IMG/VR virus record: IMGVR_UViG_3300037346_000623
Coordinates: 32,001-96,000 of that record
Strand: one strand, 5' to 3'
Source of the DNA: a virus
Length of the DNA: 64,000 nucleotides
The translations under genes were made by a program, and so were the position numbers. The notes beneath the pieces are model-generated. The model made no database searches and had not been told where the DNA came from. It saw only the letters and a program-made list of their open reading frames with translations. Every line of letters starts with the position of its first letter. Within the stretch, counting starts at the first letter, position 1. Shown here in pieces: positions 1 through 64,000 of this stretch.

Positions 1-184
1 TGAAATGATGTATAGCCGAATCCAAACTTATAAAATGATAATCTATCCCATTAACCTCACTCTCCCTTGGTGGTCTTGTCGTATGTGATACACAATATTT
101 GAATCCATAATTTTCCATCTGTTGTCTAGCATAATCTTTTCCCGAACCCGCCTTTCCAACAAATATAATTCTCTTATTTCTCAT
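1..184 (-). CDS. Guanylate kinase-like protein, N-terminal part (runs off window start)
   Basis: Manual translation from ATG at 184: MRNKRIIFVGKAGSGKDYARQ...CVSHTTRPPRESEVNGIDYHF. Has a P-loop plus the TTRPPR..E.NG.DYHF guanylate kinase signature. TAATG overlap with the upstream stop. Confidence 0.8.
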   Translation of the reverse strand, partial: MRNKRIIFVGKAGSGKDYARQQMENYGFKYCVSHTTRPPRESEVNGIDYHFISLDSAIHHF

Positions 185-1128
185 TATTCAATAAGTTTTT
201 GAATCTGAAAAAATAAAGATAGTAACGAAACCATCGGATCAATCACTTGCGTTCTCTGTGCCTGATGTTCAGCAACAAGCACTATCACTGCAGGAATAAT
301 TTTTGATAAATCAGATTTATTATTTATTATCCAATTTATAAACTCGTCACCTAATGCAGACATGACATCATCGGTTTTACCTTGATATTCGCCAACTAGT
401 GTCTGATAATTTTTAACAGGGTCCTTAGATGTAACCAGAAGAATATATAAATTTTCATAAGACCAGCCAAATTCCTTAACTCTAGCCGAATCTATATTTT
501 TAACACCCTCTATCATCCAAGCTTGTATCTTGTTCAGTGCAGCTCTAAAATCAGGGTAATAGCTTCTCTGGAATTCAGATAAAGCTTCATCCTCTATGGT
601 TACCCCAATTTTACCAAGAATGAAATTTACTCTAGTAGCCCATTCAGCTTTAAGATTCTCGTCCTCTTCGGTGCTTATTGGATTAAAGTCAATAACTTCA
701 AATCTACTCTGAATAGCATCAGGAACCTTATTTATATAATTGCATGTCGCGATAAACCTTGTATTTGAAGCATATTTTTCAACAGTACCTCTAAGTGCTT
801 TATAGAATTGGTCAGATGCACCATCAAACTCATCTAATACAACCACTTTCTTCGAGGATTTCCCATCCATAACAGATATAGTCGAACAAAAGTCCGTTAT
901 TTTGGTTCTAATAGTTTCAACTGAGCTCTCATCAGAAACATTTATGAACAAATGAGGAAATGGTGCTGCTAGTATCTTTGCTAATGTTGTTTTTCCGCAA
1001 CCTGGTGATCCACTAAGTAAAATGTTTTGTCCTAAGCCATTCTCAAAAACTTTGGAAATTCTTGAGGGTAATATCATATGCTCTAGTTTTTTTGGTCTGA
1101 GCTTTTCTGTTAATAATTCTTGTATCAT
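184..1128 (-). CDS. Sliding clamp loader AAA+ subunit (T4 gp44/RFC-like)
   Basis: EKLRP motif, Walker A GSPGCGKTT, Walker B VVLDEFD, IQSRF sensor, YPDFRAALN. Confidence 0.9.
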   Translation of the reverse strand: MIQELLTEKLRPKKLEHMILPSRISKVFENGLGQNILLSGSPGCGKTTLAKILAAPFPHLFINVSDESSVETIRTKITDFCSTISVMDGKSSKKVVVLDEFDGASDQFYKALRGTVEKYASNTRFIATCNYINKVPDAIQSRFEVIDFNPISTEEDENLKAEWATRVNFILGKIGVTIEDEALSEFQRSYYPDFRAALNKIQAWMIEGVKNIDSARVKEFGWSYENLYILLVTSKDPVKNYQTLVGEYQGKTDDVMSALGDEFINWIINNKSDLSKIIPAVIVLVAEHQAQRTQVIDPMVSLLSLFFQIQKLIE

Positions 1129-1137
1129 TTATATTGA

Positions 1138-2475
1138 TTAAAATTTAGTACTTAAATCGTCAGCAGTATCCTTATCGTTTCTTACCTCAATAAATCTAGG
1201 TAAAAATAAAGAACGATTACCGTTCTTATCCTCTATAGTAACGTTATATTGGACTGCAATTATTCTACCTATATGCTGATCCGGGGTTTCACTTAATAAT
1301 TTAAGATCATTGTCAGTAAAACCTGACCCAACCCTAACGTTGAGTGTACCTGATGAATCAGTACATATAAAACCACCGATGTATCCCTCTCTTTTTCCTT
1401 CACCTGGGTACCATCCACTAATAATCAGATCACAATCATTAACTTCTTTAAGTTTTATCCAGGTCTTTGATCTTTTACATTCATAGATGGAATTATTTTT
1501 ACATATAACCCCCTCACCACCGTCAGCAACTATTTTTTTATAAATTTCTGCAACATCAGAGGAGTTATCTAATTCCCACATTCTTGCGAGAATAACTGGG
1601 CTGTTATCAGGAAGAAATGATGTTACCCTCTCCAACGTGGACCTTCTTGTAAGATAATCAAGGACACCTGAACCGTGATTTAGTGTCATAACTTCTTCGA
1701 AATCGAATACATTAAAAAGCATATCCTTATCTATATCCTTAGGAGCAGTTCCTCTTAGTATCTGTGTAACCTTTCCACTAACAGATTTTCTATTAAGATC
1801 CGTTAATTCACCATCAAAAAACCAGTCACCAAGTATTCCTTGTCCACTGTTGATCATTGCAGTTTTTAGTGAGAATGTTATTCCCGAAAGACAGGTTGGA
1901 TCTAATTCATTGAAAGCTCTAGTGAAGTATGTTATTTCTCCAGATTTATATATTGCAATAACTCTAACACCATCATATTTTTCCTCGCAGTATATTTTTT
2001 CCCAATTTTCTATAACCTCATGATCATCAGTAGCTAACATAACAGAAGGATCTGGTACAAGTTCATAACCAAGTGCTTTGTTTATAAGCTTAGCACCAAT
2101 TCCTATATTCATCCTTTTTGTTACAATTTTCATAAGAACAGATCTTAATTCCAGATCTTCCACAGGATCGTTACTAATTTTAGCAGATACTAAATTACAA
2201 GCTCTACTTCTAAGATTATCATTGGCCGCAGAAGCAATTTTAAGCTCCTCTAATAAAGATCTAAAATCTTCCCATAGGTTAGGATTACTTTCCGATAAAA
2301 CCTCATTATACGAAATCTTATGAAGCTTTGTTGTCACGAAAGGATTAAAGCAAACATCAAGTATATACTTAAGCTCATAATCAATATTGGATTTTATTAA
2401 ATTCTGTTTGGATTTCTGGGAGCCGTTTCCTGTTAATAATTCAAGTTCCCTAAGGATTCTTAATTTTTCTATCAT
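1138..2475 (-). CDS. ATP-dependent DNA ligase
   Basis: Motif I EEKYDGVR, FDGEL, EGVICK, WIKLK, VGSGFTD, LFLPRFIEVRNDK. Confidence 0.95.
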   Translation of the reverse strand: MIEKLRILRELELLTGNGSQKSKQNLIKSNIDYELKYILDVCFNPFVTTKLHKISYNEVLSESNPNLWEDFRSLLEELKIASAANDNLRSRACNLVSAKISNDPVEDLELRSVLMKIVTKRMNIGIGAKLINKALGYELVPDPSVMLATDDHEVIENWEKIYCEEKYDGVRVIAIYKSGEITYFTRAFNELDPTCLSGITFSLKTAMINSGQGILGDWFFDGELTDLNRKSVSGKVTQILRGTAPKDIDKDMLFNVFDFEEVMTLNHGSGVLDYLTRRSTLERVTSFLPDNSPVILARMWELDNSSDVAEIYKKIVADGGEGVICKNNSIYECKRSKTWIKLKEVNDCDLIISGWYPGEGKREGYIGGFICTDSSGTLNVRVGSGFTDNDLKLLSETPDQHIGRIIAVQYNVTIEDKNGNRSLFLPRFIEVRNDKDTADDLSTKF

Positions 2476-2498
2476 TCTTAATAATTTTAATTTTCTTA

Positions 2499-2506
2499 CA
2501 AAAGTA
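2499..2506 (-). promoter_or_regulatory. Bacteroidota-type sigma-A -7 element (TACTTTTG)
   Basis: Matches TAnnTTTG just upstream of the ligase. Same element at 14880, 49165, 55628 and 58060. Confidence 0.6.
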
Positions 2507-2540
2507 AATAAAATATACGTATTAAAAAAATAAAGTCACA

Positions 2541-2571
2541 AAAAAAAGGAATATTTTCATATTCCTTTTTT
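2541..2571 (-). terminator. Intrinsic terminator after portal paralog 2
   Basis: AAAAGGAATA-loop-TATTCCTTTT inverted repeat with flanking T-tracts. Confidence 0.7.
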
Positions 2572-4211
2572 TATAAAGTTACTTGAGGAGACTTTTCCGA
2601 TTCGTCCTCTGCTGCAGGTTTCTCTGCAGCGTCCTCTGCTGCAGGTTCGCCCTCGACTGGAGGAGCAGGAGCTCCCGCTTTTTCTTCTTCCTTTTTATAT
2701 TGTTCATTAAGCTTTAACTGATCCGGAGACATGCCAATGAATCGTTGTATAAGAAAGTCATTATCAAAATATGGAACATCCTCCTCGCCAGCTTTCACTT
2801 TAAGATCGGCAAGAGCAGTTACAAATTCGCTCTTCTTTTTAAGATTCGTCATTTCTACCTGATCCTCAAACTCAAGGTCCCTATTAAAATCAAGTCCTAT
2901 ATTAGCTTTAAAGCTTCTATCCTTAGCCAATTCAGGATATTCCAGACACATTTGTATATAAAGTGGTTTTACTAATATCTCCTGGAATATGGATCTAAGT
3001 CTTCTCAGAAATTTTTCGAATCTTATCTCATCTCTTTCTAATTGGTCTATTGCTATCTGGTAATTAGCAGGGGTTCCATTCTTTGCAGCAAATCTTGCAT
3101 AGGGTATTTTTGAATCCATTTTTAACTTATTGAAAAAATAAAGTACGTTATCCATAACATTAAAATCAGGACCGGAAGGATTCAGCGAAGATATCTCAGG
3201 GGAAACCCCATTTTGTTCGGGAAATAAATAATTTTTATAAAACTGGACTTTAGGTCTACCATTTACAGTAAGTTCTCCTGATGAATCATTAATACTGATT
3301 TCCTCTTTATAATTTGACATGAGTTGTCCCAGAGTTTGCATTGCTTTTTGAGGTGACTGAGTACCTATTGGAATAATGAATTTCATTCTATAACTAGCAT
3401 TCATAACATTCCATATAACCCTAGAATTCTCCATGATTCTAAGTATATTATACGATCTAACTAGTCTTTCAACATAGCTTGTTCTTGATATTGTATTACC
3501 CTTAGCATAAGATATGTAAATGATCTGCTCATTGGTAAGTTTTCTAAACATCTGTGGATTATTAGGATACTGCAACCAAAATTGTTTATATTCATTTTCA
3601 CCAACCTTTTCAACAATAGGTTCAAGAGATACTGCATCCAATTCCTTAAATCCTATTATTTCCTTACCCTTACTATCATATATTATTTCGAATGCTAAAA
3701 ATCCATCTATAATAAACTGTCTAAAATATTGCCAACCCAAAACAGTATTTTGAAATTGAAATATATTATACAATCTATTGAAATGGGAGCTTATCTTTTC
3801 TTTTATATTATCTTTAAGATCTATATTAGAAAAAGATGGCTGAGCAAAATAATTTCTATCATTATAAACTATTGCTTCATCAGTAATAATATCCAATATA
3901 AATTCAATTTCGCCATTTATCGAAAACTTTCTAAGATAATTTCTCTTCTCTATATACGATTTATCGAAATATGCTATATATTTTCTTACCTTGGTATCGT
4001 GATATGATGCTGTCCACTGAAAAGCACTATCTTTAGTATAACCAGTACCCTCCTGATTGAAAAAAGAGCCCTCGGTTCTACCGATAGCTTGCGAGTTTCT
4101 AACAATCATATCATCATATTGCATACCGAATTTGGATATATTACCCAGATTCTTCAATATGTTACCCAATGCCGCTTGATTGGGTTTTAAAAAGTCTAAA
4201 AATCCTGCCAT
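2571..4211 (-). CDS. Portal protein (T4 gp20-like), paralog 2
   Basis: EIEFILDIITDEAI, YFRQFIIDG, LRIMENSRVIW, YFFNKLKMDSKIPYARF and RDEIRFEKFLRRLRSIF match gp20 portal motifs. Confidence 0.85.
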   Translation of the reverse strand: MAGFLDFLKPNQAALGNILKNLGNISKFGMQYDDMIVRNSQAIGRTEGSFFNQEGTGYTKDSAFQWTASYHDTKVRKYIAYFDKSYIEKRNYLRKFSINGEIEFILDIITDEAIVYNDRNYFAQPSFSNIDLKDNIKEKISSHFNRLYNIFQFQNTVLGWQYFRQFIIDGFLAFEIIYDSKGKEIIGFKELDAVSLEPIVEKVGENEYKQFWLQYPNNPQMFRKLTNEQIIYISYAKGNTISRTSYVERLVRSYNILRIMENSRVIWNVMNASYRMKFIIPIGTQSPQKAMQTLGQLMSNYKEEISINDSSGELTVNGRPKVQFYKNYLFPEQNGVSPEISSLNPSGPDFNVMDNVLYFFNKLKMDSKIPYARFAAKNGTPANYQIAIDQLERDEIRFEKFLRRLRSIFQEILVKPLYIQMCLEYPELAKDRSFKANIGLDFNRDLEFEDQVEMTNLKKKSEFVTALADLKVKAGEEDVPYFDNDFLIQRFIGMSPDQLKLNEQYKKEEEKAGAPAPPVEGEPAAEDAAEKPAAEDESEKSPQVTL

Positions 4212-4215
4212 TTTA

Positions 4216-5829
4216 TTATAGTGTTACTTGTGGTGCTTCTTCCTCGCCTTCTTTCTTAGTCTCTTTCCCTCCCGATGTCTTTTCTGCTTTCGCCTTCTCC
4301 CTTGCCTTTCTTTCTTTAGCCTCTTTGTTGGCTATTATATCCTGTTTAGACATACCTAAGTACTCCTCTATAAGGAATGCGTTGGAAAAAAATGGTTTAC
4401 CGTCATCGTTCACGAGTCCACCAAGACTAGAAATTGTTTCTTTTCTCTGTACCATCTTACCAATTTCCTGGTTTTCCTTAAATGGATTATCGGACCAATA
4501 ATTAAGACCCAATTGACTTTTGAATAGAAAATCTTTCTCCAGATAAGGATACTTATTAACCATCTGCAGCCACATTGGTTTAACCAGAATTTCTTGAAAT
4601 ACTGATCTAAGCCTAGATATAAATTTATAGAATCTTATTTCCTCTTTGTCCAAACCTTCAGCACCATTGGAATATGGTGATGTACTGCCGCCATCGGGGT
4701 TATGAAACCTCGATGGTGGGACTTTAGACTCTAATATAAATTTATCAAAGAAATATGTTAATGGAGCAGGATCATTCAAATTAGGTCCTTCAGTATTTAT
4801 TGGCTCGATAGTCGGTGTTCCGTTAACACCAGAAGGCATAAGATAATTCTTATAGAACTGTATCTTTGGTTTACCGTCAACTGTAAGCTCCCCACTTTCA
4901 TCGTTTAACTGTATGTCTTCCTTATAGACACTCATAAGTTCTCCGAGTGTTTGCATACCCTTTTGTTGGGATTTTGTACCTATTGGTACTGTCATTTTAA
5001 GCTTAAATGAAGCATTCATAACTGACCAGATAACTCTAGTATACTCTATTATTCTCAATATATTATACGGTCTTATAAGTCTCTCAATATAACTAACTCT
5101 TGATATTGAATTACCCTTGGCGTATGATATGTATATTATTTGCGGATCATATAGAACTCTTTTCTTCTTTGGGTCTTGTGGATATTGTGTCCATGTACTA
5201 ACAAAGCTTCCGTCTAATTGTTTCTCAACACTAGGAATAAGAGTTATAGGATCAAGTTCCTTAAATCCAACTATTTTCTTACCCGTATCATCATATATAA
5301 TTTCAAATGCTAGAAATCCATCTATAATAAACTGTCTAAAATATTGCCATGCTGTTATATCATCAGAAAATCCCCATATATCATATAGGCTCTTATATAC
5401 ATCATATAGCTCATCCTTTACCTTCTCGTTTACATCAGTAAGATCTATAAAATCCGGATATGCAAAAAAATTAGCGGGATCATATGTTATTGCTTCATCA
5501 CATATAGTATCAAGTACCCATTCAACCTCAGGATTTAGCGAGAACATTCTTAAAAAATCACGTTTACCCTTATAATCTTTATCAAAGTATCCTATGAATT
5601 GTCTGGTTGTTACATCCTGCTTAGCAAGAGCCCATAGCATACTTTCGTCCTCTACGTTCGATTTATTCTTATTAAGAAAAGCTGCTTCTGTCACACCAAC
5701 AGCTTGTGAATTTCTTATAACCATATCATCGTACTTCATACCAAAGGTACTAAGTTTTTTGACCGACTCCCGTATTCTCTGTATTACCGGGGATTCCGAT
5801 GGTTTATTATTATCTACAAAACCTGCCAT
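4216..5829 (-). CDS. Portal protein (T4 gp20-like), paralog 1
   Basis: PEVEWVLDTICDEAI, YFRQFIIDG, ESKVPPSRF, EEIRFYKFISRLRSVF. Colinear with 2571..4211. Confidence 0.85.
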   Translation of the reverse strand: MAGFVDNNKPSESPVIQRIRESVKKLSTFGMKYDDMVIRNSQAVGVTEAAFLNKNKSNVEDESMLWALAKQDVTTRQFIGYFDKDYKGKRDFLRMFSLNPEVEWVLDTICDEAITYDPANFFAYPDFIDLTDVNEKVKDELYDVYKSLYDIWGFSDDITAWQYFRQFIIDGFLAFEIIYDDTGKKIVGFKELDPITLIPSVEKQLDGSFVSTWTQYPQDPKKKRVLYDPQIIYISYAKGNSISRVSYIERLIRPYNILRIIEYTRVIWSVMNASFKLKMTVPIGTKSQQKGMQTLGELMSVYKEDIQLNDESGELTVDGKPKIQFYKNYLMPSGVNGTPTIEPINTEGPNLNDPAPLTYFFDKFILESKVPPSRFHNPDGGSTSPYSNGAEGLDKEEIRFYKFISRLRSVFQEILVKPMWLQMVNKYPYLEKDFLFKSQLGLNYWSDNPFKENQEIGKMVQRKETISSLGGLVNDDGKPFFSNAFLIEEYLGMSKQDIIANKEAKERKAREKAKAEKTSGGKETKKEGEEEAPQVTL

Positions 5830-5850
5830 TTAATTTATTTTTTTGATATT

Positions 5851-5858
5851 TATATATC
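5851..5858 (-). promoter_or_regulatory. Putative late promoter GATATATA
   Basis: Exact octamer about 20-30 nt upstream of starts at 5851, 9561, 11697, 22324, 27496, 39623, 51717, 54768 and 58030. Analogous to T4 late TATAAATA. Confidence 0.6.
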
Positions 5859-5868
5859 GAGATTAATG

Positions 5869-6354
5869 CTATTTACTCTTGAATAAAAAATTCTCGTCGA
5901 TAACTCCGAATCTATATCCTCTTTTGTCTGCCCATTCCTTAGCTGCTCTAAATTTTGCTTGATTTGTTATCCATATTTGCATATTTCTATTATATGACTT
6001 AAGTTTAGCTAAAGTCATAACACCTTCCATTATGGGTTTAATTGTTTGTTTTTCTGGTTTTATTTCTATTATCCATTCCTGTTCACTGTTATCATCCTTC
6101 AGAACTTTTATATAAAAATCAACATTATAATTATGATCTTTTTTATCAAGAGGATTATAATATGGAATAACAACAGGTTCGGAGCTCCATTTTAATATGG
6201 ATTCGTTAGTATCACAATATGTACAAAATCTATATTCCCAGGAAGATCTATAGATAATATTATGTATATCACCTATATATTTATCGGGGTTCTTAGGATC
6301 ATATTTACCAGATTTATATTCCCCATTGGGCTTTATCTTCTTGATATCAGTCAT
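5869..6354 (-). CDS. Head completion nuclease (T4 gp4-like, TnsA-type endonuclease fold)
   Basis: Y.SGKY.PKNPDKYIGD..NIIYRSSWE, WSSE...IPY, Y.VDF, IEIKP.KQT, NQAKF.AA. Confidence 0.85.
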   Translation of the reverse strand: MTDIKKIKPNGEYKSGKYDPKNPDKYIGDIHNIIYRSSWEYRFCTYCDTNESILKWSSEPVVIPYYNPLDKKDHNYNVDFYIKVLKDDNSEQEWIIEIKPEKQTIKPIMEGVMTLAKLKSYNRNMQIWITNQAKFRAAKEWADKRGYRFGVIDENFLFKSK

Positions 6355-6357
6355 AGT

Positions 6358-6717
6358 CTAGATGTTATATGAATTGTCGTCACCTGTTATATAGCTAAAT
6401 GGGATCGTTACCGGATTTTTTGGCGGATGCAATTTCTTCCATCCCTTGGCAAATCCATGTTTAGCTATCTGTGTAAAATAAGCAAACGGATTATTAGATT
6501 TTTCTGGATTAAATCTATTCCAATATTTACATAAATCCTCCATAGCAAAAGCCATGCAATCCTCTCTATCCTCAGGATCCTTGTACGACATTTTCTTAGC
6601 TATTCCTTCAATCATAAGATTGAACATATCTATAGTTGCTGGCGTTAATTTTCCAGCATTCTTCGATTCAATAACAGCTGCCATTAGCTCGCTATTCTTT
6701 ACATAAACTTTTGCCAT
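6358..6717 (-). CDS. Late-transcription sigma factor (T4 gp55-like)
   Basis: YVKNSEL and FNPEKSNNPFAYFTQIA are gp55-family motifs. Confidence 0.8.
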   Translation of the reverse strand: MAKVYVKNSELMAAVIESKNAGKLTPATIDMFNLMIEGIAKKMSYKDPEDREDCMAFAMEDLCKYWNRFNPEKSNNPFAYFTQIAKHGFAKGWKKLHPPKNPVTIPFSYITGDDNSYNI

Positions 6718-6779
6718 TAATATTTATTATATTTGGGTATTTAGTATTTTAGTTATAAAATACTAAAAGATTTCATCAC

Positions 6780-6814
6780 AAAAAAAAGAATGTAGTAAAA
6801 AATACTACATTCTT
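6780..6814 (-). terminator. Intrinsic terminator
   Basis: AAGAATGTAGTA-TTTTT-TACTACATTCTT followed by a T-run, directly after the -1-frame stop at 6820. Confidence 0.75.
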
Positions 6815-6977
6815 ATTAATTATTGTTTATCTTCACCAGAGTCATCATTCTCTTCATCACTAAGATCCTCCGTCTTACCAGTAGGTGCCTTCGCGAATTT
6901 ACCCTTCATGGATTGAACAAAAGGTTTACCTGGTTTATTTTGGTTTTCACCTTTAGGTGCGAAATAGAAGTTGCGAC

Positions 6978-9539
6978 TTAGTTTTTTTTTACTTCCTCTG
7001 ATTCAGCAATATTGTAACCAGATTTATAAACTTTAGAATCCTTAACATCAGATACATCGAATCTTAAAACTCCATTCTTGTCAGCAGGAGCAGAGCTAAG
7101 ATTATTTTTTCCTAATTCCTTACCATTTTGTTTATTATTATTACCTGGCGCTTCCGCTAGATTTTTCTTTACATTAGTATTTTTACCTTTGTTCATTTCA
7201 TCGTTACCAGGAGCATCGGAAAAATCAGGATCAGTAGAGCCTTTTGTTAATTTAGATTTCCCCTTCTTATCTGGTGAATTAGCTAATGACTTATTTTTTA
7301 CATTAACATGTGGAGCTTTTTTATCGTTACCTGGGGCTTTAGAATAATTAGTTTTTGGTGTTGCATTCTTTAAATCAGCCTTACCTTCATTCATTGTTCT
7401 ATTATATCCATGTAAGGAATCACCATTCATGTCTATTTTTCCATTATCGTCACCAGGAGCTTTAGAAAATCCATGCATTCCAGCAAGTTTTTTTAGCATT
7501 TTCTTTTGCTCGCTTTCAGGTAGATCTGACTTATTAAGATTATTAGATTCCTTAACATCACCAGAGTCGTCATTATTATCATCAGCAGATTCAGCATTAT
7601 CATCAGCAGCTTTATTTAGTGCTTCATCAAGATCAGCAAGCTCATTTATCTGATGATCTGCAGTTTTTCCACTATCCAAAAGAATAGTATATCTACCAGA
7701 AGATCCATCAATAGATATTACTTTACCTGTTTCGCCTGATTCTTTAACTTTAACAAAAGAGCCTATATTAAATTTCTGATCCTCAAATAAATCAGAATCT
7801 GGCAATAATGTTATATTCTCCTCTACCTTCTGGATTTCTATATTTATTTGATTCCATTTGGTCTTAAGAGATTGTAATTCTTTCTCTAATATAGAATGTG
7901 CCACGTGCATCTCCTTAGAATTATTATATAAAGGATTAGATTCCATAAGTGTTTCAACTTTAGTAATCTCACCTTCTATTTTAGAAATATTTTCAAGGAT
8001 TTTATTTCTGTCATTAATCATAACAGATTTAATTTTAGATTCACCTTCAAGGAATTCTGTTAATCCTTCAGAAATATCATATCTCATAAAGTTCTTAACA
8101 AGTGATACTGCTTGGGATCCATTAACTTCATAAAGGGAATTTTCCCTCATAGTTTCATTTATTTTCTGAAGATATATTTGACCATTCCATTTAAAAAGAT
8201 TAATACCAAGTCCTTCGTATACATTAGATGTTATAGATTTAGCAAAATCTAATTCAACAACATTAGAATAGTTTGTATAAAGTGTCATAATATCTCCAAC
8301 AACCTCTGATTCATTAACACCGAAGTATGATGAAGATTCCAAGCCTATTATTTTAGCTAGTCCAATAGAATCGCCAAATCTAAGTTTATCCTTACCAAGA
8401 TAAACTGAAACGTTATCATTTTCTTCAACTAAGGTAACTATTTTTTTACCAAGTTTAATTGAAATTCCAGATTCGTTTATTTTAACGTGTGGTTTCATCG
8501 TTGTTAGTGCAAGTCTTAGATAATTCTCAGAAAGATTAGAATATTCAGATTTTGGTAATTTTCTTAGTGTATCCGATGTTGCTTCGAATATACATCCCCC
8601 AATGAAGAAGAATGTTCTTCCTCCTTCAAAAAGTACCGGTGAATAAACTTTAGAAACACTAGATTCGCCCTGAGCATTAACTGGGATCTCCAATTTTCTA
8701 CTATCTGTGCTTTCCTGTATATTAAGAAAATTTATAAGATTTTTAATAACCGGATTGAAACTAAATTTAGAAATATTTCTTACCAATAATCCACTAGATT
8801 TATTTTCAGAAACTAACCAAGTATTAAGGGTTTCCGAAAGTTCAGAATAGAAAGAGGAGCTTCCGCTATTCTTGATAGATTCTAAAACATTAGCAACCTC
8901 GATTTCTCTAGAGAATAATTTTGCTTTCTCTTTCAATTCATCAGCAATAGGTGCTATTGAAGAATCCCATGAGAATGAAGCAAGCTCGTTAACAAAGTTA
9001 TTTATGAGTGAAAATTCAGGAACATTTTTATTATCCAAAAGGTATTGATACTGTTCACATACCATTTTTGCTTTAGGATAAGTATAAATAGATGACTCCT
9101 TTATCTTCTCTATAGCATTTCTAATACCAAGATTTTTTACACTCTGAGTTTCGATAAACGATCTTGCAGCGGGATCAGAGGTTTCAAGATTTACTATGCT
9201 CTCATATAAAGAATTCTCATTATCTTTATTTTCTTTTGGTTTATCTGAATAAGATCCAGAATTACTCGATGTAGATTTTCCTAAACCTCCCCAAGATTCC
9301 ATAAGTGAAGCAGCAGATTTTTTAGAGATCTCTGACTCTTCTCTTTTTATTAAATCCATATGATTTTGTATATTATTTCCATCATTATCTAAATCCAGGG
9401 ATGCATTATGTTCGCTAATTAAAACTGTCAGGTTTTCTTTAGAAACTGAACCACCACTAAGGAAGCTTTCACATAAAGCTTTTACCTCAGGTGATTTTGT
9501 TATTTCTTTTACTTTTTTAACTTGATCTATAAAGTCCAT
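6978..9539 (-). CDS. Large hypothetical (probable head/core) protein with coiled coil, SH3/KOW-like segment and C-terminal xSxAPG repeats; possible -1 frameshift extension to 6820
   Basis: 853-aa ORF after a GATATATA motif. Many L/I-x-E sites. Repeats FSKAPG, YSKAPG, FSDAPG, LAEAPG, LSSAPA. Confidence 0.6.
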   Translation of the reverse strand: MDFIDQVKKVKEITKSPEVKALCESFLSGGSVSKENLTVLISEHNASLDLDNDGNNIQNHMDLIKREESEISKKSAASLMESWGGLGKSTSSNSGSYSDKPKENKDNENSLYESIVNLETSDPAARSFIETQSVKNLGIRNAIEKIKESSIYTYPKAKMVCEQYQYLLDNKNVPEFSLINNFVNELASFSWDSSIAPIADELKEKAKLFSREIEVANVLESIKNSGSSSFYSELSETLNTWLVSENKSSGLLVRNISKFSFNPVIKNLINFLNIQESTDSRKLEIPVNAQGESSVSKVYSPVLFEGGRTFFFIGGCIFEATSDTLRKLPKSEYSNLSENYLRLALTTMKPHVKINESGISIKLGKKIVTLVEENDNVSVYLGKDKLRFGDSIGLAKIIGLESSSYFGVNESEVVGDIMTLYTNYSNVVELDFAKSITSNVYEGLGINLFKWNGQIYLQKINETMRENSLYEVNGSQAVSLVKNFMRYDISEGLTEFLEGESKIKSVMINDRNKILENISKIEGEITKVETLMESNPLYNNSKEMHVAHSILEKELQSLKTKWNQINIEIQKVEENITLLPDSDLFEDQKFNIGSFVKVKESGETGKVISIDGSSGRYTILLDSGKTADHQINELADLDEALNKAADDNAESADDNNDDSGDVKESNNLNKSDLPESEQKKMLKKLAGMHGFSKAPGDDNGKIDMNGDSLHGYNRTMNEGKADLKNATPKTNYSKAPGNDKKAPHVNVKNKSLANSPDKKGKSKLTKGSTDPDFSDAPGNDEMNKGKNTNVKKNLAEAPGNNNKQNGKELGKNNLSSAPADKNGVLRFDVSDVKDSKVYKSGYNIAESEEVKKN

Positions 9540-9620
9540 GGTTTACTTTTTTTTATTGATTATATATCCATACAAGGACAAGAAACTTTTTACTATATAT
9601 TTCATAAATGAAATATTTTA

Positions 9621-10106
9621 TTATCTACCTATTAATATCTCCAATTTTATCTGAAAATCACTATGAGGATTATTAAATATCATACCCCCGTTGTTTAAAT
9701 ATTCATTAGGTTTCGATAAATTCCATCCATCATAAGATGAATCAGTCGAATATTGCTTAGCCCCGGAAAGGACCATTAATTCACCCATATTCATCATTTG
9801 ACCCTTATATAGCCAGGTTAGATACTTATTAGATTCAACTATGCTGTCAGGAAATATTGCTTTTATTGCAATAAAGTTAACATATCCCATGGTGTCTCCG
9901 ATTCCACTCTGACTTAATAAAAATGACTCCCCCGCATTTAACGAAACCCTACTTTTTGAGAAAGATTCAACACCTATAAGTAAATCATCCATAGAAAGAT
10001 ATTTTGGTGGCGACGATTTTGTTCCGTCGTCAAGAACAAGATTATTCCTATAAAATCTAAATCCTTCCGGTGTGTCATACGGACACTCTACTGGTCTTGT
10101 TGCCAT
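9621..10106 (-). CDS. Hypothetical virion protein, paralog of 10108..10797
   Basis: Shares SFS, KA.F/YP, W.Y, MG..M.L.GA and NGG.IF.NP blocks with its neighbour. Confidence 0.6.
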   Translation of the reverse strand: MATRPVECPYDTPEGFRFYRNNLVLDDGTKSSPPKYLSMDDLLIGVESFSKSRVSLNAGESFLLSQSGIGDTMGYVNFIAIKAIFPDSIVESNKYLTWLYKGQMMNMGELMVLSGAKQYSTDSSYDGWNLSKPNEYLNNGGMIFNNPHSDFQIKLEILIGR

Positions 10107-10107
10107 A

Positions 10108-10797
10108 TTAGTTTGCTGTTATTATTGTCAATTTTACAACCATGCTTGTAGGATTACTAAATATAAAACCTCCATTAGAGCTATTTGGTAAGTCGTTGTG
10201 ATTATAAGTACTAAAGGGATCTATATCCCAGCCCCTCCAATTATAACCATTCTTTATTGCTCCAGTGAGAATCATAAAATCACCCATTAGATTTCGCTGA
10301 GAAGCTAAATAATCCCATAATAGAACCCTATCGTCATCATTAGCTTCTGGTAGATATTCAGCCTTTGCAATCAGCATAGATATCTCACCATTGGTATCTG
10401 TAAATGAACCAGGGTCAAGATTGAATGATGTTGTTGGGTTTATTATTATTGTTTGTTTCTGATAATTAGAGAAACTTTGAAGTGGGTGAAAAAAATCAGC
10501 AACATCAAGAAAATCCAAAACTTGGGATTGGTACACAATATCAAAAGATTCCTTTATGAATTTTACACCAACAGGTTCGTTAAATCTTTGGAATGTTGCT
10601 TCTATTGATTTAAACTGTCCCCTTGTTAATGCGATATTTCTATAATCGGTCTTAAAAGATCCAGTTGCACCATTATCAGGTGATTGATTAGGTCCTATTT
10701 GGAAATTCGATCCGCCCCCGGATATCTCATCCCCACCAGGAAATGATGCGGTTCCACCGTCGTAGTTATTTATGCTTGGAGATTCTAAATCTTTCAC
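10108..10797 (-). CDS. Hypothetical virion protein, paralog of 9621..10106
   Basis: Shared motif blocks; tight gene packing. Confidence 0.6.
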   Translation of the reverse strand: MKDLESPSINNYDGGTASFPGGDEISGGGSNFQIGPNQSPDNGATGSFKTDYRNIALTRGQFKSIEATFQRFNEPVGVKFIKESFDIVYQSQVLDFLDVADFFHPLQSFSNYQKQTIIINPTTSFNLDPGSFTDTNGEISMLIAKAEYLPEANDDDRVLLWDYLASQRNLMGDFMILTGAIKNGYNWRGWDIDPFSTYNHNDLPNSSNGGFIFSNPTSMVVKLTIITAN

Positions 10798-10811
10798 TAT
10801 TCTTTATTATT

Positions 10812-11426
10812 TTATCTTATCTTAGTAGGATCTGTGTCTGTAGTTTCTCTATATACTAGATCCCTAAGATTCCTTGTATTCTCGTGTACATGGGAGTTTA
10901 CTTCATCATTTATAGCTTCAGTTTCAATAGAAATATCAGCTTCTAATTCGGTTGATTCTTCAATAGGTAATTCATCAGAACTATCGCCCTCCGGTTTTAT
11001 ATAATCAACCAGGGATTTTATAAATCCTAATGATACTAGAGGTAATATTGCTCCACTTATAATGGAAAGAATTCTTTTCTGGTATATTGGATCTTCATCA
11101 ACTAAACCAAATAATTCTATCCACTGTTCAAAATTATTCAGATGAGTATATGCATAAAACGTGTTACCCATTGCTTGAACTAATGTTAATGTTATAAAAA
11201 GACCCCATACTATTACTCTATTCATTTTTTCAAGAACTATTAACGAAGCAAGAGATGCACCTGCACCGATTTCAAATGCTAATGCTAATGATATAGCAAG
11301 CCATTCTGGATTTGACAATCTAAAGAAATCTATGACATGTATAGTTGATATTAAACTAGTAATAATGTATAGCAAAACAAAAGTTCCTATTATAAATCCT
11401 CTTATTAATTTATTTTTATCCCACAT
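10812..11426 (-). CDS. Multi-pass membrane protein
   Basis: About four hydrophobic helices and an acidic C-terminal tail. Confidence 0.6.
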   Translation of the reverse strand: MWDKNKLIRGFIIGTFVLLYIITSLISTIHVIDFFRLSNPEWLAISLALAFEIGAGASLASLIVLEKMNRVIVWGLFITLTLVQAMGNTFYAYTHLNNFEQWIELFGLVDEDPIYQKRILSIISGAILPLVSLGFIKSLVDYIKPEGDSSDELPIEESTELEADISIETEAINDEVNSHVHENTRNLRDLVYRETTDTDPTKIR

Positions 11427-11430
11427 ATTT

Positions 11431-11676
11431 TTATTTTTCCAATTTTAATATTTCATTATCTATCTCCTTCTGTCTATTGACATCAAGAATCTTTCTATCA
11501 GTGGATTGTATCATTCTTTTCTCGACTCTAAGACCCTCCAATTTAATCTCTTTCTTTATATCTTTTTTCATAGATACAATATCAGATCCGTTCCCACATG
11601 ATTTAAAATAGATAAGCAATAAAATAATTATCACTGCCTTATTTCCATGTTCATTTAAAAATTTATTCATCTTCAT
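11431..11676 (-). CDS. Small membrane-anchored/lipoprotein-like protein
   Basis: Hydrophobic KAVIIILLLIYFKS-C segment followed by a charged coiled coil. Confidence 0.5.
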   Translation of the reverse strand: MKMNKFLNEHGNKAVIIILLLIYFKSCGNGSDIVSMKKDIKKEIKLEGLRVEKRMIQSTDRKILDVNRQKEIDNEILKLEK

Positions 11677-11719
11677 ATATTTAAAAGTTTATTTCTTATA
11701 TATCCGAAAAAATAAACAC

Positions 11720-11750
11720 AAAAAAAAGCCGGACGAATCCAGCTTTTTTT
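11720..11750 (-). terminator. Intrinsic terminator
   Basis: AAAAAGCTGGA-TTCG-TCCGGCTTTTTTT. Confidence 0.7.
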
Positions 11751-11765
11751 GTGTTTATTTTATTT

Positions 11766-12296
11766 CTAGCCCAAAGATATACCCTGCATTGCCGCATTTA
11801 ATTGAGCCTCAATATCCTTGATTTCAGAAGCATCTTTCTTAGCATCAGATAAAGCCTGATCAAAAGCCTTATATAATGAAATAAATTCAGATGCACTAGC
11901 TAACCCAACGCCTCTAGATTTAGATATAAAATAATGGCTAGCCTCCAAAGGAAGAGCACCAAGATAAATAACATCATCCTTGATTCCATCCTTCTCTATC
12001 TTAACTATTTCCTTATTAATCTGAACAATACCTAAAGCCTCCGTGGAAGTCCATTCTGCTTTATTATTCACGAAATCCTTATATAAAGAGAAAATCTCTT
12101 TGGTACAGGAAACAGCATAAACCTTTGTTCTAATCTCAGATTTTTTATTTTCTAATTTTTCAGTTAATTCACTAATTAATGCATCGTCTAGTGTACTAAC
12201 AAAATCAGTATCATTAAAATCTACAGAGGATGATGCATCCGGACCTATGTTTACTGATCCAATTTTTTCAGATTCTTTTTTAATGTTTTTTGACAT
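11766..12296 (-). CDS. Hypothetical protein
   Basis: 176-aa ORF in the coding-strand series, followed by a terminator. Confidence 0.6.
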   Translation of the reverse strand: MSKNIKKESEKIGSVNIGPDASSSVDFNDTDFVSTLDDALISELTEKLENKKSEIRTKVYAVSCTKEIFSLYKDFVNNKAEWTSTEALGIVQINKEIVKIEKDGIKDDVIYLGALPLEASHYFISKSRGVGLASASEFISLYKAFDQALSDAKKDASEIKDIEAQLNAAMQGISLG

Positions 12297-12343
12297 AATA
12301 TTATTTATATTTTATATTTTTAGTTTATTTTTATTTTTTGTTT

Positions 12344-13156
12344 CTATGCTAGATCAAAAATATCAAGATTATTGCATCTATTTTGATCTAAATATGCCCT
12401 TAGTGCATCCCTCATATCTTTTGCAGGGTATATTTTTGGTTCACTATCAGGTCCTATGTGACATAGAAATCCACTCTCAGTCTCTATACCAAGTTCATCC
12501 TCCAATATTAATCTATATAGAGATATCTGTATCGAGTATTCGTTATGATGATTTTCATAAAATGAATTAAACGGTCTAAGCAGCTTCTTATATCTCCCCT
12601 TAGGATGATTATCATCTTTAAATTCACCATTTGTCTTCCAATCACCAAGTATAAAAAGAACCTTATTTCTTTTAGAGTCCCAAAAGAGGAAAGGCTGATC
12701 TATTGTACCTGCCAATCTCCATTTTTTAGAAAAAATTCTAAGCTCGGATTTTAATGGTACAAGAGAATGAAATTTTCTATTATATAAATCCACGAATTTA
12801 TCAACTCTTGATCTGTATTCAGTTCCTTCTTCTGGTAATTCTGGATTCGATCCGCTCCAAAAATCTTCTATAAATTTATGAACCCTAGTTCCAAGATCAT
12901 TAGCAACATCCCCTTTATTCTTCCATTCATTCAATATGACCGATTGATCAACACCTTGATCTCTAGCTTTTCTTTTCGACCAATACTCTTTATCAAAGGG
13001 TGTCTTGAAATTCTTAAGGTATGTTGTAACTGAATCAAATTTTACACCTCTATACCTATATACATGGGTGGGTTCATCAAATTCAAAATTATTATCATCA
13101 AAAAATCTTAATTTTGAATTTATTTCATTTCTTGCTCTTTCTATGGATTCTACCAT
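12344..13156 (-). CDS. PD-(D/E)XK exonuclease (Cas4/lambda-exo-like phage nuclease)
   Basis: FDEPTHVY, SVTT, GTRVHKFIE, LAGTIDQ, GDWKT, YSIQISLY. Confidence 0.8.
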   Translation of the reverse strand: MVESIERARNEINSKLRFFDDNNFEFDEPTHVYRYRGVKFDSVTTYLKNFKTPFDKEYWSKRKARDQGVDQSVILNEWKNKGDVANDLGTRVHKFIEDFWSGSNPELPEEGTEYRSRVDKFVDLYNRKFHSLVPLKSELRIFSKKWRLAGTIDQPFLFWDSKRNKVLFILGDWKTNGEFKDDNHPKGRYKKLLRPFNSFYENHHNEYSIQISLYRLILEDELGIETESGFLCHIGPDSEPKIYPAKDMRDALRAYLDQNRCNNLDIFDLA

Positions 13157-13596
13157 ACAAAAGGAAATATATTAGATATCCATTCCCATTTATAGATTAT
13201 AAATGATATCAGTGAGATCTCAAAAATAAATCTAAATATCCAAAGCCAGCTAATTTCTCTAAATACAAACTGATAAACAACAAGATAAGATTCTTCATTA
13301 GTACCTTTAACTGGCTCTATCCAAACAGTCAGCAATTCCTCAAGATTTAATGATTTTAGATAATCATTTATCGGTTTTATCTCATTCAGAACAAAGGATG
13401 GCCTCGCTTCTTTCGGAAGATCATTCGACATCAAAACCTCTGGTGGTAAATTTATAACAGTGTACATTCTATTAAGATAATCTCTTCTTAGATTCTTTCT
13501 ACTCCATAGAGGAGAATTAAGCTCCTCTGATCTTATCTCTTTGGTATATTCTCTATAGAGAGATATCTCCTTCAGTACTCTCAGCAATTTAAACAT
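13150..13596 (-). CDS. Hypothetical protein with C-terminal transmembrane helix
   Basis: 148-aa ORF with a hydrophobic C-terminus. Confidence 0.55.
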   Translation of the reverse strand: MFKLLRVLKEISLYREYTKEIRSEELNSPLWSRKNLRRDYLNRMYTVINLPPEVLMSNDLPKEARPSFVLNEIKPINDYLKSLNLEELLTVWIEPVKGTNEESYLVVYQFVFREISWLWIFRFIFEISLISFIIYKWEWISNIFPFVW

Positions 13597-13644
13597 AATA
13601 TTTTATTATTTTATACAGAAAAAAAAATCAAAGTTTCCCTAAAT

Positions 13645-14295
13645 CTATTTCTTGCATTTCTCCCTACCTCTACCAGTAATAACTTCAACCGCTTCAGCAC
13701 CAATATTTTTTGTTATTTTACTTCTTGCTCTTCTTATTCTTGTAGCAACTGATCTTTTCTTAAGACCATATTTCTCAGCAATATCCTTATACTTCATATT
13801 ATTGATTTCCCTATCAATCATTATATTCTTATATAAGTCGGGAAGTCCCTCAATTTCACCGATAACAGATTCATAGATTTCCTCAAACCTACTTGTTTCA
13901 TTAAAGAATGAATTAGACTGGTCCTCCTCCATACTATAAATACCACCAATATCACCAATCTCATTATTTGATGAAAAGAATTCCATTTCTAAGCTTGTTC
14001 TTGCGTTATATTTTTTTTCCTCCTTCATTAATAACAGGGTTTCATTCCTTGCTATATTATAACACCACGTAGAAAAATTACCTCTTTCCTCATTATATTG
14101 TTCTATTTTCTGCCATATCTTTGACATAGTATTAAGAAAGGCATCCTCAGCTAATGATGGATCTTTAACTATCAAGAAACAATGATTCAATATTCCAGGC
14201 TTTAATCTTTCGAACAAGTCTTTGAATGACTTATCAGTTCTACATCTTATAAATTCTGATGCCAATTTTTGTATATTTTTTTCCTTTCCTTGCAT
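13645..14295 (-). CDS. ECF-type sigma-70 factor
   Basis: Region 2 AEDAFLNTMSKIW...NFSTWCYNIARN; region 4 MKYKDIAEKYGLKKRSVATRIRRAR. Confidence 0.85.
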   Translation of the reverse strand: MQGKEKNIQKLASEFIRCRTDKSFKDLFERLKPGILNHCFLIVKDPSLAEDAFLNTMSKIWQKIEQYNEERGNFSTWCYNIARNETLLLMKEEKKYNARTSLEMEFFSSNNEIGDIGGIYSMEEDQSNSFFNETSRFEEIYESVIGEIEGLPDLYKNIMIDREINNMKYKDIAEKYGLKKRSVATRIRRARSKITKNIGAEAVEVITGRGREKCKK

Positions 14296-14299
14296 ATTA

Positions 14300-14857
14300 T
14301 TATTTTTTTCTTAAGATTTCTATCCCTGCCTCTGCAAGAAAAGCTATTGATTCAGGTTTTCTATAAATTTCTGAAAATACCACCCTTTTAATACCTGATT
14401 GTATTATTAATTTGGAGCATTCGTAACACGGGGATAAGGTTACATATAATGTTGATCCATCTGAGCTTTGTGTTCCCCTCGCCAATTTTGTTATTGCATT
14501 AGCCTCAGCATGCAGAACATATGGTAATGTAACATCATCCTCTTCACACACATTAGTGAACCCGCTGGGAGATCCGTTATATCCATCAGATATTATTGAC
14601 TTATCCTTAACTATAAGGGAACCAACCTGCATTCTTTTACACCTGGAATTCTTCGACCATACTTTGGCCATTTCCATGTATATTGAATCTTTCTGGTGCT
14701 CTCTGGATTCTGTTACAATCATAAAATCAGGATCATCAGAATAAAACACATCATAGGAATCATATTCACCAGATTTCGTTTTTTTAATTTTCCATGTTGG
14801 TTTTTTTAGGAAGTCCTCGTTTATAAATGAGGTATCCCTGTGAATTTCGAATTTCAT
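14300..14857 (-). CDS. dCMP deaminase
   Basis: S.C.R.QVG, GYNG.P, HAEANAI and PCYECSKLI zinc motifs. Confidence 0.92.
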   Translation of the reverse strand: MKFEIHRDTSFINEDFLKKPTWKIKKTKSGEYDSYDVFYSDDPDFMIVTESREHQKDSIYMEMAKVWSKNSRCKRMQVGSLIVKDKSIISDGYNGSPSGFTNVCEEDDVTLPYVLHAEANAITKLARGTQSSDGSTLYVTLSPCYECSKLIIQSGIKRVVFSEIYRKPESIAFLAEAGIEILRKK

Positions 14858-14929
14858 ATGGACATTTTTTTGTTACCTACAAATATAAATAAAAAATACG
14901 GGATAAAAAAATAATTTTAGAATTATTTT

Positions 14930-16372
14930 TTAAACCCTTCTTGAGTCTGGTCTTAATGGTGAATCCATTGATGATACTCTTAAAGGTCCCTCCAGTAAAG
15001 AACCAATTCTACCTAGTGCTGATAATATATCATCTATATCTTTCTTGGTGATTTCTGCACCTGTACCGGAAGCTGATTCGGTATTTGTTGAAGTTGTTTC
15101 TGCGCTTGGCGTATCACTAGAAATTGGATTTGCCGATACACCTTGAGAAATTGTGCTCGGTGATTCTTTAGTTTCTGAGTTAGTCGCAGATTTTTGTATT
15201 GATTCGGTCTTAGGCTTAATTGAAGGTAAATTTGAAAGCTTTGGTAAATTCTTCTTTACGTCACCAAGCAATCCTTGTTTATCCGGTAAATTCTTTGATC
15301 CACCATCTAATAATTCAGGAGCACCAGATCCGATTTTACTTGCTACACTCTTAACATTTTCCTTAGAAAATGTTCTAGAAAAAAGTCCTGGTTTTTTTTC
15401 TGCAAGCTCTGGATTCTGTTTTTGTTCTGCAAGCTCCTGATTCCGTTTTTGTTCTATTGCTGTGGATTTTTTCTGTACCTCCACTTGTGCTGTTTTAGTT
15501 GATACTGTACTACCTGGTATTTCTGGTTTAGCCGTCGGTTTACCTAGCTTTGCTATATCCTCTTTGGTGAATGTTTCCTGATTATTCTTATTCTTATTCT
15601 TATAATTCTGTATATAATATTCAATCTCGTCAGCAAGTTCTGAAGGATCCGAATAAAAAACGGGATCATCCGTTAAAAGCTCGCTTTTCTTTGCAGCAAT
15701 TTGTTCTTTCGTTGGATACCTACCGCTGTTCATTTCCTTTATTCTATTCTTAACCGCCGGTTGTTTACCAGATAATATAGCCTCCGTCTTATCGTTGGGT
15801 ATTACTGTTGTATTTTTTGGGAGCTGTGCAATTTCCGGACCTTTTTCACCGACAAGATAACTACCAGGTGTCTTAACCACACCACCACTCTCAAATGCAC
15901 CGAGAAGTCCCTTACTTATATTTCCTATGGATCCAGATATCAAATCCTTAACTCCCGCACCGGAGGTAAGATTTTTTGTTATTCCTCCAATATCCAAATT
16001 TTTAATATCGGCTATACCTTTAAATGAATCACTTAGGCTCTTAAAATCTAATCCTTTTAATCCTTTTTCTAGACCTTTAAAATCTAGACTTTTAAGACCA
16101 TTCTCAAGGCCTTTAAAGTCTAGTTTATCTATACCTTTCAATCCATCTTTAAGTCCTTTAAATTCATCCTTAAGGCCCTTAAAATCCATAGATTTGAATC
16201 CATCAACAATCTTTGATACGTCCTTGGCTTCGGATTGGGGTTTAACTTCAAAAGAATCGGCTTTAACAAGATCCTTATTTACCGTAGTATTCTTTTTTAC
16301 TTCGCCGGAAAGCTTCTCTATGTTTCTACCAAGGTCTAATAATTGGGAAATAAGTTTTTGATCAGTAGCCAT
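14930..16372 (-). CDS. Tape-measure-like / tail-associated protein
   Basis: FESGG.V..PG.YLVGEKGPE motif typical of tape-measure C-terminal regions; repeated DFKGL units; lies after the tail tube and chaperone genes. Confidence 0.5.
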   Translation of the reverse strand: MATDQKLISQLLDLGRNIEKLSGEVKKNTTVNKDLVKADSFEVKPQSEAKDVSKIVDGFKSMDFKGLKDEFKGLKDGLKGIDKLDFKGLENGLKSLDFKGLEKGLKGLDFKSLSDSFKGIADIKNLDIGGITKNLTSGAGVKDLISGSIGNISKGLLGAFESGGVVKTPGSYLVGEKGPEIAQLPKNTTVIPNDKTEAILSGKQPAVKNRIKEMNSGRYPTKEQIAAKKSELLTDDPVFYSDPSELADEIEYYIQNYKNKNKNNQETFTKEDIAKLGKPTAKPEIPGSTVSTKTAQVEVQKKSTAIEQKRNQELAEQKQNPELAEKKPGLFSRTFSKENVKSVASKIGSGAPELLDGGSKNLPDKQGLLGDVKKNLPKLSNLPSIKPKTESIQKSATNSETKESPSTISQGVSANPISSDTPSAETTSTNTESASGTGAEITKKDIDDILSALGRIGSLLEGPLRVSSMDSPLRPDSRRV

Positions 16373-16402
16373 ATTTTTATTTTATTCTATATATTTTAAA
16401 AA

Positions 16403-16591
16403 TTACTTAGAAAAGTTAAATAACTGTTTAAGCCCTTCACTCTCCTGATTTTCAAGATTTTCCGTCTCTATTTTTTTATTTAGATTTGCTAGGAATATCT
16501 GGTATTCGTAATATGGAACATTCTCTATCCAATTCATATCAAGATCATGCTCATAAAACAATCTAAATTTAATATCCAAGTAATTCTCCAA
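16403..16591 (-). CDS. T4 gp51-like / tail chaperone second ORF (TTG start at 16591 or reached by frameshift)
   Basis: SLENY..F.L...H.....IEN.P.YE..I pattern resembles gp51-family proteins; overlaps the end of the upstream ORF. Confidence 0.55.
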   Translation of the reverse strand: MENYLDIKFRLFYEHDLDMNWIENVPYYEYQIFLANLNKKIETENLENQESEGLKQLFNFSK

Positions 16592-17681
16592 AGATATCTG
16601 AAATAACGAAAAGAGATCTGATCCCTGAGGGAAAGGCAATATCCGCAGTGACCTCCTTACCACAAACCGGACAAACCTGCTTTACGTCAATTTCTGTACC
16701 AATCTTTATCTTTTCAGAGAGTCCGAAGTATAAGCTATATTCTTCTTTCGTCCAATAGTCTGCTTCCCTCATTCTCATTAGTATCTTCTCATTTGTTAGT
16801 CCTCTCCATTCCTTAAGTATAAAGGGAGCTATTTTAAGGAATCCACCATCTATATCGATATTTCTAGAAGAACAATAAATAACAAAATCGCTGATAGCTC
16901 GATTTATCCCTATCGTAGGAACAGTCATTTCTATTGTCTTTCCTATTTTTTTAACATCAAAGGTAAAACTTCTTGTTGAGGCATTATAATATTTAAGGAT
17001 CTTTTGATCAAGCTCATATGATCTTAATGCTCCTGCTCTTAATTCCATTCCTCTAGAAAAGGGGCATTCAGTCTTGTCCTCACATTTAATTTTAGGCATA
17101 AGAATTATTGAATTCTCCCCACTTATGAAGGTTAAATCCCTTATAGCCATGATAGCAAAGAATCTATCCTCTTGTATTAGATCCTTAAAAGATACAACAC
17201 CTTCGCCAGGGAAATCCATTCTAAGACATCTGTCTATAACATAGCCAAGTTTTTCCTCTATATCCAATCTATCGTCCTCATCGATAGCAGAGAAGTGTCT
17301 TATCTCCTTAACATCAGCTGCCCTTATAGCTATTTTTGAACCGGTAGGATAGAACATACCCTTAGATGGTAATATTTCAGCCGGAAGATTTTTCCAGCCA
17401 GTATCAAAGGAAGGAGAATTAACATAAGATTCTGCTTTACCTAATGAAGTAATAGGTTCTTCCCTAATTTTTCCGTCATTTATATTACCAAGATTCATAA
17501 CTGGCTCTGATCTTTCTAGTACTTTCTGTTCCTGTACATCAATAACTTCCGGTTCTTTTTTTAAAATAGGATCATTGGATATCGGTATAGATTCAGCGTC
17601 AATTGGATCATCGTATATAATTCCGCTTTTCTCCTCTCTCATCCTTAATATCTCTTCCGGGGATATATCTAAATTATTCAT
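16569..17681 (-). CDS. Baseplate hub / tail assembly chaperone (T4 gp26-like)
   Basis: LPSKGMFYP, L...DRFF..MAIR, CPVCG near the C-terminus; located between the tubes and the tape-measure-like gene. Confidence 0.6.
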   Translation of the reverse strand: MNNLDISPEEILRMREEKSGIIYDDPIDAESIPISNDPILKKEPEVIDVQEQKVLERSEPVMNLGNINDGKIREEPITSLGKAESYVNSPSFDTGWKNLPAEILPSKGMFYPTGSKIAIRAADVKEIRHFSAIDEDDRLDIEEKLGYVIDRCLRMDFPGEGVVSFKDLIQEDRFFAIMAIRDLTFISGENSIILMPKIKCEDKTECPFSRGMELRAGALRSYELDQKILKYYNASTRSFTFDVKKIGKTIEMTVPTIGINRAISDFVIYCSSRNIDIDGGFLKIAPFILKEWRGLTNEKILMRMREADYWTKEEYSLYFGLSEKIKIGTEIDVKQVCPVCGKEVTADIAFPSGIRSLFVISDIFGELLGY

Positions 17682-17762
17682 ATATAATTAATTTTATTCT
17701 ATATAACACAACACAAAAAAAAAGGTCAAAATCTGACCTTTATTTTTTTAAGTTTTTTATTG

Positions 17763-18338
17763 TTACGCGAATAAATCTTCCCAGTAATCGCAAACCCATG
17801 ATGTTCTTATCGTATAGATAGCAGGAGTTTCATAATCAAGATCCATGGCATTTATAGGTTCACTTATAAAACATGAAGGTATTCTTATTCTTCTAAATAC
17901 GTCACCCTGTTTATTAAATATAGAAATAAGTATAGAACCAACATAATCGTTTTTAAGACCCATTGCCCCAGTTAACGGATTATAAATTAAATCAGACCAT
18001 TGTCTAAGTATTTTATATAGCTCCATTGAATTCGAATTATTAAGGTTAACCTCAAATTCCATAGAAAGATTCATGTCACTTGTTTGTGGTTCACCCCCAG
18101 CATATCTTCTGGTAGCAAATTTATAATTTTGATTAACTGTCTGAGCAGGTGCTATATCAACAGACAATCCTGTTATTGATTTAACTTGTTGGGTTAATAT
18201 GCTTTCTCCATGAAAAGTAGTACCAGCAGAAACAATAGCAGACGGTGGGGTTATCAGTACTTCAAACTGATTAAGAAACACAGGTTCGTAATTATTTATA
18301 CCTGCAAGCGAATTTGTAAAATGTGGTAATCCAGCCAT
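17763..18338 (-). CDS. Tail tube protein (gp19-like), paralog 2
   Basis: EPV.LNQFEV, R.YAG, LRQWSDLIYNP.TG, DYWED; follows the sheath gene. Confidence 0.8.
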   Translation of the reverse strand: MAGLPHFTNSLAGINNYEPVFLNQFEVLITPPSAIVSAGTTFHGESILTQQVKSITGLSVDIAPAQTVNQNYKFATRRYAGGEPQTSDMNLSMEFEVNLNNSNSMELYKILRQWSDLIYNPLTGAMGLKNDYVGSILISIFNKQGDVFRRIRIPSCFISEPINAMDLDYETPAIYTIRTSWVCDYWEDLFA

Positions 18339-18352
18339 TTATCTTTTTTATT

Positions 18353-18907
18353 TTATAGGAATAAATCATCCCAATAATCAACAGCAAATACCATATCATC
18401 TATTTTGTATAGATCAGTACTGGTATAGTTTAGATTCATCGGTGATATAGGTTTAGTTGGGAACGTATCCTTACACGTTATTCTTCTATAAACATCACCA
18501 GCTTTATTAAAAACAGAAATGATTATAGTCCCAGTATAGTCATTTTTAAGACCCATAGCTCCAGTTAATGGGTTATAGATCAAATCCGACCATTGTCTTA
18601 ATGTTTTAAAAACATACATTGAATTTGCATCATTAAGATTGACACTAAAAGTTATACTAAGATCCATAAATGTATTCTCAGGTTTGGACCCTGCATAATT
18701 TCTTTTAGCAAATTTATATTTCTGCTGAACCGTACCTGGATTTTTATCCAAAGAAAGTCCGTTAATCTTACTTACGTGCTGTAATAGTATATTTCCTCCA
18801 GCTATAGCAGCAGGAGGTATTATTGTTACCTCGAATTGGTTTAAATAAACAGGTTCATACTTGTTTATCCCTGATAATGAATTTTGATAATGTGATAGTC
18901 CTGCCAT
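18353..18907 (-). CDS. Tail tube protein (gp19-like), paralog 1
   Basis: Same motifs, including an identical LRQWSDLIYNPLTGAMGLKNDY block. Confidence 0.8.
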   Translation of the reverse strand: MAGLSHYQNSLSGINKYEPVYLNQFEVTIIPPAAIAGGNILLQHVSKINGLSLDKNPGTVQQKYKFAKRNYAGSKPENTFMDLSITFSVNLNDANSMYVFKTLRQWSDLIYNPLTGAMGLKNDYTGTIIISVFNKAGDVYRRITCKDTFPTKPISPMNLNYTSTDLYKIDDMVFAVDYWDDLFL

Positions 18908-18946
18908 AATTACTTATATTTATCTTTGTTAGCTAAAAGATTCAAA

Positions 18947-21900
18947 TTATACAAATTGCATAAATCCTCCAGCAGCTATTCCCCCTGTTTTTGTAACGGT
19001 AATTCTATTAATGAATTTATGTATACCTCTAGCAGGTTCTATTATAACGTCAATTATACCCATATTCATATCTATAATAGCTGGTGTATTATTAGAAGAA
19101 TCCATTATTGTTTGATAAGCATAGATACCACCGCCTGATCTAACACCATCAAGATAATTATCAACAAGAGTTTTAATCTCCAATCTTATAGAGTCCTCAT
19201 TAAAATCAAAAAGATAGTTTGCAAGTATTTCCTGTACGTCATTTTCTATACTGATTAATAAATCTCTAACGTGTACTAGATTGAATGCTGAATTTACTTG
19301 TTGGTAAGCAGTTTGATTACCAAATATGACAACACCAATACCTCTTCTTTTAAGAATTGGGTTGATACCGAAAGGTTCAAGGTTTGCTCTATCCTCGTCA
19401 GTAAAATCATATTCAACACCAACTATATTACCACCACTTAATATACCTCTTTTTTGACCAGCAACAATAGCATAAGGTTCTCCATTTGCAAATTTTCTAA
19501 TAAAATTATTAGATACGTATGCAGCTGGTGGAACGTTTATATTTTTATTACCATTTCTTACAACTATATAAGGTGAATAGAATGCACAGAATTTAGATCC
19601 ATCCTCTTCATTAGGCAAACTAAATGTATATGTAGGATTAAGAGATAGATTACCTCCCTCTACTATATAGGATGTATTTAATGGCGGATAAGGATTCGAA
19701 GCAGTAGGAGCATCGGTAAACGATGGATCAGTACTAGCTCTAAATTGAGCCATCGAAGGAGCATTTATAATAGCTAAAGCCTGTTGTCTCATTTTTGCAA
19801 GTTTACTAAATTCCCATTTAGATTCAGGTCCTATTATACCGCTGAAAGTATCCACAATATATCTGAATGATATAACATCCTTAGAGGCAAGAGTTTTTGC
19901 GATATTAGTATCATAAAGAACAGCCAATATTTCCTGTAATCTTGCATCGGTTCCGTTTGGTCTATGTCTTTCTTTCATAATAAACCCATTAAGGAATGTA
20001 AAATCAAAAGAATTAGTAAATTGAGCTATAGATTTAAACTTCTGTACTCTAAGTGAGCTACCGCTATTAGAATAATATAAAACTGGTCTCGCAGTAACAA
20101 CTTTTAGAACCCCATAGGTTCCAGTTTGTGCAACAGATTTAACCTTAGTAAGTCTACTTTGTCTGTTACCTGTAGCAGGTTCACATATATCAAGATCAGT
20201 AGAAACTACCCAATCACCAACAGCTAAAGGAGAAACCCCATTCACTATATTTATATTAAACGTTGTAACGTCTATCTGTGTACATTCTATGAAATCATTT
20301 ATCGAACCTATTTGAGATATAATATCAATTTTTTGTGGACTAACAGGAAGACCTATATTATTTGATGCATAGGATGTTCCAAATGCAGCAATATTAACTA
20401 TTGTATTGGTATTCATTGAAGCCTGTTGAGAATAAGCTCTAGCATAAGTAAGATTAAACTGATCTCTATCAATAGTATTTTCAAATCCAATATATTGTTG
20501 ATTTGGTGTACCTGTAGACGTTATCCAAATAGAATCTCCATCCTCAATTTCAAGATATTTATGATTTTGAAAGAATGCTGATGTATTATAAGCAACAATA
20601 GAATCAGTATATCCATTTGGTGCAAAAGGACCAGTAGCACCATCCATTGTAACTAGGCTTATTATATCAAAATAATCAGAATCACCAAATTGGTAAGAGT
20701 CATTATAATAAGGCTTATTACTACCAGAAGCACCAGTATTATAAGTTGATAAATTGTAAGTAGGCTTAACTGTAATTCCTTGAGATCTATACTGTGCATT
20801 ATCCAATGGGTGTGTCCACCATATAAGTAATTGCCCATTAACGTCTTTAGTACCAGTAACTTTAAGTTTAACTATATCAGCCTCGTTAAATTGACTAACA
20901 AGTGATCCTGTTAATCCAGCAACTCCGCTAACAACACCAAGTATAAACTTTTCGTCATTAGATGATGAAACATTAAGGAATGATTTAAGAGCAGCTCTTT
21001 GTCCTGCATTTTGTAGCATACCCCCAGTTGATCCAGTAGCTGCACTTGTTAAAAGATAATGCATACCAGTATCATAAGCATTAGAATCATAAGGAACAAA
21101 CGATCCCTGATAAACACCAGCAGTAGATCCAGTTATAGTAAATAACGTACCTACCTTAGAACCACTAGTAAATCCAGTAATCCCAGCAGGACTAACAAAT
21201 CCAGTAGCTCCAGTTATACCAACAACGTTCTGTGTATATAAATAATCAGCTTCCAATGCCTGATCATAGCTTAAGAAATTTATTCTTGGATTAGCAAGGT
21301 CTCTGTCTCCACTAAGTTCATCTATAAGGTGATTACCAACAAGATCTATTTTGGAAGGATTGTTACAAATATCATCAAAAGCTTGCTCATCTATTGCACA
21401 GAATAGACCAGTAGAAGCAGTATTGTTATTTATTAATGTTTGTATATATTGATTTACACCGTTCAAATCAACAAAGTCAGGTATGATACATCCAGTAACG
21501 GATGTAACTATAGAAACATTTGGATTAGCAAGGAATTGATCTATTTTCGATTTTATAAACCCATTATTACTAAAGTATGTACTCCACATTGGGTCAAGAT
21601 TTAATGCTTGATAATTTGTCCAATTACCATAAACTGCAATAACATCTATAAAATAGTCACTTATATAATCATACGGATGCATAAACGTAGGAACATTATT
21701 AGCACCATACCAATCAATAGCAAATATATTATACCCTAACAGTGGGCTAGATGAATCAGTTGATTTTCTAACTATTATACTCATAGGTGATTTTCCAAGA
21801 TTAGTTACATTTAACAATTTACCCTGATCTGGAATACTTAAAGTTGCAAGAAAATAATTAGGATCCGCAAACCAAAATCTCTCCTTATTGTAATACGAAG

Positions 21901-22294
21901 AGTATAATTCACTAGTAACCACACCATTATATTCCTCAGTATCCACAGAGAATGATCTATATGTAACCTTATCAGGGTCCGCTGATTCGAGATTATCGTT
22001 CAGTTTTAAGAGATTTAATGCAAATACTGGGCCTGCATTTAAACACGTTAATATTGATCTATGAAAGAAAGATCCTTTATTTTCGAGTGACGCGTCGATA
22101 TCACCAAAGATTGATATCATCGTTGTTGCATCAGGAATATAGACAGGTGTATTAAAAGGTCCTTTATTAGAGAAACCTATAACAAGTCTAATTGTTTGTG
22201 ATGTAAGTATGACGTTTTGTGATGCGTCAAATTCAAGCGTATAGACACCAGATGCTCTAAATTGAGAATAGTCTATTTTTACCTTATTTGCCAT
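18947..22294 (-). CDS. Tail sheath protein (gp18-like)
   Basis: SGVYTLEFD, KGPFNTPV, VPPAAYV, AGQKRG, GINPI, IFGNQT, VHVRDLLI, DFNEDSIR. Confidence 0.9.
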   Translation of the reverse strand: MANKVKIDYSQFRASGVYTLEFDASQNVILTSQTIRLVIGFSNKGPFNTPVYIPDATTMISIFGDIDASLENKGSFFHRSILTCLNAGPVFALNLLKLNDNLESADPDKVTYRSFSVDTEEYNGVVTSELYSSYYNKERFWFADPNYFLATLSIPDQGKLLNVTNLGKSPMSIIVRKSTDSSSPLLGYNIFAIDWYGANNVPTFMHPYDYISDYFIDVIAVYGNWTNYQALNLDPMWSTYFSNNGFIKSKIDQFLANPNVSIVTSVTGCIIPDFVDLNGVNQYIQTLINNNTASTGLFCAIDEQAFDDICNNPSKIDLVGNHLIDELSGDRDLANPRINFLSYDQALEADYLYTQNVVGITGATGFVSPAGITGFTSGSKVGTLFTITGSTAGVYQGSFVPYDSNAYDTGMHYLLTSAATGSTGGMLQNAGQRAALKSFLNVSSSNDEKFILGVVSGVAGLTGSLVSQFNEADIVKLKVTGTKDVNGQLLIWWTHPLDNAQYRSQGITVKPTYNLSTYNTGASGSNKPYYNDSYQFGDSDYFDIISLVTMDGATGPFAPNGYTDSIVAYNTSAFFQNHKYLEIEDGDSIWITSTGTPNQQYIGFENTIDRDQFNLTYARAYSQQASMNTNTIVNIAAFGTSYASNNIGLPVSPQKIDIISQIGSINDFIECTQIDVTTFNINIVNGVSPLAVGDWVVSTDLDICEPATGNRQSRLTKVKSVAQTGTYGVLKVVTARPVLYYSNSGSSLRVQKFKSIAQFTNSFDFTFLNGFIMKERHRPNGTDARLQEILAVLYDTNIAKTLASKDVISFRYIVDTFSGIIGPESKWEFSKLAKMRQQALAIINAPSMAQFRASTDPSFTDAPTASNPYPPLNTSYIVEGGNLSLNPTYTFSLPNEEDGSKFCAFYSPYIVVRNGNKNINVPPAAYVSNNFIRKFANGEPYAIVAGQKRGILSGGNIVGVEYDFTDEDRANLEPFGINPILKRRGIGVVIFGNQTAYQQVNSAFNLVHVRDLLISIENDVQEILANYLFDFNEDSIRLEIKTLVDNYLDGVRSGGGIYAYQTIMDSSNNTPAIIDMNMGIIDVIIEPARGIHKFINRITVTKTGGIAAGGFMQFV

Positions 22295-22356
22295 TATTTT
22301 TCAATATATTTTTACTTCTGTACTATATATCAAAAAAAAAATGAGAATTATTGATG

Positions 22357-24183
22357 CTACATTAGGTTATTGAATTCACTATATGATTTACCTTCCTTAG
22401 TTGAAGGTCCTTTCTTATCATCATCGAAAATTTGATCTCCCTCTAATTTTTTTATAATTAAATCCTTATACTCATTATCCTCCATCTCGTCGAATACCTC
22501 GCCAACCATATGATTAAAATCATATCCATCTAAAAGTCCGGGTAGATTGACTAATGTCATCGCAACATCATCGTGTCCACTTTGGCTAGAATACGTTCCT
22601 CTGTTATTAAGACCGAAAGTAAATAACTCAGGTATAGTCCATTTCTTTTCATTAACCAATATCTTGTTTTCTCTAACCAGGCTTCTGAGTAATTCACAAT
22701 ACTTCATCTTATTCTTTTCGTTGTATTTTATTCCAGGTTTTAAAGTTCTTGCGCTTTCCGAATGTTTAGTAAATAAAAACATTTCATCAAAAAATTCATC
22801 TCTAGATATTAATTTATCATAGAGGAGTTCACCCTTAAAATTCATCTCCAGAGCTATTTTTACACGATCCACAGTAAAAACATTCTCACACAAAACCTGT
22901 AATAGCTTAACTACATCCTCTAGCTTTATTTCATTATCTCTAAATACGCCAATCTGAATAAGCCCGAAGAAATCAGACTCGTCATCATATTCATCTATTT
23001 TTTCTATAACTACTTTTGGTAACGGAGTAACTCTAAATATATTTATTACAGTAAAATCCCCCTTTCCCCCACCGCTAAGATCTATTGATAAAACAAATTT
23101 CTTTCCCCTCTCGTTACACGTATCTATATCAAATTTAGGATGCCACCTGAAATTTTCATATGATATATTATGATTATGTAATTCACTTATTTCCCTCCAT
23201 TCATATTCAATCTCATTCTTCTTTATCTTTTTAAGTTCATCAGATCCCAATAATAAACTCGAAGAACTTAAAAACTGATTACCGTATTCTTGATTGAAAA
23301 GTTCCTCACTTCCCAGGTTACCTATTTCTTTTTGTTTCCATGCTTCATCCCTACCAGGAACTTGCCACCAGTCAACTCTAATAGGATTAAAACTATTATC
23401 ACCATCCATCGCACCCTGGTAGATATCATAGAATTTATTCATACCGTTAGGTGTTGATGTTATTATTATTCTAGAAACCTTGGACGAGGATACTGTAGGA
23501 TACGTGGATCTAAAGAATGCCTCCATGAAATTATCATTAATATGTGCAAACTCATCCATATATAAAAAATGTATAGTAAATCCGATACCTGATGATTTAG
23601 TTGTAGTTTTAGCTAAAACCCTACAGCCGTTATCAAAACGCATTGTCATTACATTATTGATTATCATACCAGGTTTAAGAAAAAATGGGAGGCCTTTTAT
23701 TATCGATTTTATTTTATCCATTAACTCTTCTGCAGTATCACCAACATTGGCTAATATCATTGCGTTCTTATCATGATTAAAGAGAAGATACCAAACAAGA
23801 ATTATTGAGGATGTTATAGATTTACCAACCTGTCTAGGCGCTAAAAATACATTAAATCTATTTGATTGATACTCTTTAAGTACTGATTCCTGATAATCTC
23901 TCAATTTTATATACTCAAGTCCAAAGTCTGTCATTACTTTGCAATATTTTGCAAAGTATGCTACATCTTCCGCACATTTTTTCATTTCAATAACCTCTTC
24001 CCTAGTATATTCCCATTGAAGACTAGGTTTTTTTAACTCAGGATCTTGCTCATAAAATGGATTATCAACATCCTTATAATCCAATCCTTCCTCGTCTATT
24101 CTTCTCAGAAGTTCATTAACTCTCTCAGTATTCCACAGGGATGTTTCTATCTGATCCTGCTTTTTGTGTATTATCTCTCCCAT
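22357..24183 (-). CDS. Terminase large subunit (gp17-like)
   Basis: LRDYQ, PRQVGKS, YMDEFAH, ITSTPNGMNKFY, FNQEY, HDDVAM. Confidence 0.95.
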   Translation of the reverse strand: MGEIIHKKQDQIETSLWNTERVNELLRRIDEEGLDYKDVDNPFYEQDPELKKPSLQWEYTREEVIEMKKCAEDVAYFAKYCKVMTDFGLEYIKLRDYQESVLKEYQSNRFNVFLAPRQVGKSITSSIILVWYLLFNHDKNAMILANVGDTAEELMDKIKSIIKGLPFFLKPGMIINNVMTMRFDNGCRVLAKTTTKSSGIGFTIHFLYMDEFAHINDNFMEAFFRSTYPTVSSSKVSRIIITSTPNGMNKFYDIYQGAMDGDNSFNPIRVDWWQVPGRDEAWKQKEIGNLGSEELFNQEYGNQFLSSSSLLLGSDELKKIKKNEIEYEWREISELHNHNISYENFRWHPKFDIDTCNERGKKFVLSIDLSGGGKGDFTVINIFRVTPLPKVVIEKIDEYDDESDFFGLIQIGVFRDNEIKLEDVVKLLQVLCENVFTVDRVKIALEMNFKGELLYDKLISRDEFFDEMFLFTKHSESARTLKPGIKYNEKNKMKYCELLRSLVRENKILVNEKKWTIPELFTFGLNNRGTYSSQSGHDDVAMTLVNLPGLLDGYDFNHMVGEVFDEMEDNEYKDLIIKKLEGDQIFDDDKKGPSTKEGKSYSEFNNLM

Positions 24184-24185
24184 TT

Positions 24186-24980
24186 TTAATAAAGATCATC
24201 CTCTATGATGAAATCATCATCACAAAAATCCTCATCAGCTTTAGCTACATTTGGATTATCAAGATCTAATGTTTTTTTGTGTTTGGCGTTAACTACTGCA
24301 TTAGGTTCAATTACCTCCGCTGTAATATCAACAACCTCAGATCCTATTATATCTCTAAGTCCCTCCATTATTCCTCTGGTACCTCTTGATTTAATTCCTC
24401 CGTTATCTGTTATTGCTGAGGCTGTAGCATTATAGGATTCACCAGGATTTGATTGATCCATCACAACCCTATTGGTTTGTTTTTTCTCATCAATCTCAAT
24501 TCTGGATTTTTTATAATTCTGTTCCATTTTTTCAAGATAGGCCTGATAATCCTTGGGCATTTGCATAATCTGTGATTGCATTTGAGCAAGAACTTCAAAG
24601 AGTCTAGGATTTGTATTTCCTAGATCTATCTCCTCTAGTATTTTGGTTATTGTATGTTGAGCTGTCTTTAATTGGAACATCATGGCGGATACATTCATCG
24701 TATCCATTTTTTTCTTTAGCTCCACATGTTTAGCTCCAGCATTTTCTGTACTAAGATCAACATAAAACTCAGCCAATGAATCCATAAGGGACTTGGCATC
24801 CGATGATGCAGATGATTGTTCACCAGCAAAATCCATAAGATCTGTAGTTTTTATTCGGGGAAGATCTAAAGAATCAGCAACAAAAGATGCATTGAAACTC
24901 TCATCCATCAATATAGAATCGAGATTCTCTTTTATTCTTTCCTCTATTACCTTCTCAGGCTTTGGTTTTCTTCTTGGCAT
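24186..24980 (-). CDS. Probable terminase small subunit (gp16-like)
   Basis: NPRLFEVLAQM resembles the gp16 PR..EV motif; directly upstream of TerL. Confidence 0.55.
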   Translation of the reverse strand: MPRRKPKPEKVIEERIKENLDSILMDESFNASFVADSLDLPRIKTTDLMDFAGEQSSASSDAKSLMDSLAEFYVDLSTENAGAKHVELKKKMDTMNVSAMMFQLKTAQHTITKILEEIDLGNTNPRLFEVLAQMQSQIMQMPKDYQAYLEKMEQNYKKSRIEIDEKKQTNRVVMDQSNPGESYNATASAITDNGGIKSRGTRGIMEGLRDIIGSEVVDITAEVIEPNAVVNAKHKKTLDLDNPNVAKADEDFCDDDFIIEDDLY

Positions 24981-24983
24981 AAT

Positions 24984-27476
24984 TTATTTATTTCTTGCAA
25001 ATTTGGGTATATTTAGCAAAGGTTTAGCGTTATCTATTATATGTGCTAGCTGGGAATCTCTAACGATATTCTGATTAAGGACAGTTGACTGATTATCTAT
25101 ATCTATCATATTTTTAAATAATCTTACGTTACTGATGTGTATAGGACCAGTAAAAATCTTATATGAATTATTATCCGTACCATAATATGGACTGAATTTA
25201 TCAGTAACCATATTGGAAGGTGCATTAAAAACTATATGATCAGTAAACATTCTTGAATCCTCGTGTAATTTAGACAATTTACTAGATTGATCAGGAGAAC
25301 TATTTGTAGGATCATAAGTTATTCCCCATATTATTGAAGATATCTGCTTATATACATTAGAGAAATTTATAACAACACCGTACCATTCATCTATGGAAGG
25401 TATAAACTGTAGGGTAGTATTTATAATTAGATCATTAAATCTAACAACCAGACTTCCTGTTTCTAGGAAAATATTTGTTAATTCATCAGTTACACCTGAA
25501 TGTATAATATCGGCTCTGAATCCCTTAATATCTCCATTCTGATCCTCATATAATCCACTTATTAAATTTCTAGATTGTGCCTTTTGCATTCTCCATGTAA
25601 CAGGGCCAACCGAGAAATTCTCAGATTTATTAATAATCTTAAATTTATATTCATCTATAATACTAGCAACCTGATATCCGCCACTATGCGGGAGATCACC
25701 CTTTATTGCTACGTATCCCTCAGGATTAGTTTGATAGGTATCCCAACTTTCAAGATTATGTTTCCTTGGATATGAATTAAAAATAATAAAATCATTATCG
25801 TATGATTCCAGAGATATGTTTATAACTGGATATGGTCTTTTCATCAGCTGCTGATTATTATAAAGATTCTTTATATTAAACCATGCTGTAAATGCTAACT
25901 CTTCACCTATACTAATTTTCGGAAGTAACTTATAGCGGATAGCCTCCCTGTATTGCTTGGTTGCGTATATAAAATCGGAGTCATCCACAAATGATCCATA
26001 GAGATCATAATAGTCATTAAATACTATAGTCCAGTTATTATTAAGATCATATCCTATTATTGATAAATCTTTATAAACATATGATCTTATAGGATCCTGT
26101 GACATCTGTGTTATTGTAGTTGCATACTGCTGGGGGTTTGTTATTTTAAGTTCCTCGCTTTGTACTTCTGCTCCAAATAAATCACTAGTTGTAAGACTTA
26201 TACCATCAAGCTCCTCCTTATGTGCTGGGTCTCTAAAGTAAGTATTACTTTTAGGATTATATTTTTTAAGCTCAATTTTAAAATAAACAGGAGCGTTCAT
26301 AAAATCTCTAAATAGATAGGTTGAGTTTATTTCATAGATTCTATTTGTTATTGGAAAGTATATAATATCTCTTTTTCTTGGTTGCGATCCCTTACCGAAT
26401 ATTGACTCGAAATATCTTTTATCAATTTGAACCTCAAAAGGATCATCATAATTTAATCCAAAAGGATCAAAATTTATTTTATTATCAGGAAATTGGTTCT
26501 GATTAACCATTAATTTTACGCATTTTTCAGAAACAACATTAAATAAGGTATATTCTCTAAGGACAACATCTCTACCTCTAGCCTGGGGTTGAACTGAATA
26601 ATAATTAGCATCAAGACCAAACATCTTATTAACCATTAAGCTAAGGTCCTGATATATGTTCAGTGCTTTATTAACAGCATAAGGCTTGAATGTAAACCCG
26701 CAATCAGAAAAAACAACAGGTCGATTAGAGGTTTCTGGCGAACATATGGGGGATGGTCTGCTTTGTATCTTTTCTGGTATTGAACCAAAATCAAGATCCA
26801 AATCAAAGCTAACTATAACAACAGATGGATCTATAGGTTCATTAGTATTATAAATTATACCTCCGTCCGGACCTATAAGAACTGACGTGAATCTAAACTC
26901 AGGATAGAATTTATTAGATGGATCCAAATCAATCGAAAAAACATCAGAGAAATTATTGGTTAGTCCATTAAGGGCCGTACCAACATTCGTCCATAGAGAC
27001 CACGTTTTTCCGTCTATACTATATCTAAAATCTATTGATATATCATTAGCATCCAGGATTGATCCATTATTATTCGAATAAACAGTATCAATTATCCATC
27101 CATTGAATTTAGTAGCATTCTCGAAAGGTTTATCCCATGTTAATACCCTATAATTACCTATATAGGTGAAGTTTAAGGCACTTTCGAGCTGCTCCATTCT
27201 TAAACCATAATATTCAGGGGTTTCGCATGGCATATACATTGTATTACCGCTGACCATAATTTCATGAAATCCCCAGCAGCCTAATTGTTTAGCTCTAGCT
27301 CTCGCACCATTTTCAGTACTAAATATATTATCGACCGATGATTCGAGTACTTTATCGGTATTTTCAAGTCCATCATGATAAGCATATCTAGGATCCGATA
27401 TATCGTATTGTTCACCCTCAGTATTATATACAGGTGTACCGTTTTTTGGAAATCTATTCTCTGGATAAAAGCTCAT
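24984..27476 (-). CDS. Extended neck protein containing a gp14-like head-closure domain
   Basis: MFGLDANYY, FGLNYDD, PRKRDIIYFPITNRIYEI match gp14; long N- and C-terminal extensions. Confidence 0.6.
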   Translation of the reverse strand: MSFYPENRFPKNGTPVYNTEGEQYDISDPRYAYHDGLENTDKVLESSVDNIFSTENGARARAKQLGCWGFHEIMVSGNTMYMPCETPEYYGLRMEQLESALNFTYIGNYRVLTWDKPFENATKFNGWIIDTVYSNNNGSILDANDISIDFRYSIDGKTWSLWTNVGTALNGLTNNFSDVFSIDLDPSNKFYPEFRFTSVLIGPDGGIIYNTNEPIDPSVVIVSFDLDLDFGSIPEKIQSRPSPICSPETSNRPVVFSDCGFTFKPYAVNKALNIYQDLSLMVNKMFGLDANYYSVQPQARGRDVVLREYTLFNVVSEKCVKLMVNQNQFPDNKINFDPFGLNYDDPFEVQIDKRYFESIFGKGSQPRKRDIIYFPITNRIYEINSTYLFRDFMNAPVYFKIELKKYNPKSNTYFRDPAHKEELDGISLTTSDLFGAEVQSEELKITNPQQYATTITQMSQDPIRSYVYKDLSIIGYDLNNNWTIVFNDYYDLYGSFVDDSDFIYATKQYREAIRYKLLPKISIGEELAFTAWFNIKNLYNNQQLMKRPYPVINISLESYDNDFIIFNSYPRKHNLESWDTYQTNPEGYVAIKGDLPHSGGYQVASIIDEYKFKIINKSENFSVGPVTWRMQKAQSRNLISGLYEDQNGDIKGFRADIIHSGVTDELTNIFLETGSLVVRFNDLIINTTLQFIPSIDEWYGVVINFSNVYKQISSIIWGITYDPTNSSPDQSSKLSKLHEDSRMFTDHIVFNAPSNMVTDKFSPYYGTDNNSYKIFTGPIHISNVRLFKNMIDIDNQSTVLNQNIVRDSQLAHIIDNAKPLLNIPKFARNK

Positions 27477-27569
27477 TTCTATTTATACTTTTTCTTATAT
27501 ATCAAAAAATCCTAGACTATAAACAAAAAAAAAGGATCCAATAGGATCCTCTTTTTAATATTACTAAAA

Positions 27570-27842
27570 TTAAGATTTGGTATAGATCCCGCTAACAAGA
27601 TCTAATTTACCATCGCCATGTTCTCCAACAACCTTAGCTTGTAGTTCTTCCTCCCTGATATTTATTCTGCTGGCCTCATTATAGAGATGCTCAAGCTCCT
27701 GCTCCATCATGGACAAATCTTTTTTATAAAAAGAAACCTGAACGTTTAACCTTCCTATTTTTACAACATTCTCAGTAAGTTCATCCTTCAATGTTTGAAC
27801 CTCTAATAATAGCTCATCGCTTAATTTAATTTCCTGACTCAT
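27570..27842 (-). CDS. Small coiled-coil hypothetical protein
   Basis: 90-aa ORF ending HGDGKLDLVSGIY, followed by a terminator at about 27527-27556. Confidence 0.6.
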   Translation of the reverse strand: MSQEIKLSDELLLEVQTLKDELTENVVKIGRLNVQVSFYKKDLSMMEQELEHLYNEASRINIREEELQAKVVGEHGDGKLDLVSGIYTKS

Positions 27843-27886
27843 TTTAATTTTTTAATTTATACTAATAATAGTAATTATTGTTTCAT

Positions 27887-28177
27887 TTATATCCCGTTTT
27901 TTCTAGTAGGAAAAACCCCACCTATTATTGGCGCAATAAATTGAGAAACACTCTTATTTGAATTTCCTCCATCGAGTATATCGCTAAAATCCTTACCAAC
28001 CGGATTTGGATTAGAATAGAAATTACCAGAAGCTTTAACTTCCATTATTTCTATTGTATCTGTTTTTCTAACATAAGCATTACCAGTGCCAATAAAATAA
28101 AGCTGATCTCTAGTTTTGCTATCGCTTCCATCTATTATTCTATTCTCTATTGATAATATTCTATCGTCTATTGCCAT
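27887..28177 (-). CDS. Hypothetical protein
   Basis: 96-aa ORF in the coding series. Confidence 0.5.
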   Translation of the reverse strand: MAIDDRILSIENRIIDGSDSKTRDQLYFIGTGNAYVRKTDTIEIMEVKASGNFYSNPNPVGKDFSDILDGGNSNKSVSQFIAPIIGGVFPTRKNGI

Positions 28178-28191
28178 TTTTTTTTATTATT

Positions 28192-28938
28192 TTATAATAT
28201 TTCCCTTCTATTAGGCGGATTTGTATTTTTTGATATTACTTGTTTAACTCTAAGCCCAGCTTGCATAAGATTACCCCTAAATCTTTCAGTTGATAGGTCT
28301 TTATCAGGAAAATATGTTTCCAGTGCTACTGAGAAGTTAAATGTTATATATTCTTGAGATGCGTATGTAAATTCATACTGTTTGGTTAATTCATACGATT
28401 CTGGGAATCCAACCGTTACTGGTATTCGCATACCTTCAAATTCGAAGCTATAACTATAAGTTTTATAGAATGTTCTGATAACATTCTGATATATTTTAAA
28501 GGCATCAAGTAGTGTATCTATTTTCATAGCTATGCCAAATGACAAATTAAGAGGTATAGAATTAGTATGAGACGAAAGAGTTTTCATCTCCCCTTTAACG
28601 TCTTCAACTGCATAAGACATTCTAACATATTTATTAGTTAATGCCTGAGCATCTATATCTGAAGACTGATATGATACTATTCCTCTCGGCAATATATCAT
28701 AATTCCCTTCCGCATGAGGAAGATTGTCTATACAGTTCTCATATTCAACAAAAGAATCCATCAAGAATGATTCATCTCCAGTTAAGGAGAAAAAAAATGG
28801 AATATAAACCTCTATTTTTTCCTGCTGATCATTAACCTGAAAATATGTTACCTTCTCGTTTAGGGATCTAAGTAAACCTATTATAAGATTTCTTAGATAT
28901 ACATCATCCATATTAAATTTTTCTAAAAATCCCGACAT
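28192..28938 (-). CDS. Tail sheath stabiliser/terminator (T4 gp15-like)
   Basis: YLRNLII, IEVYIPF, ILPRG, TNK, IPLNLSF, RIPVTV pattern. Confidence 0.65.
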   Translation of the reverse strand: MSGFLEKFNMDDVYLRNLIIGLLRSLNEKVTYFQVNDQQEKIEVYIPFFFSLTGDESFLMDSFVEYENCIDNLPHAEGNYDILPRGIVSYQSSDIDAQALTNKYVRMSYAVEDVKGEMKTLSSHTNSIPLNLSFGIAMKIDTLLDAFKIYQNVIRTFYKTYSYSFEFEGMRIPVTVGFPESYELTKQYEFTYASQEYITFNFSVALETYFPDKDLSTERFRGNLMQAGLRVKQVISKNTNPPNRREIL

Positions 28939-28943
28939 AATTA

Positions 28944-29951
28944 TTAAGGTGTCACAGTGACAAAATTTATTTTTATTTTACTGGTCGAACCAGAAGTATT
29001 AGATGCAGTTAATATAACTGTATAATCACCAGCATAATTATAGGAAACCATTGGATTCTGTGCTGTACTTCCTGTTGGAGATGCAGAAGGTCCGAAAATC
29101 CAATTCCATCCAGTAGGAGCAAATTGCCATGGCGAATTTGGTGATGTATCCTTAAATGAAACGGTTGCACCAGTAGCTGTTATTAAATTATACGTAGCTC
29201 CAGTACCTGATGTGAAGTTGGTATAGGGTGGTGCTGGTATAGGACCCTTCCTGCTAATAACACCATCCGGTGTGGTATCAAAATCAGGATAACCCAATGG
29301 TATATCATCAAGTCTGCCTGGTGTTTTTTGTCTTATTACTGGAATTTCTGCATATCTTATCTGGAGTGGATAACCAGAATCATCGGAGTATTTAGGATGT
29401 TCAAAATACCCATTAAGATAATCGGATTCACTTATTGCAGTTATATTAGTATAATGTAATCTAAGCATCTCTGAACAATCTTTAACAGTCGATTGGCTTA
29501 GAGTTTTTATAACAACAAAAGATTTAACTGTGTTTCCTATTATATTTCTCTCTATATTTAGATTGTCATATATTATAAAAAAATAATTACTAGTTGAAAC
29601 CTTAGTAATTATAGGAATATTTCTACTGGAAACCGTAGTTGTTACGTATTCACGAGGTATATTATTTCTGGGTGCAAGTAAACCAACACCAAATATTCCC
29701 ATCTGTTTAATAGACGAAGGTAATACTTCCATATCTTCTATAGAAATAGAATCCAATCCATCAACCTTGTTCTTTGTACTTTTTATGAGTATACTTTCTT
29801 GGGCCTTTGATGGTGGTACTTCGAAACTAGTGACAGGAACACCAATTAGTTCAGGGATTTTATCCTTATTGCTCTTTATTAAAGCATTTTCCTGTTTAGG
29901 ACTTAGCTCTTTCGGATCCGAATTTATCCTTATTGATTGTCTAACTCTCAA
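28944..29951 (-). CDS. Virion protein with C-terminal PKD domain
   Basis: VSFKDTS...PTGWNWIFG...STAQNP.VSY..AGDYTVILTASN. Confidence 0.7.
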   Translation of the reverse strand: MRVRQSIRINSDPKELSPKQENALIKSNKDKIPELIGVPVTSFEVPPSKAQESILIKSTKNKVDGLDSISIEDMEVLPSSIKQMGIFGVGLLAPRNNIPREYVTTTVSSRNIPIITKVSTSNYFFIIYDNLNIERNIIGNTVKSFVVIKTLSQSTVKDCSEMLRLHYTNITAISESDYLNGYFEHPKYSDDSGYPLQIRYAEIPVIRQKTPGRLDDIPLGYPDFDTTPDGVISRKGPIPAPPYTNFTSGTGATYNLITATGATVSFKDTSPNSPWQFAPTGWNWIFGPSASPTGSTAQNPMVSYNYAGDYTVILTASNTSGSTSKIKINFVTVTP

Positions 29952-29990
29952 TTTAGTTTTTTTATTCTATATATTCGATAGATCAACTTA

Positions 29991-31655
29991 TTAAAATTGA
30001 TCTATCGTCATAGAAGAGAAACTATTTGTTTTTTTTATATCTATTTTCCAATCAAAGATCTCATGGGGCATAGGAGCATGATTTATGACAAATATATTAA
30101 GACCCATTTCCCTCGAATTTTTTTGCAGTACCTTTAAGATAGAGGTAACACCATCAGGATCAACTGAACTAAATAACTCATCGAGAAATAGTAAATTTAT
30201 CGAACTGAATTTTAATTTCATTAATTTCATTATAGCAATAAGTACAACGAAATCAACCTTTTTCATTTCACCAGTACTTAGTGTTTGTACAGGTATTTCT
30301 ATACCCATTTGATATATTGATGCCTTAAATTCATCATCAAATATAATCTGATATTCCAAATGTAGTGATTCTAATAAATCCATTATTTCTGAATTCAGAG
30401 ATGGCAATATAGTTTTTATTGCCATCTGCTTAACCCCCTTCTCACTAAGAATTTCATCAAGGGTTTTAACCCATGCATTCTTTTCAGCAGATTTGAAAAC
30501 ATCATCCTTTATTCTATCTCTATCAATTTCCAGATTTCTTATTATATTTTCTAATGATTTTACCTGACCGTCATTTTTTTTATTATTGAGTAATTCTATA
30601 TCACGGAGAATATCCCTTATTCTCTGAGATATCTTATTGTTTTTTTCCTGGAGATCAACTTTTATAGTTTTCATCTCAGATTCCTTATTCTTAAGATTAC
30701 CTATAATTTCTTCAGAATCGTCTAATTTAGATTTTGATTCATCCAGCTCATTCTCCATCGATTCCTTTTTATGTAAATGAAATCCACCGCTAAGTGAACT
30801 TTCACATGTCGGGCAAAGATCAGATTCATATAACTTTAATCTACGGCTAAGAGAATCAACATTACCTCTTATTTCAAGAAGCTCCTTGGTTGACGTATAT
30901 AAAAGATCTGCTAATTTTGACTCATCTTCCTTAAACTTATTTATTTTATCAGTATGTAATTCCTGGAGCTTCAGAAAAGAATCAAGTGATTTATTAAGTT
31001 CAACCATCTCATTCTTTATATCCTCCTCCATTTGATTTAATAGAATGTCCATCTCCTCCACAGATCTGGAAATAGCAGACTCTGTTGTGGATAGACTACC
31101 TGAAAGGGTATCGAGTGATTCTTTTATTTTTTTAATCTCACCCTTTAATAATTCCCTCATTTGATTTAAAATATTAAAACCAAATATTTTATCAATAATC
31201 GCTCTTTTATCTTGTGGTGACATTTTTATAAAAGATTTGAAATCGTTTATAGATAGTGATATTGTATTGTTAAATACATAATACGGTATCCCTATAAGAT
31301 CATCAGCAAGGTAAGATTGAACATTACTATTTCCTGCCTGATCATATGGGATTCCATTTATGGATAGGGAGAAAACGGAGGGTTCAAGTCCTCTCTCAAT
31401 AGTAATTATTTTTCCATTATTTTCAAATTCTATTTTAACCCATGCATGTCCGTTTATTCTGTTAGGAATATCACTTAATTTCTTACCTTCAACCTTCCCA
31501 TATAAAGCAAACGCAATGACTTGCGATATAGTGGTCTTTCCTGCACCATTCTCTCCAACTATCTGAAAAAGACAAGCCTCATTTGGAAATTCTAAGGTCT
31601 GCAATCTATTTCCATATGATGAGAAATTTCTCCATTCAATTTTTAATATCTTCAT
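29991..31655 (-). CDS. Recombination ATPase (T4 gp46/SbcC/Rad50-like)
   Basis: NFSSYGN, GENGAGKTT, CPTC zinc hook, LSTGE signature, LFLDE. Confidence 0.92.
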   Translation of the reverse strand: MKILKIEWRNFSSYGNRLQTLEFPNEACLFQIVGENGAGKTTISQVIAFALYGKVEGKKLSDIPNRINGHAWVKIEFENNGKIITIERGLEPSVFSLSINGIPYDQAGNSNVQSYLADDLIGIPYYVFNNTISLSINDFKSFIKMSPQDKRAIIDKIFGFNILNQMRELLKGEIKKIKESLDTLSGSLSTTESAISRSVEEMDILLNQMEEDIKNEMVELNKSLDSFLKLQELHTDKINKFKEDESKLADLLYTSTKELLEIRGNVDSLSRRLKLYESDLCPTCESSLSGGFHLHKKESMENELDESKSKLDDSEEIIGNLKNKESEMKTIKVDLQEKNNKISQRIRDILRDIELLNNKKNDGQVKSLENIIRNLEIDRDRIKDDVFKSAEKNAWVKTLDEILSEKGVKQMAIKTILPSLNSEIMDLLESLHLEYQIIFDDEFKASIYQMGIEIPVQTLSTGEMKKVDFVVLIAIMKLMKLKFSSINLLFLDELFSSVDPDGVTSILKVLQKNSREMGLNIFVINHAPMPHEIFDWKIDIKKTNSFSSMTIDQF

Positions 31656-32773
31656 TATAACCTTTTCTCTTGTTCTTGATTTATTACTATATTATGGAGC
31701 TTAAATAAGCTTGAAATTATTTTTTCTTTAGTTTCTTCGATAATATCCATAGATTCCACATAAGATCTTATAAAATCAAGAACATTGAATTGACCATTAC
31801 CCTCCGATTCGATCATCTGTTCAGTTAGTGTCGTACTTTTTTCGGGATCATATGGATGAAATTTAAGGAATCTCTGTGTCGTGATTGTATCAGTAAGCAT
31901 ACTGAGCGGAGCCTTTAGTGCCATCATAGGATCAATCATGATATCAACAAAATTATTTCTAAATTTAGGTTCAAGCTCATCTGGAGTTGATTCTAATATA
32001 TCTGTAAAATAAAATTTCTTAAATCTAGGCGAGAATGTATTAGGGTAAACTACCTCGTTCATGTCAGAAAGGTCCAAAAGAGTTATGGATTTTTCATTAT
32101 CCATATCAGATCTTGTTAACTCATAAGGAGATCCTAACATGGTTATATTATCTTGTTTTTGTGCATAATGTATATGACCAGAATAAACTTTTGTAAACTT
32201 CTTAAATTTATTAATGTCAGCACCAGATTCAACATTAACGTACTTATTGAATTTTAGTCCTCTTATATCAGCATGACAGCAAAGAACATCATGAGGTTCT
32301 ATATAATCAAGCGTTTCTGTCTCCGTATTATGATCCTTTCTCCATGGCATAAGGAAGAAATTCTTATCCATTAGTTTAAGTGTAACAGGATCTTCAAATA
32401 TATTTATTCCTGGTATCCATTTTATGGACTTTAGAGAATTGACATCATTTGTATTTTTACCAAATATATCATGATTTCCTATTATCACATATACGCCATC
32501 AGTAAAGATAGCTGATAATTCCTCAGCAATAGATATACCAAGATTAAGTACCTTTAGATTTATACTTTGTCTGGAATCAAAAAAATCACCAAGGTGAATA
32601 AGTACATCACCTGGTTGATAATTTTTTCTTACTAATGGAAAAAACCAATCAAAGAAATACTCCCTTGTCTGGTCTATCCATTCATTTGAATTGTTTCTTA
32701 CACCTAAATGAGTATCCGTTATAAACCAAACTCTCCGTGCTTTATCGTTTACCAACTTTAAATGTTCATTCAT
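31655..32773 (-). CDS. Recombination nuclease (T4 gp47/SbcD/Mre11-like)
   Basis: DTHLG, GDFFD, GNHD, SGHIH metallophosphoesterase motifs. Confidence 0.92.
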   Translation of the reverse strand: MNEHLKLVNDKARRVWFITDTHLGVRNNSNEWIDQTREYFFDWFFPLVRKNYQPGDVLIHLGDFFDSRQSINLKVLNLGISIAEELSAIFTDGVYVIIGNHDIFGKNTNDVNSLKSIKWIPGINIFEDPVTLKLMDKNFFLMPWRKDHNTETETLDYIEPHDVLCCHADIRGLKFNKYVNVESGADINKFKKFTKVYSGHIHYAQKQDNITMLGSPYELTRSDMDNEKSITLLDLSDMNEVVYPNTFSPRFKKFYFTDILESTPDELEPKFRNNFVDIMIDPMMALKAPLSMLTDTITTQRFLKFHPYDPEKSTTLTEQMIESEGNGQFNVLDFIRSYVESMDIIEETKEKIISSLFKLHNIVINQEQEKRL

Positions 32774-32774
32774 A

Positions 32775-33269
32775 TTAAAACAATTTTCTAATTTTTCTTT
32801 TTGATAAAATACTGTATTTTATTTCCAGCTCGTTTATGATCATCTCCTTGTATTTTATTGGAGTTATCTCATATGCTTTAGCGTATGTTATTTGTACATA
32901 ATCACATATGGAAACAAATTTTTCAGAAAATGAATACTCGGTATCTTCCAATTTTTCAAGTATCTCCTGGAATAAATGTGGAACTAAATCCTTCGGTATC
33001 TTTTTTTTATAACTTAAAGGAAACCATCTTGAAGTCTGAAATGCCTCATATACGAGTTCTTCCAGTTTCTTACGATGTAAATATTCCTCCTCGTCGTATG
33101 TTTCACTTAATATATTATGGCTTTGATCTATATCAAAGCTATCATTATAATCATTATCCTTAGTTGGATTATTATGTGCTCCAAATATCTTATCACCAAG
33201 CTGTTTTTTAGCAACTTCCGGGGTTCCGTTTTCATTTACATTTTCCGGTGTTTCTTGGGTTTCTTCCAT
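32775..33269 (-). CDS. Hypothetical protein
   Basis: 164-aa ORF packed between the helicase and gp47. Confidence 0.6.
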   Translation of the reverse strand: MEETQETPENVNENGTPEVAKKQLGDKIFGAHNNPTKDNDYNDSFDIDQSHNILSETYDEEEYLHRKKLEELVYEAFQTSRWFPLSYKKKIPKDLVPHLFQEILEKLEDTEYSFSEKFVSICDYVQITYAKAYEITPIKYKEMIINELEIKYSILSKRKIRKLF

Positions 33270-33285
33270 TTTTTAATGGTTATTT

Positions 33286-34584
33286 TTACTCTACGTGCAT
33301 AGGTACATTAACATCCTCAGTAATTCTCATATACTTATAGTCAACGCTAAATACCTTGTAGGCGTTTTTATAGCCATCATCTCTATTTGCTAATATTTTT
33401 AATTTATATTCTTTATTAGCATACATTATTGGATCTTGAATTATACCGAACATTCCGTCAACGGTAGCAACAAGACCTGATGATTCAGCTGCTGAGTTTA
33501 TACTTAAATCAGAAGCATCAAAGTCACCTTGTTTGGTTTGTGTAGCAGTAATAATTGACCAATTGTTTTGCATGGCCATACCCCTTAAATCCTCAGCAAT
33601 TTGTTTTATCTTCATGTAGGTATTCTCAGAATTTGCATTCCTCCAATTCTTCATAATATTAATATAATCAACCACAATCACCTTAAATTTAATACCTTTA
33701 ATTTCCTCCATCTTTTTGAGATATCTCTCAATGTCGTTAACAGATGCCTGAGAAGTTGGAAACTCCTTAATTGCTAAATGACCAGGAACCTTCAGATTGT
33801 CATACATCATCGATCCCAATTTTTTCTTCATTGCTTGCTCATCGTCAGCAATTTTACTATATTCTGAGACAGGAACTCCCAATATATTTGCGCCCATTCT
33901 CTTAACATACTTTCTATCACTCATTTCAAGAGATAATACAGCAACATTATGTCCGGTCTTAACTGCTTGAGCTGCTATATTACCAAGCCATAATGATTTA
34001 CCGACTTTTGGCATTCCCATAAAAACATATAGTGCCTTAGCAGAAAATCCACCACCAAGAACTGTATCAATAAAAGGGAATCCGCTAGAGAATGTATATT
34101 GAGTTAATTGCTTATGATTCTCAGGATTAAAGAAATCCAATCCCTCATCAAAGCTAAAATTTATACTATTTCTTTCAACAATAATATTCTTGAACGTATC
34201 AATAACAGTTTTAATATTCTCCGAAGAAACAGGTGTTGATTGTATATACTTAAGACCATCAACCGCAGATTTAGTTAGATTCTTGTATTCAACAAAGAAT
34301 TCAGTTGTTTCTTTTAACCATGCATCCTCATACTTAGAAAGATCTATTCCGTATATAGATCTTATTTCCGAATGATCCACTAGATTACCCCCCTTCATCT
34401 TAAAAGATTCGATCATTTGTTCAGCGGATGGCATTTCGTGATATTTCTCCCAGAATTCTTTAACACCAGTAAATATAGAACCTAGAGATTCATTCTTAAA
34501 AAAATCCGATTTACATGTATCTAGATATGGGGAATTTTGAAGTATATACCTAAGTATTACATTTTCAGAGTGTGTTAAATCCAT
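33286..34584 (-). CDS. Replicative helicase (T4 gp41/DnaB-like)
   Basis: GMPKVGKS, SLEMS, IKEFPT, VVDYINI, IAEDLRG, TATQT. Confidence 0.92.
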   Translation of the reverse strand: MDLTHSENVILRYILQNSPYLDTCKSDFFKNESLGSIFTGVKEFWEKYHEMPSAEQMIESFKMKGGNLVDHSEIRSIYGIDLSKYEDAWLKETTEFFVEYKNLTKSAVDGLKYIQSTPVSSENIKTVIDTFKNIIVERNSINFSFDEGLDFFNPENHKQLTQYTFSSGFPFIDTVLGGGFSAKALYVFMGMPKVGKSLWLGNIAAQAVKTGHNVAVLSLEMSDRKYVKRMGANILGVPVSEYSKIADDEQAMKKKLGSMMYDNLKVPGHLAIKEFPTSQASVNDIERYLKKMEEIKGIKFKVIVVDYINIMKNWRNANSENTYMKIKQIAEDLRGMAMQNNWSIITATQTKQGDFDASDLSINSAAESSGLVATVDGMFGIIQDPIMYANKEYKLKILANRDDGYKNAYKVFSVDYKYMRITEDVNVPMHVE

Positions 34585-34589
34585 TTTTT

Positions 34590-34889
34590 TTAATTTTTAT
34601 AATAAGGGTTATTATTAATTCTATACCATATCTTACTTGCGTTGCTTTTTTTGGTTTCTATAAAATCACCATCTTCGATCATTCTTTTAATAATATCTCC
34701 ATGGGATTCACTTTCCCATCTTGAACCAAATATTGAATTGAAAGTTTGTGGTGAGAATTCACCATTAGGTCTTTTATCTTTAAGAAGATATAGACTAATT
34801 TCGTAGACTATATCTTCTTTGGTTGGATAATTAGGAAAAGTCTTCCAAACACCCATGAGATATTTGAATTTTATATTATTCTTCTCCAT
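34590..34889 (-). CDS. Hypothetical protein (likely start MEKNNIK)
   Basis: ATG overlapping the end of uvsX. The longer track start is a shadow of the acidic UvsX tail. Confidence 0.5.
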   Translation of the reverse strand: MEKNNIKFKYLMGVWKTFPNYPTKEDIVYEISLYLLKDKRPNGEFSPQTFNSIFGSRWESESHGDIIKRMIEDGDFIETKKSNASKIWYRINNNPYYKN

Positions 34890-36087
34890 CTTCTTCCTCA
34901 GCTTCTTCCTCAGCTTCTTCGTCAAGTTCATCGCTCAGAGAGCCAAGTAATTCAGAGTGATCTGCAAGATCCGGAAACTTAAACTTGTTCTGTATAACTT
35001 TATTATCAAGCATTTCTAAAACCTCCTGGGTAAAAACTTTTTCAGTAAATAATTCAGTAGAAGTCACAGTTTTACCAAGATGTCTAACACCCCATCTTGT
35101 TGAAGTAGCACCAGGTTTAAAAACTTGTTCTTTTTTACCATCTGCATTTTTTACCTCTTCAAACTTACCTCTTTCTATCCCGCAAACTTCCCAGGAAACA
35201 TAATCCTGCAAACCAACGTAAGGATTCATACCGTTAGAAAATGAGATGTGGAATTTTATGGGCTCAGGAATAGTAAATCTACTTTTCTTAAGTGTAGATG
35301 TACAAACGATACCAGTTTTTGTGCCTGCACCATCCTTTAATTGAGCCTTGGATAAGAAAGCAACAACAGACATAGCAAATATTGGTCCATCACCACCGGA
35401 ACTTTCTTTTGTTGGTATATAAGCTCCACCACCAGCATAAACGTGATTGGTACAAATTAATGGTACTTTAGCAGCAGTAAGATCAAGTGTTATAACGCGG
35501 AATAATTTTCTAAGCTCTTTAGCTTTAGCACCCATATCGGAAGCATTATGTCCCTTCATTGCATCAGCAAGTTCTTTATCCGTACTTAGCATACCTAATG
35601 AGTCAAGAACTATAAGAATTTTTGGTGCTTCCCCATTCGCTTTTGATTTTTTAACCATATCGAGGACATTAGAAACGAATGTTTGAAATTGTGAAACTGT
35701 TTGTATAGGCTGATATCTGATCTTATTCATATCGATACCAAATTTAACAGCACCAGATTTATCTATGGCTCCCTCAGTATCGCAGTAGATAACATCATAG
35801 CCAATTTTTTGTGCTTCCCTAACAACATTTAGGCAGAAGAATGATTTTCCTGTACCAGGATCACCCATGACTCCAAATGATCTTGAATTAGGTACGCCAC
35901 CAAATAACGATCCTGAGATTTGAGCATTCAATAGATAGTTACCTGTAGGTATCCATTCATCAACCTCGCTAAAAGTATTTGTTGCTAGAATAGAACCTGT
36001 TTCAAATCCTGAGATCTTAGATAGAGCTTTGTCCATGTTTAGAAAGGAGAAACTGGACGATGTTTTTGTTGTTTGTGCTTTAGCCAT
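34876..36087 (-). CDS. uvsX: RecA-like recombinase
   Basis: TGNYLLNAQISGS, GDPGTGKS, DTEGA, VLDSLGML, DMG.KAK, TNHVY, SGG. Confidence 0.9.
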   Translation of the reverse strand: MAKAQTTKTSSSFSFLNMDKALSKISGFETGSILATNTFSEVDEWIPTGNYLLNAQISGSLFGGVPNSRSFGVMGDPGTGKSFFCLNVVREAQKIGYDVIYCDTEGAIDKSGAVKFGIDMNKIRYQPIQTVSQFQTFVSNVLDMVKKSKANGEAPKILIVLDSLGMLSTDKELADAMKGHNASDMGAKAKELRKLFRVITLDLTAAKVPLICTNHVYAGGGAYIPTKESSGGDGPIFAMSVVAFLSKAQLKDGAGTKTGIVCTSTLKKSRFTIPEPIKFHISFSNGMNPYVGLQDYVSWEVCGIERGKFEEVKNADGKKEQVFKPGATSTRWGVRHLGKTVTSTELFTEKVFTQEVLEMLDNKVIQNKFKFPDLADHSELLGSLSDELDEEAEEEAEEEDGEE

Positions 36088-36203
36088 ATTATATTAATAT
36101 TTTTGTCTATTATAATATGGAAAATCTTATGTTTTGTTTCTTTTTTAAATGAATTATTAAGATTTTGGTATCTTGTCTTATTTAAAAAATCTTGTCTTAT
36201 TTA

Positions 36204-36350
36204 AAAGTTTAGGGTAGTGTTACGTGTATATTATAATTAAAGTTTAGGGTAGTGTTACGTGTATATTATAATTAAAGTTTAGGGTAGTGTTACGTGTATA
36301 TTATAATTAAAGTTTAGGGTAGTGTTACGTGTATATTATAATTAAAGTTT
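36204..36350. repeat. Four perfect tandem 35-bp repeats plus a partial copy (aaagtttagggtagtgttacgtgtatattataatt)
   Basis: Units start at 36204, 36239, 36274 and 36309, partial at 36344. No spacers. Preceded by a duplicated ~19-bp AT-rich unit at 36170-36206. Confidence 0.95.
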
Positions 36351-36473
36351 GGGCTCTAAGTTGTACTAGATAGATAATAGATTCTTCGCCGGGGTAATTA
36401 AGATAATTATCTTATCCGTTATATAGTAATTTGTTTCTAATTTTTTAATCTTTAACTAAACTTTAACGCTTTA

Positions 36474-37487
36474 TTATAATTTTGGTGTCTTTATTAGCTC
36501 CTTTATCTTTTTTTGGTTTTTTATTACTGAATCTGCATCTCTTTGTAGCTCCTTAAAACTTTTTTTGTCCTTGATATCATATTTTTTCTTTGTTAATGAA
36601 GCTACCACTCTTGCAGCTTCTTCTGCACATGGGTCGTCTTTTTCAGACCATATATCTTCATTGGATGTTTCTATTTGTAATTTTCTTAGATTTTCTCTAA
36701 ATTTTCTAACCGCCTCGGGTACTTGTTTTGCTGCTTCCGCTTCTCTGTCTATTAACATTATAGATTCTGCTTCACTTCCTGGCTTATATTTTACAGCTTC
36801 AGATCCTTTTTTTCCGTTAATAACACCTTCTATCGCATCAAGTCCTCTTTTAACGACTTTATCCATATCCTTCTGTGCTATCTTAAAATCTCTTATATCT
36901 GCATTTTTAATTTCGATAAGTACTTCCGTTGCTTTAGCTACCAGATCGTTACCAGTGGATAAATATTCATTAGATTCGAATCCTTCGTTATTTTTTCCTA
37001 AAAATTCTCTAACCCAAGTGTCGAGTGCTCCTTTTCCCCCTCTTTGTATTATTTTATCGAGCTTATCTGATATTTCGTCTAGTTGTTTTTTCCTGCCTTC
37101 CTCTAATCCGCCTTTTTTTTCATATTTGGATTTATTTGTCATCTCCTGTTCACCTGCTTCAGAGATTATAGACTGCACAGTTTTTATTGATTGCTGTAGA
37201 AATGTTATCATTTCTGAGCCAGATTCTTTGGCTCTTTTATATAAATCAGTTCCCTGCAAACTTCTAAGAACACTATCTATTGTATTTGCAGCATCAAAGA
37301 TTGCTGTTTGTAGTATCTCAGCTCTGTATAATTGATCTTGTACCTGTGTATTATAAGCTGGTTTTTCACCTTTATCCAATATCGTACCCGACATTGCACC
37401 TTTACCAACTCCACTAGCCCATTGTCTTGCTTGATTTAACCAAGATCCAAAACTCTCGTTTATTATTTTATTTCTAGTATCCGACAT
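36474..37487 (-). CDS. Hypothetical helical protein (probable internal virion protein)
   Basis: 337-aa ORF with N-terminal IINE motif; operon with the next two ORFs. Confidence 0.6.
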   Translation of the reverse strand: MSDTRNKIINESFGSWLNQARQWASGVGKGAMSGTILDKGEKPAYNTQVQDQLYRAEILQTAIFDAANTIDSVLRSLQGTDLYKRAKESGSEMITFLQQSIKTVQSIISEAGEQEMTNKSKYEKKGGLEEGRKKQLDEISDKLDKIIQRGGKGALDTWVREFLGKNNEGFESNEYLSTGNDLVAKATEVLIEIKNADIRDFKIAQKDMDKVVKRGLDAIEGVINGKKGSEAVKYKPGSEAESIMLIDREAEAAKQVPEAVRKFRENLRKLQIETSNEDIWSEKDDPCAEEAARVVASLTKKKYDIKDKKSFKELQRDADSVIKNQKKIKELIKTPKL

Positions 37488-38216
37488 TTAATTTTTACCT
37501 AGTATATTTTTAGCTTCTTTAGTTATTATTTCCAGATATCTTTTACCTGATGTGCTATTTTCCTTCTCTTCTGATTCAGATTCCATGTTTTGTAGACAAA
37601 CAATAGCACCCTTTTTATAAACCTTCACTGCTTGCATATAATAATCCAGCGCTTTACCTATCTTCATAAAATATAATGAATTTGATTTAGTTAGTTTTGA
37701 ATTTGTTTCGAGTCTTATTTCCTTAGCCTTCTCCTCGTATTGGGTATCACTTATTTTTTTGGTGTTTCTCTGTTGATCTAGATCAGTTATACTTTTTCTG
37801 AACGAATCTAGAACCAATCCCTCCTGATCAAATGCATTTATTGACGATAATTCACCCTTGGTTGCACCTTGCCAGTCACCACCAAGATAATCACTTATTT
37901 TTTCAATTTCATCCCATAGTTTTCTATGTGATTCGTATGTTGGTTTAATATTTCCTGATATTGCAGTTATTCTATTAATACTGCTGTTTCCCTTATCTGG
38001 ATTTATAGGTGCTAGATTGGTAGACATGCTCTTGAGAACGGATGCTGCTTGAGTTAAAAATATTGTATACAATCCGGCAGAGTCATCACCGGTGTCCTGT
38101 TTAGGAATATTCATATTATCCCTATAGGTATCGCCAGTTTTTGACGGTGTATTTTGTTCTATAGGATCTCCTTTTTTCTCGTAGATCCTAAAATCGTGAA
38201 ATTTTTTTATTTCCAT
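37488..38216 (-). CDS. Hypothetical protein (probable internal virion protein)
   Basis: N-terminus MEIKKFHDFRIYE resembles a capsid-targeting sequence. Confidence 0.6.
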   Translation of the reverse strand: MEIKKFHDFRIYEKKGDPIEQNTPSKTGDTYRDNMNIPKQDTGDDSAGLYTIFLTQAASVLKSMSTNLAPINPDKGNSSINRITAISGNIKPTYESHRKLWDEIEKISDYLGGDWQGATKGELSSINAFDQEGLVLDSFRKSITDLDQQRNTKKISDTQYEEKAKEIRLETNSKLTKSNSLYFMKIGKALDYYMQAVKVYKKGAIVCLQNMESESEEKENSTSGKRYLEIITKEAKNILGKN

Positions 38217-39598
38217 TATTTACTCTTTCCGCTAACTATATCCTGTATTTTAGCTTGTATTTTTGGATCTGTCCAGTTTTTAACCATTGTCTGTAATTCT
38301 GGTGTTAATTTTTTACCATCTTCTGTTGATTTTATTAAATCGTCACCAGTATTACCACCTATTAATTTAGCGACTCTTCTTATGGCCTCTTCTGTATTTT
38401 TTCCGTATCCGCCATCAGCTTTTATTTGTTGGCTGTCCGGTAATATTGCATTAAGTTTTCCTTGAAAATCTTTTATCACTTGATAATTAGATCCGCTTTT
38501 TTTAAGATTTTCTTTTTCTATATTGCCCGATTTTATCTCCTTAATATCTGAGGTTTTCTCTTCTTTCTTATCCCCTTCCTTCACCTTAGCTTCCTCTTCT
38601 TTCTTCTTAGCTTCTGCAGTAGCCTGTTTATTAACAAGTTCTGATGCTTTAGTTTTTATTTCTTTGGATTTATCTTCAACAGAGGTAAGACTATCTGTTA
38701 CTTCTTTATCTATTTTTATTTGAGATGTGAATTTACTAGTCGCGTCGTTCATTAAGCTCTGTATCTTTTCAACCTCCACTGGTATTTCTGCTAATCTATC
38801 CTTTCTCTCTCTTCTCTTCATTTTGTCCCAAGTATCATCGTTGCTTAATTCGTCAGATAATTTGCTCATTGCAGCGAATGCTGTTTTAGCAGCTTGCTTA
38901 TATGCATTATCTAGAGTTGTGTCCTCAACAGTTTTAAATTGAGCCATTTTTGGTGTTATTATAGTTGTGCGTAATTCAGATCTTCTTTCTGGAAATAGAT
39001 TTTTATCAAACAATCCTTCATTTAATTGTAATTCTTCTCTCCAAACTTGAAATGATTCCTTCACTAGTGTTTTAGCTTTTTTAAGCTCCGCTGCAAGCTC
39101 TGTAACATATTTATTGATCGAATCATCTATTCTTTTATTGATACCATCTAAAGATTTTTTTCCTTCCTCGGAAGTAACAAGAGTTGTGTATGATTTCTTT
39201 AATAAATCGGAGAATGCTGTAACGTCCCCCCCGATTTGTGATTTGTAATCACCATTAAGTTTTTGAGATATCTTTTTAATTATATCTGCCATAACATCGC
39301 CCTTTTTAAGTGGATCTGTTTGTTGTGATATACTTTGAAGATCCGCAACTACCTCGCTATATCCACCATCCATACCTGAAACTATAACGAAATAGATATC
39401 AATAAATGCATTATATAACTGATCACCTACCGATGTAGCTGCTGTTGGTGCATTATTGCTTTTGAGTATATCTTTTTTATCAGCTGGTGCTGGTGTTGCT
39501 CCCGCAGCTGGTGCTGGTGTTGCTCCCGCAGCTGGTGCTGGTTTATCATCGACCTCGAATATTTTCCCATATGAATTAAAATCTAATACTCTTTTCAT
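38216..39598 (-). CDS. Virion protein with C-terminal peptidoglycan-binding-like domain
   Basis: IKDFQGKLN...ADGGYGKNTEEAI; PAAGATPA repeat; late-promoter motif upstream. Confidence 0.6.
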   Translation of the reverse strand: MKRVLDFNSYGKIFEVDDKPAPAAGATPAPAAGATPAPADKKDILKSNNAPTAATSVGDQLYNAFIDIYFVIVSGMDGGYSEVVADLQSISQQTDPLKKGDVMADIIKKISQKLNGDYKSQIGGDVTAFSDLLKKSYTTLVTSEEGKKSLDGINKRIDDSINKYVTELAAELKKAKTLVKESFQVWREELQLNEGLFDKNLFPERRSELRTTIITPKMAQFKTVEDTTLDNAYKQAAKTAFAAMSKLSDELSNDDTWDKMKRRERKDRLAEIPVEVEKIQSLMNDATSKFTSQIKIDKEVTDSLTSVEDKSKEIKTKASELVNKQATAEAKKKEEEAKVKEGDKKEEKTSDIKEIKSGNIEKENLKKSGSNYQVIKDFQGKLNAILPDSQQIKADGGYGKNTEEAIRRVAKLIGGNTGDDLIKSTEDGKKLTPELQTMVKNWTDPKIQAKIQDIVSGKSK

Positions 39599-39638
39599 AA
39601 TATAATTTGTATTTTTTAATAGTATATATCAAAAAAAA

Positions 39639-39688
39639 AACATATAACTAAAGTTATATGTTAAAACATATAACTAAAGTTATATGTT
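39639..39688. repeat. Two tandem copies of a perfect palindrome AACATATAAC-TAAA-GTTATATGTT
   Basis: Read directly; 26-bp period; intergenic. Confidence 0.85.
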
Positions 39689-39760
39689 TTTACTTATTAT
39701 CGTTTTTTATATTCATTATTAGCAAATATTTATATCTGCTAATTTTTTACATTTCCATTT

Positions 39761-40747
39761 TTAATTATTTTTATAATGTTCAATCCAATGTGATATCATC
39801 TCGTCCAGCATAGTTTCAAATGTATAAGTAGGAAGCCATCCTATTTCTTTTCTTAATTTAGTTGAATCACCTTTTAGATCCTCTAATTCTTCGGGTCTCA
39901 GGTATTTTTCGCTGGTCACTACATAATCTTCCCATCTAAGCTCCAATTTATCGAAAACATATTCAACCAATTCTTTAACGGTATGTGATTCACCGGTTGA
40001 GCAAACAAAGTCTCCTGGTATATCCTGTTGCAACATCATCCACATGGCTTTAACATAATCCTTTGCATGACCCCAATCCCTAGACGCATTTAGATTGCCT
40101 AGAACGAGCTTTTTTTCAAGACCTAGCTTAATCTCTACCGCTGTCTTTATAACCTTGTTAGTGACAAAATTAACACCCCTACGCGGTGATTCGTGATTGA
40201 ATAGGATACCATTGCTTATGAACATATTGTATGAGTTTCTATAATTTCTACAGATATTATATGAAAATACTTTAGCACATCCATATGGTGAAACCGGATT
40301 CATCTGTGTTGATTCCCTCTGATAACCATCAGGATCTATTGAGTTTCCAAACATTTCGGATGATGATGCCTGATATATTCTTATATTTTTATCATGTAAC
40401 CTTATTGCTTCCAATAGATTGAGTGTTCCTATACCGGTTGCTTGTGCTGTATAAACTGGCTGGTCGAATGATATTCTTACGTGCGATTGTGCAGCTAGAT
40501 TATAAACCTCTGAAGGATCAGAGATCTTTAATGCATGAAGAAGTGAGGGTACATCTAATAAATCCGCATAGATAAGATTATCCTTTATTACATCATATAT
40601 ACTATCAAGTCTTGATGTTTGGTTTTCGGATACAGAATTTCTTTTTATCGTTCCGAATACTTCATACCCCTTATTAATTAAAAATTCTGCAAGATAACTT
40701 CCGTCTTGCCCGTTAATACCTGTTATTAATGCTCTTGTTTTTTCCAT
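39761..40747 (-). CDS. gmd: GDP-mannose 4,6-dehydratase
   Basis: ALITGINGQDGSYLAE, NLAAQSHV, QASSSEMFG, SPYGCAK, FNHESPRRG, RDWGHAKDY. Confidence 0.95.
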   Translation of the reverse strand: MEKTRALITGINGQDGSYLAEFLINKGYEVFGTIKRNSVSENQTSRLDSIYDVIKDNLIYADLLDVPSLLHALKISDPSEVYNLAAQSHVRISFDQPVYTAQATGIGTLNLLEAIRLHDKNIRIYQASSSEMFGNSIDPDGYQRESTQMNPVSPYGCAKVFSYNICRNYRNSYNMFISNGILFNHESPRRGVNFVTNKVIKTAVEIKLGLEKKLVLGNLNASRDWGHAKDYVKAMWMMLQQDIPGDFVCSTGESHTVKELVEYVFDKLELRWEDYVVTSEKYLRPEELEDLKGDSTKLRKEIGWLPTYTFETMLDEMISHWIEHYKNN

Positions 40748-40752
40748 GTGTA

Positions 40753-41679
40753 TTATAGTCTAACTTTTGGATAGTTTTCATTGAACCACGATATGGATTT
40801 TCTAAGTCCATCCTTCATGTGGGTAAATTCAAAATCAGGAAACATATTTTTTATTATATAATTATCGCTCGGCTTCCTGTATTGTCCATCTGGTTTAGAT
40901 TCATCAAATATAATTTCTCCATCATATTCCATTATATCAGCAATCATTTCAACTACTGAACCTATGGATATTTCCTCCGATGTTGATAATATAACCGGAT
41001 CAGATCCGTCGTAATTATCATAGAGTAATTTTGTTAATTTTGCAACATCCTCGGAGAATATAAATTCTCTTAATGGTTTACCTGATCCCCAAACCTTAAA
41101 TTCAGTATTGTTCTTTTTTGCAAGATGCATCCTATGGATAAGCATTGGTATAACATGACCTGATTCCAGATTATAATTATCGCTAGGACCATAAATATTA
41201 CATGGTATTACACTAAAATAATTTACGCCATACTGTTCCCTGTATGCTTTTATTTGTATGTCTGCCATTCTTTTTGCATAAGCGTATGCATAATTTGATG
41301 AATGTGGAGGACCAAGATGTATTTTATCCGGTGATAATGGGTATTCGACATTATCTGGAAAAACGCAGGTTGATAGAAATGCTATGAATTTTTTTATACC
41401 AAATTTTCTTGCTGATTCTATTATTGCAGTGTTCATTGAAATGTTCTCGTAAAAGAACTGTCCTTGTCCATTCATATTCCCTTGTATGCCTCCCACTTTT
41501 GCTGCACAATGAATTATTCCTTCCGGTAGATCCCCATTTTTTTCCGACCAGTAAAAATGATCGTCTATGTATTTTTGATTGATTAGGTTTAGATCCCCTG
41601 AACCAATTCTTTCATATTCTTCACCCTTAAATTGTGAACCAACTAGGCCATATGCTCCAGTTACTAGTATTTTTCCCAT
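40753..41679 (-). CDS. fcl: GDP-L-fucose synthase
   Basis: VTGAYGLVG, AAKVGGI, STCVFP, YAYAKR, NIYGP.DN, WGSGKPLREFI, KPDGQ. Confidence 0.93.
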   Translation of the reverse strand: MGKILVTGAYGLVGSQFKGEEYERIGSGDLNLINQKYIDDHFYWSEKNGDLPEGIIHCAAKVGGIQGNMNGQGQFFYENISMNTAIIESARKFGIKKFIAFLSTCVFPDNVEYPLSPDKIHLGPPHSSNYAYAYAKRMADIQIKAYREQYGVNYFSVIPCNIYGPSDNYNLESGHVIPMLIHRMHLAKKNNTEFKVWGSGKPLREFIFSEDVAKLTKLLYDNYDGSDPVILSTSEEISIGSVVEMIADIMEYDGEIIFDESKPDGQYRKPSDNYIIKNMFPDFEFTHMKDGLRKSISWFNENYPKVRL

Positions 41680-42492
41680 TTACATTTTTTTATATTTTCT
41701 TATATAATCCTGATTTGTATAATATTCGAGCGTTTCGTGCATATTTAATGTTTCCAGATGATTATAGACATCCCAATTTTCACGGAAGAAATTATTAGCT
41801 GGACTGCTATCATTTCCTCTATGATGTTCTAGGTGATATACCATAAAATGATCTACCCATCTTACATCAAGACCGAGTTTAATAAATCTTTTCCCCCTCT
41901 CCTTATCTTCAGGCCCATATGATATGAAGTTTTCATTTTCACCTCCATATTTCCTATATGAATTACTATTAAAGAATATGCAATGGCCATATTCGCTGTA
42001 GCAGTCATAAAATAATGATGTATCAGAATCTATATAATCTAGATTTAGATCATTATCAAATAGATTCCCGTGTATGTTTGGTGTTTGTATAACTGCTCTT
42101 TGCGTCAGGCCTCCAAATGAATATGGATATATTACATCCGCATTTTCTTCCATTATCATTCTGACCGATTCTATATACACATTCGGATGCATTAGAACAT
42201 CTATATCATAATTAGCAACCACTGGGGTTTCCACAGAATCCAACATTATATTTAAGTATTTTGTTCTATGAAAAGCTTCTTCTGGTTTTTCTATCCAATG
42301 TTTTATTTCTATATTTTTAAGTGTATCTAGAAAATCCAATCTGGATCCTCTATCTGATATCTCATAAATAAAAACATTTGTATTAAAATTTTTATTTATG
42401 TAATTTAAAACAGTTTTTGCATTATTATACCTGTCCCGATGTTCTATTAATATTGGTATAATAATAGTACAATTTTTTAAATCCCTAACCAT
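41680..42492 (-). CDS. GT-A fold glycosyltransferase (GT2/GT7-like)
   Basis: IIIP, NYDIDV, GGENENFISYGPEDKE, YHLEH. Confidence 0.8.
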   Translation of the reverse strand: MVRDLKNCTIIIPILIEHRDRYNNAKTVLNYINKNFNTNVFIYEISDRGSRLDFLDTLKNIEIKHWIEKPEEAFHRTKYLNIMLDSVETPVVANYDIDVLMHPNVYIESVRMIMEENADVIYPYSFGGLTQRAVIQTPNIHGNLFDNDLNLDYIDSDTSLFYDCYSEYGHCIFFNSNSYRKYGGENENFISYGPEDKERGKRFIKLGLDVRWVDHFMVYHLEHHRGNDSSPANNFFRENWDVYNHLETLNMHETLEYYTNQDYIRKYKKM

Positions 42493-43201
42493 TTCTTAAT
42501 TCTTTTTTTTTATCTTCCCCACCTTTATCAAGAAAAACTATTGTTGGACTATTTCCATGCTCATATTCACTCGGGCAGGAAAATCCCATACCTAATATTC
42601 TATCTGGCTTATTGTCCATGAAGTATTTATTTAGATGTGATTCGTCATGCCATATAGCTATTATACCCTTCTCGAGATCCAGATCTATATTTTTACTAAT
42701 TTTTTCAGCCATTTCTATAAATGATTTTGAATCACCACCAAAAAATCCACCGCAATAATAATTTTCATTTGCTCCTCTTTTTATAAATGCCTTTGAGTTC
42801 GGATTTCTTTCTGGTGTTCCCTGAGGGTTCCATGATATTAGAATAAATCCTGGATGTAGAGTTCCTATAGTTCCTTTATCGTTGATTATCATATCTGATA
42901 GAGGAAGCTGTTTTCTAAATATACTATCAACATCTATATAGAATGAAAAATCGGATTTTTCTATTTTTTCTCTACCTGAAAGAAAATAATGAAATCTTTT
43001 TAATGTTGGCATTGGCCAAGGTTCGCTAGATATTTGAACCTTTTCTATATCAGGGGAATCTATAATATCCTGAGAATCTGTGTATATTATAAAACTTAAT
43101 TTACAATCATTAACAAACATATCTCTAGCTGATTGAATAATACCTTCGAGAAATAACGTATATTTATTTGTTGCTATAAGATTTAGCGTAACTTTTTTCA
43201 T
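42485..43201 (-). CDS. GT6 family glycosyltransferase (ABO/alpha-1,3-Gal/GalNAc-transferase-like)
   Basis: IATNKY, WPMPTLKRF, YIDVD, LHPGF, YYCGGFFGG, AIWHDESHLNKY. Confidence 0.9.
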   Translation of the reverse strand: MKKVTLNLIATNKYTLFLEGIIQSARDMFVNDCKLSFIIYTDSQDIIDSPDIEKVQISSEPWPMPTLKRFHYFLSGREKIEKSDFSFYIDVDSIFRKQLPLSDMIINDKGTIGTLHPGFILISWNPQGTPERNPNSKAFIKRGANENYYCGGFFGGDSKSFIEMAEKISKNIDLDLEKGIIAIWHDESHLNKYFMDNKPDRILGMGFSCPSEYEHGNSPTIVFLDKGGEDKKKELRNG

Positions 43202-43231
43202 TTATTTTGTCCTTATATAATTTATTTCGAT

Positions 43232-43862
43232 TTAGATTGCAAATATCATTCCCCACATTTCCTGCCTATATTCATCCAATTTTCCAATCTCGTCTTTTAT
43301 TTTTAAATTGTCGACATAGTCACTTTTCTCTGGAATGAATGTATAATTATCATCATATTTTATATAAAATTTACTATATCCAACATTTGTTAAGTGATCT
43401 ACGGATTCAAGAATTTCAGATTTTAGTTCTTCTGCCCATTCGAATGCTATCAGGCCTTGATATTTTCTGATACCCTTTATTACTACCATTTCGTATCCTT
43501 CAACGTCTATTTTTATATAGTCAGAATCTCCATATATTTCAATAAGTGTATCTAGTGATATTGTTTCTACTGTTATTGGTTCTCTGTATCCAATAGTGGA
43601 GAATCTGGAGTAATTTGTCCATTTTTCTGATGCTGTTGATATTGTATTAGTATCGCAAATATAGAAATTGGTATTAATACCATCTAAATCTGATAGGCAT
43701 TTACCTACTATTTTAATTTTTTCATTATTCCCAAACTTATCCTTTAGTATATCAACTAGTTCAGGGTTTGCCTCTACCATTATAATTTCACAGTCTGCGT
43801 ATTGTTGCAAGATCGCTTCAGTGAAATTTCCTAGATTTGCACCTATATCATATATTCTCATA
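43232..43862 (-). CDS. FkbM family methyltransferase
   Basis: MRIYDIGANLG, VEANP, IKIDVEGYE. Likely start at MRIYD rather than the track start. Confidence 0.85.
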
Positions 43863-43865
43863 TTC

Positions 43866-44489
43866 TCATTTTTTAATATAAAGGGCATCGCCCCATTCGA
43901 ATTCAGTCATCTGTGTTTCTACCCTTATAAATCCAAATTCTTCTAGATATAGATCGATATCGGATAATAGAGCACAATCTACATACAGTTTTTCAGTGTT
44001 TATTTCTGTGTAAATATATTTAATGTTATTCAGTAGATTACCAAACCCCTTTAATGCAAGTAATTCTGCTCCCTGTATATCAATATTTAAGAAATCATAC
44101 TTTTCAATATTTATTAAATTTTCCTTTATTAGAGAATCCATCCTTTTTGTCTTCATGTCTATTATTTCACTTACATAGATATGGGGATGGTGTATTTTAT
44201 GTTTACCTAGTTCTAATATTGATGAGGATTGCCCATTATTTGTTATGTTGAATTTTATTACATCATCATCATTATCTGATATTGCTGAATTAAATATTAG
44301 CTCCTCTGAATCTGTACCTAATATCTCATGAAGAGACAAAGAGATTTTAGGGTTTGCCTCAATCCATATTGTATTATTAAGACCATTAGAAAGATAATCA
44401 TGTCTTTCCTCCATTAGATGTGCTCCTATATGAATTACACCCTTTGGCTTCCCGTATTTATTAACTATGTCGTTAAATTTTATTAACAT
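43866..44489 (-). CDS. FkbM family methyltransferase
   Basis: IHIGAH, WIEANP, NNGQSSSIL, LNIDIQGAEL, WGDALY. Confidence 0.85.
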   Translation of the reverse strand: MLIKFNDIVNKYGKPKGVIHIGAHLMEERHDYLSNGLNNTIWIEANPKISLSLHEILGTDSEELIFNSAISDNDDDVIKFNITNNGQSSSILELGKHKIHHPHIYVSEIIDMKTKRMDSLIKENLINIEKYDFLNIDIQGAELLALKGFGNLLNNIKYIYTEINTEKLYVDCALLSDIDLYLEEFGFIRVETQMTEFEWGDALYIKK

Positions 44490-44499
44490 ATTTTTTATA

Positions 44500-45195
44500 T
44501 TATTTTTTTATCTGGTATAAGTATTTATTTTTATTTAAGATGTCCTGAATTGTAAACGGAAGCTGCTTTGCATTAAAATTACTTTTTGAGTGGATCCTAT
44601 GGGAAACCAGGATTTTTTGTATATTATGAAAGGTTTTATTTTTTTTTGATAACCTTATCCAGAAATCAAAATCCTCCATCCCCTCTACCGTTTCATCCCA
44701 CCCACCTATTTCAATCGCATCTGAAGTTCTGAATAAAGATGAAGAATTTATTATTTGATTATGTCCCAATGAAAACCCGCTCCTTATTTCGATGTCATTC
44801 TGATCTAAATATAGAGCGTTTGTTCTGTTATTATCTATATCTATATAATATGCCAGCGTACCAATTACATCAAAATCTTCGCATATTTCAATTTGTAATT
44901 TTAGTTTATTTTTTTCCCATAAATCATCACCATCTATTAATGAAATATATTTTGTATCTACGATAGATAATAATTTATTTAACGTTTTTGCCTTTCCTTT
45001 ATCTTTCCCATAATCTATTATATTAAATCTGTTGTCATCTCCAATTAGAAATTTTGCTATTTCCCTGCTGGAGTCTATGGTTCCATTAAATGCTATTAGA
45101 CATTTGTAATCAACGAAGTCCTGATTCAATATGCTTTTAATTGTATATGCCAGAAATTCTTCATCATTATAAACAGGTAGTAGTATTGTTATCAT
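44500..45195 (-). CDS. GT2 family glycosyltransferase
   Basis: ILLPVYN, SILNQ, IDGDD, EDFDFWIR. Confidence 0.88.
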   Translation of the reverse strand: MITILLPVYNDEEFLAYTIKSILNQDFVDYKCLIAFNGTIDSSREIAKFLIGDDNRFNIIDYGKDKGKAKTLNKLLSIVDTKYISLIDGDDLWEKNKLKLQIEICEDFDVIGTLAYYIDIDNNRTNALYLDQNDIEIRSGFSLGHNQIINSSSLFRTSDAIEIGGWDETVEGMEDFDFWIRLSKKNKTFHNIQKILVSHRIHSKSNFNAKQLPFTIQDILNKNKYLYQIKK

Positions 45196-45198
45196 AAT

Positions 45199-45993
45199 TT
45201 ATATGATGATCCAATTTTTACAATATACGTCGCTTGGATCCTTCTGCATATATGGTCCAAACCAATTTGATGGGGCTATTGTTTTTTTACTGTTTGCTAG
45301 CCAAGAACCCCACCAGCTAAATGAACTATTTGCTATTATGTGGCCATAGCACAGTGACATTAAATACATATCAATATAGGGACTTCCTGATTCAATTATT
45401 ATTGAATTATTTATAGATAGATTTTGTCTGCACCATTCAGGATCATCAGAAAATATATAGAAATTTGAATTTGCATCGAAGTGTTTCATTGCCTCTGTGT
45501 AATATTCCACTGTCTGCGTAGGATGATGCCCAGGTGAAGTTAAATAATCTCCTCTTCTGACATGGATAGACACACCATTTTCTATTTTTATATAATTTTT
45601 CGAATTTTCTATTATATTGTCTCTGAATGTAAAAATTTCTTTTATTTCTGGCTCTATAAAATTGAAATATTTTTCAGTTTGAAAATATCCAGATAATGAA
45701 GTCGAATCTGGTAACATCTCTGTTTGATGATTAAACACAAAATCATTTTCATAATATATGTGATTTATTGGTATTTCCCCACCGGGTTTTATTAGATTTT
45801 TTGGTATATTAAAACATTCCAATAATTTACAGCCGTCATATGAATTTGAATCTAATCCTTGTTGGAATTTTTCTTCTGGAAAAACTGGATCGAATCCAAG
45901 TTTTCTAGCTATTCCCACTGTTGAAGCAAATTGAAACATTTGGTTACCAAATCTTCCCATATGTCCAATATTATTAAAAGTTATCATAATCAA
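45199..45993 (-). CDS. GT11 alpha-1,2-fucosyltransferase
   Basis: GRFGNQMFQ, GYFQTEKYF, SIHVRRGDY, FSDD, IANSSFSWW. Confidence 0.92.
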   Translation of the reverse strand: MIMITFNNIGHMGRFGNQMFQFASTVGIARKLGFDPVFPEEKFQQGLDSNSYDGCKLLECFNIPKNLIKPGGEIPINHIYYENDFVFNHQTEMLPDSTSLSGYFQTEKYFNFIEPEIKEIFTFRDNIIENSKNYIKIENGVSIHVRRGDYLTSPGHHPTQTVEYYTEAMKHFDANSNFYIFSDDPEWCRQNLSINNSIIIESGSPYIDMYLMSLCYGHIIANSSFSWWGSWLANSKKTIAPSNWFGPYMQKDPSDVYCKNWIII

Positions 45994-46083
45994 TTATTTT
46001 TAATTTTACTCATTTTTATTAGTTTTGTTCCGTTTTAACGGAACAAAAAGTTATAAATAATCTAAAAATATAAAAGTGAAGTT

Positions 46084-46740
46084 ATGAAAAAATTATCAGT
46101 CGTTGTTCCATATAGAGATAGGGAAAATCATCTCAAACAATTTATACCATATATGGAAAAATGGTTAACTAATGAAGAAATTCAATTTGAAATAATAATA
46201 GTGAATCAATCTGACGATAAGGGATTTAATAGAGCAAAGCTTTTAAATATAGGATTTAAAGAAACTGAGAATTGTGATTATCACGTTTTTCATGATGTTG
46301 ATATGCTTCCGACAGATTCTGACTATGATTATACTGATGGGCCTACACATCTAGCTTCACAGGCTGAACAATTTGGCTATAAGCTTCCTTATGATGGTTA
46401 CTTCGGCGGTGTTACCATTTTCGACAAACCTAGCTTTGTTAAAATAAATGGATATTCTAATGATTATTGGGGATGGGGAGCAGAGGATGATGATGTATTA
46501 TATAGATGTTCAATAATGGGAATTCAGATCTATAGAAAACAATGCAAATATAAATCTTTAGATCACGAAAGAAACATAGAGCATGATCCTTACATGAAAA
46601 ATATCAATAAATTAAATACCTTTATTAATAGTGCTTCCGAGGAATCTATAATGAATGACGGACTAACAAATTTAAAATATAATAAAATAGATGATAAAAT
46701 GCTAACCAAACACACTAGATTTATAACCGTGGATATCTAA
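46084..46740 (+). CDS. GT7 beta-1,4-galactosyltransferase-like protein
   Basis: VPYRDRENHL, FNRAKLLNIGF, FHDVDMLP, YFGGV, INGYSNDYWGWGAEDDD. Confidence 0.9.
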   Translation: MKKLSVVVPYRDRENHLKQFIPYMEKWLTNEEIQFEIIIVNQSDDKGFNRAKLLNIGFKETENCDYHVFHDVDMLPTDSDYDYTDGPTHLASQAEQFGYKLPYDGYFGGVTIFDKPSFVKINGYSNDYWGWGAEDDDVLYRCSIMGIQIYRKQCKYKSLDHERNIEHDPYMKNINKLNTFINSASEESIMNDGLTNLKYNKIDDKMLTKHTRFITVDI

Positions 46741-46958
46741 AAATTGCTCTTGAGATCACTAAGAACCCTATCCACTGTATTTTTTAGATGCTCCATATTT
46801 TTACTTAGCATTTCTGGATCATCATTTTTCAATAAATAGCTTATTGTTTCTAGCGATCCTAATGAATATGCTATTCTACTTTTAAGTATAGAGTTTTCTA
46901 TTAATAACTCTGTTGTTCCTTTTGTTCCTTTATTTTCATCGTCTGGAAATATACACAT
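46737..46958 (-). CDS. Small hypothetical protein
   Basis: 73-aa ORF converging on the GT7 gene. Confidence 0.4.
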   Translation of the reverse strand: MCIFPDDENKGTKGTTELLIENSILKSRIAYSLGSLETISYLLKNDDPEMLSKNMEHLKNTVDRVLSDLKSNF

Positions 46959-47010
46959 CTTATTTTATTTTTATGATATATAATCCAAATCGGAAAAAAA
47001 TCAAAAATCA

Positions 47011-47042
47011 AAAAAAAGCCTAGATATTATCTAGGCTTTTTT
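47011..47042. terminator. Bidirectional intrinsic terminator
   Basis: AAAAAAAGCCTAGAT-ATT-ATCTAGGCTTTTTT. Confidence 0.8.
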
Positions 47043-47045
47043 GTG

Positions 47046-49139
47046 CTATTTCTTTTTTGTTGTCACCCTGACTTTTACTGGTGGCTGTATTCCACCATCC
47101 TTGGGTTTGTCAAATGATAAAGTTATCGTATCACCTTCTGATATTTTTGTTTGTACCATTAAATCCGCTAGTGTGTCCTCTATATACTTCTGTATTATTC
47201 TCTTTAATGGTCTAGCTCCAAATTTTGGATTAAATCCATCCTCACATATCTTTTCTTTAAGATCCTGTGAAACCTTTATTTTATAGCCAAGTGATTCTAT
47301 TCTTGACAGGGTTTTTGTTAATTCAACATCAAGAATATCAAGCATGTTTTCCTTACCAAGTTCCTTAAAGTAAATAATATCATCCAATCTATTTATGAAT
47401 TCAGGTGAGAATTTTTTTTCAAGCTCTTTTTTAAGAAGTGCTTCATTTTCGAATTCTTTATTTGCTGATTTTGCCGATGTTATAAATCCACTACTTGTAC
47501 CAAACTCTGATAATTTTCTTTGTCCGACATTTGATGTTAGAATAATTAGTGTATTTTTAAAATTTATTTTTCTTCCCTGTCCATCTGTTAAATGACCCTC
47601 GTCCAATATTTGTAAAAGAGTATTAAATATCTCCGGGTGTGCCTTTTCGATCTCGTCGAATAATACAATTGAATATGGTTTTCTTCTGACCTTTTCTGTT
47701 AATTGCCCACCGTCCTCGTGACCAACATATCCTGGGGGTGCACCAAACATTTTGGTTGCATCAAACTTTTCACCATATTCACTCATGTCGATTCTTATTA
47801 ATGAATCGCTTTCGCCAAACATATGTTTAGCAAGTTCCTTCGCTAATTGGGTTTTACCAACCCCAGTAGGACCAAGAAAAAGAAACGTTCCTATTGGCTT
47901 ATTTGGATCCTTTATTCCCATTCTATTTCTTAAAACTGCTCTTGATACTTTTTCTATTGCATCATCTTGCCCAATAACTCTGCCTTTAAGATCAGTACTC
48001 ATATTAGCAAGCTTAAAGTTTTCGTCCTGATTTACTTTTTTAAGTGGTACACCTGACATCATAGCTACTACCTCAGCAACCCTTTCCCCGTCAACAGTTT
48101 TCTTTTTACCTTTAAACTTTGCCTCCCAAAGTTTTATTTCTGATTCAAGTGACACCTCTGTATGTCTTTGTAGATCTCTATATTTTGCTGCTCCCTCGTA
48201 ATCTTGCTTTTTAACTGCAAGACTCTTATCGATTGCTATTTGTGATAGATTTTTTTCCAGCCTTGTTATTGTCTCCGGTACTTTAACGTCGTTTAGCTGG
48301 GTTCTACTGCCTGCTTCGTCTAATGCATCTAAAGCCTTATCCGGGAAGTTACGATCTGTTATATAGCGTTCTGTGAGCTTTACGCAATTGATTATGGCAT
48401 CATCCGTGTACTTTACGTTGTGATGATCCTCATATTTGGATTTTACGCTGTTTAAAATTTCTATTGTTGTTTCTATATCCGGTGGATTTACAAGTACCTT
48501 CTGAAATCTTCTCTCTAGTGCACCATCTTTCTCAATATGTTGACGATATTCATTAAGTGTTGTTGCACCGATGCATTGTATCTCCCCTCTAGCTAATGCA
48601 GGCTTAAACATATTCGATGCATCAAGTGATCCTGATGATCCGCCTGCACCAATAATAGTATGTAGCTCGTCGATAAAAATAATAATGTCTCTATTCTTTT
48701 TAAGCTCATCTATAATCGCTTTAATTCTCTCCTCGAACTGTCCTCTATATTTAGTTCCGGCTACTAGTGAACCCATATCTAGGGTTAGAATTCTTTTGTT
48801 CAGTAGGGTTTGAGAAACCTTTCTCTGAACTATTTTTAGAGCTAATCCCTCAGCTATTGCTGATTTACCAACACCTGGTTCCCCTATGAGAACCGGATTA
48901 TTTTTTTTCCTCCTTGAAAGTATTTGTGATATTCTTTCAATCTCTGGATCCCTGCCTATAATAGGATCGAGTTCCCCTCTTGATGCCATATCTGTTAGAT
49001 CGGTGGAATGTGAGTCCAGTATTGGTGTTTTATCTGTACCTTTTTTAGACTTATATTCGCTTTGGTAATCCTCATCTCCTCCTCCTGTGTATTGGTCCAT
49101 TGACGGTGAGATTTTCTTTTTGTAGTCTTCTTTTTTCAT
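47046..49139 (-). CDS. ClpC-like AAA+ chaperone lacking the N-terminal Clp repeat domain
   Basis: LDPIIGR, RRKKNNP, GEPGVGKS, UVR-like QDYEGAAKYRD, GPTGVGKT, RIDMSEY, FGARPL. Confidence 0.9.
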   Translation of the reverse strand: MKKEDYKKKISPSMDQYTGGGDEDYQSEYKSKKGTDKTPILDSHSTDLTDMASRGELDPIIGRDPEIERISQILSRRKKNNPVLIGEPGVGKSAIAEGLALKIVQRKVSQTLLNKRILTLDMGSLVAGTKYRGQFEERIKAIIDELKKNRDIIIFIDELHTIIGAGGSSGSLDASNMFKPALARGEIQCIGATTLNEYRQHIEKDGALERRFQKVLVNPPDIETTIEILNSVKSKYEDHHNVKYTDDAIINCVKLTERYITDRNFPDKALDALDEAGSRTQLNDVKVPETITRLEKNLSQIAIDKSLAVKKQDYEGAAKYRDLQRHTEVSLESEIKLWEAKFKGKKKTVDGERVAEVVAMMSGVPLKKVNQDENFKLANMSTDLKGRVIGQDDAIEKVSRAVLRNRMGIKDPNKPIGTFLFLGPTGVGKTQLAKELAKHMFGESDSLIRIDMSEYGEKFDATKMFGAPPGYVGHEDGGQLTEKVRRKPYSIVLFDEIEKAHPEIFNTLLQILDEGHLTDGQGRKINFKNTLIILTSNVGQRKLSEFGTSSGFITSAKSANKEFENEALLKKELEKKFSPEFINRLDDIIYFKELGKENMLDILDVELTKTLSRIESLGYKIKVSQDLKEKICEDGFNPKFGARPLKRIIQKYIEDTLADLMVQTKISEGDTITLSFDKPKDGGIQPPVKVRVTTKKK

Positions 49140-49282
49140 AAAAAATTTTATCCTTTATTTTATGCAAATATAGAATAAAATTTCGGAAAATTAAAATAAT
49201 TTTATGGATAATATTTTGATTATTTATTTTTCTTGATATAAAAAGAAATAGCGGCATTTAATTTATATATTCAGTCCTATTT

Positions 49283-51696
49283 TTATTCGTTAATATTTTT
49301 AATTGTTAATATATTTGATCCGTCATAATACGAAAGTCTATTTGTACCGTTCGAATTTTTGAATATGGTATTATTTGCTATTGTATAAACTATTGGCATA
49401 TCACTAATGCCAGATATAGTAATTGCTAAATCTGCAGCATTGCCCATAAATTGTGAGGCACTAATAACAATCTCATCACCTATATTATAGCCATATCCTC
49501 TGTTATCTACATTAACCAAGGTCACAATACCATTTGAAATTGTTATCTCGAAATTTGCGTTGTTACCCTGACCTGTTGTTGAGGTTTGAATAACTGTGTA
49601 AATGTTATCCCCAGATAAAGACGTTGGTGTTGTGTTTGTAAATGTATCAATGTTACCTAAATTAGTTGTAAAATCAATATTATTAACATCATAAGCTTTA
49701 ATATCATTTGATTGAAAATAATCTCCAACCGTATTATTTCTAAATAAATCTTCTATTGTGTTACTCCAAAAGTTCTCTCCTATTTCATTATTAAAAAAAC
49801 TATTTTTAATTACATTACCCCTAGATTCATCACCATCATAGCCAAATCCATTACTGATAGTATTACCAAAAAAATCATCACCTATGGTGCTAAATGAAAA
49901 TGAACCATTTATAAGATTAAACATAAACGTATTACCTATGTTGTTACTAAATATAGAACCAGAAAAGAAATTATTTGTTATATCGGATCCGATATTATTT
50001 TTTAAAAAAGATGATGATATTTCATTATATGCAAAATTAAACTTTATTTTATTATTGGTGAAGTTTTGTAAAATGGTATTACCCTCAAACCCATCCATAA
50101 TTTCATTACTAATAAAAATATAGTTATCAATATTATTTGAATCACCAATAGTATTTGTGTTAAATTGATTACCAATTTGATTGCTTGAAACCCCATTATA
50201 TACAGAATTTTGATAGAATTGGTTTAATATATTATTATCTGTAAAGTTGGTGATTATCGTATTATTTTGAAAATTTGCACCGATGTTATTCTGATAGAAA
50301 CTACCACTATTAATATTAACCGAATCTCCTATTATATTATTTTCAAAATATTCGCTAATTATATTATTATTAAAATTATTATATATTGAATTATTTTTAA
50401 ATTCGTTGGTGATTAGATTATCGTAAACCTCCGGATATAAATTATTACTAATAAACATATTTCCGATATTATTTTTATAGAAATCACTATAAATTTTATT
50501 ATCCTGAAATTGTACTCCTATTATATTATTTTGAAACGCTGAATTTATGAAATTGTTATTGAAATCGTCGCTAATGTTATTACTATTAAACTCACCTTTA
50601 ATTATATTGTTATAGAAATAAGTACTGATAATATTATTAACACAATAACCATTAAATGTGTTATTATATGAAAGCTCCCCTATTTTATTATTCAAACATG
50701 GTCCCGCTAGAAAAACGTTATTTGATAATAGGAAATATCCTGCATTTTCAGCAAGGTATATATTAGAATAGTTTCCGATGTAATTATTTATAGCGTTCGT
50801 ATTATTTATAGCATCCCCGAATGTTGTGCTCTCTATAAAATCATTAATATCAAAATTTGGTTGGTGATGATTAATATATCCGTCCGAATCTGCCGTGTAA
50901 TATTTTGAAGGTCCTGTGTTGAAAATTGACTCATTCGATATGGTTGCTGTGAAATCATCATCGATACTAACAACTTTAAAAAATAATTCGCTGTTATCGA
51001 TTCCTATTATTTGATTTGGAACTAGATCGCTAGTAAATGTTGTATCTGTACCTGTAAGTGTGTATCCATCGATATTAACCAAACCATTTAATTGATATGA
51101 CTTAGAATACCCCTGATACCTTTTAAATAAGATTGTCCTGTGATCGTAATCTGTTCTATTACTGAACTCGTCAATTCTTTCTGTTATCCTACCATATGCA
51201 GTTCCGTTCGGTTAAACGAAATATCATAAGCAATCTTATCCTTCGGATGATTCGGTTGGTAAGCATCAAGCGCCAAAGTACTTGGTGATGTTGCTAATAC
51301 TAAGATTGGCTCAATGCTTGCTGTTTTATAATTACCTGTTAGAATTGGATTTTTATTATAATCAAAATCTGGCTGATCGTAACAGGTTTGAAAATCTGTT
51401 ATTAAATAATACGAACCAGAAATAAGCACATTCATATCAACTGCTAAGGATATTTGTGAATATGTCATCTCTATTACCCCCTGACCCGCTTGTCCTGTAG
51501 GACCCGCTTGTCCTGTAGGACCCTCTTGTCCTGTAACCCCTGAATAATATGGAAGTTGCGACCACGGGGTTTGTCCATCACCCATCTTGAATTTTCTAGA
51601 GTCCATCTCATATCAGGGTTCACCTGACATCAATACTGGATCGTTATAATTCCAATTTTGTGATAGATCTCTTCTGAGTAGTATTCTATATGGCAT
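49283..51696 (-). pseudogene. Disrupted tail-fibre/adhesin gene (Mtd-N/hyaluronidase-type anchor + collagen-like + Asn-rich beta-helix repeats)
   Basis: ATG 51696 gives [10 protein letters not shown]...SGEP*YEMD, with TGA at 51613-51615 where the paralog has G. A frameshift near 51205 joins ORF 51184..51606 to GTAYGRITERIDEF..., which is continuous with ORF 49283..51082. Confidence 0.8.
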
Positions 51697-51957
51697 ATTG
51701 CTATATTATTTATACTTATATATCAATATATTTGCACACAAACAGGAACCCAGAGAAGCTCATTTTTAATAAAATATATCTTTACCTGCACTAGTGCAAC
51801 TGTTATTATACATAATTAAATTAATTAGTAAAAATACAACTGTAATTTTTATACTTTCTTCCATAAATAGTTTTGTTTTAAATTGATAGTTAAAAATAAT
51901 ACAAAAAACCCACAAATAAAAATTTGTGGGTACAAAGTTATTAACAAAAGTTATATG

Positions 51958-52128
51958 TTAGGTAAAATTTGCTAAAGTATAGCCTAATCGAATTTCTTCG
52001 GCTGTTCCGTAATATTCTTCTATTATGCAATCTTCATCATTTCTCCAGTAGGAAATAGTTTGCCGGTTTATTAAAGTTCCATCTATTTCAACTTGATAGC
52101 CATTAATCTGATAAATAAAATTGTACAT
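51958..52128 (-). CDS. Small hypothetical protein (56 aa) after the tail-fibre genes
   Basis: MYNFIYQINGYQVEIDG...ANFT*. Starts 3 nt after the upstream stop; terminator-like hairpin at about 51905-51930. Confidence 0.45.
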   Translation of the reverse strand: MYNFIYQINGYQVEIDGTLINRQTISYWRNDEDCIIEEYYGTAEEIRLGYTLANFT

Positions 52129-52131
52129 GGT

Positions 52132-52797
52132 TTAAAATATTATTTTTGCGTTTGCGTATATTCTAACTGCAGTTGGTGCAGTTGCCCACGGCGGAGACGG
52201 CGTGGTCCAAACTAAGTGTATTAAATTTCCAGAATTAACTACAAGTGGCGTGTTCAATATATAATTAGTCCATATTCCATTAGTGCTATTTGTTTGAACT
52301 GCATTCGATACGACACTAGTTATTCCGGTAGTTACGTTGCCGATTGAAAAAGTACTAAACTCACCTGAACCTGTAGTTGTAGCTGGGTAACGTAAAATAG
52401 AAACTTCTGTTAATGTGCCTGTAACTTGAACTTGTATTTGTCGATACTGTACTGGTGTTATTGCTGGGGGTAAATCAGTTACCCCTCCAATATAATAAGT
52501 ACTTCCCCCTGTATTTGCTGGTGATATTATACTTGCACCAAATCGTATAAAAGCATTTCTATTTCCTGTAACCCCTGGTCCGGTAGCTCCTTGTGGTCCG
52601 GTAGCACCTTGACTTCCAGTAGCACCTATAGATTCCGGATCAATCCAGAATGGTAAATAATTCCAAGGAGTAGCCCCGTCACCGATTTTAATTTTTCCTG
52701 TGTCTGTTTCGTAACCAAATTCCCCGCTTAATAGCGTTGGGTTATTTATTATCCATTTACCAGATGGATCCCTTCTTATCTGAACTCTAAATGCCAT
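52132..52797 (-). CDS. Collagen-like tail fibre protein with Mtd-N-type anchor domain
   Basis: MAFRVQIRRD...NPTLLSGEFGYETDTGKIKIGDG.TPW, then GAT/GPQ triplets. Confidence 0.75.
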   Translation of the reverse strand: MAFRVQIRRDPSGKWIINNPTLLSGEFGYETDTGKIKIGDGATPWNYLPFWIDPESIGATGSQGATGPQGATGPGVTGNRNAFIRFGASIISPANTGGSTYYIGGVTDLPPAITPVQYRQIQVQVTGTLTEVSILRYPATTTGSGEFSTFSIGNVTTGITSVVSNAVQTNSTNGIWTNYILNTPLVVNSGNLIHLVWTTPSPPWATAPTAVRIYANAKIIF

Positions 52798-52810
52798 TTT
52801 TCTTTTTTTT

Positions 52811-53440
<630 letters not shown>

Positions 53441-53487
53441 TTTGGTTTGATTTTTTTACTTCTTTGTATATATTTAATTATTACGCC

Positions 53488-54294
53488 TTAATTTCTTCTG
53501 GCTGCTAATACTTTATTGTAATCCATTCTTATCTTATTTACTGATAATATATCTTTTATCTGAACATCACTTTCATTATACCATTTTTTATATTCTGTAT
53601 CAGATTCAATTGGATCGTAATTCATCTTATATGGTTGATCATCAACGTCTATTAATTCGTTTTTGCTGTATGTTTTATAATCAACTATTAGCTCTATTGT
53701 CGTGTTGCCAGTCTTTCGAATCCAATCTTTATAAAATTGCACGAATTCTCTTATACCTGTAACTAAATCTATACACCCAATGGATCCTGGTAAACTTCCG
53801 CCGTGTAGAAAAAATCCACTTCTACCGAGAGTATTTGTTCCTTTCTGTGGGATTATTGCAAATCTAAAATTTCCCCAAGCTATTCTGGATGGATCTGTTA
53901 TCTCTTTGAAGTTATCGCTGCTTAGTGTTACCTCGTTATCGGGAAGGAGAAAAACAGTCTGCTTAGCTAATGTCAATTTTACAAAATTTTCATCGTTTCT
54001 CCATCTTGCATTAAGATCTCTTTCCTCAGTTGGGTCTAATTTATATTTTCCCTGTGGTATTGGACCTTCAGCTTTTATTTTTGACCATTCGACAGGAGAC
54101 ATGTTATATCTTCTCATCCACGAATCTGGCTTAACATACCATTGGTAATAGCTTCTTCCCGAACATGCTTTCCATGATTTGATGACTCTACCGTTCTCTA
54201 TGAAATCTAATTTATTTCCATTGAACAATAGATGAGCTGAATCCTGAGATTCTGCTTCATTAATAAATACTTTAAAGTTTAATATATTTTGCAT
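53488..54294 (-). CDS. DUF2778/Tlde1-like L,D-transpeptidase-fold protein
   Basis: ACSG, GPIPQGKY, GRSGFFLHGG..PGSIGCI (HxxxxxxSxGC). Confidence 0.75.
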   Translation of the reverse strand: MQNILNFKVFINEAESQDSAHLLFNGNKLDFIENGRVIKSWKACSGRSYYQWYVKPDSWMRRYNMSPVEWSKIKAEGPIPQGKYKLDPTEERDLNARWRNDENFVKLTLAKQTVFLLPDNEVTLSSDNFKEITDPSRIAWGNFRFAIIPQKGTNTLGRSGFFLHGGSLPGSIGCIDLVTGIREFVQFYKDWIRKTGNTTIELIVDYKTYSKNELIDVDDQPYKMNYDPIESDTEYKKWYNESDVQIKDILSVNKIRMDYNKVLAARRN

Positions 54295-54366
54295 TTATAG
54301 GCTTGTTTATAATCGAATACGACAAGCTATATATTCAAAAAGTATCCAACTATTTTCACTATAAAC

Positions 54367-54400
54367 AAAAAAACCCAGATATTGATATCTGGGTTTTTTT
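54367..54400. terminator. Intrinsic terminator
   Basis: AAAAAAACCCAGATAT-TG-ATATCTGGGTTTTTTT. Confidence 0.8.
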
Positions 54401-54414
54401 AACTATTGTGATTG

Positions 54415-54744
54415 TTATTTCTGTTTTTTAAGAATAGCTGCTTGTAATGCTTTTGGTAGAGTTTTTTGTTTAGCACTTAGTCCTTTTTTTGGTGTTTTTA
54501 TTGTATCACCATCATTTTCTTTTTTATCTGCTGCTGCTTTTTTCATGGATTCTTCCTTGTCTCCGTCTTTATCCAGATCAAGAAAATCAGGTTTTGCTTT
54601 GCTTTTTGATTTATCCACTGATTTAGCTTCTCTCTTAGCTTTCTGTTTATCCAGATAAGCCTTAAATCCTGCATTCATTTTTTCAGTTAGGATATTTTCT
54701 GATTCTCCACCAGAGAAGCTTTCGAATGTTTCTATATTTTTCAT
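54415..54744 (-). CDS. Small basic head-associated protein (likely start MKNIETFESF)
   Basis: KPDFLDLDKDGDKEESMKKAA EF-hand-like motif; GATATATA at 54768. Confidence 0.6.
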   Translation of the reverse strand: MKNIETFESFSGGESENILTEKMNAGFKAYLDKQKAKREAKSVDKSKSKAKPDFLDLDKDGDKEESMKKAAADKKENDGDTIKTPKKGLSAKQKTLPKALQAAILKKQK

Positions 54745-54919
54745 ATTTGAATTATTTTTATCTATTCTATATATCAAAAAATTAAAAAAAAACATAAAAA
54801 AAACGATAGATTTTTAAACTATCGTTTTTTAAATATACTGGACTATTCTGTACGCCCTTTAACCCAACTAGTTAACATCATTGGTACTCCCTGTTAATTC
54901 AGACCGAGTATATTTTTAG

Positions 54920-54989
54920 TAGCGTAACGTGGACTCGAACCACCCCCCAAGCTTATGAGACTTAGATGCAACCTTTACACTTTAACGCA
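54920..54989 (-). tRNA. tRNA-Met(CAT), atypical/initiator-like
   Basis: TAAGT-CTCATAA-GCTTG anticodon arm, GGTTCGAGTCC T-loop. 1:72 and other stem mismatches. Confidence 0.55.
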
Positions 54990-54999
54990 ATATTTATTG

Positions 55000-55071
55000 T
55001 AGCCCGTAGGGGAGTCGAACCCCTCTTTCCAGGATGAAAACCTGACGATCTAACCGATAGTCGAACGGGCC
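55000..55071 (-). tRNA. tRNA-Glu(TTC)
   Basis: GGCCCGT/ACGGGCT acceptor, TCAGG-TTTTCAT-CCTGG, GGTTCGACTCC. Confidence 0.9.
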
Positions 55072-55339
55072 GGTTAAGAAATAATGATGGAGTACCCATT
55101 TCGCTCCATTCTTAAGTGCTTCCTCAGTTTTACTGTGCACAGGCACTGTCCTTTGCAGGGGGTGATGAATTTCTTAATCTGTTCATGATGTCGACATCAA
55201 TGTGCAGGAAATCCCATTATTTCTAGATTCCTATTTTATTGCCAGTTCTTGATGCTTTTCTGTATTTAGATAAGCTGTTCTATTGTTTCTGTAAGTCTAT
55301 TCGCTATAAATAGCGGACTGTTTGGAATAAAATAAAATG

Positions 55340-55413
55340 TGGTCCCTGTAGGGCTTGAACCTACGACCCCCTGATTATGAGTCAGGTGCTCTAACCAACT
55401 GAGCTAAGAGACC
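55340..55413 (-). tRNA. tRNA-Ile2/Met(CAT)
   Basis: GGTCTCT/AGGGACC acceptor, CCTGA-CTCATAA-TCAGG; body resembles bacterial Ile2. Confidence 0.85.
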
Positions 55414-55665
55414 GATAATTAAAAAAAGAAATACCCAAACCACTTTCACATCCCTTTACTCTTTGGTTTACCAGTCTTGCGAACTGTGCTGGTCTAATCT
55501 CATTTCTGTGATTAAAGCGGTCTATTGCGTCAGGGTATGGCAACCAATAGGCTTGAACCTCTCCAAAAATATTTCTTTTTAATTCTTTATGTTAATGAAC
55601 GTTGTTTCTTTGTTTATTATTATATTGCAAAAGTATGATATTCTTTCGGGATAAAAAAATTATTT

Positions 55666-56319
55666 TTAATATTTTTTTGAATTTTTTATTCTTCCTCTTT
55701 TCCATCACTTCACTATTTCTGTGTTGTTGCTAATCTTTTTTTCCGTTAATTCATTATTTACCCAAATTGTTTCAAATTGTGAATTTTTTTCTCCTAATCA
55801 GTGTCACTTTTTGGAATCTTTCATATTATAAATAGTTTCCTGTGTATGATTTCTTCCTAGAAATGTTTTTTTATCATATCTATCGAATTATACTGATTCG
55901 TGTCTTTTCAACATTGATTTGGATGCTACAATTCTCAACTTTCCTTTAAAATCTTTATCTGATTTTAATTTTCTTTGTAATCCATCACTTCCAGATTTTT
56001 GCCAAATTAATTTATTGGTTTCTGTGCATCCACCTCCGCCTCCTGGCTGTAGATTCATACACATCGGATTGCTTAGAAGATTTTCGTTAGCTATTTCAGT
56101 CTCTTTGTTTTTTAGAGATTCCCTATCATCAAAATATTCCAATATTTCCTTGGCGTATAAATCCTTACCGTGTTTTCTTATAGAATTTCTAATTCTTTTC
56201 CCACTACCAAAATATACATCTTCGAGATTATCCGTCGAGTTCATACCTATATAATATTTACCATTCTTTGTGTTGGCTATCTTATAGATATAATGAAATT
56301 GTTTTTCTTTTCTTGCCAT
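55666..56319 (-). pseudogene. Decayed GIY-YIG (Seg-like) homing endonuclease with NUMOD3-type tail
   Basis: YIYKI...KYYIG...YFGSG. The same frame continues past TAA 55888: FLGRNHTQET..KK*H*LGEKNSQF...*WKRGR to TAA 55666. Confidence 0.85.
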
Positions 56320-56373
56320 TTCTATACTTTAATTTAGATTATATAATTAAATTAAAGTACGAAATCGCGCCGC

Positions 56374-56445
56374 CGGAACATCGGGATTCGAACCCGATTC
56401 GCACGCCGTGACAGGGCGGCATCCTTCGCCAGTGGACCTTGCTCC
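56374..56445 (-). tRNA. tRNA-Asp(GTC)
   Basis: GGAGCA/TGTTCC acceptor, CGCC-CTGTCAC-GGCG, GGTTCGAATCC. Confidence 0.8.
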
Positions 56446-56455
56446 GTTTATTTTG

Positions 56456-56545
56456 CGGAGGATGAGGGGCTCGAACCCTCGCGACCTATCACTAGATCCT
56501 ATCTGTTTAGCAAACAGACCTCTTCACCAACTTGAGTAACCCTCC
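56456..56545 (-). tRNA. tRNA-Ser(GCT)
   Basis: GGAGGGT/ATCCTCC-G, TCTGT-TTGCTAA-ACAGA, long variable arm. Confidence 0.9.
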
Positions 56546-56552
56546 TTTTCTG

Positions 56553-56637
56553 TACTCCTAGCCAGACTCGAACTGGCACGCCCCTTCCGGGACACAAGAT
56601 TTTAAGTCTTGGGTGTCTACCATTCCACCATAGGAGC
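56553..56637 (-). tRNA. tRNA-Leu(TAA)
   Basis: GCTCCTA/TAGGAGT-A, CAAGA-CTTAAAA-TCTTG, long variable arm. Confidence 0.9.
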
Positions 56638-56645
56638 ATTTTTTG

Positions 56646-56720
56646 GGTGACTGATGGGGTTTGAACCCATGACCTCCTGAACCACAATCAGGCGTTCTAA
56701 CCAGCTGAACTACAGCCACC
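56646..56720 (-). tRNA. tRNA-His(GTG)
   Basis: G-1 GTGGCTG/CAGTCAC-C, CCTGA-TTGTGGT-TCAGG. Confidence 0.9.
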
Positions 56721-56775
56721 ATGTTGCGATCTATGAGGCCAGATCGCCAGCCAGTGCCTTCTCCCTGGGGAGATG

Positions 56776-57213
56776 CTATTTGCTTGATTCTATAAATTCT
56801 CTTTCAGTTACTTTTTTTATTGGTGTAAATAAAGCGAATCCATCGTCGTCTTCGAAGTGATTACATTTATCGATGAAATAGTTATTCATCTTAAATCTCC
56901 AATACTCGAAGACGTTCATAGCTTCATTCCATCTCCCAATTTTACCTCTTCTATGATCGCCGAGATAGAAAGCTCCATCTTCAAGTTCATTCTTAGGTAT
57001 TGCACCAGCTTTGATGAGTCTCGGTATATAATATTCAAGATATTCTTTTTCACAAACCCTAGGTATTTCTGGTACATCTTGAGGTGTTTTGAAAGGTTTA
57101 AGATTGTCCCATCTTTTTCTTCTAATTTCCTCAAAATTTCTTCGATCGATTTCTCTTTTTTCTTCAAGGAACCTTTTGATTTTTTCAATTTTTTCAATTT
57201 TTTCTTGTTCCAT
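56776..57213 (-). CDS. Hypothetical protein inside the tRNA array
   Basis: 145-aa ORF with GAIPK.EL.DG..Y.G..R and HFEDDDGF.LF.P motifs. Confidence 0.65.
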   Translation of the reverse strand: MEQEKIEKIEKIKRFLEEKREIDRRNFEEIRRKRWDNLKPFKTPQDVPEIPRVCEKEYLEYYIPRLIKAGAIPKNELEDGAFYLGDHRRGKIGRWNEAMNVFEYWRFKMNNYFIDKCNHFEDDDGFALFTPIKKVTEREFIESSK

Positions 57214-57232
57214 GATTGCTAATTTTTATTAG

Positions 57233-57315
57233 AGGTGCCTGTCAGATTCGAACTGACGCGAGATTTCTCTAGTGGTTTTGCAGACCACCCCTTTCAGCCA
57301 CTCAGGCAAGGCACC
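57233..57315 (-). tRNA. tRNA-Cys(GCA) with long variable arm
   Basis: GGTGCCT/AGGCACC-T, GTGGT-CTGCAAA-ACCAC, 14-nt variable region TAGAGAAATCTCGC. Confidence 0.85.
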
Positions 57316-57329
57316 ATGATTTATTTCCC

Positions 57330-57430
57330 TTTGTATTTCTACCGTTTCCTTTATTAGCACCTTTATATATGGGTAACTAAGTATTCAAATTTGTACAAAT
57401 CAATCTAAAATTACTTTTTGTATTATTTAT
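57330..57430 (-). pseudogene. Remnant of an HNH endonuclease C-terminus
   Basis: Translates NNTKSNFRLICTNLNT*LPIYKGANKGNGR, like the NN...NLRLLCPNCHSQ.PTYK..N.G.GR end of phage HNH proteins. Confidence 0.55.
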
Positions 57431-57460
57431 GGATTACTTATAACCATATTTGAACATTAG

Positions 57461-57533
57461 ATCCCAGAATCGGACTCGAACCGATAACTTCTAATTTACA
57501 AAATTAGTGCTCTGCCAATTGAGCTATCCGGGA
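57461..57533 (-). tRNA. tRNA-Thr(TGT)
   Basis: TCCCGGA/TCTGGGA, CTAAT-TTTGTAA-ATTAG, canonical D and T loops; unusual U1-A72. Confidence 0.8.
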
Positions 57534-57541
57534 ATATTTTG

Positions 57542-57627
57542 AGGAGAGAGGGAGGATCGAACTCCATGCAGTTACCCGCACCCGATGCTTTCCAGGCATG
57601 ACCTATCACCGTTTAGAATCACTCTCC
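57542..57627 (-). tRNA. tRNA-Ser(GGA)
   Basis: GGAGAG/CTCTCC, ATGC-CTGGAAA-GCAT, variable arm GTGCGG-GTAA-CTGCAT. Confidence 0.75.
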
Positions 57628-57741
57628 ATTGAGGGCTGACATATAGAATCCTTCCTATTTTCTGCGGTATAGGTACCATCATGGGCTCCGTTGACTGATT
57701 CGTCTTTATAACCCCATACGGAACAAGCAGGGTAACCAAAG

Positions 57742-57829
57742 CGGAGAGGGTGGGATTCGAACCCACGGGAGTAATGAGCTCACACTAGATTTCAAGTCTA
57801 GGCGCTTTTGACCACTTGCGCACCTCTCC
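57742..57829 (-). tRNA. tRNA-Ser(TGA)
   Basis: GGAGAGG/CCTCTCC-G, CTAGA-CTTGAAA-TCTAG, long variable region. Confidence 0.9.
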
Positions 57830-57860
57830 AATTTACTTTTACAATATTTCAATGAACAAT

Positions 57861-57893
57861 AAAAAAGGCCTCCTTTTTCGAGGAGACCTTTTT
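57861..57893 (-). terminator. Attenuator-type terminator in front of the tRNA array
   Basis: AGGTCTCCT-CGAAAA-AGGAGGCCT plus T-tract. The 5' arm TCTCCTC can alternatively pair with GAGGAGA at 57926-57932. Confidence 0.8.
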
Positions 57894-57916
57894 GATATTT
57901 ATTATGTTACTTAATA

Positions 57917-58009
57917 TCAATACTCTCTCCTCATTACAATAGACGATTCACAAGTTGAACTCGTGTGATCTAAATGTAATGTATCTAATATGTATTGTAT
58001 TTGTGACAT
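57917..58009 (-). CDS. 30-aa leader peptide MSQIQYILDTLHLDHTSSTCESSIVMRREY (putative attenuator leader)
   Basis: ATG 58009 preceded by A-rich AAATAAAAACA; TGA 57917; lies between the promoters (58030, 58060) and the terminator. Confidence 0.7.
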   Translation of the reverse strand: MSQIQYILDTLHLDHTSSTCESSIVMRREY

Positions 58010-58107
58010 TGTTTTTATTTTTATAGATTTATATATCTAATTGATTTTAATATTTTATGCAAATTTAAGGAAATGTTTCGAATAAAAAAAATTATTTTCA
58101 ATTTTTT

Positions 58108-59598
58108 TTAAATAAATTCAAAATTTCTGAAAGATTCTAAATAATCTAGACTATAGTTTTCCTTTAATTCCTTAATTTTCTTTGAATCTTTATCCCCTAC
58201 AATAGCAGGAACTGAATTGATTGTTTTTAACCCAACAGATACAGCTTTTGGAAATGGTCCCATAAGACCAGCTGAAGATAATTTATCAATTGTTTTTGAT
58301 ACTTTTGGGTATTCATCTGCTAAATCACCTATGAAATCTATCATTGGCTGAGCTATTGGTTTTATGTAAGTTTCTACTAATTTCTTAATAACTTCTAAAG
58401 CAGGTCCTAAGAAAGACTTAAGCGCATTAGCTATTATTTTAGCTGCAGGTGTAACTGCAGATTTTATGAAATTTGATATTGCTTTCGAGAATTTTTCGGG
58501 AAGTGATATAAGGAATTGAAACAATTCTGATATTTTCCCGCCAGCATAAATTATACCGTCAAATACCTTACCTAAAAGACCTTCACAGACCATCAGAAAT
58601 ATTATTGATATTGTTGTAGCTGCAAGAGCAGATCCACCTGACCCCATTATCGCACCGATGCTCTTTGCTGAATTTGTTCCCATTTTACCAACTAGTTTTG
58701 ATGCACCATGTGCTAGGAAATGCTCTGTGCCATGAGCAAATTGACCAGCGAATGTACCTGCCCATTTTTCGGAAGCTTTAAGTGCCGTTGTACTTGATGC
58801 TGCTATACCGGGTATCGCTGCTTTTGGTGCCATTATAACGTCATTTAGGCCTAATAATATAGAACATGAACCAGCTATTACTAATGGTGCTCCTGTGGCT
58901 AGACTTTTTTTAGCCTTTTCTAGTTTTTCCATTTCCATATCTGATAAATATGACCATGCTTTTTTCATTTTATATACGCCTATACCTGTCTCAATTGCAC
59001 CGGCTATTCCTAGTAGTACTGGCCCTAATATCTGACCAGCTGCTGGTATTAATGGGGTAACTGCTGCTGTCATCTGTAGTACTATTGCTACAGTTGTCCA
59101 AAAATTGGAACTAGTTGTTATTTCCTTTATGGCAGATACTATTCTTTTTGTAAATTTCCAAACCCTTTTTGCACCATCTGATATGCTATTCCATATATTT
59201 GCACTCTTGGATTTAACTAAATCTACTGCTGATTTAGCATTAGATTTAACTTTATCCCAAGCTGCTTCCATATCATCAATCATTCCTTCATTTATCGCTT
59301 GCATCGTATAATTATCTATTATAAATGCAGAACCATTTTTAAATAAAACTGTTCCTATATCGCTCTCAAGCATCAATATCTTCTCATCATCGTTGAACCA
59401 GTCTTTCTTATTCTCATAAAGCATTCCCAATTCATACATAGCATACGATTTTTCCAATAGCATCTCCTCCGATTCGGATTCAAATATCTTAGATTCAAAC
59501 ATATTAGAAAATTCTGTCAATGTTAGTTTCACCATTATGTCTTCACTTAACTTTCCAAAATTGCTTGATGAAAGAAATCCATCATATTTATTAATCAT
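58108..59598 (-). CDS. Hypothetical protein with extended hydrophobic/amphipathic helices (possible ejected membrane-interacting virion protein)
   Basis: 496 aa; acidic N-terminus with I/L-x-E sites; Gly/Ala-rich hydrophobic middle. Confidence 0.6.
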   Translation of the reverse strand: MINKYDGFLSSSNFGKLSEDIMVKLTLTEFSNMFESKIFESESEEMLLEKSYAMYELGMLYENKKDWFNDDEKILMLESDIGTVLFKNGSAFIIDNYTMQAINEGMIDDMEAAWDKVKSNAKSAVDLVKSKSANIWNSISDGAKRVWKFTKRIVSAIKEITTSSNFWTTVAIVLQMTAAVTPLIPAAGQILGPVLLGIAGAIETGIGVYKMKKAWSYLSDMEMEKLEKAKKSLATGAPLVIAGSCSILLGLNDVIMAPKAAIPGIAASSTTALKASEKWAGTFAGQFAHGTEHFLAHGASKLVGKMGTNSAKSIGAIMGSGGSALAATTISIIFLMVCEGLLGKVFDGIIYAGGKISELFQFLISLPEKFSKAISNFIKSAVTPAAKIIANALKSFLGPALEVIKKLVETYIKPIAQPMIDFIGDLADEYPKVSKTIDKLSSAGLMGPFPKAVSVGLKTINSVPAIVGDKDSKKIKELKENYSLDYLESFRNFEFI

Positions 59599-59681
59599 TT
59601 TATAAATTTTTCCTTTATATCAAAATTATAAACAACAAAAAAGCCATTCGTATGAATGGCTTTTATAATTTGATAATATTA

Positions 59682-61262
59682 TTAGATAATAATGGCTTCA
59701 ATTTCTCTTAAAATCGCTTTTGGATCAATCTCAGCTTTTTTAATCATCTCATAGATATCAGCAGAGTAACCAAAAAGTTGAACTAATTTGCTACCTGGTT
59801 TGAACATGGTTGTACCATATCCTTGAATATCTACTGTGTAGATGAAAGGCTCACCGTGTGCAGATTTGTAAGATTGGAAAGAACTGTTTGTAACGATTCT
59901 ATCACCACCTTGTAAATCTGATATGATGAAGATACGATCATATTTACCGCTTGTCTGTAAGGTTGAGAAGATTGAACCGAAGTCTGTACCGTGGCCAACT
60001 CTACCCTGTAAGCTTAAACATGTATTTTTTATTGTATTGATACTATCACCTGGGTTATATCTAATACCTTCGGCTGTTGATGCGAATTGATATAAATCAG
60101 CACCGATTCCTTTTGCTAATGTTGCTCCAATAAGAGCAGCTTTATCAATACAGTGTTTGTTTATAGATTTGCCGTTCATCGTAACACCATGTCCCATTCC
60201 GTGCATAGATCCGGATGTATCAATAACAACCGCTGTTCTACCATGCGAGAATAATTCAACTAAGTTTGGTATTGCTAATTCGTAAGCCCTATTCAGGGCA
60301 GTAACAAATGGTCTAGACGCAGAAGCACTAGTTTCTTGTAAAAGAATCTCCAAAGCAATATCTATTTGGTGAGGAAAAACCAAGGATTTCCTGATCAATT
60401 TCTCATCGATTAAAAGCTCACATGCACCGCTAACTAATTCAGAATTTGAACTTGTGTTTATGATGTTTCTTAAATTACGAAGCAATGCCAGGTAACCAAT
60501 TTTTCTGGTTTTAATCAATTCAGCATAGTTGCTTTCTTTAGTCTGTGTCAATTCAACCTCAGCTTGTGCTTTAGTGATTTCCCCAGATTTAACTTTTGCA
60601 GCAACATCTTGACCAGCTTTCGAGTTTTTATCCTCAACCGTATTGAACTGTTTTAATTTACCGGTCATAAGGTCCTTGAAAACCACTTCCATTTGTGGAG
60701 TTGTTGGCTTTGGACGAACCAGGTTAACAACATCAACAAGTGAAACTGCTTTTCCTTTACCTTGATATTTAGCTAATTCGTACGCATCTGCTGATTCTAA
60801 AGCTGCTTTGAAACCTTTCTTCATCGAATTAGGTAATGGCTTACCTGGGTTGAAGTGTTGATAAGCTGCGATAATCTCTAATACGTCATCTAAACGGTAT
60901 ATGATACCACCGGTTTTAGTATTCTTGTCTCTTTTGGAGAAGAATCTTCTGCCTATGGCAGAGCCAGATAGATGTTTAACTAATGATACGGATCCGAAGT
61001 GTGTTACCGATCTCTGACCAACAACTGTTCTAGCGTACACTAGGGCTTTAGCGACGAACTCTATATCTTTCTTGGATAATTCATCAATAAGTTGAATAAA
61101 TCTATTCTCTCTATCTGATAATTTTTCATAGTATGAATTGTCCAATCCAGTGGTAAGAATTGCGATTAATTCCAATTTTGGATCATACTTCACACCTGTT
61201 CCACCTTGGTGGTTTGTAACTGTCTCTACAGTTCTTTTTACTTTTTGATTGTAACGTGACAT
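59682..61262 (-). CDS. rsr: TROVE-domain Ro60/Rsr-like RNA-binding protein with C-terminal vWA domain
   Basis: TNHQGG, SYYE, ALVYAR, YELAKY, LVDVVNLVRPKP, GYLALLRNLRNI, VFPHQI, vWA MIDAS DTSGSM, GTD, IISD.Q. Confidence 0.9.
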   Translation of the reverse strand: MSRYNQKVKRTVETVTNHQGGTGVKYDPKLELIAILTTGLDNSYYEKLSDRENRFIQLIDELSKKDIEFVAKALVYARTVVGQRSVTHFGSVSLVKHLSGSAIGRRFFSKRDKNTKTGGIIYRLDDVLEIIAAYQHFNPGKPLPNSMKKGFKAALESADAYELAKYQGKGKAVSLVDVVNLVRPKPTTPQMEVVFKDLMTGKLKQFNTVEDKNSKAGQDVAAKVKSGEITKAQAEVELTQTKESNYAELIKTRKIGYLALLRNLRNIINTSSNSELVSGACELLIDEKLIRKSLVFPHQIDIALEILLQETSASASRPFVTALNRAYELAIPNLVELFSHGRTAVVIDTSGSMHGMGHGVTMNGKSINKHCIDKAALIGATLAKGIGADLYQFASTAEGIRYNPGDSINTIKNTCLSLQGRVGHGTDFGSIFSTLQTSGKYDRIFIISDLQGGDRIVTNSSFQSYKSAHGEPFIYTVDIQGYGTTMFKPGSKLVQLFGYSADIYEMIKKAEIDPKAILREIEAIII

Positions 61263-61285
61263 GATTATAAATGTTTATATTATAA

Positions 61286-61664
61286 AATTGAGTTATCTGA
61301 AAGATAAAGCATATAGACTATGTCAAATGCAAGATCAATGTCAAAGACCTTCCTCTATCGCAAAGGCAAGGACAAAAACTAAGTCTCTGATGTTAGCCAA
61401 TTATCTGCCTAGTGGTAAAGATTTCTCTTTCTCTATGGCTTTCAGTAACTTGTCTAACAATTGAGTTCTATCTCAGTTTTGTTTATTCTTATAGAAGAAG
61501 CGGAGTGATGAGAGTTCCCTGAGGATCCTCTCTAATTGCTGTATATGATTAATAGTCATTTATCTTATAAGATAATGGCTTGAAGCCATTAATAAAGGAC
61601 CTTATCTCTCCGAATCAAAGCATCAGGGGAATCGGCTTTTGCTTACCCCATCAGCACCTCAATT
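61286..61664 (-). ncRNA. Putative ~380-nt structured RNA between the 307-aa ORF and the TROVE gene
   Basis: Ends pair (AAATTGAG...CTCAATTT). Internal hairpins such as AATGGCT-TCA-AGCCATT and TATCTTATAAGATA. Raised GC; no credible ORF. Confidence 0.55.
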
Positions 61665-61672
61665 TATTTTTT

Positions 61673-62596
61673 TTATTTTTCTAGTTGCTTCAAAAATTCA
61701 TCAACAACTGGCTGAAATCTAGCATCAACATGAATCTTAAGATTTACCGCTTCGCCGATTTTATTTTGGCGTTCCGTCTCAAAATCGTGACTAGCTTTCT
61801 TGTAATCTGCTAACCAGGATTCTCTCTTTTTGGTATATTCATTCATCACAAGAGCATTCTTTTCATTAACCTCAGCCTGAGCATCAGCATTGATTTTAGA
61901 AATCCTTGAATTCTCCTTGGTTACAGAATTCTTAACCTTCGATTTAAAATAATTAACCCTTTGTTCGTATCCCCTATGAAGGGCTGCTAACTCCTCGTGA
62001 GTTTTTAATAAATCCTCTGATTTATGGTGAACTTTAACTTTAATTGGAGTTTTCTTTCCTATTTCAACTTCCATGAACTCAAGGAGTTGAATTTTGGGAA
62101 GCTCAGATCTCAATCGATCTAAAGTTCCATTCTTATGAATAAATTGACCTATATGAGAAGCATAAGCCTCTGCCTCGATAAATTCATTATGCTCGTCTAG
62201 TGAAAGTTGACCCCATCCCCAATCATCAGTAACTTGTGCAGTGATTTCGGGCTGGATGTTAGCTTCTCTTACAGGTGAAGGATTTTGATCCTCATAATCA
62301 AGGTGCTCTCTCTTGATTTCATTTATTAATTCATCTTTGGCCTTGATGTTCTCCATAAGAAAAGCTTGTGTTGCATGCAACCTTGCCTTAGATTTAAGAA
62401 GTTCAACAACATCTGCAGGCAAAGGGTTTGCAGCAGTTAATTGATGATCCTCTTTAGAGATCTTTATCGTTTTTGATGCGTTGTTGATGTCAGCTAAGGC
62501 TGCAGTTATATCCTTAGATCTTTGGTTACAGAGATTTGATACTGATTGAGCCTGTGACATTGATAATCCTTTTTCTGCTAATGAATTTCTTTTCAT
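61673..62596 (-). CDS. Hypothetical helical/coiled-coil protein
   Basis: 307-aa ORF with normal composition. Confidence 0.75.
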   Translation of the reverse strand: MKRNSLAEKGLSMSQAQSVSNLCNQRSKDITAALADINNASKTIKISKEDHQLTAANPLPADVVELLKSKARLHATQAFLMENIKAKDELINEIKREHLDYEDQNPSPVREANIQPEITAQVTDDWGWGQLSLDEHNEFIEAEAYASHIGQFIHKNGTLDRLRSELPKIQLLEFMEVEIGKKTPIKVKVHHKSEDLLKTHEELAALHRGYEQRVNYFKSKVKNSVTKENSRISKINADAQAEVNEKNALVMNEYTKKRESWLADYKKASHDFETERQNKIGEAVNLKIHVDARFQPVVDEFLKQLEK

Positions 62597-62642
62597 AATT
62601 TCTAATTTTTGTTTTTATAATATTTTCTAAATTTACTCTAAT

Positions 62643-62680
62643 AAAAAAGGGATTAAGTCGCTTGGCGTCCTAACCCCTTT
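62643..62680 (-). terminator. Terminator after the Y-RNA-like array
   Basis: AAAGGGGTTAG...TTAATCCCTTTTTT hairpin. Confidence 0.6.
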
Positions 62681-62689
62681 ATAAAACTA

Positions 62690-62830
62690 ACAGAGAATGA
62701 TGTAAGAAGTGTTAACAATTTAATGTCTGATTATGAGTCAGATGACTTAACCACTTGTCTAAATTTCCATTTTGGCGGAAACTATCGGAGTCGAACCGAT
62801 GTGCGATGTAACTTCTATACTTACTACTGT
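62690..62830 (-). ncRNA. Y-RNA-like (YrlA-like) RNA A: circularly permuted tRNA(CAT) opened at the variable loop
   Basis: Order is T-arm ATCGG-TTCGACT-CCGAT, AGTTTCC-GCCAAAAT-GGAAATT, D-arm, TCTGA-CTCATAA-TCAGA; closed by the conserved outer stem. Confidence 0.8.
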
Positions 62831-62840
62831 CGTATGTTTT

Positions 62841-62995
62841 ATAAGGGAATGATGTAAATAGCGTTTTTTCTAACGTGCTCTACCAACTGAGCTATTCCTC
62901 CAAATTTTTAATTTGTTTAGTGGAGGAAGATGGATTCGAACCACCGACACTGTGCTTTCAATGCATGCGAAGTAACTATTTTACTGACCACTTAT
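62841..62995 (-). ncRNA. Y-RNA-like (YrlA-like) RNA B: permuted tRNA opened at the anticodon arm
   Basis: GTGTCGGTGG-TTCGAAT-CCATC, TTCCTCC-loop-GGAGGAA, GCTC-AGTTGGTA-GAGC; outer stem ATAAGTGGT...ATCATTCCCTTAT. Confidence 0.82.
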
Positions 62996-63005
62996 AATAT
63001 GTTTT

Positions 63006-63135
63006 TGTAAGGGAATGACAGGACGAAAGAAATGATGTTTTTGCTGGAGTTGAACCAGCTACCTTAAATACCAAAAATTTACGATCTACCAAATGATCTA
63101 AAAAACGATGAATTTCGTTACCTTTACCACTTACA
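63006..63135 (-). ncRNA. Y-RNA-like RNA C: unpermuted tRNA mimic (TTG loop) extended from the acceptor stem
   Basis: GTTTTT/AAAAAC, GATC D-stem, TAAAT-TTTTGGT-ATTTA, GCTGG-TTCAACT-CCAGC; outer stem TGTAAGTGGT...GTCATTCCCTTACA. Confidence 0.78.
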
Positions 63136-63223
63136 ATAATACTTTTTCAATGAACGTTTTGTGATTTTTATATATAGGAAAATCTTTTTTGTTTCATAAA
63201 AAATCAATATTTTTTAAAAATTT

Positions 63224-63389
63224 AACGTTCTTAGAGATATTGGGAAGAGAATGCTTAGAAAGGGATGCTAATAGTTTTTGCGGGAGTTGAACCCGCGACC
63301 TTAAATATTAAAAATTTACGCCCTACCAACTGGGCTAAAAAACGAAGTAACCTTTCAATTTACCACTAACCAATATTTCTAAGAACGTT
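63224..63389 (-). ncRNA. Y-RNA-like RNA D: unpermuted tRNA mimic (TTA loop) extended from the acceptor stem
   Basis: GTTTTT/AAAAAC, GCCC D-stem, TAAAT-TTTTAAT-ATTTA, GCGGG-TTCAACT-CCCGC; long outer stem AACGTTCTTAGA.ATATTGG/CCAATAT.TCTAAGAACGTT. Confidence 0.78.
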
Positions 63390-63393
63390 TTTG

Positions 63394-63470
63394 TTGGATG
63401 AATGGGAATCGAACCCACATGTGACCAGTTAACCTTTCTATCGCGTATCAGGCGAAGGGTATATCATCCA
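63394..63470 (-). ncRNA. Atypical tRNA-like RNA (GAT loop, no canonical D-arm)
   Basis: TGGATGA/TCATCCA acceptor, GTGGG-TTCGATT-CCCAT T-arm, TCGC-CTGATAC-GCGA hairpin. Confidence 0.55.
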
Positions 63471-63479
63471 ATATTTTTG

Positions 63480-63551
63480 TGACTCTAGAGGGATTCGAAC
63501 CCCCATCTTCTGGGCCGTAACCAGGTGTTCTATCCGTTGAACTATAAAGCC
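63480..63551 (-). tRNA. tRNA-Arg(ACG)
   Basis: GGCTTTA/TAGAGTC, CTGG-TTACGGC-CCAG, GGTTCGAATCC. Confidence 0.85.
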
Positions 63552-63736
63552 TATTAAATTAATTCACCAAGCCTACCATCTACAAGTAGCAACAAATGTG
63601 ATAATCCTTTCGTTGACTAGCGCTATACGCAAAGTTGCAACTAATCAGGCACTTAGATGACGCCTTCCTTTCTCACGTATTAAGGTTACACTTCAGAAAT
63701 TTACCTCTACGGTCACTTGGTGAATTATTTTTTTAT

Positions 63737-63910
63737 TTATAATCGGCTCTGAAGAATTCCTATCTCCCTATTCAATCTCCTGACGTCAGAGTCTGTTAAT
63801 GAAATTTTAGTATCCCTTGTACCTTTTTCTGTTTTAACCCCGCTTTTTAATTGTTCCTCCAACATAGACAATGCTCTTGTTTGTCTGGATCTTCTCTGGA
63901 TTGTTGCCAT
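63737..63910 (-). CDS. Small basic hypothetical protein (57 aa)
   Basis: MATIQRRSRQTRALSMLEEQLKSG...LQSRL*; early-promoter-like motif upstream. Confidence 0.55.
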   Translation of the reverse strand: MATIQRRSRQTRALSMLEEQLKSGVKTEKGTRDTKISLTDSDVRRLNREIGILQSRL

Positions 63911-64000
63911 TTTTTGTATGTTTAATTATTATAATGTAAATATATGATATTTTTTCGTGATAAAAAATTAATTTGTAATTTTTTCAATAATAATTTCCTT

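What the first reader, a model, noticed from the sequence alone, without database searches (positions are those of the whole stretch)
57840..58070. Leader-peptide attenuator whose codons mirror the downstream phage tRNA array (tRNA-demand sensor)
Seen: promoters (TAAATTTG at 58060, GATATATA at 58030), then a 30-codon ORF (58009-57917), a strong terminator (57861-57893), a boxA-like site and the tRNA array. Codons 8-23 read TTA GAT ACA TTA CAT TTA GAT CAC ACG AGT TCA ACT TGT GAA TCG TCT (LDTLHLDHTSSTCESS). The eight tRNAs that follow are Ser-TGA, Ser-GGA, Thr-TGT, Cys-GCA, His-GTG, Leu-TAA, Ser-GCT and Asp-GTC. Every one has a cognate codon in this run, including all three Ser isoacceptors, and 15 of the 16 codons specify these amino acids. 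The exception, GAA, matches tRNA-Glu(TTC) at 55000. The end of the leader (GAGGAGA...TTGATATT) can pair with AATATCAA...TCTCCTC and sequester the 5' arm of the terminator. Established: this is the geometry of trp/his-type ribosome-mediated attenuation. Inference: if host tRNAs are depleted or cleaved (for example by anticodon-nuclease defences), the ribosome stalls in the sensor run, the antiterminator forms and the phage transcribes its replacement tRNAs. I know of no described multi-tRNA attenuator controlling a phage tRNA operon.
Basis: partly seen in the sequence, partly recalled or inferred. Interest (0 to 1): 0.95.

Follow-up and report, generated by a model that had tools for sequence, protein, structure and literature searches.

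The report
Leader-peptide attenuator gating phage tRNA genes
A giant lake phage places a tiny test gene, spelled in the codons that the following tRNA genes read, plus a switchable transcription stop in front of those tRNA genes, so it probably makes them only when ribosomes read those codons slowly, a trp-operon-style control I could not find published for tRNA genes.

Summary
A Bacteroidota-type promoter, a 30-codon ORF (58009-57917, minus strand), an intrinsic terminator (57893-57862) and a competing antiterminator hairpin lie 32 nt upstream of a tRNA array. Codons 8-23 give 15 of 16 matches to the eight following tRNAs. That is the single best of about 234,530 six-frame windows in the 117-kb contig.

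The decisive new result is a second copy in the same genome, outside the window. It has the same promoter and 5' UTR but a different 42-codon ORF, rich in P, W, Q, K, Y, N, F, G, M and V. It has its own terminator and antiterminator and precedes the tRNAs for exactly those amino acids. The leader-by-array cross-test gives Fisher p=5.7e-5.

Both ORFs stay intact in 7 and 11 distinct relatives, with no indels inside them. Leader 1 shows only synonymous third-position changes. A ribosome-footprint model lets the antiterminator form only while the ribosome is within the matched codons.

Weaknesses:
- No compensatory covariation; all relatives are close.
- Equilibrium folding always favours the terminator.
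- There is no ribosome or transcript-end data.

This scan has noted the same design in other phage genomes. I partly re-checked one, phiCbK. Five literature searches found no description. Verdict: new variant of leader-peptide attenuation, confidence about 0.65.

The parts
58060..58090 (-). Promoter: T-rich/CGAAAC upstream element (58090-58075) and the -7 box TAAATTTG (58067-58060)
   Evidence: Read. The pattern CGAAA-N6-16-TAnnTTTG occurs 5 times on the minus strand of the contig and before tRNA units in G001 and G002. It is invariant in 7 of 7 leader-1 sequences. The match to the Bacteroidota TAnnTTTG consensus is recalled, not tested.
58010..58059 (-). 5' UTR with a conserved element (...AAAATATTAAAATCAATTAGATATATAAATCTATAA), including the short palindrome TTAGAT..ATCTA (58040-58023), followed by an A-rich run before the ATG
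   Evidence: The element is identical in both leader modules of the genome and in relatives. It forms a small hairpin in the MFE folds. Its role is unknown; it could be an operator, an RNA element or a translation-initiation region.
57917..58009 (-). Leader ORF, 30 codons plus TGA
   Evidence: It is intact in 7 of 7 distinct sequences. Its 4 variable columns of 93 are all third-position and synonymous, against 42 variable of 201 columns outside the ORF. The exact peptide is on record on 12 contigs.
57941..57988 (-). Sensor run, codons 8-23 (L D T L H L D H T S S T C E S S)
   Evidence: 15 of 16 codons are cognate to the 8 following tRNAs and all 8 are represented. This is the unique genome-wide maximum. 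The 16th codon, GAA, matches tRNA-Glu at 54999-55071.
57913..57932 (-). Region 2: 5' arm of the antiterminator (GAGGAGA 57932-57926, ATTGATATT 57921-13). It overlaps codons 26-30 and the stop codon.
   Evidence: Invariant in 7 of 7 sequences.
57880..57899 (-). Region 3: pairs either with region 2 (AATATCAA 57899-92, TCTCCTC 57886-80) or with region 4 as the 5' arm of the terminator
   Evidence: The loop between regions 2 and 3 varies and carries indels, while both arms are conserved.
57861..57893 (-). Intrinsic terminator hairpin plus T run
   Evidence: 13 pairs, loop 6; -17.8 kcal/mol, z -5.5. The G.U pair becomes A-U in 4 of 7 relatives.
57741..57829 (-). tRNA-Ser(tga), first gene of the array, 32 nt after the T run
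57542..57628 (-). tRNA-Ser(gga), below threshold in the window
   Evidence: 37.4 bits. ARAGORN calls the orthologues Ser(gga).
57460..57533 (-). tRNA-Thr(tgt)
57232..57315 (-). tRNA-Cys(gca)
56372..56719 (-). tRNA-His(gtg), Leu(taa), Ser(gct) and Asp(gtc)
55615..55659 (-). Internal promoter of the same type, ahead of tRNA-Met and tRNA-Glu
   Evidence: genome 87659. Conserved in G001 and G002.
54999..55413 (-). tRNA-Met(cat) 55339-55413 and tRNA-Glu(ttc) 54999-55071

Best explanation
This is a ribosome-mediated (leader-peptide) transcription attenuator placed in front of a block of phage tRNA genes.

Proposed mechanism. Transcription starts at the TAAATTTG promoter. A ribosome loads on the A-rich leader and translates the 30-codon ORF close behind RNA polymerase.
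- If it runs through to codon 24 or beyond, or to the stop codon, it covers region 2. Region 3 is then free to pair with region 4, the terminator forms, and transcription stops 32 nt before tRNA-Ser.
- If it is slowed anywhere in codons 8-23, region 2 stays free and pairs with region 3 as soon as region 3 emerges. The terminator cannot form and polymerase reads into the tRNA genes. Codons 8-23 are read by the tRNAs encoded downstream.

Because the products are the very tRNAs the leader needs, the circuit is a negative-feedback gauge of decoding capacity for those codons. A second module with a different codon set gates a second tRNA block in the same way.

Shown: the sequence anatomy, the codon/tRNA correspondence in two modules, conservation of both ORFs and both stems, and the geometry in a footprint model.

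Inferred: translation of the leader, stalling, a kinetic choice between the two hairpins, and the physiological trigger (scarce or damaged host tRNAs).
For: 1) Anatomy.

2) Codon match. 15 of 16 codons match; this is the only such window of about 234,530, where 0.002 are expected. Over the whole ORF, 15 of 29 codons match against a background of 0.230, p=7e-4.

3) Independent replicate in the same genome (genome 101,603-101,475, outside the window).
- It has the same promoter and UTR.
- Its ORF is MKTTFRNIVKPFMPQSIAPFNQVGIAKWYNGYSKGSGGHDII.
- Its terminator is ACTCCGGATCTTAAAAGATCTGGAG followed by T9.
- Codons 35-38 repeat the terminator's 3' arm.
- The following tRNAs are Pro, Trp, Gln, Lys, Tyr, Asn, Phe, Asn, Gly, Gly, Met, Val.
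- 25 of 41 codons are cognate against a background of 0.408 (p=0.007).
- 11 of 11 tRNA kinds are represented.
- The cross-table [[17,5],[6,24]] gives Fisher p=5.7e-5.
- Windows that cover all kinds and reach the observed count number 18 of 234,352 for leader 1 and 36 of 234,280 for leader 2.

4) Coding-type conservation.
- There are no indels and no stops in 7 of 7 leader-1 ORFs or 11 of 11 leader-2 ORFs, while indels do occur in the hairpin loops and spacers.
- Leader 1 has 4 variable columns, all synonymous third positions. ACG>ACA and TCA>TCG each stay with the same tRNA.
- Leader 2 has 13 variable columns at position 3 against 7 and 7 at positions 1 and 2.
- At cognate positions of leader 2, the replacements K>N, P>Q and Y>K go to other amino acids of the same array.

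5) Geometry. In the nascent transcript the antiterminator has probability 0.88 (leader 1) and 0.98 (leader 2).
- Leader 1: with a ribosome footprint it is 0.99 for A-site codons 7-22, 0.70 at codon 23 and 0 from codon 24. That is exactly where the matched run ends.
- Leader 2: it stays high to codon 31 and is about 0 from codon 33.

6) The terminator lies between the only recognisable promoter and the first tRNA, 32 nt away, so tRNA expression requires read-through.

7) A contig from an RNA library (X19 record 2, 436 nt) runs from leader codon 9 across the terminator into both Ser tRNAs. This is weak evidence, because DNA carry-over is not excluded.

8) phiCbK has three mini-ORF/terminator/tRNA units. 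One is strongly matched: gp083, 23 of 44 residues P/K/L/S against 0.238, p=4e-5.
Against: - No compensatory base-pair changes. The antiterminator and terminator of leader 2 are paired in 98.2% and 96.7% of cells, but only one-sided changes occur, and the shuffles do as well.
- All relatives are close (leader-2 peptides at least 74% identical), so part of the conservation may reflect recent common descent.
- At equilibrium the terminator dominates (P>=0.79) wherever the ribosome is masked. The switch must therefore be kinetic, which I cannot test.
- Without any ribosome, the nascent RNA is predicted to form the antiterminator. An untranslated leader would then read through, and a trp-like 1:2 pairing appears only in full-length MFE folds.
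- The correspondence is imperfect. Leader 2 carries Ile x5, Thr x2 and Ser x3 with no tRNA in its array. It also keeps GCA and GCC although no Ala tRNA is found in this genome's array; G001 and G002 do have Ala-tgc there.
- Against only the three tRNAs that precede the internal promoter (Pro, Trp, Gln), leader 2 has 5 of 41 cognate codons, p=0.09.
- Internal promoters ahead of Lys..Val and Met, Glu mean that part of each 'mirrored' set is not controlled by the leader alone.
- For whole-ORF windows a coding region near genome 62.8 kb scores as high as leader 1, and a site near 1.9 kb ties leader 2.
- In phiCbK one of three mini-ORFs shows no enrichment (3 of 19, p=0.48) and one is marginal (12 of 31, p=0.08).
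- There is no ribosome-profiling or transcript-end evidence.
Confidence: 0.65

Rival explanations
1. The terminator is controlled by a phage or host protein, giving temporal or antitermination control. The factor would recognise the 5'-UTR element that both modules share. The short ORFs would be incidental, or would only couple translation to transcription without sensing particular tRNAs.
For: The roughly 36-nt UTR element with its small palindrome is identical in both modules and nearly invariant in all relatives, although the ORFs differ completely. TTAGAT recurs three times in the leader-1 region. Other tRNA units of the same genome use the same promoter type without a leader.
Against: It does not explain why each ORF is enriched in, and covers every kind of, the tRNAs behind it. 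It also does not explain why the ORFs stay free of indels, why leader 1 changes only synonymously, or why the matched run ends where a ribosome would begin to occlude region 2. It could co-exist with attenuation.
Confidence: 0.13
2. The ORFs are ordinary small phage genes, or untranslated spacers, each ending with its own terminator. The tRNAs would be made by constitutive leak-through, and the codon resemblance would be coincidence helped by local repeats (TTAGATaCA / TTAGATCACA) and post-hoc choice of window.
For:
- A direct repeat reduces the number of independent codons.
- Another coding region scores as high for the whole-ORF measure.
- Gene callers list both peptides only as hypothetical proteins.
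- There is no covariation.
Against: - The second module was examined after the hypothesis was fixed, and it also matches its own, different array (Fisher p=5.7e-5).
- Both ORF 3' ends duplicate the terminator's 3' arm.
- Replacements in leader 2 tolerate amino-acid change but stay within the array's set, and its C-terminal third varies while base pairing is kept. That is unlike a folded functional peptide.
- Neither ORF has homologues below 74% identity.
Confidence: 0.12
3. The leader is translated and does control termination, but it reports general translation capacity or amino-acid supply (any slowing of ribosomes, for example host shut-off or starvation) rather than the availability of the specific tRNAs.
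For: In the footprint model any delay before codon 24 allows the antiterminator. Charged-tRNA level depends on amino acids and synthetases as well as on tRNA.
Against: A general sensor needs no codon matching, yet two modules are matched to different arrays. The codon choices also point to specific tRNAs. All three Leu codons are TTA. The Val codons are GTA and GTG, and CCG appears twice although it is 0.40% of gene codons.
Confidence: 0.07

Closest known systems
Multivalent leader-peptide attenuators of enterobacterial amino-acid operons (ilvGMEDA leader: Ile/Leu/Val; thr leader: Thr/Ile; also trpL, hisL, pheL) - recalled knowledge
   Same: Promoter, short ORF enriched in regulatory codons, mutually exclusive antiterminator and terminator hairpins that share one strand, and a ribosome position that decides between them. 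Several amino acids are sensed by one leader.
   Different: The regulated genes are tRNA genes, not biosynthetic enzymes, so the products act directly on the sensor. There are 8-11 different tRNA species per leader rather than runs of one to three amino acids. The setting is a phage with Bacteroidota-type promoters. A trp-like 1:2 pause or anti-antiterminator is not established. Rfam Phe_leader and Thr_leader models hit only at 29 and 26 bits against a gathering score of 55, over the terminator part.
pheST attenuator (pheM leader) controlling phenylalanyl-tRNA synthetase in E. coli - recalled knowledge
   Same: Leader-peptide attenuation applied to a component of the translation apparatus that serves the sensed codon.
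   Different: It has a single amino acid, a protein product and a cellular gene.
T-box riboswitches - recalled knowledge
   Same: A terminator/antiterminator decision that reports the state of a specific tRNA.
   Different: T-boxes bind uncharged tRNA directly through a specifier codon and the T-box sequence, without translation. No Rfam T-box match was found in the window or in the leader region. Here there is a conserved ORF instead.
Anabaena sp. PCC 7120 trn operon (a long tRNA array induced under translational stress), PMC8421152 and PMC10272220
   Same: An accessory tRNA array that is normally off and is switched on when translation is impaired, with homing endonucleases among the tRNA genes.
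   Different: By the title and abstract in the search listing, control there is by the transcriptional repressor TrcR. Word searches of both texts found 0 occurrences of 'leader', 'attenuat' or 'terminator'. I did not read the papers in full.
Drug-inducible ribosome-stalling attenuators (for example vmlR in Bacillus subtilis, PMC9226507; seen in the search listing only)
   Same: A ribosome stalled in a short leader ORF promotes read-through of a downstream terminator.
   Different: The stall there is caused by an antibiotic acting on the ribosome, not by codon-specific tRNA supply.

Membership tests
Leader-peptide (ribosome-mediated) transcription attenuator | Short ORF in the transcribed leader, between the promoter and the regulated genes | tested here: met
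   The ORF is intact in 7 of 7 and 11 of 11 distinct relatives.
Leader-peptide (ribosome-mediated) transcription attenuator | Leader enriched in codons whose decoding depends on the regulated products | tested here: met
   15 of 16 codons, the unique genome maximum. The second module has 25 of 41 cognate codons and 11 of 11 tRNA kinds. Fisher p=5.7e-5.
Leader-peptide (ribosome-mediated) transcription attenuator | Intrinsic terminator between the leader ORF and the regulated genes | tested here: met
Leader-peptide (ribosome-mediated) transcription attenuator | Antiterminator that shares a strand with the terminator and whose other strand is occluded by a ribosome finishing the ORF | tested here: met
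   Met in silico only.
Leader-peptide (ribosome-mediated) transcription attenuator | Evolutionary support (covariation) for the alternative helices | tested here: inconclusive
   The helices are 98.2% and 96.7% paired but show no two-sided changes, and the shuffles do as well. Loops vary while arms are conserved.
Leader-peptide (ribosome-mediated) transcription attenuator | Pause or anti-antiterminator (1:2) pairing, as in trp | tested here: inconclusive
   It appears in full-length MFE folds but not in nascent-transcript folds.
Leader-peptide (ribosome-mediated) transcription attenuator | Leader is translated, and stalling at regulatory codons raises read-through | not testable with these tools
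   Only contigs from RNA libraries were available. They bridge the terminator but cannot show ends, strand or ribosomes.
T-box riboswitch | Match to the T-box covariance model (specifier loop, T-box bulge) | tested here: not met
   No T-box hit at the gathering threshold in the window, nor at E<=10 in 57300-58150.
   The post-terminator spacer is conserved among leader-1 orthologues, but it is unrelated in sequence to that of the second module. No consensus for this host group was available to me.

The most novel reading that the evidence does not exclude
tRNA-rich phages of unrelated lineages would gate each tRNA block with a codon-matched leader-peptide attenuator. Examples are this 430-kb-class lake phage with Bacteroidota-type promoters, phiCbK of Caulobacter, and others flagged by this scan. 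These would form a general, unrecognised class of tRNA-pool homeostat. The phage would measure, codon by codon, whether the infected cell can still decode its genes, and would switch on exactly the replacement tRNAs that are short. This would include cases where host defences such as anticodon nucleases, or host shut-off, deplete them.
Probability: 0.4. Interest if true: 0.9.

Novelty: new variant of a known kind. Interest (0 to 1): 0.82.

Why it matters
Why phages carry tRNA genes, and how those genes are controlled, is an open question. Codon-usage compensation and escape from tRNA-targeting defences are the competing ideas.

A leader whose codons are read by the tRNAs it gates would show that the phage regulates tRNA output by measured decoding demand. 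It would also extend a textbook mechanism, leader-peptide attenuation, to RNA genes and to 8-11 tRNA species at once.

The idea becomes directly testable. The same layout is present in the cultured phiCbK/Caulobacter system, where start-codon, sensor-codon and hairpin mutants can be made.

Practically, the rule 'mini-ORF spells the array' would help annotate phage regulatory regions. It also offers compact, codon-specific sensors of translation for synthetic biology.

Tried and rejected
- GenBank phage search with 3.4 kb around the locus. 357 records matched, but only over single tRNAs (about 3% of the query), and 0 records covered 80% or more. There is no annotated relative.
- L002, a 31%-identical relative of the neighbouring 496-aa protein, carries no tRNA in 12.9 kb, so it is uninformative.
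- L004 and L030 matched the UTR pattern by chance, with no leader or tRNAs, and were dropped. Of 9 metagenome loci, 8 were kept.
- Equilibrium folding with a masked ribosome gave no switching. I replaced it with a nascent-transcript model.
- Pair counting gave no covariation. I did not run it on alignment A1, because only one stem column varies there.
- The search for homologous proteins with leader 2 returned 9 of 9 candidates, all 42 aa and 74-90% identical. There are no distant homologues, so an orthologue-level test of leader/array covariation was not possible. Leader 1 was not searched this way.
- The third tRNA unit has a promoter at window 63967, a 57-aa ORF, then Arg-acg and others. 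I considered this ORF as a third leader and rejected it. Its Arg codons are AGA and AGG, not CGN, and no terminator follows it (read by eye).
- Ala tRNA in this genome's second array: none was found by Rfam at E<=1.
- Rfam found nothing for the structured spacers 63555-63735 and 55400-55680.
- Sequencing runs. Only Logan contigs were available, so no transcript ends, strand or levels can be read. RNA-library contigs of two studies stop near 57982-57985, inside the ORF. One has an 8-letter loose end, and unitigs break at strain variants, so I draw nothing from this. Stretches without cover in the RNA runs (57300-57537 and beyond 58116) are not interpreted. Runs with small shares that I did not lay (X3-X18, X22-X24) are not used for habitat.
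- Literature. Five full-text searches found no description of leader-peptide control of tRNA genes. Subscription journals and supplementary files were not searchable.
- Not used: structure prediction, fold search, complex prediction, the protein-atlas search and the search of protein representatives.
Full report
WHAT IS THERE

The window is bases 32,001-96,000 of a 117,265-bp phage contig with 33% G+C. Nearly all long ORFs lie on the minus strand and read well under table 11. ARAGORN finds 27 tRNA genes between 87 and 103 kb of the contig. Two complete relatives of 430 and 434 kb with terminal repeats (G001, G002) show that the contig is probably a fragment of a giant phage.

On the minus strand the finding's region reads, in order:
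- a T-rich/CGAAAC element and the box TAAATTTG (58067-58060);
- a 50-nt A-rich leader;
- the ORF 58009-57917, MSQIQYILDTLHLDHTSSTCESSIVMRREY*;
- a hairpin, GAGGAGA..ATTGATATT / AATATCAA..TCTCCTC;
- a terminator at 57893-57862 with a T run;
- 32 nt later, tRNA-Ser(tga).

ARAGORN and Rfam confirm Ser-tga, Thr-tgt, Cys-gca, His-gtg, Leu-taa, Ser-gct and Asp-gtc, then Met-cat and Glu-ttc. ARAGORN calls its orthologue Ser(gga) in four relatives.

IS THE CODON MATCH MORE THAN CHANCE?

The chance of 15 or more matches in 16 is 9.5e-9 per window, so 0.002 such windows are expected in about 234,530 six-frame windows. In the real contig the leader window is the only one with 15, and it contains all eight tRNA kinds. 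The two windows with 14 overlap it, and the best independent window has 13.

Two cautions apply. The window length and tRNA set were chosen after the fact. A direct repeat (TTAGATaCA / TTAGATCACA) also lowers the number of independent codons.

With a whole-ORF measure (30 codons, ten tRNAs including Met and Glu), 18 of 234,352 windows both cover all kinds and reach the observed count. Of the 12 best listed, 11 lie in a coding region near 62.8 kb and one is the leader. By that measure the leader is extreme but not unique.

AN INDEPENDENT REPLICATE

When I read the sequence upstream of the other tRNA blocks, I found a second module at genome 101,690-101,400. This is outside the window.
- It has the same promoter form and an identical 5'-UTR element.
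- It has a different ORF of 42 codons, MKTTFRNIVKPFMPQSIAPFNQVGIAKWYNGYSKGSGGHDII*.
- It has its own terminator, ACTCCGGATCTTAAAAGATCTGGAG followed by T9.
- The tRNAs that follow are Pro-tgg, Trp, Gln-ttg, then Lys, Tyr, Asn, Phe, Asn, Gly-gcc, Gly-tcc, Met and Val-tac.
- Codons 35-38 (GGATCTGGAG) repeat the terminator's 3' arm, so they can pair with its 5' arm. This is the same design as in leader 1.

Under strict wobble rules 25 of its 41 codons are cognate to that array, against a background of 0.408 (p=0.007). All 11 tRNA kinds are represented.

Leader 1 has 18 of 29 codons cognate to its own ten tRNAs and only 6 cognate to the other array. With Met excluded, the 2x2 table [[17,5],[6,24]] gives Fisher p=5.7e-5.

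Windows of 42 codons that cover all 11 kinds with at least 26 matches number 36 of 234,280. Leader 2 ties for the top score with a site near 1.9 kb. Against only the three tRNAs that precede an internal promoter (Pro, Trp, Gln) the match is 5 of 41, p=0.09.

RELATIVES

A search with the neighbouring 496-aa protein found one close relative (L001, 92% identity). The shared UTR motif found four further viral contigs and eight usable metagenome loci.

This gives 7 distinct leader-1 regions (alignment A1) and 11 distinct leader-2 regions (A2).
- No ORF has an indel or an internal stop. Indels do occur in the antiterminator loop, the terminator loop and the spacers.
- Leader 1 has 4 variable columns of 93, all third-position and synonymous (CAA/CAG, ACG/ACA, TCA/TCG, GTA/GTG). 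Outside the ORF 42 of 201 columns vary.
- Leader 2 has 27 variable columns of 129 (13 at position 3, 7 and 7 at positions 1 and 2), against 87 of 227 outside the ORF.
- At cognate positions of leader 2, the replacements K>N, P>Q and Y>K stay within the array's amino acids, while K>R and N>I leave it.
- Variation in leader 2 concentrates in codons 32-42, where base pairing with region 3 is nevertheless kept: 98.2% of cells are paired.
- There are no two-sided compensatory changes in either helix.
- The protein search found no leader-2 homologue below 74% identity.

The tRNA sets behind each leader are the same in all relatives, so an orthologue-level covariation test is not possible. One discordance stands out. 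G001 and G002 have Ala-tgc in the second array. All leader-2 copies carry GCA and GCC, but this genome has no detectable Ala tRNA there.

HOW IT WOULD WORK

Folding the nascent transcript up to the end of region 3 gives the antiterminator with probability 0.88 for leader 1 and 0.98 for leader 2. I then removed the RNA up to 15 nt past the P site of a ribosome.
- Leader 1: the antiterminator stays at 0.99 for A-site codons 7-22, falls to 0.70 at codon 23 and is 0 from codon 24. That is exactly the end of the matched run.
- Leader 2: it stays high to codon 31 and is about 0 from codon 33.

A ribosome that keeps pace with polymerase and reaches the end of the ORF therefore blocks the antiterminator and allows termination. 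A ribosome delayed within the matched codons allows read-through.

Two results limit this picture. Equilibrium folds of the full transcript always favour the terminator (P>=0.79), so the choice would have to be kinetic, as I recall it is for trp. A pairing between the start of the ORF and region 2 appears only in full-length MFE folds, so I leave it open.

No recognisable promoter lies in the 32 nt between the terminator and the first tRNA, so these tRNAs can only be made by read-through. Internal promoters of the same type stand before Met-Glu (window 55659) and before Lys..Val. Those genes therefore have a second input.

EXPRESSION

Only assembled contigs of public runs were available. In one RNA library a 436-nt contig runs from leader codon 9 through the terminator into both Ser tRNAs. 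Two other RNA libraries hold shorter pieces of the leader-terminator-tRNA stretch. The tool warns that DNA can be present in such libraries, so this is only compatible with read-through transcripts.

A DNA contig of a relative (X2 record 9) spans the whole region. Nearly all of its listed differences lie in the spacer between the two Ser tRNAs, and none of those listed lie in the ORF. 16 further differences were not shown.

COMPARISON WITH WHAT IS KNOWN

Rfam gives no T-box or leader family at threshold. The Phe and Thr leader models score 29 and 26 bits against a gathering score of 55 over the terminator part. Functionally the closest systems are the multivalent ilvGMEDA and thr leaders and the pheST attenuator (recalled). 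The differences are the target (tRNA genes), the breadth (8-11 tRNA species per leader) and the phage setting.

Five full-text searches found no account of leader-peptide control of tRNA genes. The nearest paper found concerns the stress-induced tRNA operon of Anabaena. By its abstract it is controlled by the repressor TrcR. Neither that text nor the companion paper contains the words leader, attenuat- or terminator.

EARLIER NOTES OF THIS SCAN

A word search of the scan's own notes listed eight earlier reports of the same design in other phage genomes. These are AI notes, and I do not count them as evidence.

I tested one lead myself. In phiCbK (JX100813) the annotated terminators at 48120, 49745 and 51465 each sit between a mini-ORF and a tRNA block. 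The background is the amino-acid composition of 35 annotated CDS.
- gp083 has 23 of 44 residues in P/K/L/S, matching its Pro-Lys-Leu-Ser block (p=4e-5).
- The ORF before Phe-Val-Ile-Gln-Gly has 12 of 31 (p=0.08).
- The ORF before Glu-Asp has 3 of 19 (p=0.48).
- All amino-acid kinds of each block are present in its ORF.

That is partial support, and it offers a cultured system for experiments.

VERDICT

The best explanation is a codon-matched leader-peptide attenuator that gates phage tRNA genes, with confidence about 0.65. It is a new variant of a known mechanism. Translation of the leader, stalling and regulated read-through remain to be shown.

Noticed in passing
window 59682-61262 (-) and 63555-63735 (-): A Ro60/TROVE-like protein (PHROG 850, E=1e-32; Pfam TROVE, E=8e-10) lies about 2 kb from a 181-nt non-coding stretch that folds into a long closed stem (-48.8 kcal/mol, z -3.55), just before tRNA-Arg(acg). 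This could be a Y-RNA-like partner. Rfam gives no hit.
   Followed up: partly
window 63271-63345 (-): ARAGORN calls a tRNA with anticodon tta, which would read the stop codon TAA. Genes read well under table 11. In G001 and G002 the same tRNA block holds Arg-acg, Ile-gat and Gln-ttg (plus Lys-ctt in G002). A weak tRNA-like hit (29.6 bits) sits beside it at 63394-63470.
   Followed up: partly
genome 101,690-101,400 (window coordinate about 69,400-69,690, outside the window; locus L032:5373-5709): Second leader-peptide module with the same promoter and UTR, a 42-codon ORF and its own terminator, ahead of the Pro-Trp-Gln-Lys-Tyr-Asn-Phe-Gly-Met-Val tRNAs.
   Followed up: yes
window 55888-56319 (-) and 56776-57213 (-): Protein genes sit inside the tRNA array. 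One is a GIY-YIG/SegE-like homing endonuclease (PHROG 314, E=3e-29). The other is a 145-aa protein of PHROG 18490 (unknown function). Relatives differ in which ORFs are inserted between the same tRNAs.
   Followed up: partly
window 55414-55600 (-): About 180 nt of G+C-richer non-coding sequence lies between the internal promoter and tRNA-Met. There is no ORF longer than 11 codons and no Rfam hit. It may be another small RNA.
   Followed up: partly
whole contig; handles G001, G002: Complete relatives are 430,120 and 434,509 bp with direct terminal repeats, so the 117-kb contig is probably a fragment of a giant phage. Its genes include a ClpB-like double AAA+ protein (window 47046-49139) and a very long tail-sheath protein (18947-22294).
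   Followed up: no
L034 (phiCbK JX100813: 48081-48166, 49540-49769, 51341-51502): A cultured Caulobacter phage shows the same mini-ORF / annotated terminator / tRNA-block layout three times. gp083 is strongly enriched in the amino acids of its block.
   Followed up: partly
L027 (metagenome locus), downstream of leader 1: ARAGORN places the first Ser(tga) 1,061 nt after the UTR motif, instead of about 210 nt, although a tRNA-like 5' end follows the terminator directly. The first tRNA gene may be interrupted by an insertion.
   Followed up: no

Follow-up and report, generated by a model that had tools for sequence, protein, structure and literature searches.

Large, strongly covarying RNAs of bacteria and phages that lack an assigned function are rare, and past examples have included ribozymes, riboswitch-like sensors and unexpected assemblies. 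TRAP and HutP are ring-shaped oligomers whose RNA targets carry spaced triplet repeats; TRAP prefers GAG/UAG triplets, and the HutP target is composed of two blocks. In phage T4 the genes of RNAC and RNAD lie in the tRNA gene region; these RNAs are much shorter than the one described here and, to our knowledge, have no known partner protein. Both are counted among the small stable RNAs of phages that still lack an assigned function (PMC9697503). GOLLD and ROOL are large, intricately folded RNAs of phages and prophages, of unknown function and often located near tRNA islands, and according to the report describing them no protein partner is identified for ROOL (PMC12286853). The pairing of Ro60 with Y RNA (YrlA) joins a protein gene and a structured RNA in an RNA-repair and tRNA context (PMC7824862), resembling the locus considered here.

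The window analyzed in this work, a stretch of 64,000 nucleotides of viral DNA, contains a 410-nt gap next to an ORF for a protein of 307 aa (p307; 61673..62596, minus strand) that lies upstream of it. As far as the existence of the RNA class is concerned, it is almost certain that the minus strand of this gap is the gene for a real structured non-coding RNA, on the same strand as p307; all RNA features below are given on that strand. The original prediction of a structured RNA of ~380 nt was borne out by a conserved and covarying element of ~385 nt, which spans about 61279-61669; the ends of the RNA gene (61280..61664) were taken from the head-to-tail joint of one metatranscriptome contig (385-nt unit). 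Large uncultured phages carry such an RNA of ~385 bases 3' of p307, usually at the end of a tRNA gene cluster. By nhmmer and blastn the gap sequence was recovered directly 3' of p307 in relatives whose p307 was 43-88% identical, the flanks 3' of the ORF homologs being conserved and displaying covariation, and in 49 of 59 loci nucleotide conservation was higher for the 3' domain of the RNA than for the gene of p307. A variable region (61501..61599) presented gaps, low conservation and lineage-specific hairpins.

No family among the 4227 models of Rfam 15 reached its gathering score on the element (best score 16.2 bits vs. a gathering score of 70, E 4.2; lowest E 0.86, with 14.6 bits vs. 60), and seven diverse members gave only tRNA matches, located elsewhere than the element, in line with an undescribed class. 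Models of bacterial, archaeal and nuclear RNase P RNA gave no match at E ≤ 10, the segment GAGGAAGGUC presumably resembling the conserved P4 strand of that RNA. ARAGORN found no tmRNA in the window, the gap had no Rfam tmRNA match, and no conserved frame was present. Searching the DNA of 59600-63000 among 50,697 phage records returned a single uncultured phage, similar in the TROVE part, and no earlier description of the RNA was found in the literature. A screen of structured RNAs in IMG/VR reports motifs only up to 151 nt in the part of the article available to us (PMC10690425); a string search of six of its supplement files gave no match, files 1, 2, and 4 lay outside this search, and parts of the RNA may thus be listed there. 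As compared to GOLLD and ROOL, the RNA is likewise phage-borne, with a tRNA array ahead of it in 34 of the 53 loci, whereas it gave no covariance-model match, is smaller (~385 nt) and has an obligatory protein-gene partner. A fixed protein partner without recognized fold, a periodic single-stranded motif and a hint of circularity set this RNA apart.

Covariation was assessed in an alignment of 61 distinct sequences, in which 37 hand-picked pairs were scored. These positions were paired in 93.9% of cases, in contrast with 74.4% in shuffled alignments (none of 500 reached 93.9%) and 39.9-52.7% when the partner was slid; compensatory changes occurred in 36 of the 37 pairs, and double changes in 503 cells vs. 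141 in the shuffles. RNAalifold unaided recovered the helices P1, P2, and P5, with compensatory changes in 28 of 33 pairs. The strand was fixed as minus by the many G-U pairs. The fold of the single sequence was weakly better than that of shuffles (z = -1.95; 4 of 100 shuffles folded equally well), and therefore the evidence for structure is the covariation and not the energy.

The ends of the RNA are clamped by P0 and P2, with the 5' hairpin P1 and, inside, the long-range helix Ha. The 5' strand of P0 (AAUUGAG, 61658..61664, within AAAUUGAG, 61665-61658) is followed by an invariant G-U, and its 3' strand (CUCAAUU, 61286..61292, within CUCAAUUU, 61292-61285) is preceded by an invariant A-A-C. 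Conservation of pairing placed this enclosing stem, already proposed from the window alone, beyond chance: the innermost pair was G:C in 61/61 sequences, the next one UA in 36, AU in 22, GC in 2 and GU in 1 with none unpaired, and three further pairs of several types were retained in 43-48 of 61. P1 (61620..61655) has a covarying stem (for example, column pair 15:54, with GC 31, AU 25, GU 3, and UA 2) and a conserved apical loop, UAAGCAnAAGCCGAU, containing a 2-bp mini-stem. Compensatory changes were found at all 13 pairs of the long-range helix P2 (61600..61615 with 61294..61309), for which the MAFFT register of the window row was off by about one base. Ha joins CUUCUUCUAU (61491..61500, preceded by a conserved CGC) to AUAGAGGAAG (61349..61358); its six pairs were 99.5% paired, all of them with compensatory changes. 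Other conserved segments were UAGUCUAUAU (61311..61320), with an invariant C-U-A, and AAAACUGAGAUAGAACUCA (61462..61480), for which a local hairpin UGAG/CUCA and base pairing to CUUAGUUUU, where tract 1 begins, are mutually exclusive and each modestly supported. The helix P5 (GUUAG/CUAAC, 61392..61458) encloses a variable insert with CUUUACCACU (61411-61420).

Two tracts with 6-nt periodicity had been noticed in the window; they are present at 61318-61383, where column statistics revealed conserved UUG/UAG triplets. Tract 1 (CUUAG UUUUUG UCCUUG CCUUUG, 61361..61383) and tract 2 (UCUUUG ACAUUG AUCUUG CAUUUG ACAUAG, 61318..61347) flank the 3' strand of Ha and, in strict 6-nt register, constitute the most conserved single-stranded parts of the RNA. 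The repeat unit is NNN-U-U/A/G-G, with U and G invariant or nearly so and variable spacers; the nine NNN-U-N-G units, all single-stranded, carried 1.3-2.0 bits at U and G and 0.0-1.4 bits in the spacers. Putative repeated protein-binding sites are the best reading of these tracts. Conserved triplets, short variable spacers and an arrangement in two blocks are shared with TRAP and HutP targets. In contrast, the triplet is here UUG/UAG with 3-nt spacers and not GAG/UAG, the tracts are part of a large closed scaffold instead of a 5' leader, and Pfam recognizes neither a TRAP nor a HutP domain in p307; such periodic UUG tracts are a feature of this RNA not described for GOLLD or ROOL. A tmRNA-like tag frame or a programmed frameshift between the tracts was dropped as a candidate, there being no conserved frame and a covarying helix at that place.

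The RNA was located 3' of a p307 homolog in 77 of 77 testable loci (77 of 80 by profile, the other three ending at p307). In the reverse direction, a motif scan of IMG/VR yielded 78 stretches, comprising 67 with p307 upstream, two cut by contig ends and nine chance matches internal to ORFs; p307 was thus upstream of 67/67 testable copies. The flanking genes varied (upstream ORFs in 32 clusters for 74 loci, downstream ORFs in 42 clusters for 73 loci), and co-occurrence in both search directions despite these variable flanks supports the proposed protein and non-coding RNA module. Moreover, a p307 lineage only 25% identical keeps a version of the RNA of ~290 nt in which P0, P1, P2, Ha, and both tracts were recognized by eye. 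In most loci the RNA starts 3-10 nt past the p307 stop codon, with one or two small ORFs intervening in 10 loci. Strict adjacency also fits a 3' element serving p307 expression, which counts against a ribonucleoprotein. Of 53 loci, 34 had a same-strand tRNA array no more than 4 kb upstream (at least five tRNAs in 31 of those), and in 31 of 81 loci a metallophosphoesterase gene was located downstream.

The original description of p307 as a protein of no known family held: Pfam, PHROG and NCBIfam gave no family match, and at E ≤ 0.1 Pfam returned only a coiled-coil match under the family cut-off. Pfam found no domain in 20 distant members, and a single-protein search with the distant homolog P0247 had no match. 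In the AF2 model (pLDDT 85.2), a helix, a beta-hairpin and a long helix recur as an internal two-fold repeat. Foldseek against the PDB gave nothing at E ≤ 0.001, VIA-align a best Z of 7.2, within noise for helical proteins, the BFVD fold search only the family itself, and the PDB sequence profile no meaningful match; in the ESM Atlas, p307 was weakly like prefoldin subunits and NFACT-like entries, below threshold. Such similarities of fold serve as leads at most. No homolog was found in isolated phages. The protein is near neutral (median pI 6.3) and has no RNA-binding domain recognizable by Pfam, NCBIfam or PDB sequence profile, two properties that speak against a ribonucleoprotein.

In RNA libraries the RNA occurred as a discrete species. 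Each of four out of four freshwater metatranscriptome runs contained one contig of 357-415 nt covering the RNA only, at a depth of 7-26, with p307 on separate contigs at a depth of 2-4.7; the RNA contigs were thus 2-10 times as deep and none bridged the RNA into a flank, these being contigs from which true ends or levels are not readable, in RNA libraries that can hold DNA. The four runs agree in year, habitat label and type of library and so may represent one campaign; stretches without RNA-contig cover were not counted as silent, and sequencing runs containing 7-14% of the sequence words were left aside as indicators of habitat. In one of the four runs the contig closed head-to-tail with a 385-nt unit (61664 joined to 61280, going back 385), and another RNA contig extended 7 nt beyond the joint site.

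Such a joint could also be left by a self-processing ribozyme, group-I-like or other, that excises itself and circularizes with p307 as cofactor; the RNA has the size of other large ribozymes, its strand order (5' strand of Ha, AGACU, 3' strand of Ha, AGUCU) has the topology of the P3/P7 pseudoknot in the group I core, and GAGACUUAG and CAUAGUCU resemble the consensus of the group I intron elements R and S. We regard this explanation as very unlikely. Ha, at the P3 position, covaried strongly, whereas the AGACU/AGUCU helix corresponding to P7 had no compensatory change in any of its five pairs, three of which were missing from 18, 12, and 23 of the 61 sequences, and was dropped; the P8 position is devoid of a hairpin, RNAalifold placing no helix in tract 2, which is U/G-rich with conserved UUG triplets. 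Group I intron (RF00028, Intron_gpI) and ribozyme models of Rfam gave no match at E ≤ 10 on 431 nt or at E ≤ 1 on seven other members, the 5' and 3' ends of the RNA pair together, and the last base at the joint is A instead of G. The RNA follows the p307 stop and precedes unrelated genes, indicating that nothing is spliced together. Extremely improbable is a further group of readings, raised in part by the original prediction: one ties the RNA to TROVE/Ro60 and the Y-like RNAs, as their regulator or partner, and the others see in the gap a template, a short ORF of alternating hydrophobic residues, or the remains of a protein gene in decay. The TROVE/Ro60-like gene (59682..61262, minus strand; Pfam TROVE 8.2e-10, phrog_850 1.1e-32) starts 18 nt past the RNA in the window, but it occurs 3' of the RNA only there and in four relatives (L002-L005), that is, in 5 of 81 loci, being absent from 76 of the 80 related ones; it is a neighbor in one clade, outside the module, and cis-regulation of TROVE is not upheld. 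The gap had no match to the YrlA model, so that YrlA with an adjacent Ro60 was not found, and p307 is not a TROVE protein. The 10-nt complementarity to the Y-like RNA exists (CTTTACCACT at 61411-61420, in the variable insert, with AGTGGTAAAG at 63122-63131, same strand), but it is not conserved: among the three closest relatives with upstream DNA, the complement is absent from L002 and L003 and present in L004. The NUN-GNN pattern of the tracts is readable as codons; against this, no ORF was conserved across the RNA (longest ATG ORFs 9-67 aa on either strand, none in common) and no conserved frame with start and stop appeared in the small-ORF test, UAG often replaces UUG, and the segment between the tracts is a covarying helix whose 1-nt indels have their counterpart in the opposite strand of the helix, which contradicts the template, the short ORF and the decayed gene alike.

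The strict linkage to p307 and the position close to its stop codon would suit an element acting in cis at the 3' end of the tRNA-island/p307 operon, where a 3' UTR and terminator region resistant to decay would stabilize the message upstream of it or regulate it in an autogenous manner and the RNA would be only the stable remnant, as would the U-run after P0 in many loci and the further hairpin ~20 nt downstream in several. This seems unlikely, given that a length of ~300-390 nt, five or more covarying helices and invariant single-stranded triplets go far beyond the needs of a terminator, that other ORFs separate p307 from the RNA in 10 loci, that the RNA contigs were deeper than those of p307 and never joined to them, and that a scan of 61000-63200 in the window gave no terminator (and seven promoter-like sites vs. 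8.1 expected). There is also a small chance that the UUG/U-rich arrays are a decoy or sponge that draws off a protein of the host, either an RNA binder or a nuclease (Hfq-like, RNase E, anticodon nuclease), with p307 helping to make or protect the RNA. Multivalent single-stranded triplets on a rigid scaffold, the segment AGUUUUUG, which we take to resemble an Sm/Hfq site, and a p307 that is not basic are compatible with it, as is the location of the module in a jumbo-phage tRNA/RNA-repair neighborhood (jumbo-phage RNA repair is reviewed in PMC7824862). On the other hand, no partner, whether complementary or cognate, came to light, the genome scan for hosts matched only five metagenome-bin contigs and no known host, and a sponge leaves unexplained why p307 is retained with the RNA down to 25% identity.

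Starting from the RNA, its fold and its strict linkage to p307, we infer a partnership in which a stable, structured RNA acts together with p307, its UUG arrays serve in binding, and the role concerns tRNA supply or RNA repair; for this statement as a whole the chances are about even. That RNA and p307 form a functional pair is probable, and the binding-array mechanism is a tentative proposal. The RNA would be transcribed with p307, usually as the last element of the tRNA-island transcription unit, would then be released from the transcript as a discrete species, and would form a ribonucleoprotein with p307. The triplet arrays might offer a multivalent surface to a protein that is oligomeric or built of repeats, for which p307 is the most probable candidate and a factor of the host the alternative, in a way resembling the reading of spaced triplets by TRAP and HutP, and the particle may act in the tRNA supply or RNA-repair programme of the phage. 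The pair can be tested directly, and it sits in the tRNA/RNA-repair region where giant phages fight translation-targeting host defences.

The ends of the RNA in this partnership with p307 may also be ligated into a circle. A bolder and rather unlikely version is a DNA-encoded circular ribonucleoprotein: a 385-nt RNA would be cut from the tRNA-island transcript, P0 would hold its ends while a phage Rnl1-type RNA ligase seals the 6-nt loop, and p307 would be loaded onto both UUG arrays, the particle acting on tRNA or in a conflict over host translation and RNA repair. It would represent, if true, a new kind of giant-phage RNA machine. No RtcB was detected in the window's record (41% complete) nor in five related records, and no Rnl2-type ligase in the window's record; an Rnl1-type ligase was encoded in 4/4 complete relatives. 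The module is widespread: p307 has 2351 homologs, in 836 clusters at 50% identity, and the family extends to uncultured phages reaching 435 kb.

The 410-nt gap (61263-61672, minus strand) lay between the ORF of a 307-aa protein, p307 (61673-62596, minus), and a 526-aa TROVE/Ro60-like gene (59682-61262, minus; Pfam TROVE, 8.2e-10; phrog_850, 1.1e-32). tRNA and tRNA-like genes occupied about 62700-63550 (minus), more ORFs and tRNAs were present, and every gene of this stretch was on the minus strand. The parent 117-kb viral record has an estimated completeness of 41%, and the close relatives, at 430-435 kb, are complete genomes that bear terminal repeats; T4-like replication genes (UvsX-like recombinase, SbcCD-like gp46/47, and DnaB-like helicase) were found in the window. 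Between p307 and the tRNA array, a weak tRNA-like match (62713-62768, minus; 31.2 bits) and a weak YrlA-like match (62877-62949, minus; 28.2 bits vs. a gathering score of 69) fit the Y-like RNAs that accompany a TROVE gene. The 496-aa ORF located 3' of TROVE (58108-59598, minus) displayed weak tape-measure-like PHROG matches (1e-5) and long hydrophobic, Gly/Ala-rich stretches.

The gap contained a new structured RNA gene, with a defined strand and core fold, and the existence of this RNA class is almost certain. The gap matched no Rfam family in a search of 9 kb or of the gap by itself, and the window sequence alone folded only slightly better than shuffles (z = -1.95). The outer stem and the two hexamer tracts of the original prediction were present in the gap at the positions given. 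In an alignment of 61 distinct sequences, RNAalifold found the 5' hairpin P1, the long-range helix P2, and P5, which encloses a variable insert (28 of 33 pairs compensatory). The outer stem P0 and a long-range helix, Ha, were added by eye, giving 37 pairs. In Ha, CGCUUCUUCUAU (61491-61500) pairs with AUAGAGGAAG (61349-61358), the 3' strand being exactly the piece between the two tracts, and one-base indels in this strand were matched in its partner. Over the 61 sequences, 93.9% of cells were paired vs. 74.4% in column shuffles (none of 500 attained the observed value), and sliding the partner by 1-3 columns reduced paired cells to 39.9-52.7%. Changes on both sides occurred in 36 of the 37 pairs (503 double-change cells vs. 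141 in shuffles). G-U pairs were frequent, which settled the RNA strand as that of p307. A conserved CUGAG had two mutually exclusive pairings, each modestly supported: a hairpin formed locally with CUCA, or AAAACUGAG/CUUAGUUUU as a helix over long range. The alignment lent no support to a group-I-like P7 (AGACU/AGUCU): none of its five pairs was compensatory, and three were unpaired in 18, 12, and 23 of the 61 sequences.

The RNA was strictly coupled to p307 across deep divergence. Searching IMG/VR with p307 gave 80 loci (43-88% protein identity), nearly all with gap sequence directly 3' of p307; a profile built from the alignment detected the element in 77, the other three terminating at p307, and no locus among the 77 held a second copy. 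Conversely, scanning IMG/VR with a degenerate 26-nt motif taken from tract 1 yielded 78 stretches, of which 67 had p307 upstream, two were cut by a contig end, and nine were short chance matches inside ORFs. These figures supported the earlier proposal of a structured RNA and protein as a module, and the RNA and p307 probably constitute a functional pair. The alternative proposal, a cis-regulator of TROVE, was contradicted by the presence of TROVE downstream in only 4 of the 80 loci (L002-L005). Flanks were highly variable (upstream ORFs, 32 clusters in 74 loci; downstream ORFs, 42 clusters in 73 loci), and in 10 loci one or two small ORFs separated p307 from the element. The 3' domain of the element exceeded the p307 gene in nucleotide conservation in 49 of 59 comparisons. 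Seven nearly identical loci (L165-L171), whose p307 shares just 25% identity with that of the window, carried a reduced element of ~290 nt, missed by nhmmer, in which P0, G-U, P1, UUUACAUG, P2, and a perfect 9-bp Ha were recognized by eye, with UCUUUG/UCUUAG-type repeats flanking the Ha 3' strand on both sides. A tRNA-like sequence, also seen by eye, directly followed the reduced RNA (about 3352-3620).

RNA data came from contigs of four freshwater metatranscriptome runs, among 24 sequencing runs with part of the stretch (one had it whole and is a candidate source); the four coded studies shared year and library type and may be one campaign. The RNA was present as a discrete species in these libraries. 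One contig in each run covered the element alone: X20 (357 nt, 61299-61653, depth 12.7), X21 (415 nt, 61284-61664, depth 22.1), X22 (383 nt, 61273-61648, depth 7.1), and X8 (368 nt, 61299-61633 plus 32 unlike letters, depth 26.1). p307 was covered by separate short contigs only (depth 2-4.7), and no contig of the four runs joined the element to either flank. At 61443-61481, the CUGAGAUAGAACUC region only, extra contigs from other relatives stacked up (depth up to 60.8, in an 8-kb contig), showing many divergent copies of the class in the same samples.

The X21 contig ran on from 61664 to 61280, going back 385 nt, with 32 letters on the shorter side, so that in RNA sense UUUUAUAA was linked to AAUUGAGGU and P0 would gain a 6-nt loop cap. 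This head-to-tail joint was seen in one contig of one run, and the X22 contig extended 7 nt beyond the joint site. The RNA may be circular, which we rate as less likely than not. The joint could also stem from template jumping, end to end, on a linear RNA that was abundant and had precisely these termini, or from tandem copies in that relative, although none occurred in the 77 loci.

p307 was assigned to no family of Pfam, PHROGs, or NCBIfam. It had 2351 homologs; clusters at 50% identity numbered 836, all of about 300 aa, and the best 150 included no fusions. The AlphaFold model (pLDDT 85.2, pTM 0.76) showed a bundle of helices in which a unit of helix, beta-hairpin, and long helix is repeated internally, with no convincing match in fold searches; residues ~117-252 resembled prefoldin subunits below threshold, which serves as a lead only. 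The median pI was 6.3.

Column statistics defined the tract unit as [NNN-U-(U/A/G)-G], with U and G near-invariant and spacers variable; four units (counting CUUAG) lay 5' and five 3' of the Ha 3' strand. The short ORF once envisaged in the tracts was excluded, because UAG often stands in for UUG and no ORF was conserved in the element (best ATG ORFs 9-67 aa, either strand). The RNA and p307 would act together as a particle, in which the two triplet arrays flanking Ha might form a multivalent binding surface, a putative mechanism that we advance tentatively. The predicted 10-nt complement to a Y-like RNA, CUUUACCACU, was indeed at the position given, in a variable P5 insert, found in the window and 13 loci; apart from the window, L004 alone had its complement close by.

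A same-strand tRNA array ended shortly 5' of p307 in 34 of 53 scanned loci (31 of them with five or more tRNAs, some with up to 22 in 4 kb). The RNA started 3-10 nt past the p307 stop codon in most loci and was often followed by a U-run, with an additional hairpin in several. A calcineurin-like metallophosphoesterase gene, which may encode an RNA end-healing enzyme, was found downstream of the RNA in 31 of 81 loci at a distance of up to 3.2 kb, which in 12 of them was no more than 70 nt; examples in the L006-L076 group are L018 (5302-5952), L009 (5292-5990), and L054 (5281-6039). Complete relatives encoded Rnl1-type (4/4) and Rnl2-type (3/4) ligases and no RtcB. A comparative study of jumbo phages (PMC7824862) describes the supply of tRNAs, along with genes for RNA ligase, phosphoesterase, and occasionally TROVE, as RNA repair that counters an attack by the host on translation; we infer that the RNA has its role within the tRNA and RNA-repair programme. 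The closest in working are GOLLD and ROOL, large ornate phage-borne RNAs near tRNA islands (PMC12286853); the RNA also brings to mind RNAC and RNAD of T4, likewise unexplained stable RNAs (PMC9697503). Membership tests placed the RNA in none of these four. No prior description was found in the literature or the searched part of the PMC10690425 supplements; sub-motifs may be among the candidates of up to 151 nt in the remainder of those supplements.

Several minor features accompanied these regions. ARAGORN called a "tRNA-Stop" whose anticodon, UUA, would decode the stop codon UAA, at 63271-63345 (minus) and in L058 (3849-3926, immediately before p307); despite this call, ordinary stops under code 11 end p307 and its window neighbours. 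ARAGORN also reported a "tmRNA*" of permuted type in L043 (1040-1571), probably a false call, where it overlaps ordinary tRNAs of the array. One locus, L070, had a TnpB/IS605 OrfB-like ORF directly after the RNA (5447-6925; Cas12f1-like TNB domain, 3.1e-20). Homing-endonuclease genes in or beside the tRNA/RNA region (GIY-YIG SegE-like, window 55888-56319, minus; NUMOD3, L016 5345-6178) fit a hypervariable, endonuclease-invaded region.
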